Part shown: piece after piece, positions 1 through 19,921 of the stretch
Layout: each line of letters starts with the position of its first letter
Numbering within the stretch: position 1 is the first letter of the stretch
Source of the DNA: a virus
Direction: 5' to 3' (one strand)
Virus genome (UHGV): UHGV-0478452
DNA: 19,921 nucleotides
Made by a program: the position numbers and the translations under genes
Notes under the pieces: generated by a model
Database searches by the model: none
Seen by the model: only the letters and a program-made list of their open reading frames with translations
Told to the model about the DNA's origin: nothing

Positions 1-593
1 CCACGCATTGCAAAGTCATGACACTGCCAAGGTAAATGGGAGTCGTTGTCACAGGTTAAGTCAGCCCATTGCTTACAAATGCGTTTGTAATGCAGTGCAA
101 TAGTTGCAATCGTACAAGCCTTCCAGATTTCAGCAGAGAAAGCATCTTCAAGGTAACCAGCTACCCAATGGAATCCCTCTACAGTGTTTTTGAAGACAAT
201 CATCGGGACACGCATAGGGACAATTGTACCTTCCTCTACAGAGTAGACTTCAACAGGCAGGTAACCTAAGTCATGAAGCTCTTCCCAATGTTGACGACCA
301 ATAGCATCTGCACCAAGGACACCATTCATGATTTCCAAGATTTCGTCAATGGCTTCTTTCTTATCACGTTCAAAGAACGTTGCATTCCAGTGGTCTACCA
401 GATAGTCTTTTACAAAACGCTGAATACCAAAGGCCACAACACCATCAATCTCTAACGGAGAGTTAAACCACTTATCTCCACGAGGTGTTAAGTTCAGCAT
501 AAGATACTGTGTAGCATCTGGATACTGGTAGAAATGGCCAGATTTGTAGGCATCTGCATTAAGTGCTGCTGGTACTGCATAAAGTGATTTAGT
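1..593 (-). CDS. nadV: nicotinamide phosphoribosyltransferase family protein (NadV/NAMPT-like), N-terminal 197 codons; C-terminus lies beyond the window edge
   Basis: Absent from the supplied ORF track because it has no stop inside the window. Minus-strand ATG at 593-591 preceded by GAGAGAGATAAAAAG; the frame stays open to position 1. Translation begins MTKSLYAVPAALNADAYKSGHFYQYPDATQYLMLNLTPRGDKWF...; DAYKSGHFYQYP matches the conserved D-S/A-Y-K-x-x-H-x-x-Q-Y-P N-terminal motif of NAMPT/NadV enzymes as I recall it. Confidence 0.75.
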
Positions 594-616
594 CATCTTT
601 TTATCTCTCTCAAAGT

Positions 617-632
617 GGGGCTTTTCAGCCCC
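617..632 (-). promoter_or_regulatory. intergenic stem-loop between prs-like gene and nadV (6-bp GC-rich stem, GAAA loop on the mRNA strand); no U-run follows
   Basis: Plus strand GGGGCT-TTTC-AGCCCC at 617-632; on the minus strand this reads GGGGCU-GAAA-AGCCCC followed by ACUUUGAGAGAGAUAAAAAG-AUG, so it is not a canonical intrinsic terminator. Confidence 0.4.
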
Positions 633-640
633 TAAAGTTG

Positions 641-1522
641 TTATTCAATATTTGCTACGGTCACTTGTGAGAAGTGGGAAAGACCACGGTCTTTTTCATC
701 CCCGAGTGAGTTTGTAGTGTAGATATGGTCGATGCCATTGTCAAGAAGATTTTCAACACCTTTAGAGAAAATCCCATGAGTCACATAAAGCTCTACACGT
801 TCTGCTCCAGCTTCACGAAGATACTTTGCAGCCTCGATAAAGGTTCGACCACCGTCACAGATATCATCCAGAATCATGACAGTCTTACCTGTCAAGTCTA
901 CATCATCAAGGATTCGCATACCAGTGATTTCACCAGTTTTCAGGTTTCGTACCTTAGCCATTGTAATGTAAGGTTTCTCAACCTCTTTAGCAGCCTCTTC
1001 AGTCTTCTTAGCTGCACCTGCATCTGGAGCCACTAAGTAATCAATGCGTGGGTCACTTGCAAAGTGGACTGCTGCCTCTTTTTGAGGGAGGTTGTAGAAG
1101 CTCTTAAACAAATTCTCTGCAACATTACTGTGAGTATCCAGAGCACATACTGCATCGAACTCCATAGCATTTACAAGATTTGCAAAGACTTTAAGTGCTG
1201 CTGCATCACCTTTAAACATGTGACGGTCATAGCGAGCATTTGGTAAGAATCCAAAGACAACAGTTTTCAGAGTTGCTTTCTGAGGAATCAAACGGTCAAT
1301 TGCTTCTTTAGCCATAGCCAATGCAAAGAGTGTGTCTTTGTCATAACCTTGTACAGTGAATATTACGTTTTCAATCTTACCAGCAGCATGTTCAGCAAAG
1401 TCTACTAAGTCTTCTGAGAAGTTACCACCAATCTCCCCAGAAGGGAACTGGATAATGTTGAAGGTCTCTTGATGAGAACCTTTGGAATTTGAATTAAGTA
1501 GAACTCGAATAGTAGTTTTCAT
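641..1522 (-). CDS. prs: ribose-phosphate pyrophosphokinase family protein (PRPP synthetase-like; could equally be an ADP-ribose pyrophosphokinase-type paralogue)
   Basis: 293-aa ORF with RBS GAGAGAGATATT before the ATG. Prs-family hallmarks are visible: FPSGE near the N-terminus, NARYDR, LDTHSN, the phosphoribosyl-binding loop VMILDDICDGGRT, and YVTHGIFSKG. Confidence 0.85.
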   Translation of the reverse strand: MKTTIRVLLNSNSKGSHQETFNIIQFPSGEIGGNFSEDLVDFAEHAAGKIENVIFTVQGYDKDTLFALAMAKEAIDRLIPQKATLKTVVFGFLPNARYDRHMFKGDAAALKVFANLVNAMEFDAVCALDTHSNVAENLFKSFYNLPQKEAAVHFASDPRIDYLVAPDAGAAKKTEEAAKEVEKPYITMAKVRNLKTGEITGMRILDDVDLTGKTVMILDDICDGGRTFIEAAKYLREAGAERVELYVTHGIFSKGVENLLDNGIDHIYTTNSLGDEKDRGLSHFSQVTVANIE

Positions 1523-1534
1523 AATATCTCTCTC

Positions 1535-1813
1535 TCAGTCAAAAGTTACAAATGTTACAGCCATAGCTGATTTACATTTCTTTGGGTCTACAATGTGGTA
1601 GATAACTGAACAGTTTCCTGTTCCGTCTGGTACTGGTTTTGTCCAAGTACGTTCAATATTTGGCTCTCCAAACTCTTTATAGAATCCGTTGGAGTAGTGG
1701 TCTATCATCTCAATAGCAAGTGCATCTGGGACGTGACCACGTATCATATACATCTCACTACCATTTCCAGCTTCGCTAATAAGCTCTTTGATATCCCATT
1801 GTTCTCTAGCCAT
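1535..1813 (-). CDS. hypothetical protein (92 aa from internal start MAREQWDIK; the track ORF extends to 1840)
   Basis: ORF 1535..1840 in the track; the ATG at 1813 sits 2 nt after the TAG stop of the upstream gene (1806-1808), so this start avoids a long overlap. No recognisable motif. Confidence 0.5.
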   Translation of the reverse strand: MAREQWDIKELISEAGNGSEMYMIRGHVPDALAIEMIDHYSNGFYKEFGEPNIERTWTKPVPDGTGNCSVIYHIVDPKKCKSAMAVTFVTFD

Positions 1814-2321
1814 GATAAGTTGCCTCATAAACTGTCTCAAGCTTCAACAAGAGTGATATTGCCAGAACTGCATATTCCCTGTCAAGCATTGGTGGCATAT
1901 TATTTTTAAGATATGCTTTCTGTTCCTCCCAAGTCATCTTAGGGGCTTCTGGAAGCTTCTCTCCCTGCTTCTGGTTATCTTCTTGAGTCTGTATAAACCA
2001 GTTCGAGCAATGGTGCTCTCCACCTTTTGTCACGGGCTTATGGTGGCCTAATGTGAAAGCTTTCTTTCCAGAATATCTACAAAGCTTATTAAGGGTTGCA
2101 ATAGTGTTCTTGACAACGCAGTATTCATAGAGGTTGTCAATAGTGTAATGAGGGTAGTACTGGAACAAGGCACTATCACGGAACTTACCACGGTTCCAAA
2201 GCACCATGTGATTAGAATTTGAGGGGTCATACTGATGTGACTCGATGAACTCTTGACGCTCATCAAAATCAAGACGAAGAACAGACATTGCAGCAGCACG
2301 TTTCAGATTTGAATGGTACAT
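1806..2321 (-). CDS. hypothetical protein with a possible HNH-like His/Gly signature (LGHHKPVTKGGEHHCSNW)
   Basis: 171-aa ORF; start ATG at 2321 preceded by GGAGAAATC and lying just downstream of a terminator. The HH-x-P-x3-GG-x5-N spacing resembles HNH nuclease cores but the Cys pairs are incomplete, so the functional call is weak. Confidence 0.55.
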   Translation of the reverse strand: MYHSNLKRAAAMSVLRLDFDERQEFIESHQYDPSNSNHMVLWNRGKFRDSALFQYYPHYTIDNLYEYCVVKNTIATLNKLCRYSGKKAFTLGHHKPVTKGGEHHCSNWFIQTQEDNQKQGEKLPEAPKMTWEEQKAYLKNNMPPMLDREYAVLAISLLLKLETVYEATYHG

Positions 2322-2330
2322 GATTTCTCC

Positions 2331-2360
2331 AAAATAAAAAGGGAACCTTTTACAGTTCCC
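2331..2360 (-). terminator. rho-independent terminator (stem GGGAAC/GUUCCC, 8-nt loop, then UUUUUAUUUU)
   Basis: Plus strand aaaataaaaa-GGGAAC-cttttaca-GTTCCC at 2331-2360; on the minus strand the hairpin is followed by a U-run, between the stop of ORF 2374..2685 and the RBS of the 1806..2321 gene. Confidence 0.7.
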
Positions 2361-2373
2361 TAATCATATACGT

Positions 2374-2685
2374 TTACTGAGCTATTTTCAAGACTTTTAA
2401 GAAACCTTCCTCACCAATTGCATCATAAACGTTTTCAGTTGGCTTGATAAGGTTGTTCAAGCATACAATTTTCTTACGCTTCTTGTCATAAGTAAGCTTC
2501 AGTTGTTTCAACTCTTTGTCATCTTCAGGGTGCTCGTTGTACATCTTCACAGCTTCTTTAAAGCTAATGTAGCCACCACCTAAAGTAAGGAAACCTGTAC
2601 CACAATAGTGGGAGTTGTGTTTATCAGCCATAAACTGGCACAGGATAGAAATCTGAATTTTACGAGTGTTATAAATCTTTTCCAT
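2374..2685 (-). CDS. hypothetical protein (103 aa)
   Basis: ORF with AAGGA RBS upstream of the ATG at 2685; no motif recognised. Confidence 0.55.
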   Translation of the reverse strand: MEKIYNTRKIQISILCQFMADKHNSHYCGTGFLTLGGGYISFKEAVKMYNEHPEDDKELKQLKLTYDKKRKKIVCLNNLIKPTENVYDAIGEEGFLKVLKIAQ

Positions 2686-2696
2686 TTTAATAATCC

Positions 2697-2954
2697 TTAC
2701 TTGCTACGTTTGCGGTTGCGAGCTTTTTTAGCTGCACGTTTAATTGCTGCTGCACCAGTTTGGCGATGAGCTTGCTTCTTGCCACCTTTACCACGTCCAA
2801 CATGGATGTAAGGTTGCTGTTCAATCTGGCTTGCAAGAACCTGTGCAACTGCTGAAGCGTCTACTCCAACCTGCTTACCAGTCATTGAAACGATAGCTGC
2901 TGCTTTTGCCAGAGCTGCTAAGAAACCTGCTTTCATGTTTGAAAAAATTCCCAT
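2697..2954 (-). CDS. small Ala-rich protein with a strongly basic C-terminal tail (KRAAKKARNRKRSK); possible nucleic-acid-binding protein
   Basis: 85-aa ORF, RBS GAGAGA before ATG at 2954; the composition is visible in the translation. Confidence 0.5.
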   Translation of the reverse strand: MGIFSNMKAGFLAALAKAAAIVSMTGKQVGVDASAVAQVLASQIEQQPYIHVGRGKGGKKQAHRQTGAAAIKRAAKKARNRKRSK

Positions 2955-2969
2955 TTTAATATCTCTCTA

Positions 2970-3227
2970 TTAAAGTTTAATACAGAACTGTTTCAGTTCT
3001 TCTTCTGTTACGGAAACCACTTTGTCATCTTCAACAATATTTGTTGCGTAGAAGTTTGACATGTGTGACTTATATTTTACTCTGAAAACTTCAACTTCTG
3101 CAAGCTTTTTTAAAGCGTCTAATCCAGTTGTATCAAAAAGACTCTTTGTGTACTTCTGCCAATCTTCAAGAGTGTTAGGGTTAACCTTATACTCTCCAAA
3201 CAGTGAGCTATTGCAAGAGATGGTCAT
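2970..3227 (-). CDS. hypothetical protein (85 aa from ATG 3227; alternative start at 3290 would overlap the nrdG 3' end)
   Basis: Track ORF 2970..3368 overlaps the nrdG C-terminus in another frame. The ATG at 3227 has GAGGTGAG 4 nt upstream and lies 25 nt after the nrdG stop; the ATG at 3290 also has a GGAG RBS. Confidence 0.45.
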   Translation of the reverse strand: MTISCNSSLFGEYKVNPNTLEDWQKYTKSLFDTTGLDALKKLAEVEVFRVKYKSHMSNFYATNIVEDDKVVSVTEEELKQFCIKL

Positions 3228-3252
3228 AATCTCACCTCTTCGAAAACCCGCT

Positions 3253-3738
3253 CTATTCTGCTCTCCATTGACAGTCGCCTTGCCAGCCATATTCTTTTCT
3301 CCAAAGTATTTGATTGTCAGACCCACGATACGGTTTGTGTGTCGGTTTAGAAGCATCATACTTACCATCTATTACCACGTCAACATATTTCATCACTTCT
3401 AAGTTGATTTTTTCATGTAGCTGGTAACCTGTCCATAACCATATAGATTTGTCTGGGTATACGGTTTTAATCCGCTTACAGATATTTGTTACTGTCTGAA
3501 CATTCCTATCATCAAGTGGTTCTCCACCAAGGATAGATAGACCACTGATTCCATCATCATTCATTATCTGCATAATGCCATAAAGGTTTGCATAAGTAAA
3601 CTCTTTACCAGCATTAAACTTCCAAGATTCCTTGTTAAAGCAACCTTCACAGTGATGTTTGCAGCCAGCTACAAAAAGACTGACACGAGCACCTTCACCG
3701 TTTGCTGTATCGAATTTTCGTATTTCCATGTAGTTCAT
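3253..3738 (-). CDS. nrdG: anaerobic ribonucleotide reductase activating protein (radical SAM activase)
   Basis: 161-aa ORF with the CxxxCxxC radical-SAM cluster motif (GCKHHCEGC) near the N-terminus and WLWTGY / VDVVIDGKY segments resembling T4 NrdG as recalled. RBS GAGGTG before ATG at 3738. Confidence 0.85.
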   Translation of the reverse strand: MNYMEIRKFDTANGEGARVSLFVAGCKHHCEGCFNKESWKFNAGKEFTYANLYGIMQIMNDDGISGLSILGGEPLDDRNVQTVTNICKRIKTVYPDKSIWLWTGYQLHEKINLEVMKYVDVVIDGKYDASKPTHKPYRGSDNQILWRKEYGWQGDCQWRAE

Positions 3739-4130
3739 TAGTACACCTCAACTTCAAAACTCACATGCTTTGTGATGTACTCTTCACAGTGCTCTTTAAT
3801 AAATTCCTGAAGCAGTTCATCTTCCTGAGCACGAGTCATCAAAGCAACATACTTAGGGTTCATTGTTTGTTCAATGCTGTAGAATGAAAGGTTACCAATC
3901 TCTGTACCATCTTCATCACACCATGTACCAGTTGCTACCAAAACTTTACCACACAGTGAGTGGGGGATGTTAAAACCTTCTATCTCAGCAGAACTAATGA
4001 CTTCTTCATCTATCATCAATGTGTAAGCTACATAGAATGAGGAATATCTTCTGTGAGTTTTCTCACAAGAGCCACACTCTAAAGCATAATCTTTAAGCCA
4101 GTTCATTTGATTTTTATTTAATTTAGTCAT
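3738..4130 (-). CDS. hypothetical Cys-containing protein (130 aa; CGSC ... C ... WCDED)
   Basis: ORF with RBS AAGGAAAGAG before ATG at 4130; stop overlaps the nrdG start (TAATG). No recognised domain. Confidence 0.55.
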   Translation of the reverse strand: MTKLNKNQMNWLKDYALECGSCEKTHRRYSSFYVAYTLMIDEEVISSAEIEGFNIPHSLCGKVLVATGTWCDEDGTEIGNLSFYSIEQTMNPKYVALMTRAQEDELLQEFIKEHCEEYITKHVSFEVEVY

Positions 4131-4227
4131 TTCTCTTTCCTTTCAATGTGTTGTATAAAAGCCCTAACAAGAAACCTAGTAAGACAGAGCCTACTAAGGT
4201 GACTAACAAGAATGTCTTAATCATCAT
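4123..4227 (-). CDS. putative small single-pass membrane peptide (34 aa, MMIKTFLLVTLVGSVLLGFLLGLLYNTLKGKRND)
   Basis: Not in the ORF track (below its length cutoff). Manual translation of the minus strand: ATG at 4227-4225 overlaps the TGA of the upstream gene (TGATG), followed by a hydrophobic stretch, a basic end, and a TAA at 4125-4123 overlapping the next gene's start. Confidence 0.35.
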   Translation of the reverse strand: MMIKTFLLVTLVGSVLLGFLLGLLYNTLKGKRND

Positions 4228-4484
4228 CAATACCACCATATTGTTTGGTTGTTATCACAAACATACAGGTACTCTGTCCCGATTTGTGGGACGATGATTG
4301 TAGTGTTGCCTGAGATGACTGTCATATAGTATAGGTAATTTCTACTCTGTGACGTTTGCTGACAATGGTTTGCAGTCATCCAAAGCTTAGTGTGGTAACT
4401 GTCATACACAGCAAAACCTATCAGAATTACTAATGCAATCCCAAGAAACCATAAACAAAATTTAGGCCAAAAATCATAGCTCAT
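4227..4484 (-). CDS. putative membrane protein (85 aa; N-terminal TM helix FCLWFLGIALVILIGFAVY, two Cys in the C-terminal part)
   Basis: Track ORF 4227..4511; the internal start MSYDFWPK at 4484 forms an ATGA overlap with the stop of the upstream gene (4481-4483). Confidence 0.5.
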   Translation of the reverse strand: MSYDFWPKFCLWFLGIALVILIGFAVYDSYHTKLWMTANHCQQTSQSRNYLYYMTVISGNTTIIVPQIGTEYLYVCDNNQTIWWY

Positions 4485-4663
4485 GCTGTGACCTCTTGAT
4501 AAACTTTCCAAACGTTTTTTGTTAAGTCCTCGTCATACCATACCCCATTAGAACCTTGCCAAGACACAGTGTATTTATTTTCAGATAAATGTTTGAGGAC
4601 AGCCTCAAGTGTGCGATTAGACTTTCCTGCAACGAAAAGGTAAACCTTGCCAATTTTCAACAT
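4481..4663 (-). CDS. hypothetical protein (60 aa)
   Basis: Track ORF 4481..4702; internal ATG at 4663 (MLKIGKVYLF...) has GGAGATAA upstream and avoids overlap with the nrdD-proximal hairpin. Confidence 0.45.
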   Translation of the reverse strand: MLKIGKVYLFVAGKSNRTLEAVLKHLSENKYTVSWQGSNGVWYDEDLTKNVWKVYQEVTA

Positions 4664-4682
4664 TTTATTATCTCCAATAAAA

Positions 4683-4722
4683 AGGTGATGTAAGCCTATC
4701 AAGACCTACACCACCTTGTCAA
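4683..4722 (-). promoter_or_regulatory. nrdD-distal regulatory region: imperfect hairpin followed by a U-run, overlapping a TTGACA -35-like hexamer
   Basis: Minus strand reads TTGACA-AGGUGGUG-(18-nt loop)-CAUCACCU-UUUUAUU-GGAGAUAAA-AUG. The stem has one G-U pair and a large loop; only a weak -10 (TAGGCT) follows the -35 at 18 bp. Confidence 0.25.
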
Positions 4723-4726
4723 CTAC

Positions 4727-6868
4727 TTACATAGATTTTCTATCCTGAATTTCAGCAATTTTTGCATCATTCATTCTGGAAGTACCTTTAATCTTAGTCC
4801 AGCCAAGATAACCACAAACACGGTTAATCACAGAGATATCGTGTGAGTTGCACTTAGGACACAATTCAACATCTGCACTTGGACGGTGACCACAATTCTC
4901 ACAGATTGCCAAGTCAAAGTTAACACCTTGATAGAAACCTTTACCCATACCTCTTGTCACACAAGCCCTAATAGCTTTATGATTCTCTGGATTAGCAATA
5001 CGAACGTACTGGATATGACCACCATTACAAGCATGGAAGAAAGGTTCTTCTAAGTCTTGCTTTTCAAATGGTGTAATATCTGCACCAACATTCATGTGGA
5101 AGCTGTTTGTAAAGTATTCTTTATCAGATACACCTTTAACAACTCCAAACATGTTTCTAAACTGCTTCAATTGCGTACCACAAAGGCTCTCAGCAGGTGT
5201 ACCATAGAGGGCATACAAGAAACCATCTTCCTGTTTAAACTGCTCCAGCTTGCCATTCAGGTAGTTTAAAACCTTACCTGCAATATCACCGTCTGACTCA
5301 TGTAATCTCTTACCTTGTGCAAGGACTGTCAACTCATCCAATGCAGTGACACCAAAAGAGGCTGTAAAAGATTTCACAGTATCCCAACCAATTTTGTCAG
5401 TTGGCTTCTTATGACCTTTATACAAACCACCTTGTGTGAATGCTAGAGGGTTAGAACTTGCTGGCATATTAGCAATCATCTCATAACGCTTTTTATGGAA
5501 GCTTCTAATCATCTCAAGATACTTGTCAAGTTCTGTCCAGAAGTTTAAACCATTCTCTTCAGAATACTTGTAAATCATTGGCAGATTAAGAGATACTGCA
5601 CCAATGTTTGCTCGCCCTGTGTAGAACTCTTTACCATCTTCGTCATGATATGGTGATAAGAAAGCTCTACAACCCATTGGAGAGATGACTGCACCTGAAC
5701 GCTCAAAAGCTTCTGCAACAGAACCATGACCAGAAACACTTAAGAAGTCTGGGTACATAGCTTTAGAACAACACTCAATAGCTTTATCATAAAGAGTTCC
5801 CTGCCAAGGGTCTAGCATATGTCTTGTCTCATCATAAATGTAAACCAGTTTAGGGAATACAACAGGCTTCTTAGACTTACCTTGACCATTCATTCTCACA
5901 TCAAGAATAGTCTTCGCAATCATAAATTGCAAGCGGTTGTCTTCACTAGCCATATCTGGTTCAAGTAAACCAAATGTTAATGTTGTAAATGCAAAGTCAC
6001 CACGGCTGCAAGGGACAGTGTTTAGCTTCATTTCCAGAGATTGGAAACCTTGTGTCAGTTCAATCTGGAGTTGCTCTTTAGCATAGTGGTATACATCTTT
6101 ACTTGGGATATTATACTGCTTTGCTTTCTCCAGATGATACTCAAAAGACTTCTTAGCATATGGCACAAGAACCTTGTCAATCTCTGGGATAGTGAACCCA
6201 CCAAATTGCTGTGCAGTTGCTGAGAGTACAACGTCACCAATGACCTGTAAAGCTGAAAGTACAGACTTTGGTTCACAGTATTCGATGCCAGACATTTCAA
6301 AACCACCTTTCAAGACGCTTCCAATGTCAAACAAGCAACAGTTAATACCACCGAAGATTAAATCTCTTAAGTCATGGATATAAATGAATCCCTCTTCAAT
6401 AGCACTTGCTTCTTCTGGTGTCAAGTGATACTGCTTAAAGATTTCTTTTGTCAAATATCCACGGATGATTGAACCTTTTGTAGAGATTAAGCTACTGTCA
6501 AAGTTAGCATTCTCACGGTCACCTAAGAAGAGTGTGTCCTTAGTTTTCTGGTAAAGCTCATCCCAATTCTGTGCAACCTCTTTACGATAGTTTCTGTAGG
6601 TTGAGTATGACTCATAGATTTCATGGTTTACTTCTGCCAGAGTTCCTTCCACAATACTGTGAACATCATCTACAGAGATGAGCATAGCATTCTGATTAGT
6701 TGCTCTGACAAGCAGTCTCATAAAGGCTGATTCAAGAGCATGGATAACTTCTAGTGGTAACTCTTTGTAGCCAACTCTATTAGCTGACTTGGTAACTGCT
6801 TCGACGATTTTATTTACATTTGGTTTTTCCAGTGAACCGTCTTTCTTAATAATTTGTACTTTAACCAT
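4727..6868 (-). CDS. nrdD: anaerobic ribonucleoside-triphosphate reductase (class III RNR) with N-terminal ATP-cone
   Basis: Track ORF 4727..6958; I place the start at ATG 6868 (MVKVQIIKKDG...), which has AGGAG 5 nt upstream and lies after the terminator hairpin. The translation carries the glycyl-radical motif RVCGYLG near the C-terminus and a Cys zinc ribbon (CENCGH...CPKC). Confidence 0.92.
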   Translation of the reverse strand: MVKVQIIKKDGSLEKPNVNKIVEAVTKSANRVGYKELPLEVIHALESAFMRLLVRATNQNAMLISVDDVHSIVEGTLAEVNHEIYESYSTYRNYRKEVAQNWDELYQKTKDTLFLGDRENANFDSSLISTKGSIIRGYLTKEIFKQYHLTPEEASAIEEGFIYIHDLRDLIFGGINCCLFDIGSVLKGGFEMSGIEYCEPKSVLSALQVIGDVVLSATAQQFGGFTIPEIDKVLVPYAKKSFEYHLEKAKQYNIPSKDVYHYAKEQLQIELTQGFQSLEMKLNTVPCSRGDFAFTTLTFGLLEPDMASEDNRLQFMIAKTILDVRMNGQGKSKKPVVFPKLVYIYDETRHMLDPWQGTLYDKAIECCSKAMYPDFLSVSGHGSVAEAFERSGAVISPMGCRAFLSPYHDEDGKEFYTGRANIGAVSLNLPMIYKYSEENGLNFWTELDKYLEMIRSFHKKRYEMIANMPASSNPLAFTQGGLYKGHKKPTDKIGWDTVKSFTASFGVTALDELTVLAQGKRLHESDGDIAGKVLNYLNGKLEQFKQEDGFLYALYGTPAESLCGTQLKQFRNMFGVVKGVSDKEYFTNSFHMNVGADITPFEKQDLEEPFFHACNGGHIQYVRIANPENHKAIRACVTRGMGKGFYQGVNFDLAICENCGHRPSADVELCPKCNSHDISVINRVCGYLGWTKIKGTSRMNDAKIAEIQDRKSM

Positions 6869-6883
6869 TCTGACTCCTAATAC

Positions 6884-6907
6884 AAAAAAGGTCTCCGAAG
6901 AGACCCT
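6884..6907 (-). terminator. rho-independent terminator (GGUCUC-UUCG-GAGACC then UUUUUU)
   Basis: Plus strand aaaaaa-GGTCTC-cgaa-GAGACC at 6884-6905; on the minus strand the hairpin has a UUCG loop and a U-run, directly upstream of the nrdD RBS. Confidence 0.75.
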
Positions 6908-6917
6908 TATATTAATT

Positions 6918-7118
6918 CTACTTAGAAAACTTTTCAATAAGCTTTTTAAGCTTTCCACTCAAATCATGTTTGATATCTAATATCTCAAAGATAACCCATA
7001 CTAGCATAGCTCCAAATAGAGCACCTTGTTTTAAATCAGTAAACAGGCTAGTAACCATGAATGCCAGAGCAATCATCGGAGCATCTTCAACAAAACCATC
7101 CCATAAACGTTTAAGCAT
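6918..7118 (-). CDS. small hydrophobic protein (66 aa; two hydrophobic segments)
   Basis: ORF whose start overlaps the stop of the glutaredoxin gene; translation contains MIALAFMVTSLF and ALFGAMLVWVIFEIL. Confidence 0.5.
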   Translation of the reverse strand: MLKRLWDGFVEDAPMIALAFMVTSLFTDLKQGALFGAMLVWVIFEILDIKHDLSGKLKKLIEKFSK

Positions 7119-7353
7119 TATTCACCTCTGCCATAAAGTTCTGTAGTGTTCCAACAGGTTTCATTTCATTGTCTTCAACCTTCATAATGAAAGGCATCTG
7201 ACGAACAGGTATCTTTGCAATATCCATCAGGTCACTTAGCTCATAATCTTTCCCAAGCATTCTAACAACATGGTCTAAGCCACGAGCCTGAGCAAAGTTC
7301 TTAGCAGTCACACACTGTGGGCATCCATCTTTTGAGTAAATTACATAAGTCAT
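7111..7353 (-). CDS. glutaredoxin/NrdH-like redoxin (CPQC active site)
   Basis: 80-aa ORF with C-P-Q-C at residues 11-14 after an N-terminal beta strand (YVIYSKDGCPQC); start overlaps the nrdB stop (TAATG). Confidence 0.7.
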   Translation of the reverse strand: MTYVIYSKDGCPQCVTAKNFAQARGLDHVVRMLGKDYELSDLMDIAKIPVRQMPFIMKVEDNEMKPVGTLQNFMAEVNNA

Positions 7354-8426
7354 TAAGGAACCTCTAAAAATCCTGAATTTAAATCATCAACAACGGTATT
7401 CAAAAGGTACGCACCATTTTGTTGTTCTTGGTTAGCGTTTTGCTCTTTATCAATTTCCATCTTTTTAATCATATATTTCAAAGGTGGTTCTTTAGGAGCT
7501 ACGAAGTCTCTTGGAATACCAAACATATCATACAATGGAGCAGCGTTGTAGTAAACCCATTCGTGAAGAAGTTTTGTATTTAAACCTACAACAGCACGTC
7601 CTTCAGAGAAAATATAATAAGACCATTTCTCTTCACTTTCAACTACCTCATCCAGAATTACTTTAATTTCTGGGAGTACTTGACGGAAAGCTTCTTGCCA
7701 CTCTTCATCTTTCAAAGTTTCTTTTAATGCTTCGATATCAATCTTTGTGTGAATGATTTCGTCAAGCATAATTTTCTGTACTGCTTGTGCAATCCCTTGG
7801 AACTTATCTTGTGCATCAAGTGCAAAGGTACATGCAAAGGATGCCATGAAGGAAATACCCTCAAGTGCTGTTACTGCAAAGAGACCTTTTAAGATTACTT
7901 TGTGGAAGTGTAAAGGGTCTTTCTCCATTAGCTCTTGACGAACATAGCTTAAACGATAGTTAATACCTTCGTCAAGAAGTTCTGCCAGTGCTCTGTTCAC
8001 AGTCTTCAATCTGTCCTGAACAGCAGCGTTCTGGTTAATCTCATCAAGGATTGTTTCAGGGTTCTTGATACACTGACGAACAATCTCTGAATAAGTTAGT
8101 GCATGAAGGTTCTCAATTTCTGATTGCTTCATGATAGCAGTTGCATAGATATCATCAGAAATGAATGGTGCAAATGCAAAAGCTAAACTCTTAGCAACCT
8201 GTGTATCTGCTTCCCATTGCCATTTCAGAATCTCAAGCATTACACCAGACATTGACTGAGGGACACTCTCAAAGTCTAACCGTGACTGTTCAAATGGGAA
8301 CTCATCTTCAGACCAGTCTTGTGCTTTCTGCTGCTTATACAGTTCAAAGATTTTTGGATAGTGTTTATTCAGTGAATCGAAAGTTTTTCGTTCACCGCCT
8401 AAGAAAATTGGATGTGGATTAATCAT
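7353..8426 (-). CDS. nrdB: ribonucleotide reductase class Ia small (beta) subunit
   Basis: 357-aa ORF directly downstream of nrdA with R2-family features as recalled (long helical protein, HTKIDIE-type iron-ligand segment, C-terminal tail); no intron interrupts it. Confidence 0.88.
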   Translation of the reverse strand: MINPHPIFLGGERKTFDSLNKHYPKIFELYKQQKAQDWSEDEFPFEQSRLDFESVPQSMSGVMLEILKWQWEADTQVAKSLAFAFAPFISDDIYATAIMKQSEIENLHALTYSEIVRQCIKNPETILDEINQNAAVQDRLKTVNRALAELLDEGINYRLSYVRQELMEKDPLHFHKVILKGLFAVTALEGISFMASFACTFALDAQDKFQGIAQAVQKIMLDEIIHTKIDIEALKETLKDEEWQEAFRQVLPEIKVILDEVVESEEKWSYYIFSEGRAVVGLNTKLLHEWVYYNAAPLYDMFGIPRDFVAPKEPPLKYMIKKMEIDKEQNANQEQQNGAYLLNTVVDDLNSGFLEVP

Positions 8427-8698
8427 TCTGGTAAGATTCCTGTATCTAGAAAGTTTCTGGCTTCAGTTGTTGTCATAACAACCCATTTGTCCTTGTTGAA
8501 CATATCAAGTGGCCTTGCATATGTTTGCTTTGGATTAAAACAATCAACATATCGTATATGTTCTTTCCAAGAACCATCTGGCATCTTAACTTTTAAGTCT
8601 AAGTCTGCAATATAATACAAAGACCGTCTTGGAATATAAAATAAATATAGTGAGTTATCTTTGCTACGTATTCTCGCATTGCGAATTAAATCTAGCAT
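8423..8698 (-). CDS. hypothetical protein between nrdA and nrdB (91 aa from ATG 8698; track ORF extends to 8806)
   Basis: ATG at 8698 has GGAGAAAGG upstream and follows a hairpin; its stop makes an ATGA overlap with the nrdB start. Longer starts would overlap the nrdA 3' end. Confidence 0.45.
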   Translation of the reverse strand: MLDLIRNARIRSKDNSLYLFYIPRRSLYYIADLDLKVKMPDGSWKEHIRYVDCFNPKQTYARPLDMFNKDKWVVMTTTEARNFLDTGILPE

Positions 8699-8720
8699 AC
8701 CTTTCTCCAAGTTAATTTTA

Positions 8721-8740
8721 GAGGGTCTTTTACGACCCTC
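8721..8740 (-). promoter_or_regulatory. stem-loop just after the nrdA stop (GAGGGUC-GUAAAA-GACCCUC), followed only by UAAAAUU
   Basis: Perfect 7-bp inverted repeat read directly from the sequence; the weak U-tract makes a terminator call uncertain. Confidence 0.4.
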
Positions 8741-8753
8741 ATAGTTATTAAAA

Positions 8754-10988
8754 CTAAACGCCGCAACCCTCACAGTAGGCATCTTGTAGTGCTGATTTAC
8801 CAACACCGATACGACTGTTAAGGTAGTACATAGTTTTCAAACCAACAAGGTTTGCATAAATCATGTACTTCAAAGCTTGCTCTAATGATACCTTCTTAGA
8901 CTTCGAGTAGTCAACATAGAAATCTGAAGAGATAGCTTGACCAGTGAATTTTTGAACAATTGCATAGCAATCAATCATATCAAAGGTGTCAATATCCCAA
9001 GCAATTTCATATACATACTTCAACTCTTCATAGTCAGGTACAATAAACAGAACGTTACCAGTTGCAGACTTCTTAGTTAAGATGAAGTCACGAATAGGGT
9101 ACAGGCCGTTTGTCGTGTTAGTTGCCAGAGAAGAACTCTCATTAGGCATGTAAGCCTCTAACACAGAGTTACGGATACCTCCATTTTCTTTGATTCGATG
9201 TGACAGGTCATCCCAATCATAACGAAGTTTTGCATCGTGCTTTTCATCAATTTTCTTGTTAGCAGTCTTTGGTGGAACCCAACCGTCAGGGTACTTAGTA
9301 AACTGCATGTACTCTGGTACACCACGCTCTTTTGCGAGTCTTAAAGATGCTTCATGCAAGAAGTAAGAGTGCATCTCAGCCAACTCATGAAGTTTAGTTT
9401 TACCAGCCCTTGATGAGTAGTTCACATAGTTCTTCGCAAGGTAATGGGCCACATTAGTAAGACCAATACCAACAGAACGACGTTTCTGAACATGGTTACG
9501 CATTGACGGATACGGATAATCCATAAGGTCAATAACGGAGTCAACCATTGCAAGAGCATAATAAGCAACGTCAGCGTATTCATCTTCTGTGATTCTCCCT
9601 GCAACCAAACTAGCTAGGAAGCAAAGAGCAACTTCACCGTCTTCTTTCTTGGCTGTGTAGCTATACAGGTCTCTTTCATCCTCAAAACCATGAACTGGTA
9701 AGACAATCTCCATACACAGGTTTGACATTTTCAAAGGCTCTTTGAAAGGTGTATGATAGTTTGCGTTGTTAGTAAAGAACGGGTAAACACGTCCTGTAGC
9801 ATAACGTTGCTGAATAAACAACTTGGCAACCTCACGAGCCTTTACACGTTTATGTTTAACACCTGTATGAACTGCGTGACCTACTGCCATAGCAAATTCA
9901 TCAGCACTTGCTGTGTAGAACATATCATACAGTCTTGGTGCGTCTTTGTAAGAGAATAGCAACCAATCTGTATCGTACTGTACACATTGCCAGAAGTAAT
10001 CATTTGCACCAAATGAGTAATCCATTTCATTAATACGCTTTGCAGGAACCGTTGTAGGGTGCTTCAAGCGTAGCAAATCCTCAATCTGTGGGTCTAATGC
10101 AGTGAAGAAGTTATTAGCTGAACCACCACGACTCTTCTGCTTATTAGCCTCTACAGCAGCACGTACAAGCTTATAATAAGGGAGTTTTCCCATATGCTCA
10201 ATAGTGTTTTGTCGGATTCCATCACCAATTGTTCTGGTCTCCATCAGCATACCAATACCTGCTTGCTTAGTGGTCATGTCATAAGCTACTTTTGTAGCAA
10301 TGCCAAGAGATTCAGCAGTATCGTTTGCTTTAATTAGGCAGCAAGAAGCATAGCCAGATTTTGTAGCTCTCAGACCGTTCAGGTACGGTGTAGGAGCATT
10401 AATCTTCAGGTCAGATAGATATGTGTAGAGCTTAATAACATCATCTAAACGACGCTGTTTAGGCTGTCTTTCAAAGGCTTTCATAGCCATACCCATAAAC
10501 ATAAACTGTGGAGACTCAAACAACTTACCACTTTTAATGTCACGGATTCCATACTTATCACGGAACTGCTTCAGTACTGCATACCCATAAGAGATATCTT
10601 TTGAATGTACGATGTGACCTTGTAAGTAGTCAATCTCTTCAGGTGTGTAATCCATATGTTCCCAAAGCCCCATCTGCTCCATCTTCATCACAAATGGAAG
10701 TAACTGAGGAACCTTTGTAAATCCACCAAAAGCTTCTTTGTAGATAATGCCAAGAAGTAGTCTCCCAGCCATATCAGAGTACTCTTGAGTTTGCTTATCA
10801 ATACAAACGTCAATCATAGCTTGGTGCATTTCTTTTGTTGTACAACCTTCATAGACACGCTTCATAGCTTCCATGACAACCTCTGACCAGATAATTCCTC
10901 TCTTGTCAGCCCATGAAGCCCATTTATTTAAACGCTCTGGTTCGAATGGTACGATTGTACCGTCTGATTTGCGAATAGTAGTAATCAT
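8754..10988 (-). CDS. nrdA: ribonucleotide reductase class Ia large (alpha) subunit with N-terminal ATP-cone
   Basis: 744-aa ORF; the translation has the ATP-cone-like N-terminus (IRKSDGTIVPFEPERL), the NLCMEI segment (NLCxEI in E. coli NrdA) and C-terminal Cys pair CEGCGV. Confidence 0.95.
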   Translation of the reverse strand: MITTIRKSDGTIVPFEPERLNKWASWADKRGIIWSEVVMEAMKRVYEGCTTKEMHQAMIDVCIDKQTQEYSDMAGRLLLGIIYKEAFGGFTKVPQLLPFVMKMEQMGLWEHMDYTPEEIDYLQGHIVHSKDISYGYAVLKQFRDKYGIRDIKSGKLFESPQFMFMGMAMKAFERQPKQRRLDDVIKLYTYLSDLKINAPTPYLNGLRATKSGYASCCLIKANDTAESLGIATKVAYDMTTKQAGIGMLMETRTIGDGIRQNTIEHMGKLPYYKLVRAAVEANKQKSRGGSANNFFTALDPQIEDLLRLKHPTTVPAKRINEMDYSFGANDYFWQCVQYDTDWLLFSYKDAPRLYDMFYTASADEFAMAVGHAVHTGVKHKRVKAREVAKLFIQQRYATGRVYPFFTNNANYHTPFKEPLKMSNLCMEIVLPVHGFEDERDLYSYTAKKEDGEVALCFLASLVAGRITEDEYADVAYYALAMVDSVIDLMDYPYPSMRNHVQKRRSVGIGLTNVAHYLAKNYVNYSSRAGKTKLHELAEMHSYFLHEASLRLAKERGVPEYMQFTKYPDGWVPPKTANKKIDEKHDAKLRYDWDDLSHRIKENGGIRNSVLEAYMPNESSSLATNTTNGLYPIRDFILTKKSATGNVLFIVPDYEELKYVYEIAWDIDTFDMIDCYAIVQKFTGQAISSDFYVDYSKSKKVSLEQALKYMIYANLVGLKTMYYLNSRIGVGKSALQDAYCEGCGV

Positions 10989-11010
10989 TATATTAAATCC
11001 TACAGGTGAA

Positions 11011-11033
11011 AAAGGGTCTCCGAAGAGACCCCT
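11011..11033 (-). terminator. rho-independent terminator (GGGUCUC-UUCG-GAGACCC then UUUUU), near-identical to the one at 6884-6907
   Basis: Plus strand aaa-GGGTCTC-cgaa-GAGACCC at 11011-11031; on the minus strand the hairpin plus U-run lies between the stop of ORF 11040..11375 and the nrdA start. Confidence 0.75.
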
Positions 11034-11039
11034 TAGAGA

Positions 11040-11375
11040 TTAAATGCTAAAAATCTTTTTACTTACCCAGAGTTCAACGAACTTCTGTGATACTTTTGTC
11101 AGTGAGCCTTTAGACATTGCATTCATGTACCAGTAACGCATACCATCATCGAATGCCATATCAAGTTTTTCACTAACATCATCTTCAAGTCGTGCAATTG
11201 AGAAGTTACCACGTACTTTGCAGACAACTCGTCCAAATTTGATATCGCTGCGACCTTTGCAATCTTCAGTGTACATTACAAAGTCACCATGACGGAGTGT
11301 CTCACCAAACTTATCAGTGCCTAATTCTTCGCCAGATTTAATTTCTTCTTTAGTTAACTTTTTAGTTTTAGACAT
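11040..11375 (-). CDS. hypothetical protein (111 aa)
   Basis: ORF in the track; no motif recognised. Confidence 0.5.
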   Translation of the reverse strand: MSKTKKLTKEEIKSGEELGTDKFGETLRHGDFVMYTEDCKGRSDIKFGRVVCKVRGNFSIARLEDDVSEKLDMAFDDGMRYWYMNAMSKGSLTKVSQKFVELWVSKKIFSI

Positions 11376-11694
11376 GGTATCTATCCAAGTTTCGTTTCAA
11401 GTAAATCCACTGGTCATCTGTGCGCTCTACACCCATGAACAGGGGGGCTACAACAACTTTACCAAAAGTATTTCTGTGCTGGCAAATCTCGTAAGAGTAC
11501 GGTTTATCAATATTTAAGCCATACTTATACAACACTGCTGCTAATACTTGTTCATTATCCAGAATCGTTTCTGGCTTCTCTCCGTACTTGTCTAACAGTG
11601 AATCATTCATAAACACTGTCATAGAGAGGTTGTAGTTGGAGAAGTGGCTTTTTGCCACCACTTCTTCACCTTTATTAATGTTCTGTGAATCCAT
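11368..11694 (-). CDS. hypothetical protein (108 aa)
   Basis: ORF in the track, overlapping both neighbours by a few codons; no motif recognised. Confidence 0.5.
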   Translation of the reverse strand: MDSQNINKGEEVVAKSHFSNYNLSMTVFMNDSLLDKYGEKPETILDNEQVLAAVLYKYGLNIDKPYSYEICQHRNTFGKVVVAPLFMGVERTDDQWIYLKRNLDRYHV

Positions 11695-12430
11695 TATAAC
11701 CGACTCCTTTCAACCACTGCTTGAGGTTGATTGCATCATAATTCAATTTCGGATATGAGGTTACATGGAACTTCTCACCATCATAGTACACAATATCCGC
11801 AAGCCATAATCCATTCTCACGGCAGAAGTCTTTATCTGCTTTTGAAGAGATTGGTTCAACTTTAGAAAAGTTTTTAATGCCAAGACTACCAAGACTTCCA
11901 ATCAGTCCTTGGCAGATAACGCATGTGTCAGATGTTACCACAAATAGTTCTTTTGCGTCAACTTCTGCAATAAAACTTTCAAGTTGAACTTTTGGAAGAT
12001 TAGACTGTTTCATAATCTTACCATCAGACTTGCGAATAATCGCAAACCACTCTTTACCTTCAATAATTGATTGACGCAGGTAACATTCATCACCAGTACG
12101 TTTCTCAATATCAAACATTCGCTGTAAAGCTTCTTGATAGTCATCTGTGTATTTGAGGTTGTTGTTTTCACAAACAGCCTTGATAGCACCATCGTGGTCA
12201 TGTTGTGTCAGGAAAATTAAACCATCAAGTACATACTGCAAATCAGCTTGAGCATCAAGGGTCTCAACAGGGTCTTTGGCTTCTACTGCTGCGACTAACT
12301 CTCTAGCTTCTTCAAGCATACACAGGGATTGACTTTTCAGTGATTCCCAATACTCTGTGCTGTATGGTTCTTTTGGATTATTGCCACAACGTAGATTCCA
12401 ATTTCTTACGGATTCTCTGGAATTAAACAT
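11675..12430 (-). CDS. putative MazG-like nucleoside triphosphate pyrophosphohydrolase with a C-terminal Cys-x-x-Cys (redoxin-like) extension
   Basis: N-terminal half has acidic helical segments (LEEARELVAAVEAKDPVETLDAQADLQYVLDGLIF) resembling the EExxE...ExxD metal-binding helices of all-alpha NTP pyrophosphatases; C-terminal half has LFVVTSDTCVICQG. Both assignments are by eye. Confidence 0.4.
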   Translation of the reverse strand: MFNSRESVRNWNLRCGNNPKEPYSTEYWESLKSQSLCMLEEARELVAAVEAKDPVETLDAQADLQYVLDGLIFLTQHDHDGAIKAVCENNNLKYTDDYQEALQRMFDIEKRTGDECYLRQSIIEGKEWFAIIRKSDGKIMKQSNLPKVQLESFIAEVDAKELFVVTSDTCVICQGLIGSLGSLGIKNFSKVEPISSKADKDFCRENGLWLADIVYYDGEKFHVTSYPKLNYDAINLKQWLKGVGYNGFTEH

Positions 12431-12645
12431 TAAGCCTCCTTATCTTCAAACAACTTTTGTTGAGACTCAATATAGTCCATTCGTTCTTTGAGTTCAACAC
12501 GTTTGCTTAACAGATGTTGAATTTGTGATTCCAGAGCATCCATCTCGGCTTCTGTAGCTGACTTAGCTTTACTGATAGTTTCCTTCAGTGCTGCTACGCC
12601 ACTCTGGATTTTAGAAACATGGTCATTTTTGATTTTATTAAACAT
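12430..12645 (-). CDS. hypothetical small coiled-coil protein (71 aa from ATG 12645)
   Basis: Track ORF 12430..12660; the ATG at 12645 lies 1 nt after the upstream stop with GAGAGAG upstream. Heptad-like charged sequence. Confidence 0.45.
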   Translation of the reverse strand: MFNKIKNDHVSKIQSGVAALKETISKAKSATEAEMDALESQIQHLLSKRVELKERMDYIESQQKLFEDKEA

Positions 12646-12646
12646 T

Positions 12647-13147
12647 TTAAACTCTCTCATTAAGTTTCATGATTTTAGTGATTCTCTTCTCAGCTTCATC
12701 ATAGGTCTCTTTTGTAAGAAACTTGATTGCTGCAATGTTCGCATTGTAGAAGAGTCGAAGCTTAGAGTCAATCCTTTTTGTCATGACGTCAAACTTATGC
12801 TGTAGGTTAGCTTCGCCATAAACTAAGCCACCTCGCGTATAGTAAGTCTGGATGATGTAGAAGTCAAACTCTTTTTCACCAAAAGATTCAATATCCTTCT
12901 TAATGTATTCAGAAGATGTTTGATAAGTCATCCAATCACTTTCTTTTGTCACGACTTTACGTCTGGTCTTTCCAGCAACCTTTTTCTTAGTGACGTTATT
13001 AAATTGTTTCTTTCCAATATAATATTGTCCAGTTTTCTTACAGTATACTAAATAGACAAAACCAAAATAGTTAGCGGGGTCAATTTCCCCGCACAGTGAA
13101 ATCCAATGTCCATAAACAGGGCAATTTCCAAATCCTTTAATCTTCAT
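12647..13147 (-). CDS. GIY-YIG nuclease-domain protein
   Basis: 166-aa ORF containing FVYLVYCKKTGQYYIGKK, i.e. a (G/F)(I/V)Y ... 10 aa ... YIG arrangement typical of the GIY-YIG motif, followed by basic residues (KTRRK). Confidence 0.45.
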   Translation of the reverse strand: MKIKGFGNCPVYGHWISLCGEIDPANYFGFVYLVYCKKTGQYYIGKKQFNNVTKKKVAGKTRRKVVTKESDWMTYQTSSEYIKKDIESFGEKEFDFYIIQTYYTRGGLVYGEANLQHKFDVMTKRIDSKLRLFYNANIAAIKFLTKETYDEAEKRITKIMKLNERV

Positions 13148-14177
13148 TCATAACTGGCTCCCAATTGTATTTTTTAAACGTAAAATCATCTTTAGGATTT
13201 CGTTCTTGATAAGCAATCCAGAAGTGCTGCTCCATTAGTTCTAGTGGAGTTCTTGTCACAATCTGACCATCCCATGATTCATAGGTGTATGACTCTTTCT
13301 TAGCATAAAGCTCATAGATTGCGTCTAAGCACTCTTTGTAGGTAGTTTTACCTTCCAGTGCATTCATCACCGCAACTTTACCAGCACCTTTTAAACCGAA
13401 GTAGTTATCTGCATTATCACCTGCTACAGCTTGATAGCAGAGGAATTTAAAACCTACTCCGACTGTCTTCTTAGCTTTCGGTTTAGATTTGATAGGGCAA
13501 TCCCAAATCTCACCAACGTTATTATCTGCAATGAAAATTAATGGAGCTTTCTCATAAGTCATATCAATACAGTAAGTTCCTTCAGCTTGACGAAGGTCTT
13601 TATCAATACTCATCAGAGCAGCTTTTTTACCCATCTTCTCAGCTTTTGCAATAACGATAGAGTCTGCTTCGAAGCCCCCTTTTAAGAGCTTAAACTCTGG
13701 TCGTGACAGAAGATACTCACGACAAGCAACTAGGTGTGTAGGTGTTACAGCTTCTTTTCTGTTACCTTGATATTGGTGTTCAAGACCTTTGATATCCTTG
13801 TGTTTGTGAACACCTTTCTCAGTAAGGTAACCCATCCATTTGCGTTCTTTACCAACGACTTTCAACCACTCCTGAAGAACTTGCTGTGTAGCCATAATTG
13901 CTTCAGCTTCACTCTTAGCCTCCTTCCAAGTCTGTCTTTCCCATTCATCTTCATCAAAGTCAAGTCCTAACTCTTCAGTTAAAACTCTTTGGTCAGACAG
14001 CCATTGTGCTGCCAGTTTTGCACTATCAAAAGCGTCGGATTCTTCAGCAGTGATTTTATTCACATACTTGTACTTTGCTTTTTCAACTACACAAGCACCT
14101 TTGTAAGCAATGCTATCAGAGTCAATAAAGACGTGTGTAACGCTCTCTGGGAGCTTTGTTAAGGTGTATTGTTCCAT
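13137..14177 (-). CDS. putative 5'-3' exonuclease (T7 gp6-like, PIN/FEN-type)
   Basis: Track ORF 13137..14204; I place the start at ATG 14177 (MEQYTLTK), which has a GGAGAG RBS and lies after the terminator. HVFIDSDSIAY near the N-terminus, MSIDKDLRQ, and AVAGDNADNYFGLKGAGKV resemble T7 gene 6 exonuclease segments as recalled. Confidence 0.5.
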   Translation of the reverse strand: MEQYTLTKLPESVTHVFIDSDSIAYKGACVVEKAKYKYVNKITAEESDAFDSAKLAAQWLSDQRVLTEELGLDFDEDEWERQTWKEAKSEAEAIMATQQVLQEWLKVVGKERKWMGYLTEKGVHKHKDIKGLEHQYQGNRKEAVTPTHLVACREYLLSRPEFKLLKGGFEADSIVIAKAEKMGKKAALMSIDKDLRQAEGTYCIDMTYEKAPLIFIADNNVGEIWDCPIKSKPKAKKTVGVGFKFLCYQAVAGDNADNYFGLKGAGKVAVMNALEGKTTYKECLDAIYELYAKKESYTYESWDGQIVTRTPLELMEQHFWIAYQERNPKDDFTFKKYNWEPVMNED

Positions 14178-14192
14178 TGTACTCTCCATACG

Positions 14193-14222
14193 AAAAAGCC
14201 CCATACGTCTGTACAGGGCTTT
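14193..14222 (-). terminator. rho-independent terminator between SSB and exonuclease genes (7-bp stem GGGCUUU/AAAGCCC region with U-run)
   Basis: Plus strand aaaaAGCCCC-(loop)-GGGCTTT at 14193-14222; on the minus strand the hairpin is followed by UUUUU. Confidence 0.55.
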
Positions 14223-14239
14223 GTAGTAGTTACTGACTA

Positions 14240-15100
14240 TTACTCGTCGTCAGTTTCGAAATCATCTTCGTCGTCATCATCTGGGTTTGGTAGGTCGTCG
14301 TCATCGTCATCACCACCTTTACCTTCATCACCAGAATCTTTTGCATCTTCTTCAGTGATTTCACCGTTGTCTTCAACACCTGCAAGGCCAAGCATTGCCA
14401 GTTCATCTTCATCCAGTTCAGTCTCAGTAGCACCACCAGTACCACCAGTGTAAGGAACCAGAGTATCAATGATAAATTGTTCCTGAATTGGCTTGGTCAG
14501 AACGTTACCTTCAAATGTGTAGAAGTGAGTCGCCAGAATCACACTACCAAATGAGCCGTTACCAACTGCAATATCTGGATGAATTACATCGTAAGTCTTA
14601 TCATCATCGTGCTTATCAGATTTTGCTGCCTTGATTTTCTTCATAGGCTGCTTAACTGCAACACGCTTACCGTTGATTTCTTCAACCAGCATTACAGGGA
14701 AACTCTGTTTTGCTGACCACACAGCACCGTCTTTATATGCTGCTGAACGGCTAACCTTCAGGATGTGATAGGTGTCAGCTTCAAACGGAGGCTCACAACC
14801 AAACTTCTCTTCGAAGTCATCTGCATCAACAGCCTCTGTAGTAACTTTATCCCAACCTTCAGGACTCTTTTTAGACTTGGTGAACTCTTTAAAGAGCTTG
14901 TTACCATCTTTTGCCAGAATTGAAACGCTGTAGTTACAATCTTTGCCCGGAAAATGCTTATCCACAGATTTACCCTTTTGAGGGCGTGGAATAGTGTTCA
15001 GGTAATAGAACCAAACATCTTTCAGCAGGTAACGCAGAGGCTCACGTTCTTGACCATTGTACTTCTCTACCGGAGCTTTCATTTTAACAACTTTAGACAT
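14240..15100 (-). CDS. putative single-stranded DNA-binding protein (T7 gp2.5-like) with long acidic C-terminal tail ending DDFETDDE
   Basis: 286-aa ORF, RBS AGAGGTATTAAA before ATG at 15100. Basic N-terminal part, Gly-rich linker (YTGGTGG), then a poly-Asp/Glu tail with a single Phe, which is the gp2.5-type architecture. Confidence 0.55.
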   Translation of the reverse strand: MSKVVKMKAPVEKYNGQEREPLRYLLKDVWFYYLNTIPRPQKGKSVDKHFPGKDCNYSVSILAKDGNKLFKEFTKSKKSPEGWDKVTTEAVDADDFEEKFGCEPPFEADTYHILKVSRSAAYKDGAVWSAKQSFPVMLVEEINGKRVAVKQPMKKIKAAKSDKHDDDKTYDVIHPDIAVGNGSFGSVILATHFYTFEGNVLTKPIQEQFIIDTLVPYTGGTGGATETELDEDELAMLGLAGVEDNGEITEEDAKDSGDEGKGGDDDDDDLPNPDDDDEDDFETDDE

Positions 15101-15151
15101 TTTAATACCTCTTTCTCAAATTAACTTTTAACTCAACTATCAAGGAGTACA

Positions 15152-15180
15152 ATCTTACAGACTTCGTACTCCCTTGTCAA
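15152..15180 (-). promoter_or_regulatory. sigma70-like promoter upstream of the SSB gene: TTGACA - 17 bp - TAAGAT, with a 7-bp inverted repeat straddling the -10
   Basis: Minus strand reads TTGACA(15180-15175)-AGGGAGTACGAAGTCTG-TAAGAT(15157-15152); the inverted repeat GGAGTAC / GTACTCC sits at plus 15144-15150 and 15166-15172. Confidence 0.55.
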
Positions 15181-15185
15181 ACACT

Positions 15186-15323
15186 TTAAGCAGGTTTCTT
15201 AGCTGCTTTACGAGCCGTCTTACCTGTACGAACTCGCTTCTGTACATAGTACTCAGCAGAGTGACCAGTGGTTGCTCTCATGGAATCGCCAAATACTTTC
15301 TCGAATGCTTTAGAATGTTTCAT
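15186..15323 (-). CDS. small basic protein (45 aa, MKHSKAFEKVFGDSMRATTGHSAEYYVQKRVRTGKTARKAAKKPA)
   Basis: Not in the ORF track (below its length cutoff); translated codon by codon from the minus strand. ATG at 15323 forms an ATGA overlap with the stop of the upstream gene and has GGAGAG 5 nt upstream; TAA at 15188-15186. Confidence 0.45.
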   Translation of the reverse strand: MKHSKAFEKVFGDSMRATTGHSAEYYVQKRVRTGKTARKAAKKPA

Positions 15324-15601
15324 GAATCTCTCCGATATATTTCATATTCAAAATGTTTATTAGTCAAGGTAAAGATGTAAACTGTAGATAAACCATCAAT
15401 CGCTAATGCAAACTGCTCAACATTATCTTTTGATAAGTGTTCAAACTTTACTTCATGTCCCTTGTTGATGAGTACTTTACCGAACTGCTCTATCTTAGTC
15501 AAGCACTCTTTTACAAAATTTTTTCTACTTTCTTCTGAATAGAAGGGTTCAAAACCCTCCTTCAGATAACTATCAATCAGTTTCGAACGGACAGTCATCA
15601 T
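15320..15601 (-). CDS. hypothetical protein (93 aa)
   Basis: ORF in the track; its 5' end overlaps the primase-helicase 3' end by about 9 codons. No motif recognised. Confidence 0.45.
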   Translation of the reverse strand: MMTVRSKLIDSYLKEGFEPFYSEESRKNFVKECLTKIEQFGKVLINKGHEVKFEHLSKDNVEQFALAIDGLSTVYIFTLTNKHFEYEIYRRDS

Positions 15602-17564
15602 TATCCTCGTTAATCACAGGTGGAATGGTGGAACTTTCACGTTGTTCTTGTGTGTAAATCTCTCCAGATTCACGGTCAAAATCAACATCTTCATAGTGTG
15701 GCATAGAGTCATCGTAATGGTCTTCAGCCTCACCAATACCAAACTGCTGACGAATATTCTCTGCTGCACCATCAATATCAACACCACATCCAGCAGCCTT
15801 TACAAGACGACCTGTATCTGGATTATACCAAGTGTGACCAGCAATACCAGTTGATTTACCATGACGACGACATTTTGTTAACTTGATTTTTGTCAAGTTC
15901 TTTTTAACAGGGTCTGGGTCAACCTTGTTACGCATAAGCAAAATGTTGTTCATGGAAATCTGGAAGTATGCACCAGAACCCTTGATATCTTCTTCAGAAA
16001 TATCACCACCTTCAGAGTTAGCCTTTTGACCACCTGCACTCTTACGAACGTGACACACGTTTACCTGAGCATACTGATAACGCTTACAGCGACGAAGTAA
16101 CTCAGACAGAACTTCTTCTTCATCTGTATCAGAGCGTGACAGCGCCAATGTAATAGGGTCAAGGATGATAATCTTACAATCAAGACTGTTAACCAGATAG
16201 TCAACAAACTCCAGCAGGTTATCTTGGTCAATTGCCCCTTGGTGGTCTACGATGTGGATACGACGACCTTTTGACAACTCAGCATGTGCAACCTTAATCT
16301 CATCCCAATTACGCTCATCGTAAGGAATCTCTGAAATCTGCTTACTAAGATGGATTGCACAGAGCATTTCCATAAGTTCTTCGTAAGTATCCTCTACAGG
16401 AATTACACCGATGTTGTACTCAGTATCCTTCCATGCTTTGTAAATCATTTCACGAGTATATGCAGATTTACCTACAGATGAAGGTGCAGCAAGGGTTGTA
16501 ATCTCGCCTAAACCATACCCGCCATAAGTCAGCTTATTCAAATCCCCGAAAGAATCTGGGAAAGGAATTAAAGGAATCTGACCACGATTCTTCATAGCAT
16601 CGAAACCATCTGCAAAGTTCTTGATACCAGCAGGGCAGTAACGAGGTGCATTGTAGATTCGTTGTTTAAATCCTTCTAAGACTGTATCTTTGTCTTTGAA
16701 GAACTTAGTCCACCACTCACTAAGGTCTTTAATACCTTCAGGATACTGGAACAGTCTTACTTTTTCAATAGGTAAGATACCAGCAGCTTCCTTAGTTGCT
16801 TTAGCCCCTGCTTCATCATTATCAAAGCATAGGTAAATCTCATCAAAGGAAGTAATATACTGATAGTTCTCTTTGATGGACTTAACATTAGCACCGGATG
16901 GTACAGAAACGTGGCAGTAATTCTTACGTCTAGACTTATCTTTAATTGCTAAAGAAGTCATGTAGATTGCTGTAGCACATTCCATCTCACCTTCCCAGAT
17001 GAAAAGACGGTTACCACCTTCTGGAGCAATCCATGAACCGAACATAGCCAGTTCACCTTTAATATCTCCGACACCACCAGAAAAATCTTTCAACTTCCCA
17101 CGTAAGTGCTCTTTATGATAGTCATCTGGATATTTGTGACGAACACGATAACCTACATGTTGCAACTTACCATCTTCATCCTTTTTGTATGTTGGATAGA
17201 AATGTGCATCAATATCACCGTTATCATCAATATCAACTTTAATACCAAGACGCTCAAGGACTTTTGCAGGAATCTTCCTGTCTTTTAAATCCATTGCTTC
17301 TAGGTTTTCTTTCACATCATCTAAATCCATACCACGAAATGTACGGTTTTTATTCTCTGAACCTGAAGTATGAGTACTCACAATCTGCCCTTTATCAAAA
17401 TCCCACTCTGGAAAACCTTTTCCACAACTGAAACATGTCATTGAATATGAACCGTCATCATGACGATATATAGAACCTGCATCTGAAGATAAACATTGAG
17501 GGCGTGGACATGCACAGTGACCTACAAATGTTCCAGCATCTTTCAGTTTTCTCTGTTTAGCCAT
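15573..17564 (-). CDS. bifunctional DNA primase-helicase (T7 gp4-like)
   Basis: 663-aa ORF, RBS GAGGTG before ATG at 17564. N-terminal Cys4 zinc-binding element (CACPRPQC...CFSCGKG), TOPRIM-like EGEM segment, Walker A-like P-loop (AAPSSVGKSAYT), and an acidic C-terminal tail ending DNDDCPFETD. Confidence 0.9.
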   Translation of the reverse strand: MAKQRKLKDAGTFVGHCACPRPQCLSSDAGSIYRHDDGSYSMTCFSCGKGFPEWDFDKGQIVSTHTSGSENKNRTFRGMDLDDVKENLEAMDLKDRKIPAKVLERLGIKVDIDDNGDIDAHFYPTYKKDEDGKLQHVGYRVRHKYPDDYHKEHLRGKLKDFSGGVGDIKGELAMFGSWIAPEGGNRLFIWEGEMECATAIYMTSLAIKDKSRRKNYCHVSVPSGANVKSIKENYQYITSFDEIYLCFDNDEAGAKATKEAAGILPIEKVRLFQYPEGIKDLSEWWTKFFKDKDTVLEGFKQRIYNAPRYCPAGIKNFADGFDAMKNRGQIPLIPFPDSFGDLNKLTYGGYGLGEITTLAAPSSVGKSAYTREMIYKAWKDTEYNIGVIPVEDTYEELMEMLCAIHLSKQISEIPYDERNWDEIKVAHAELSKGRRIHIVDHQGAIDQDNLLEFVDYLVNSLDCKIIILDPITLALSRSDTDEEEVLSELLRRCKRYQYAQVNVCHVRKSAGGQKANSEGGDISEEDIKGSGAYFQISMNNILLMRNKVDPDPVKKNLTKIKLTKCRRHGKSTGIAGHTWYNPDTGRLVKAAGCGVDIDGAAENIRQQFGIGEAEDHYDDSMPHYEDVDFDRESGEIYTQEQRESSTIPPVINEDNDDCPFETD

Positions 17565-17757
17565 TCACACCTCTTCGTTGTAGTTCTGCCTTAAGACCGT
17601 TTTCAATCTTATCAAGCTCATGGATTTCTTCTGCAATCTCTTTCCTTCTTGAAGCGACCCTTTCAAGTCGCTCCATCATAACTTCTTTGGAAAGAGATGA
17701 GAGTTCCACTGTACGGTGGTCAATTACTTTAAAGTTATTCTCTCTCATCTTCAACAC
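17557..17757 (-). CDS. hypothetical small coiled-coil protein (66 aa)
   Basis: ORF in the track between the dNMP kinase and primase-helicase genes, overlapping the primase start by 8 nt. Confidence 0.4.
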   Translation of the reverse strand: MLKMRENNFKVIDHRTVELSSLSKEVMMERLERVASRRKEIAEEIHELDKIENGLKAELQRRGVNG

Positions 17758-17760
17758 CTT

Positions 17761-18501
17761 TTATAGATTGATAATGGTTTTAAGTTTACTCTCTAACTCT
17801 TCCATCGTTCCGTTATTCTGGATAATATCACGGGAGAAGTTAGTGGAGATACCACGTTCAGAGCTATGGGAAGCCACCTGAGTAGCATCTTTTCTTGTAA
17901 TCTCAATTATCTGGCTATCGTAGCTTTGAAGGAACTCAGCTTCAATATCAAACCTTAAATCACATATCAGTGCAATACCTATGTGACTTTTCTTAACGCA
18001 ATCTCCATAGAATTTTTCAATACGTTCTGCCAAATCTGTAATCCAGAAACGCTCTCCAAGAATTTTACGGATAACCTCACTACCCCAGACTTGCTGTATT
18101 TGTCTTGAGGAAATCATATATTCATTTTTCAAACCAAGCTTTGTAAGCAATGTAGGTTTACCAACTTTCTTTAACTCTTTGATAAGCCTGTCTGTGATTT
18201 CCCCACAAAGTTTTGCATCTTCATGGATGCCCTTACTTTTCATGTTTAGCTGGAAAGCCCATGCCACACGGGAGTTAAGATTGTCAAAATCTAAGCTAAA
18301 CTTTTTAGGTGTTTCTTTCGTATCACCATACAGGTCTTGCCAGTTCAAGTCAAAGATAAATCCAGCAGTTGCTTTTAAGTTATCGGCAAACGCAAACACT
18401 TTAACAGTGTATCCAGCCTCATTCAATAGATTTTTTACAATGCTGCAAGATGTATCCTTTCCAGAACGAGCTTTTCCAGTAAATGCAATAATACTTTTCA
18501 T
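17761..18501 (-). CDS. deoxynucleoside monophosphate kinase (T4 gp1-like)
   Basis: Track ORF 17761..18531; I place the start at ATG 18501 (MKSIIAFTGKARSGKDTS), which has GGAGTG 6 nt upstream. The P-loop G-x-A-R-S-G-K-D-T and the C-terminal end NNGTMEELESKLKTIINL closely parallel T4 gene 1 dNMP kinase as I recall it. Confidence 0.8.
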   Translation of the reverse strand: MKSIIAFTGKARSGKDTSCSIVKNLLNEAGYTVKVFAFADNLKATAGFIFDLNWQDLYGDTKETPKKFSLDFDNLNSRVAWAFQLNMKSKGIHEDAKLCGEITDRLIKELKKVGKPTLLTKLGLKNEYMISSRQIQQVWGSEVIRKILGERFWITDLAERIEKFYGDCVKKSHIGIALICDLRFDIEAEFLQSYDSQIIEITRKDATQVASHSSERGISTNFSRDIIQNNGTMEELESKLKTIINL

Positions 18502-18513
18502 ATCGTTCACTCC

Positions 18514-18543
18514 ATAATAAAAAGCCCCCAATTAAGGAGGCTT
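18514..18543 (-). terminator. rho-independent terminator (AAGCCUCC-UUAAUU-GGGGGCUU then UUUAUUAU)
   Basis: Inverted repeat at plus 18522-18529 / 18536-18543 (one G-U pair on the mRNA strand) followed by a U-rich run, between the stop of ORF 18559..19353 and the dNMP kinase RBS. Confidence 0.6.
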
Positions 18544-18558
18544 AAGGGTATGCCACAA

Positions 18559-19353
18559 TTATTGTAGTTTAGAACCAGTGAGTTCACGCTCAGACATTGC
18601 TTCTAACTGCTGAACAAACTCTTCACCGAAGTTGATTGCAATCTTGGTGCTAAGAACTGCTGCACCAGTTTGGCTAAATACATCCCCGAGTGCTGCTGTA
18701 TGAGCACCTTGTGAAATGCTCTCTACAAAGCTTGGGTCAGACTCTAACATTTTTGACACTTCAAGTAAAGCATGGATACCCATGATACTAAAGATAGCAT
18801 TTAACAGTGAAGTTACCTTAACCTGAATAGGGTCTAAAGAGAGACCATTAGTAATCTCTGACAGCTTATTCATTGTCTCATCAGCATACTGAATTGCCTT
18901 GTCAGATACTTCATCAAAGCCCCAATCCAGTTTTGCATAACGTGGTGACTTATCATTCATACGCTTCTCTAGTGATGCCATTACAGCAGCAACTGGCGTA
19001 CAAATAGCTTTCAGAATGTCTTCATCACTCATGTTATCAAGCTCTTTGATACCCTGCTCAGTAATCTGGATGTATCCACCTGAATACATTTCATCAAAGA
19101 TATATGCTGCAAAAGCATCAACACCAATGAAGATGGTCTTCAGAGCATCAGTCTTATTAGACAGCAGGTATTCAACCTCTTTACGGAAATCTTCGTCATT
19201 CTCTACAGCGTTTTTTACAACACGCAGAGATTCAGGGATAAATTTTCCTGACAGTGAGTTGCTACGCATAATGATAGCAAGAGTCTCAACAGTGTTCAGC
19301 ATGAATGCTTCGTCGATACCTTTTTCTTCCAGAATCTCATTTACAGTTTTCAT
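18559..19353 (-). CDS. hypothetical protein (264 aa, predicted largely helical)
   Basis: ORF in the track; no motif recognised. Confidence 0.55.
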   Translation of the reverse strand: MKTVNEILEEKGIDEAFMLNTVETLAIIMRSNSLSGKFIPESLRVVKNAVENDEDFRKEVEYLLSNKTDALKTIFIGVDAFAAYIFDEMYSGGYIQITEQGIKELDNMSDEDILKAICTPVAAVMASLEKRMNDKSPRYAKLDWGFDEVSDKAIQYADETMNKLSEITNGLSLDPIQVKVTSLLNAIFSIMGIHALLEVSKMLESDPSFVESISQGAHTAALGDVFSQTGAAVLSTKIAINFGEEFVQQLEAMSERELTGSKLQ

Positions 19354-19777
19354 CTTTAATCTCTCTCATTTTGTTAATAGTAAGTCGTGATAATCTTAAG
19401 CTTTCTTGTGAAGAGAAGTCAAGTCCTTTTTCAGACCGTGGGAAGTAATTTCTGTCCCATGTATTCTCTGCATCCTGAAGCAGTTGGGATAGACTATCTA
19501 AGTCCGTTCCATTTTGCAACTTATTTTTTAAGGTATCTATCAAAAAGATTGTGTCTTTCGCTTTACGTCTTTCTGAAGATATCTCTTTCATGTGCTCAAA
19601 TACAGAACACTTCAAACCTTCATCGTATCCACTTGATAGTTCTATCTCATGCTGAACATCAACCATTCGACGATGTTGATAAGCATACTCCTTCTGAGCC
19701 TCAATGTAAAGTGCTTCAACTCTTTCTAAAGCTTGAACAAGGTTATTGATATCTGGGTGAACGTACATCCTCTGCAT
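19337..19777 (-). CDS. hypothetical protein (146 aa); first gene after the AT-rich upstream region
   Basis: ORF in the track with AGAGG before ATG at 19777; no motif recognised. Confidence 0.55.
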   Translation of the reverse strand: MQRMYVHPDINNLVQALERVEALYIEAQKEYAYQHRRMVDVQHEIELSSGYDEGLKCSVFEHMKEISSERRKAKDTIFLIDTLKNKLQNGTDLDSLSQLLQDAENTWDRNYFPRSEKGLDFSSQESLRLSRLTINKMREIKDENCK

Positions 19778-19921
19778 GATTGCCTCTGTTAAGTATCTAT
19801 AAAGATTTTAATCTCTTATCTTTATGTATGTTATACATATAACTTTAAAGCTTTTTAAAAGCTATTAAAAATCTTTTAAGACTTTTAAAGAAACTGTATA
19901 GTTAATCTATAAAGGGAGTCT
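19778..19921 (-). promoter_or_regulatory. AT-rich putative promoter/regulatory region with a repeated ATCTATAAAG motif and a near-palindrome AGCTTTTTAAAAGCT
   Basis: ATCTATAAAG occurs at 19796-19805 and 19906-19915; TTTAAA-type units recur (ctttaaagc, tttaaaagc, ttttaagac, ttttaaaga); near-perfect 15-bp palindrome at about 19849-19863. No coding potential. Confidence 0.4.

Follow-up and report, generated by a model that had tools for sequence, protein, structure and literature searches.

The two adjacent genes at the beginning of the window (the whole 19,921-nucleotide stretch of viral DNA that was analyzed) very probably, at roughly 93%, constitute the NARP1 operon of a Mooglevirus phage, a close copy of a published system. 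The genes, adps and namat, had been described by a sequence-only reading as a candidate NAD+ reconstitution module. That description held, as the products are 81% (Adps) and 90% (Namat, N-terminus) identical to gp79 and gp80 of the founding phage, Bas63 (Escherichia phage JohannRWettstein), and the gene order is shared. The system in the window is already known; NARP1, consisting of Adps and Namat, was discovered in the Bas63 gp79-gp80 operon (Osterman et al. 2024, bioRxiv 10.1101/2024.02.11.579819), and the window operon leaves the understanding of the pathway unchanged.

Organization of the locus

The window phage belongs to Mooglevirus (Ounavirinae), and over its full length the window is colinear with the genome of Shigella phage KPS64 (98.1% identity). 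The operon is composed of the following elements:

641..1522, minus strand: adps, predicted ADP-ribose pyrophosphate synthetase (Prs family), a complete ORF of 293 aa
597..640, minus strand: intercistronic spacer of 44 nt between adps and namat
1..596, minus strand: namat, predicted nicotinamide ADP-ribose transferase (NAMPT family), first 198 codons, with its ATG at 596..594

The adps ORF starts with ATG and ends with TAA at 641-643, and namat follows after 44 nt in the same orientation, which places the pair inside the published NARP1 adjacency limit of 10 genes. The adjacency, the strand and the limits of the Prs-like gene agree with the sequence-only reading, whereas its start for the NAMPT-like gene (593) and its spacer length (47 nt) are replaced by the values above. 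The window edge at position 1 cuts namat, a gene of about 605 aa judging from the full-length KPS64 orthologue (605 aa). Approximately two-thirds of Namat therefore lies beyond the window, including the catalytic core and the GSxxxxxxTRD helix, and this part was seen only in relatives that are 98% identical. The surroundings are a nucleotide-metabolism region (NrdAB, NrdDG and dNMP kinase), and the gene order from NrdA to rIIA is the same in KPS64 and Bas63.

Assignment of the Prs-family protein

The alignment of the window protein with Bas63 gp79 covers 293 of 293 residues with 55 substitutions and no gaps. A protein of phage SFPB is 100% identical to it and is present in the published Adps table, where it is given as an Adps homologue with a Namat within 10 genes. 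Pairwise identity was discarded as a test of clade membership; it separates Adps from Prs poorly (33% to SpbetaL1 Adps versus 28% to E. coli Prs), and for this reason a profile test was chosen. The profile was built from 14 Adps proteins from outside Ounavirinae and is thus independent of the window and Bas63. It gave the window protein 222.6 bits, Bas63 Adps 227.8 bits and E. coli Prs 137.8 bits, so that the window protein scores 85 bits above E. coli Prs. The curated Prs equivalog and subfamily models gave the window protein 52-108 bits against cut-offs of 296-536, and none was reached except that of the broad subfamily model TIGR01251 (131.7 bits, E 2.6e-38, cut-off 113). A profile-HMM comparison of this kind had been suggested by the sequence-only reading, and it grouped the protein with Adps and not with Prs. 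Within the Prs family, the 293-aa protein thus falls by sequence in the Adps clade, apart from ordinary Prs.

Essentially all related GenBank records carry the names ribose-phosphate pyrophosphokinase and nicotinamide phosphoribosyltransferase. When a curated model specific to Adps or Namat was sought, NCBIfam and Pfam gave only matches of the Prs and Nampt type and PHROGs gave generic names. The generic GenBank names hide a validated anti-defense function, and Adps and Namat (NARP1) would be better names. A sequence search for a solved Adps structure returned archaeal and human Prs as best matches (E 1e-17 to 1e-15); in the literature, an Adps structure has not yet been published.

Residues and motifs of Adps

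Three positions in Adps were located on the DNA:

953..955, minus strand: codon of Adps Lys190, placed by alignment and residue mapping, equivalent to catalytic Lys162 of SpbetaL1 Adps (B. subtilis Prs Lys197)
842..868, minus strand: DDICDGGRT loop of Adps, aa 219-227, corresponding to the loop DDMIDTGGT with which E. coli Prs binds ribose-5-phosphate
1223..1240, minus strand: NARYDR motif of Adps, aa 95-100, an Ounavirinae-specific variant of Prs ARQDR

The catalytic lysine is conserved in the window Adps, in which Lys190 aligns with SpbetaL1 K162; in a published assay the K162A substitution abolished the activity of SpbetaL1 Adps. Cellular Prs, represented by E. coli b1207, shares its family and domain layout with the window Adps, and the RxDR, PD-G, phosphoribosyl-loop DD and HxIFS elements are kept. 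However, the two proteins are only 28% identical, the flexible loop reads K-x-R-N-x-x-TG-x-I in the window Adps and DKRRPRANV in Prs, and the C-terminal ~25 aa of Prs are absent.

Two further differences concern known Prs elements. First, the window Adps reads D-G-G-R-T and does not contain the ribose-5-phosphate loop D-T-[GA]-G-T. None of the 17 Adps compared (14 from outside Ounavirinae and those of the window, Bas63 and typing phage 1) keeps the first Thr of DTGGT; G, Y or F stands in its place. The identical DDICDGGRT nonamer occurs in the Adps of phages 0507-KN2-1, RP12, phi92 and PVPSE1. Secondly, a pattern search found no PRPP synthetase signature (DLHAxQIQGFF; DLHAEQIQGFF in E. coli Prs) in the window, Bas63 or SpbetaL1 Adps. 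The pattern used was the PROSITE form D-[LI]-H-[SA]-x-Q-[IMST]-[QM]-G-[FY]-F-x(2)-P-x-D; E. coli Prs, the positive control, matches it at residue 129. Specificity for ADP-ribose may be determined by the change from DTGGT to DGGRT and by the missing QIQGFF signature.

The sequence-only reading had quoted both NARYDR and DDICDGGRT, which do exist at the residues given, as possible signs of a changed substrate. Its argument stands for DDICDGGRT, which is found in many Adps of Gram-negative phages and differs from the DDMIDTGGT of E. coli Prs. It fails for the Ounavirinae-specific NARYDR: YARQDR is retained in many Adps and in E. coli Prs alike, and therefore this position cannot be a substrate determinant.

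Assignment of the NAMPT-family protein

The window fragment of Namat matches PF18127 and NF006629 (E 5e-47), and Bas63 gp80 shares 76% identity with the full-length KPS64 orthologue. The fragment scored 161.7 bits against the SpbetaL1 Namat structures 9W5W/9W5X, compared with 55.4 bits for Xcc Nampt and at most 50.3 bits for mammalian Nampt; the full-length KPS64 orthologue scored 422 against SpbetaL1 Namat versus 174 and 143 against Nampt. The comparison with Namat and Nampt proposed in the sequence-only reading thus came out on the Namat side (161.7 bits versus no more than 55.4), and the second enzyme of the window is closer to Namat than to the PRPP-using Nampt. In addition, the Namat of KPS64/Sf13 is listed as Adps-associated in a published table.

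The fragment contains one of the elements that distinguish Namat:

468..488, minus strand: Namat selectivity-clamp loop TPRGDKW (Lys42-Trp43), placed by residue mapping, an adenine-stacking element of the Bas63 type

The published rule for this loop is that an Arg at its third position stacks the adenine and that, if Lys or Tyr is found there, the next residue does so (PMC12774641). The window reads G-D-K42-W43 (TPRGDKW) and Bas63 reads S-D-K-W (TPRSDKW), so K-W is shared. The second element, the selectivity-clamp helix GS-X-phi-X-phi-X-phi-TRD with aromatic X (PMC12774641), is present in the KPS64 orthologue as the Namat-specific GSYTYQYLTRD; the same site of the window gene falls beyond the edge.

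Proposed pathway and comparison with characterized systems

The chemistry and the anti-defense phenotype of the window pair are assigned by orthology. Host defenses (for example SIR2-HerA, type I Thoeris, DSR1/2 and SEFIR) would cleave NAD+ to ADP-ribose and nicotinamide. Adps, using ATP, would pyrophosphorylate ADP-ribose on its free ribose to give ADPR-pyrophosphate (ADPR-PP), and Namat would then replace that pyrophosphate with nicotinamide to give NAD+. NAD+ would in this manner be rebuilt in two steps that do not involve an NMN adenylyltransferase (NMNAT). In phage therapy, members of Mooglevirus and Felixounavirus with NARP1 are expected to resist NAD+-depleting defenses, for instance SIR2-HerA, type I Thoeris, DSR and SEFIR.

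The published ADPR-PP/NAD+ chemistry comes from SpbetaL1 in vitro and from Bas63 by genetics and metabolomics. Bas63 lacking genes 79-80 was sensitized to SIR2-HerA, the wild type alone restored NAD+, and ADPR-PP appeared only when the defense system and the operon were both present (Osterman et al. 2024, bioRxiv 10.1101/2024.02.11.579819). Bas63 resembles the window phage in its subfamily, in gene order, in Adps length (293 aa), in the spacer (44-45 nt), where the hairpin stem is shared, and in the K-W clamp loop. It differs in being a Felixounavirus, whereas the window phage is a Mooglevirus, and its Namat has 593 aa, 12 fewer than that of KPS64, the closest relative of the window.

Bacillus phage SpbetaL1 has the same two-gene order and catalytic Lys, and its Namat and the KPS64 orthologue have the same GS-x-x-x-x-x-x-TRD motif. 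Its Adps, however, is about 28-33% identical to that of the window, with DDLSSFGGT for DDICDGGRT and YSRMDR for NARYDR. Its Namat has 491 aa, and the Ounavirinae protein has about 30 and 88 aa inserted at two places; the clamp loop uses Arg40 in SpbetaL1 and Lys-Trp in the Bas63 and window type (PMC12774641). The Bas63 protein, as reported, "did not purify well", and because the in vitro assays are of SpbetaL1 only, the enzymology of the Ounavirinae enzymes rests on the SpbetaL1 proteins.

Canonical salvage as an alternative

Besides the NARP1-type pathway, which is supported by orthology and the published Adps and Namat tables, the sequence-only reading had offered canonical salvage with an NMNAT. 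An ordinary PRPP synthetase and a Nampt would then make NMN, and an NMN adenylyltransferase of host or phage would convert it to NAD+, as in NARP2 or in nucleotide salvage. The GenBank labels fit such a pathway, as do the passing of the TIGR01251 cut-off and the position of adps-namat inside the nucleotide-metabolism region. Also, SpbetaL1 Namat makes NMN from PRPP in vitro (PMC12774641), and the window Namat may likewise have some canonical, NMN-making activity.

The evidence on the first enzyme and on the NMNAT points elsewhere, and canonical salvage is scarcely credible as the function of the pair. The Prs equivalog cut-offs were all missed, the Prs signature is absent and the margin over E. 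coli Prs on the independent Adps profile is large, as given above; the published Prs-type reaction yielded nothing with SpbetaL1 Adps. No adenylyltransferase had been visible upstream to the sequence-only reading, and the domain scan likewise found no NMNAT or Nudix domain in the window ORFs that it covered. That reading had named an NMNAT past the edge, together with clustering with ordinary Prs, as what would indicate plain salvage. Neither was found: no NMNAT or Nudix gene is annotated anywhere in the 98.1%-identical KPS64 genome, the annotation of which cites InterPro entries, including the part that corresponds to the sequence beyond the edge. Moreover, Bas63 overcomes SIR2-HerA in a host that lacks pncC and nadR (Osterman et al. 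2024, bioRxiv 10.1101/2024.02.11.579819).

NARP2 of Vibrio phage KVP40 (Nampt plus a bifunctional Nmnat) is likewise a countermeasure to NAD+ depletion that employs an enzyme of the NAMPT family. It needs Nmnat and starts from PRPP, whereas no Nmnat was found in the window and the NAMPT-family protein there groups with Namat. In the published survey, no phage had both NARP1 and NARP2.

A distal macro-domain gene

The NARP1 reading could be extended to a dispersed three-enzyme pathway, in which Adps and Namat act with an Adpp-like macro-domain ADPR-1''-phosphate phosphatase encoded ~8 kb away. The model for such a pathway is NARP1-AP of Vibrio phage Gary (Adps-Adpp-Namat; bioRxiv 10.64898/2026.01.28.702374), which has the same Adps and Namat core. 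Ounavirinae, like Gary, encode an Adpp-like macro-domain protein: KPS64 gp127 and Bas63 gp0095 carry a Macro domain, and gp127 aligns with the full length of the characterized Gary Adpp at 30% identity (E 4e-17). The best matches of gp127 among solved structures are to yeast Poa1p, an ADP-ribose 1''-phosphate phosphatase. The published survey would have missed a distal gene of this kind because its scan was limited to the two genes on each side of NARP1, and the Ounavirinae phages are not in its table. If the extension were correct, the macro-domain protein could channel ADPR-1''-phosphate to Adps and give resistance of the NARP1-AP type to RES-domain NAD+ phosphorylases.

The extension is nevertheless doubtful. 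Macro-domain proteins occur in 2,678 phage records, those of T4-like phages among them, and therefore homology alone does not tie the gene to NARP1. In Gary the phosphatase gene is inside the operon, whereas nothing lies between adps and namat in the window and the macro-domain gene is found outside it, at a distance of about 15 genes. Also, gp127 has about 105 additional aa at its C-terminus.

Upstream genes and intercistronic spacer

Three features upstream of adps are given as context only:

1535..1813, minus strand: ORF of 92 aa, phrog_4726 (unknown function)
1806..2321, minus strand: HNH-like ORF of 171 aa, phrog_3500 (unknown function)
2340..2361, minus strand: terminator-like hairpin followed by a T-run, from a consensus scan only, upstream of the four-gene cluster

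The two ORFs overlap by 8 nt, and 12 nt separate the 92-aa ORF from adps; both may be co-transcribed with adps-namat. The hairpin is a possible boundary of the transcription unit; the scan gave three terminator-like sites, where chance alone would give 2.4.

This tight packing after a terminator-like site would fit a four-gene NARP1 operon in which the 171-aa and 92-aa proteins are accessory subunits. The order of the four genes is also found in Bas63 and in Erwinia phage Fifi318, and is thus kept across three Ounavirinae genera. However, conservation limited to one subfamily may be plain inheritance. The 92-aa ORF turned up only in the Felixounavirus/Mooglevirus group. The 171-aa protein bears a weak resemblance to HNH endonucleases, and in phage muut neither Adps nor Namat is encoded within 5 kb of its homologue. 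In Bas63, deletion of genes 79-80 alone was sufficient for the phenotype. An accessory role is very unlikely, and it was set aside as unsupported outside Ounavirinae.

The spacer between adps and namat contains one predicted structure:

617..632, minus strand: stem-loop GGGGC-TGAAAA-GCCCC (fold -12.8 kcal/mol, z = -3.26)

The stem is kept in both KPS64 and Bas63, with variation in the loop and flanks, but Fifi318, a Kolesnikvirus, lacks it. Given this absence and the lack of compensatory changes, a reading as a conserved regulatory RNA was not adopted, and any function of the stem-loop is putative. A purine-rich ribosome-binding stretch precedes the namat ATG.

Assignment of the adps-namat pair to NARP1

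The Prs-family gene adps and the NAMPT-family gene namat were located as follows.

641-1522, minus strand: adps ORF, 293 aa, ATG start, TAA stop at 641-643
1-596, minus strand: namat ORF, 198 codons in the window, ATG at 596-594, runs off at position 1
597-640, minus strand: adps-namat spacer, 44 nt
Residues 95-100 of the window Adps: NARYDR motif
Residues 219-227 of the window Adps: DDICDGGRT motif

The sequence-only reading had placed adps and both motifs correctly, while its namat start (593) and spacer (47 nt) were each off by 3 nt. The window Adps has matches to Pribosyltran and Pribosyl_synth, with 131.7 bits on TIGR01251, and the Namat fragment matches NAMPT_N and NF006629 (E 5e-47); as sequence matches, both family assignments are far above chance. 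About two thirds of namat lies outside the window.

Two pathways had been proposed for the pair, canonical salvage (NARP2, Nampt plus Nmnat) and NARP1, in which Adps converts ADP-ribose (ADPR) to ADPR-pyrophosphate (ADPR-PP) and Namat joins this to nicotinamide to rebuild NAD+. NARP1 is supported by orthology to phage Bas63, gene order, published tables and membership tests. NARP1 was discovered as the two-gene operon 79-80 of BASEL phage Bas63 (JohannRWettstein, MZ501086), a Felixounavirus in the same subfamily, Ounavirinae, as the window phage, a Mooglevirus. Bas63 without the operon is sensitive to SIR2-HerA, NAD+ is restored by the wild-type phage only, ADPR-PP is seen only when defence system and operon occur together, and the effect is independent of host pncC and nadR (bioRxiv 10.1101/2024.02.11.579819).

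The window Adps and Bas63 gp79 align over 293 of 293 residues with no gap at 81% identity, and the 198-aa Namat fragment is 90% identical to gp80. The full-length Namat of KPS64, a Shigella phage (Ounavirinae, Mooglevirus) colinear with the window at 98.1% identity over 100% of the 19.9 kb, is 76% identical to gp80. KPS64 and Bas63 share the order NrdA, NrdB, Grx, NrdD, NrdG, small ORFs, a 171-aa ORF, a 92-aa ORF, adps, a 44-45-nt gap, namat, small ORFs and rIIA. In addition, phage SFPB protein OQ031072_00074, which is 100% identical to the window Adps, is listed in the supplementary tables of the NARP1 paper as an Adps homologue ("Namat within 10 genes: Yes"), and the NAMPT-like proteins of KPS64, Sf13 and SFPB are listed there as "Adps-associated." Thus, this exact module is already catalogued, and since NARP1 is known and tabulated in the literature the module itself is of low interest. 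The chemistry ascribed to the window proteins is predicted, transferred from the in vitro work on the enzymes of Bacillus phage SpbetaL1 and from Bas63 genetics and metabolomics, the Bas63 protein having purified poorly.

The practical value lies in re-annotation. Nearly everywhere in about 230 Ounavirinae phage GenBank records, adps is named "ribose-phosphate pyrophosphokinase" and namat "nicotinamide (or nicotinate) phosphoribosyltransferase." On searching, neither NCBIfam nor Pfam yielded a model specific to Adps or Namat, and PHROGs gave generic names, so standard annotation misses a validated anti-defence function.

Comparison of Adps with cellular Prs

Pairwise identity separates Adps from Prs poorly (33% between the window Adps and SpbetaL1 Adps, 28% to E. 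coli Prs), so a profile was built from 14 published Adps proteins, excluding all Ounavirinae. The window protein scores 222.6 bits on this profile, Bas63 227.8 and E. coli Prs 137.8. The window Adps scores 52-108 bits on the curated equivalog and subfamily models for Prs, against cut-offs of 296-536, and among the Prs models it passes the broad subfamily TIGR01251 alone. A PRPP-synthetase signature of the PROSITE type was present in E. coli Prs, the positive control, and in none of the window, Bas63 and SpbetaL1 proteins. The 293-aa protein does not group with ordinary Prs, a grouping that would have pointed to plain nucleotide salvage. By alignment, its Lys190 is the counterpart of SpbetaL1 K162, the catalytic lysine mutated in published work.

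The motif argument of the sequence-only reading was half right. Phages 0507-KN2-1, RP12, phi92 and PVPSE1 also have the exact DDICDGGRT nonamer in their Adps. DDICDGG[A/M/G]T variants are seen in phages of Pseudomonas, Acinetobacter, Yersinia and Mycobacterium, and the same loop reads DDL[ST]S[FY]GGT in Adps from Gram-positive phages. Compared with one cellular Prs, that of E. coli, 17 of 17 Adps lack the first Thr of the loop DDMIDTGGT. As consistently, the DLHAEQIQGFF signature is replaced by [DE]-x-H-S-x-[VAY], and the flexible loop reads K-x-R-[DN]-x-x-T-G-x-I (single exceptions) rather than DKRRPRANV. We infer from these alignments that the changed loops may make room for the ADP moiety. 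NARYDR, however, is Ounavirinae-specific and was ruled out as a substrate determinant because most Gram-negative phage Adps retain YARQDR. No Adps structure was found by sequence search; the literature describes the structure as unresolved and the selectivity of Adps as obscure.

Namat and the search for an NMN adenylyltransferase

Against the SpbetaL1 Namat crystal structures 9W5W/9W5X the Namat fragment by itself reaches 161.7 bits, compared with 55.4 bits for Xanthomonas Nampt and at most 50.3 for mammalian Nampt. Two Namat-specific elements have been defined, an N-terminal clamp loop and the helix motif GS-X-phi-X-phi-X-phi-TRD, and SpbetaL1 Namat also accepts PRPP in vitro, yielding NMN, but prefers ADPR-PP (PMC12774641). 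The clamp loop, TPRGDKW, lies inside the window and shows the Lys-Trp arrangement known from Bas63; the helix motif falls past the window edge and reads GSYTYQYLTRD in KPS64. Ounavirinae Namat, at 593-609 aa, exceeds the 491 aa of SpbetaL1 Namat by about 100 aa, and its three-block alignment to the crystal structure implies two inserted segments (about 30 and 88 aa), both also carried by Bas63 gp80.

2986-4803 of KPS64 stretch L001 (outside the window), minus strand: KPS64 Namat, insertions at residues ~258-286 and ~352-439

NARP2 would require an NMNAT, and one just past position 1 would have counted against the NARP1 reading. At the corresponding KPS64 position the next genes after namat are a 111-aa ORF, one for a 59-aa membrane protein, and rIIA, and the small ORFs match solely function-unknown PHROGs. 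No NMNAT, NadR or Nudix was annotated across the 90-kb KPS64 genome, whose annotation cites InterPro entries, or found among the scanned window ORFs. In a published survey, no phage carried NARP1 and NARP2 together.

Upstream ORFs, spacer and a distal macro-domain gene

2361-2340, minus strand: terminator-like hairpin with T-run
1535-2321, minus strand: 171-aa HNH-like ORF (phrog_3500) and 92-aa ORF (phrog_4726), directly upstream of adps
617-632, minus strand: spacer stem-loop GGGGC-TGAAAA-GCCCC, stable fold (z = -3.26)

The hairpin precedes four packed minus-strand ORFs: 171 aa, 92 aa (8-nt overlap), adps (12-nt gap) and namat (44-nt gap). The upstream pair sits beside NARP1 in three Ounavirinae genera (Mooglevirus, Felixounavirus and Kolesnikvirus). 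It is unlikely to be part of NARP1, since the 92-aa ORF is restricted to the Felixounavirus/Mooglevirus group and, in the unrelated phage muut, neither Adps nor Namat is encoded within 5 kb of the 171-aa homologue. The spacer stem is kept in Bas63 with different loop and flanks and is missing in Erwinia phage Fifi318; comparison of the window with relatives gave no covariation supporting function. Possible roles are partial termination of transcription, or an effect on RNA processing or stability that sets the Adps:Namat ratio.

MK562502 84406-85200 (10407-11201 of KPS64 stretch L007; outside the window), minus strand: KPS64 gp127, macro-domain "putative phosphatase"
23279-24064 of Bas63 stretch L002 (outside the window), plus strand: Bas63 gp0095, macro-domain "putative phosphatase"

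These proteins (261-264 aa) are encoded about 8 kb (~15 genes) from NARP1. KPS64 gp127 is 30% identical to the characterised ADPR-1''-phosphate phosphatase Adpp of Vibrio phage Gary over the whole of Adpp (E 4e-17), and its best PDB matches are yeast Poa1p, an ADP-ribose 1''-phosphate phosphatase. The macro-domain protein has an additional C-terminal region of about 105 aa. The aRES study scanned two genes on each side of NARP1, and its table does not include these phages (bioRxiv 10.64898/2026.01.28.702374). By homology, gp127/gp0095 may be a distal component of NARP1-AP (Adps-Adpp-Namat), overlooked by that two-flanking-gene survey. This is a tentative lead, since macro domains are very common in phages (2,678 records, T4-like phages included).

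Source phage and surrounding genes

The window is also 97-98% identical to phages Sf15-Sf19, ESh20, 3HA14 and Citrobacter phage BSwM KMM4. The remainder is given over to early replication and nucleotide metabolism and encodes NrdD/NrdG, glutaredoxin, NrdB/NrdA, an exonuclease and a primase-helicase, besides the first three proteins listed next.

17761-18531, minus strand: deoxynucleotide monophosphate kinase (PF21448, E 1.3e-19)
12647-13147, minus strand: SegE-type GIY-YIG homing endonuclease (PF19835, E 1.2e-27), between the exonuclease and PRA-PH/MazG-like genes
11675-12430, minus strand: 251-aa protein, N-terminal PRA-PH (MazG-like NTP pyrophosphohydrolase) domain (PF01503, E 7e-7), C-terminal half with CxxC
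14240-15100, minus strand: 286-aa protein, extremely acidic C-terminal tail (D and E runs), no Pfam match
14169-14453, plus strand: Ser-rich 94-aa ORF, opposite the 286-aa protein gene

Kongming (KomABC), an NAD+-depleting system, is reported to be set off by a phage dNMP kinase and countered by NARP1 (PMC12774641). The window phage may thus carry a potential Kongming trigger together with its countermeasure. For several relatives at 98% identity the alignment to the window breaks into 2-3 pieces, a pattern that fits insertion or deletion of mobile endonucleases in the SegE region. The nrdD gene is intact in the window (4727-6958) and split by a homing endonuclease in Bas63. The 94-aa ORF looks like a composition by-product of the 286-aa gene rather than a gene.

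Follow-up and report, generated by a model that had tools for sequence, protein, structure and literature searches.

A shared acidic C-terminal motif on the primase-helicase and the predicted gp2.5-type single-stranded-DNA-binding protein in a Felix-O1-like phage

Introduction

In bacteriophage T7, the acidic tails at the C-termini of the primase-helicase gp4 and of gp2.5, a single-stranded-DNA-binding protein (SSB), bind basic patches on the DNA polymerase gp5, as described in papers that cite the primary work on these tails (Hamdan 2005; Ghosh 2009). In the parts of the T7 literature that we draw on, the residues of the front basic patch are given as K587, K589, R590 and R591. The gp2.5 tail is described there as interacting with both helicase and polymerase and as regulating ssDNA binding and dimerisation, and titles of T7 papers stress the terminal Phe. 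In the work of Marintcheva et al. 2008, the tail and ssDNA reportedly competed for one surface of gp2.5. The two T7 tails end alike, in DTDF (gp4) and DGDF (gp2.5).

Two other systems are close enough to be compared. The SSB of Enterobacter phage Enc34 (PDB 5ODJ, 5ODK and 5ODL) and a DUF2815 protein (PDB 4KLK) share the OB fold of gp2.5. The tip of E. coli SSB (...DFDDDIPF-COOH), a hub for partner proteins, is an acidic and disordered tail that ends in Pro-Phe. Host partners of SSB read the free carboxylate of this terminal Phe.

Here we analysed a window of phage DNA, the whole stretch being 19,921 nt long, in which a primase-helicase and an SSB carry the same short motif near their C-termini.

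Results

Source and gene order

The source of the window is a Felix-O1-like phage, a Mooglevirus of the Ounavirinae; identity to the Shigella phages ESh20 and Sf17 is 98-99% (98.6% for Sf17). Its minus strand encodes a T7 gp4-type bifunctional primase-helicase of 663 aa (15573..17564) and a 286-aa protein (14240..15100) that has no annotation in public records. Downstream of the latter gene, at a position like that of T7 gp6, lies a 5'-3' exonuclease gene (13137..14204, minus strand; PHROG 107 'exonuclease', E 6e-64), whose counterparts in relatives are annotated as exodeoxyribonuclease. The exonuclease tail (...NWEPVMNED) does not carry the motif described below. Two small conserved ORFs, encoding 93-aa and 45-aa proteins, occupy the interval between the helicase and SSB genes. 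The 93-aa ORF (15320..15601, minus strand; PHROG 4982, E 4e-47) has no assigned function and is syntenic in most relatives, phiEa21-4 being without a counterpart. It begins, in a different frame, inside the helicase gene, with an overlap that covers the final 29 nt of the latter and possibly puts an extra constraint on the codons of the helicase tail.

The sequence-only reading had placed the polymerase gene outside the window and had noted that no such gene separates helicase from exonuclease. Both points hold. In Sf17, a T7-like family A polymerase gene starts about 120 nt past the right end of the window and is transcribed divergently. A T7-type replisome has three core parts; the window contains two of them, and the third, a gp5-like polymerase, is encoded just outside. 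The arrangement differs from that of T7 in that the SSB gene stands between those for helicase and exonuclease and the polymerase gene is upstream and divergent.

The primase-helicase and its tail

The 663-aa protein matches Toprim_2 and DnaB_C in Pfam and PHROG 239 'DNA primase/helicase' (E 4e-181). It has paired Cys residues near the N-terminus (CxC...C, then C..C), and it joins a Zn-ribbon/TOPRIM primase to a helicase domain of the DnaB-like (SF4) kind. Among solved structures, those of T7 gp4 are the most closely related (residues 151-594, E 2.6e-38), in agreement with the comparison to gp4 that had been made from the sequence alone. The translation ends in ...STIPPVINEDNDDCPFETD. The acidic tail, NEDNDDCPFETD (15576..15611, minus strand), terminates in F-E-T-D (codons 15576-15587), so that Phe stands at position -4 and is not the last residue. 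This tail is acidic only over about the last 12-20 residues (6 D/E in 12), and the last 65 residues include six aromatic ones.

A predicted gp2.5-type SSB

No database gives the 286-aa protein a gp2.5-type identity, and in the literature we found no paper naming an SSB in Felix O1-like phages. A direct Pfam search gave no match (the gp2.5-type families there are SBB_T7, PF21265, and DUF2815), and neither did a phmmer search of the PDB. A profile of eight sequences matched gp2.5 weakly (E 0.079), and AlphaFold, when given 12 close sequences, produced a model of low quality (pLDDT 52). An exhaustive profile search added 61 distant homologues, after which both homology detection and fold prediction succeeded. 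A family profile of 58 sequences matched authentic T7 gp2.5 (95.7%, E 8.8e-9), intermediate sequences matched both PHROG 3877 and the gp2.5-type family PHROG 112, and structure prediction gave an OB-fold core of the gp2.5/Enc34 type. Judged by sequence profile and predicted fold, the protein is a gp2.5-type SSB, as had been proposed. It differs from the Enc34 and DUF2815 proteins; identity to them is only 9-16%, the core is about 219 aa long with insertions, as compared with about 170-180 aa, and the tail motif differs.

The SSB translation ends in ...LPNPDDDDEDDFETDDE (in summary form ...DDDDEDDFETDDE). Its acidic C-terminal region comprises residues 222-286 (14243..14437, minus strand), with the FETD codons at 14249-14260. 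Among these last 65 residues, 32 are D/E and a single one, Phe, is aromatic. The region is predicted to be disordered, with pLDDT below 50 at residues 220-227 and 237-277. The Phe is at position -6, and at -4 in most orthologues, whereas the aromatic residue of T7 gp2.5 (F232) is the C-terminal residue. Both tails had been described as long, acidic and bearing one aromatic residue; this is true of the SSB, but the helicase tail is short and its end region is richer in aromatics.

The shared motif

The two translations confirm that FETD is common to the C-termini of the helicase and the SSB. Absence of the motif from orthologues had been named as a refuting outcome; it is kept there as [F/W]-x-T-[D/E/N]. 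This form was found in 16/16 close relatives of the SSB and in 0/47 distant ones, and 11/17 helicases of at least 56% identity end exactly in aromatic-x-T-x, as against 0/67 at 51% identity or less. These counts are not independent events; tails of related phages are common by descent, and the independent motif types number about three. In the SSB, F280 and T282 do not vary among 12 orthologues that reach down to 45% identity. The motif can be written as aromatic-x-Thr-(Asp/Glu), in most cases right at the C-terminus, and is a conserved local variant of the T7 tail "handles". Degenerate versions are seen in several helicases (FVID..., YVIE..., FEVD...), and the helicase of Hafnia phage SarahDanielle has only LVIDGNTGEVLS.

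The motif is also specific to these two proteins. Across the ORFs of Sf17, whose genome is 90 kb long, F-x-T-[DE] occurs at a rate of 1.75e-4 per position, and within the last 10 residues it was found only in the helicase and the SSB among the real genes of that genome. It was likewise confined to these two in eleven related loci (10-22 kb); no third motif-bearing protein appeared in the whole Sf17 genome or in these loci. Y-x-T-D does form the end of a small protein in P778 and Wc4, but we judged this protein unrelated, because it lacks an acidic tail and the window encodes no homologue of it. At the DNA level, the stretches encoding the two tails have only 11 nt in common (TTCGAAACTGA) and their flanks are unrelated, which rules out a DNA repeat or gene conversion between them.

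Within one phage the two tails resemble each other, and the resemblance takes a different form in each lineage. The helicase and SSB tails read PFETD and DFETDDE in Mooglevirus, PFETE and DFDTED in Felixounavirus, GFQTE and GFQTE in Pectobacterium phage Wc4, and DDDDIPFRTE and DDDDDVPFKTE in Erwinia phage phiEa21-4. Other lineages share other endings; in more distant relatives this is a terminal Trp, and in T7 a terminal Asp-Phe. In three contigs with helicases of about 45% identity, the pairs of C-termini are EEQW and DDEW, LGWE and DDEW, and DEWHRGEES and EGWDD. We do not claim strict residue-by-residue covariation at position x, which agrees between the two tails in only about 4/13 lineages; in contig L044, for example, FVTV is paired with FETE.

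The polymerase beyond the window

T7 gp5 is the closest solved relative of the Sf17 polymerase, which is 899 aa long. The Ounavirinae polymerase has an insertion in the thumb that aligns with the thioredoxin-binding domain (TBD) of T7 and is about twice as long. It is anchored by conserved K-Y-P and AP[YF]TP motifs and has conserved basic segments inside. In the Sf17 polymerase, the basic residues assigned to it lie at about 279-313, 438-452 and 700-714. We also aligned five Ounavirinae polymerases (Sf17, Hafnia, Yersinia, Pectobacterium and Erwinia) with T7 gp5. In this alignment, the T7 front basic patch (K587, K589, R590 and R591, within KWKRR) faces ISKGG and is therefore not conserved.

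Discussion

A common partner for the two tails

The locus resembles the T7 replisome in several respects. Its three protein families are those of T7, and for each of them a T7 protein is the nearest solved relative. Helicase and SSB have acidic tails with an aromatic residue that looks critical, and the tails of one phage are alike. Where T7 has its thioredoxin-binding domain, the polymerase has its insertion. There are also differences. In place of a terminal aromatic residue, x-Thr-Asp/Glu follows the aromatic here, and the Thr, which is invariant, is absent from the T7 tails. Moreover, this phage is a 90-kb myovirus.

We propose, with a probability of about 0.55, that both tails dock in competition at a single site of one replisome component, for which the phage polymerase is the best candidate. 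There is good support for a common partner; any binding by the tails is inferred, and so is the identification of that partner with the polymerase. The helicase and the SSB each have a flexible acidic tail tipped by a short linear motif, and according to this model the two tails would compete for the same site on the partner, occupying it one at a time. The helicase hexamer would thereby recruit and retain polymerases, and the polymerase would engage and displace the SSB in a T7-like manner. The best candidate for the site is the enlarged, Lys/Arg-rich thumb insertion, at residues about 279-313 of the Sf17 polymerase. The site cannot correspond to the front basic patch of T7, which the Ounavirinae polymerases lack. 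The chemistry of recognition must also differ, since the aromatic residue is not terminal, unlike in T7 and E. coli SSB.

The analysis assigns a predicted function to a protein that the genomes of about 300 Felix-O1-like phages list as 'hypothetical', and some of these phages serve in typing or biocontrol of Salmonella, E. coli and Shigella. It also shows that Felix-O1-like myoviruses run a T7-type replisome. The idea of shared acidic tails, known from T7, becomes a comparative rule; each phage has one ending for its helicase and SSB, and the ending differs by lineage. This bears on how helicase, SSB and polymerase hand over to one another without the T7 front basic patch and without a terminal Phe. 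The Phe and Thr of the motif and the basic residues of the thumb insertion are the residues to mutate.

Alternative explanations

The common partner may be something other than the polymerase, which we consider the strongest of the alternatives, though clearly less probable than polymerase docking. One candidate is the ssDNA groove of the SSB itself, in which the tails would act as DNA mimics for auto-inhibition and helicase-SSB coupling; another is a different hub, such as the 93-aa or 45-aa protein. In favour of this alternative, the tail of T7 gp2.5 is reported to contact helicase and polymerase alike and to regulate dimerisation and the binding of ssDNA, with which it reportedly competes for one surface of gp2.5. 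The two small ORFs lie between the helicase and SSB genes, and the front basic patch is missing from this polymerase. However, the small ORFs are absent from phiEa21-4, which keeps both motifs, so the small proteins cannot be a universal partner, and the polymerase still has its basic TBD-like insertion. Binding to the SSB groove or to a hub is compatible with docking on the polymerase and does not exclude it.

A more far-reaching reading is speculative and rather doubtful as a whole. Here, aromatic-x-Thr-acid would be a distinct motif, read specifically and not simply as 'acid plus Phe', that arose when three residues were appended to an ancestral D-(I/V)-P-F tip like that of bacterial SSB. 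The addition would have retargeted both tails to a new pocket, for instance in the doubled thumb insertion, and would have insulated the phage replisome from the network of host SSB partners, with lineages using private tail 'dialects'. If this is true, the dialects (terminal DF, terminal EW, FxTE), each common to helicase and SSB, would form a compatibility code that limits the exchange of replisome parts between phages.

The same resemblance to the bacterial tip raises the possibility that the tails recruit a host protein, mimicking or modifying DDDIPF and so hijacking or avoiding the host partners of SSB. Distant homologues of the 286-aa SSB do end in D[IVLT]PF, like bacterial SSB, and the phiEa21-4 tails are DDDDIPF and DDDDDVPF with three more residues (RTE and KTE). 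In the window, however, ETD follows CPF in the helicase and ETDDE follows DF in the SSB, so there is no Pro-Phe with a free carboxylate. With three or more residues after Phe, recognition of the terminal carboxylate by host partners cannot apply, which argues against hijacking and is consistent with insulation. In addition, the fold is of the gp2.5 type and not of the bacterial SSB type, and there is no evident reason for a helicase to bear a mimic of host SSB. We therefore regard recruitment of a host protein as improbable.

It is very unlikely that the helicase motif is kept merely through the overlapping start of the 93-aa ORF and that its resemblance to the SSB is incidental. The helicase codons NDDCPFETD do overlap, in the +1 frame, the MMTVRSKLID codons of that ORF, and overlaps of 26-68 nt are likewise present in Sf17, P778, Wc4 and contigs L044, L045, L049 and L050. 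Yet phiEa21-4 (PFRTE) and contig L048 (GFETN) keep the motif without an overlapping ORF on the same strand, and this largely refutes the overlap as the main cause. Furthermore, the motif persists at 56-70% protein identity despite diverged DNA, and it is kept in 16/16 SSB tails, where no gene overlaps.

A chance match between two low-complexity acidic tails of restricted alphabet is scarcely credible. When the tails were shuffled, 0.9% of trials produced the same F+3 tetramer and 0.4% produced F-x-T in both. The conservation and clade specificity of the motif described above refute chance.

The SSB tail has a second conserved element besides the motif. This is a short helix, ELDEDELAMLGL (residues 227-238; 14387..14422, minus strand), the sole helix predicted in the tail, in which D231, L233, L236 and G237 are invariant among orthologues.

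Gene context and identity of the 286-aa protein

The window is 98-99% identical to the Shigella phages ESh20, Sf18, Sf15 and Sf17 (Mooglevirus, Ounavirinae, Felix-O1-like myoviruses), and its long ORFs are all on the minus strand. Along that strand, from high to low coordinates, lie a dNMP kinase (17761-18531), a small ORF, the primase-helicase (15573-17564), a 93-aa ORF of PHROG 4982 (15320-15601) starting inside the last 29 nt of the helicase gene, a very basic 45-aa ORF (15186-15323), a 286-aa protein (14240-15100), a 5'-3' exonuclease (13137-14204), a GIY-YIG homing endonuclease (12647-13147), a MazG-like protein and the ribonucleotide reductase genes NrdA, NrdB and NrdD. The 93-aa and 45-aa ORFs, unassigned in function, are conserved and syntenic in most relatives and absent in Erwinia phage phiEa21-4 and Hafnia phage SarahDanielle; their products may be replisome accessory factors. 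The homing endonuclease has a clear SegE-type domain (Pfam E 1e-27) and carries the name 'NAD synthetase' in RefSeq records and PHROG 447, probably a propagated mis-annotation. The RefSeq record of Sf17 gives the name 'minor tail protein' to a 264-aa ORF (18559-19353, minus strand) amid the replication and nucleotide-metabolism module, a label that looks doubtful in this context.

The 286-aa protein is hypothetical in phage records, except for one that names a methyltransferase; its family, PHROG 3877, is of 'unknown function', and it has no sequence match in Pfam or PDB. A word-indexed search retrieved only 13 close relatives, and the model built from them was poor (pLDDT 52). An exhaustive profile search collected 61 proteins, mostly of 200-245 aa, nearly all with an acidic tail and an aromatic residue at its end; several intermediate homologues match both PHROG 3877 and PHROG 112 ('Gp2.5-like ssDNA binding protein'). 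A model from a 58-sequence alignment was confident (pLDDT 84 overall, >95 over residues 1-219) and left the tail disordered. The best nine Foldseek matches of this model were all of the gp2.5 SSB type, and the family profile matched authentic T7 gp2.5 (sequence from the T7 record) with 95.7% probability (E 8.8e-9). Assignment of the 286-aa protein as an SSB is well supported by the confident predicted fold, Foldseek and the profile match, and the protein families named in the sequence-only reading were right. We did not find this SSB assignment in the published literature. Besides the C-terminal motif described below, the otherwise disordered tail has a second conserved element at residues 227-238 (14387-14422, minus strand; ELDEDELAMLGL), a short amphipathic helix in which four positions are invariant; it may function separately in an interaction or in dimerisation.

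A C-terminal motif common to helicase and SSB

Translation gives the C-terminus ...NEDNDDCPFETD for the primase-helicase and ...DDDDEDDFETDDE for the SSB, confirming that both tails are acidic and have FETD in common. The description of both as long acidic tails holds for the SSB, with 32 of the last 65 residues acidic and a single aromatic residue, and fails for the helicase, where acidity is confined to the last 12-20 residues. F280 and T282 never change among 12 SSB orthologues with identities as low as 45%, and neighbouring tail residues vary freely. The pattern [F/W]-x-T-[D/E/N] occurs within the last 10 residues of 16/16 close SSB relatives versus 0/47 distant ones. An exactly C-terminal aromatic-x-T-x is found in 11 of the 17 helicase homologues with at least 56% identity, five others having aromatic-x-[I/V] close to the end; the T form occurs in 0/67 helicase homologues with at most 51% identity. 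The motif is thus conserved in orthologues of related phages.

Within single genomes, the helicase and SSB tails (in this order) are PFETD and DFETDDE in Mooglevirus, PFETE and DFDTED in Felixounavirus, GFQTE and GFQTE in Pectobacterium phage Wc4, DDDDIPFRTE and DDDDDVPFKTE in phiEa21-4, and QFSTT and EFETD in Yersinia phage P778. In related loci they are NFVTV and DFETE (L044), DFVTT and GFETE (L045), DFVTA and DFQTE (L049), GFETN and DWETE (L048), GFEVDDKPLNRFE and GFVTE (L050), DFVIDRGKDY and DWETE (L046), and DYVIERGKEPCEQH and DWRTE (L047); SarahDanielle has GLVIDGNTGEVLS and DEWETN. The aromatic-x-Thr core is common to both tails, residue x agrees in some lineages only, and a few lineages have a degenerate copy in the helicase. 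Two related metagenomic phages with a degenerate helicase motif (FVID.../YVIE...) also carry a Pif1-family helicase gene inserted directly 3' of the primase-helicase gene (L046, 9950-11320; L047, 9872-11218).

Among real genes of the complete 90-kb Sf17 genome, the motif occurs near the C-terminus in helicase and SSB only, and likewise in eleven related loci. Shuffled versions of both tails gave an identical tetramer in 0.9% of trials, and the two coding stretches have only 11 nt of DNA in common. In three contigs with helicases of about 45% identity, the endings (helicase/SSB) are EEQW/DDEW, LGWE/DDEW and DEWHRGEES/EGWDD, and in T7 DTDF/DGDF. From these pairings, every lineage has its own ending common to helicase and SSB. 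Such lineage-matched endings are the comparative signature expected if one partner serves both tails. Both tails are co-inherited among related phages, so the pairings count as about three independent instances, not dozens. We infer, with a probability of about 0.75-0.8, that the motif is a functional docking element for a common partner.

The polymerase and other candidate partners

A polymerase had been predicted outside the window, and in Sf17 (98.6% identical over the region) a divergently transcribed gene for an 899-aa family A polymerase indeed begins about 120 nt past the right end; among proteins of solved structure, T7 gp5 is the one most closely related to it. In alignment with T7 gp5, the front patch KWKRR reads ISKGG in five Ounavirinae polymerases, and therefore this patch is not conserved in them. 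The insertion at the position of the thioredoxin-binding domain is about twice as long as that of T7, has conserved K-Y-P and AP[YF]TP motifs as anchors, and contains conserved basic segments (e.g., Sf17 residues 279-313 and 438-452); it is a candidate docking site. In six Felixounavirus loci (L008, L009, L013, L016, L020, L026) the polymerase frame is broken after ...RKKAKNGIYA, at a conserved polymerase motif, leaving a 714-aa piece; this suggests a split by an intron or homing-endonuclease insertion.

That the common partner is the polymerase has barely better than an even chance. The main rival is that the tails bind the SSB's own DNA groove or another phage protein; such binding is compatible with reports on the T7 gp2.5 tail and may well occur alongside docking on the polymerase. 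Unlike T7, this system combines a non-terminal Phe with an invariant Thr and lacks the front patch; therefore the recognition chemistry must differ, and the putative docking mechanism cannot be identical to that of T7, contrary to what the sequence-only reading had proposed. Its interpretation as a whole is partly supported. The codons of the helicase tail share nucleotides with the beginning of the 93-aa ORF, read in a different frame, but this overlap is ruled out as the cause of the motif because the motif persists without such a same-strand overlapping ORF in phiEa21-4 and contig L048, and in the SSB tail, which has no overlapping gene.

Origin of the motif and distant homologues

The helicase and SSB of phiEa21-4 (L041, 7931-9844 and 9947-10810) have tails that read like a bacterial SSB tip plus three residues (IPF-RTE, VPF-KTE), and many distant SSB homologues (P0102-P0156) terminate in D-(I/V/L/T)-P-F, which matches that tip exactly. 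Judging from these endings, we speculate that the motif arose by extension of a bacterial-SSB-like tip. Many helicase homologues at about 45% identity (P0034-P0086) have another conserved tail element, P-[LI]-N-[SG]-F, which precedes a terminal Trp by a few residues and is not seen in the SSBs of the three contigs checked. Three primase-helicase homologues (P0030, P0046, P0075) with normal tails are 931-956 aa long, about 300 aa above the rest, and probably carry inteins.
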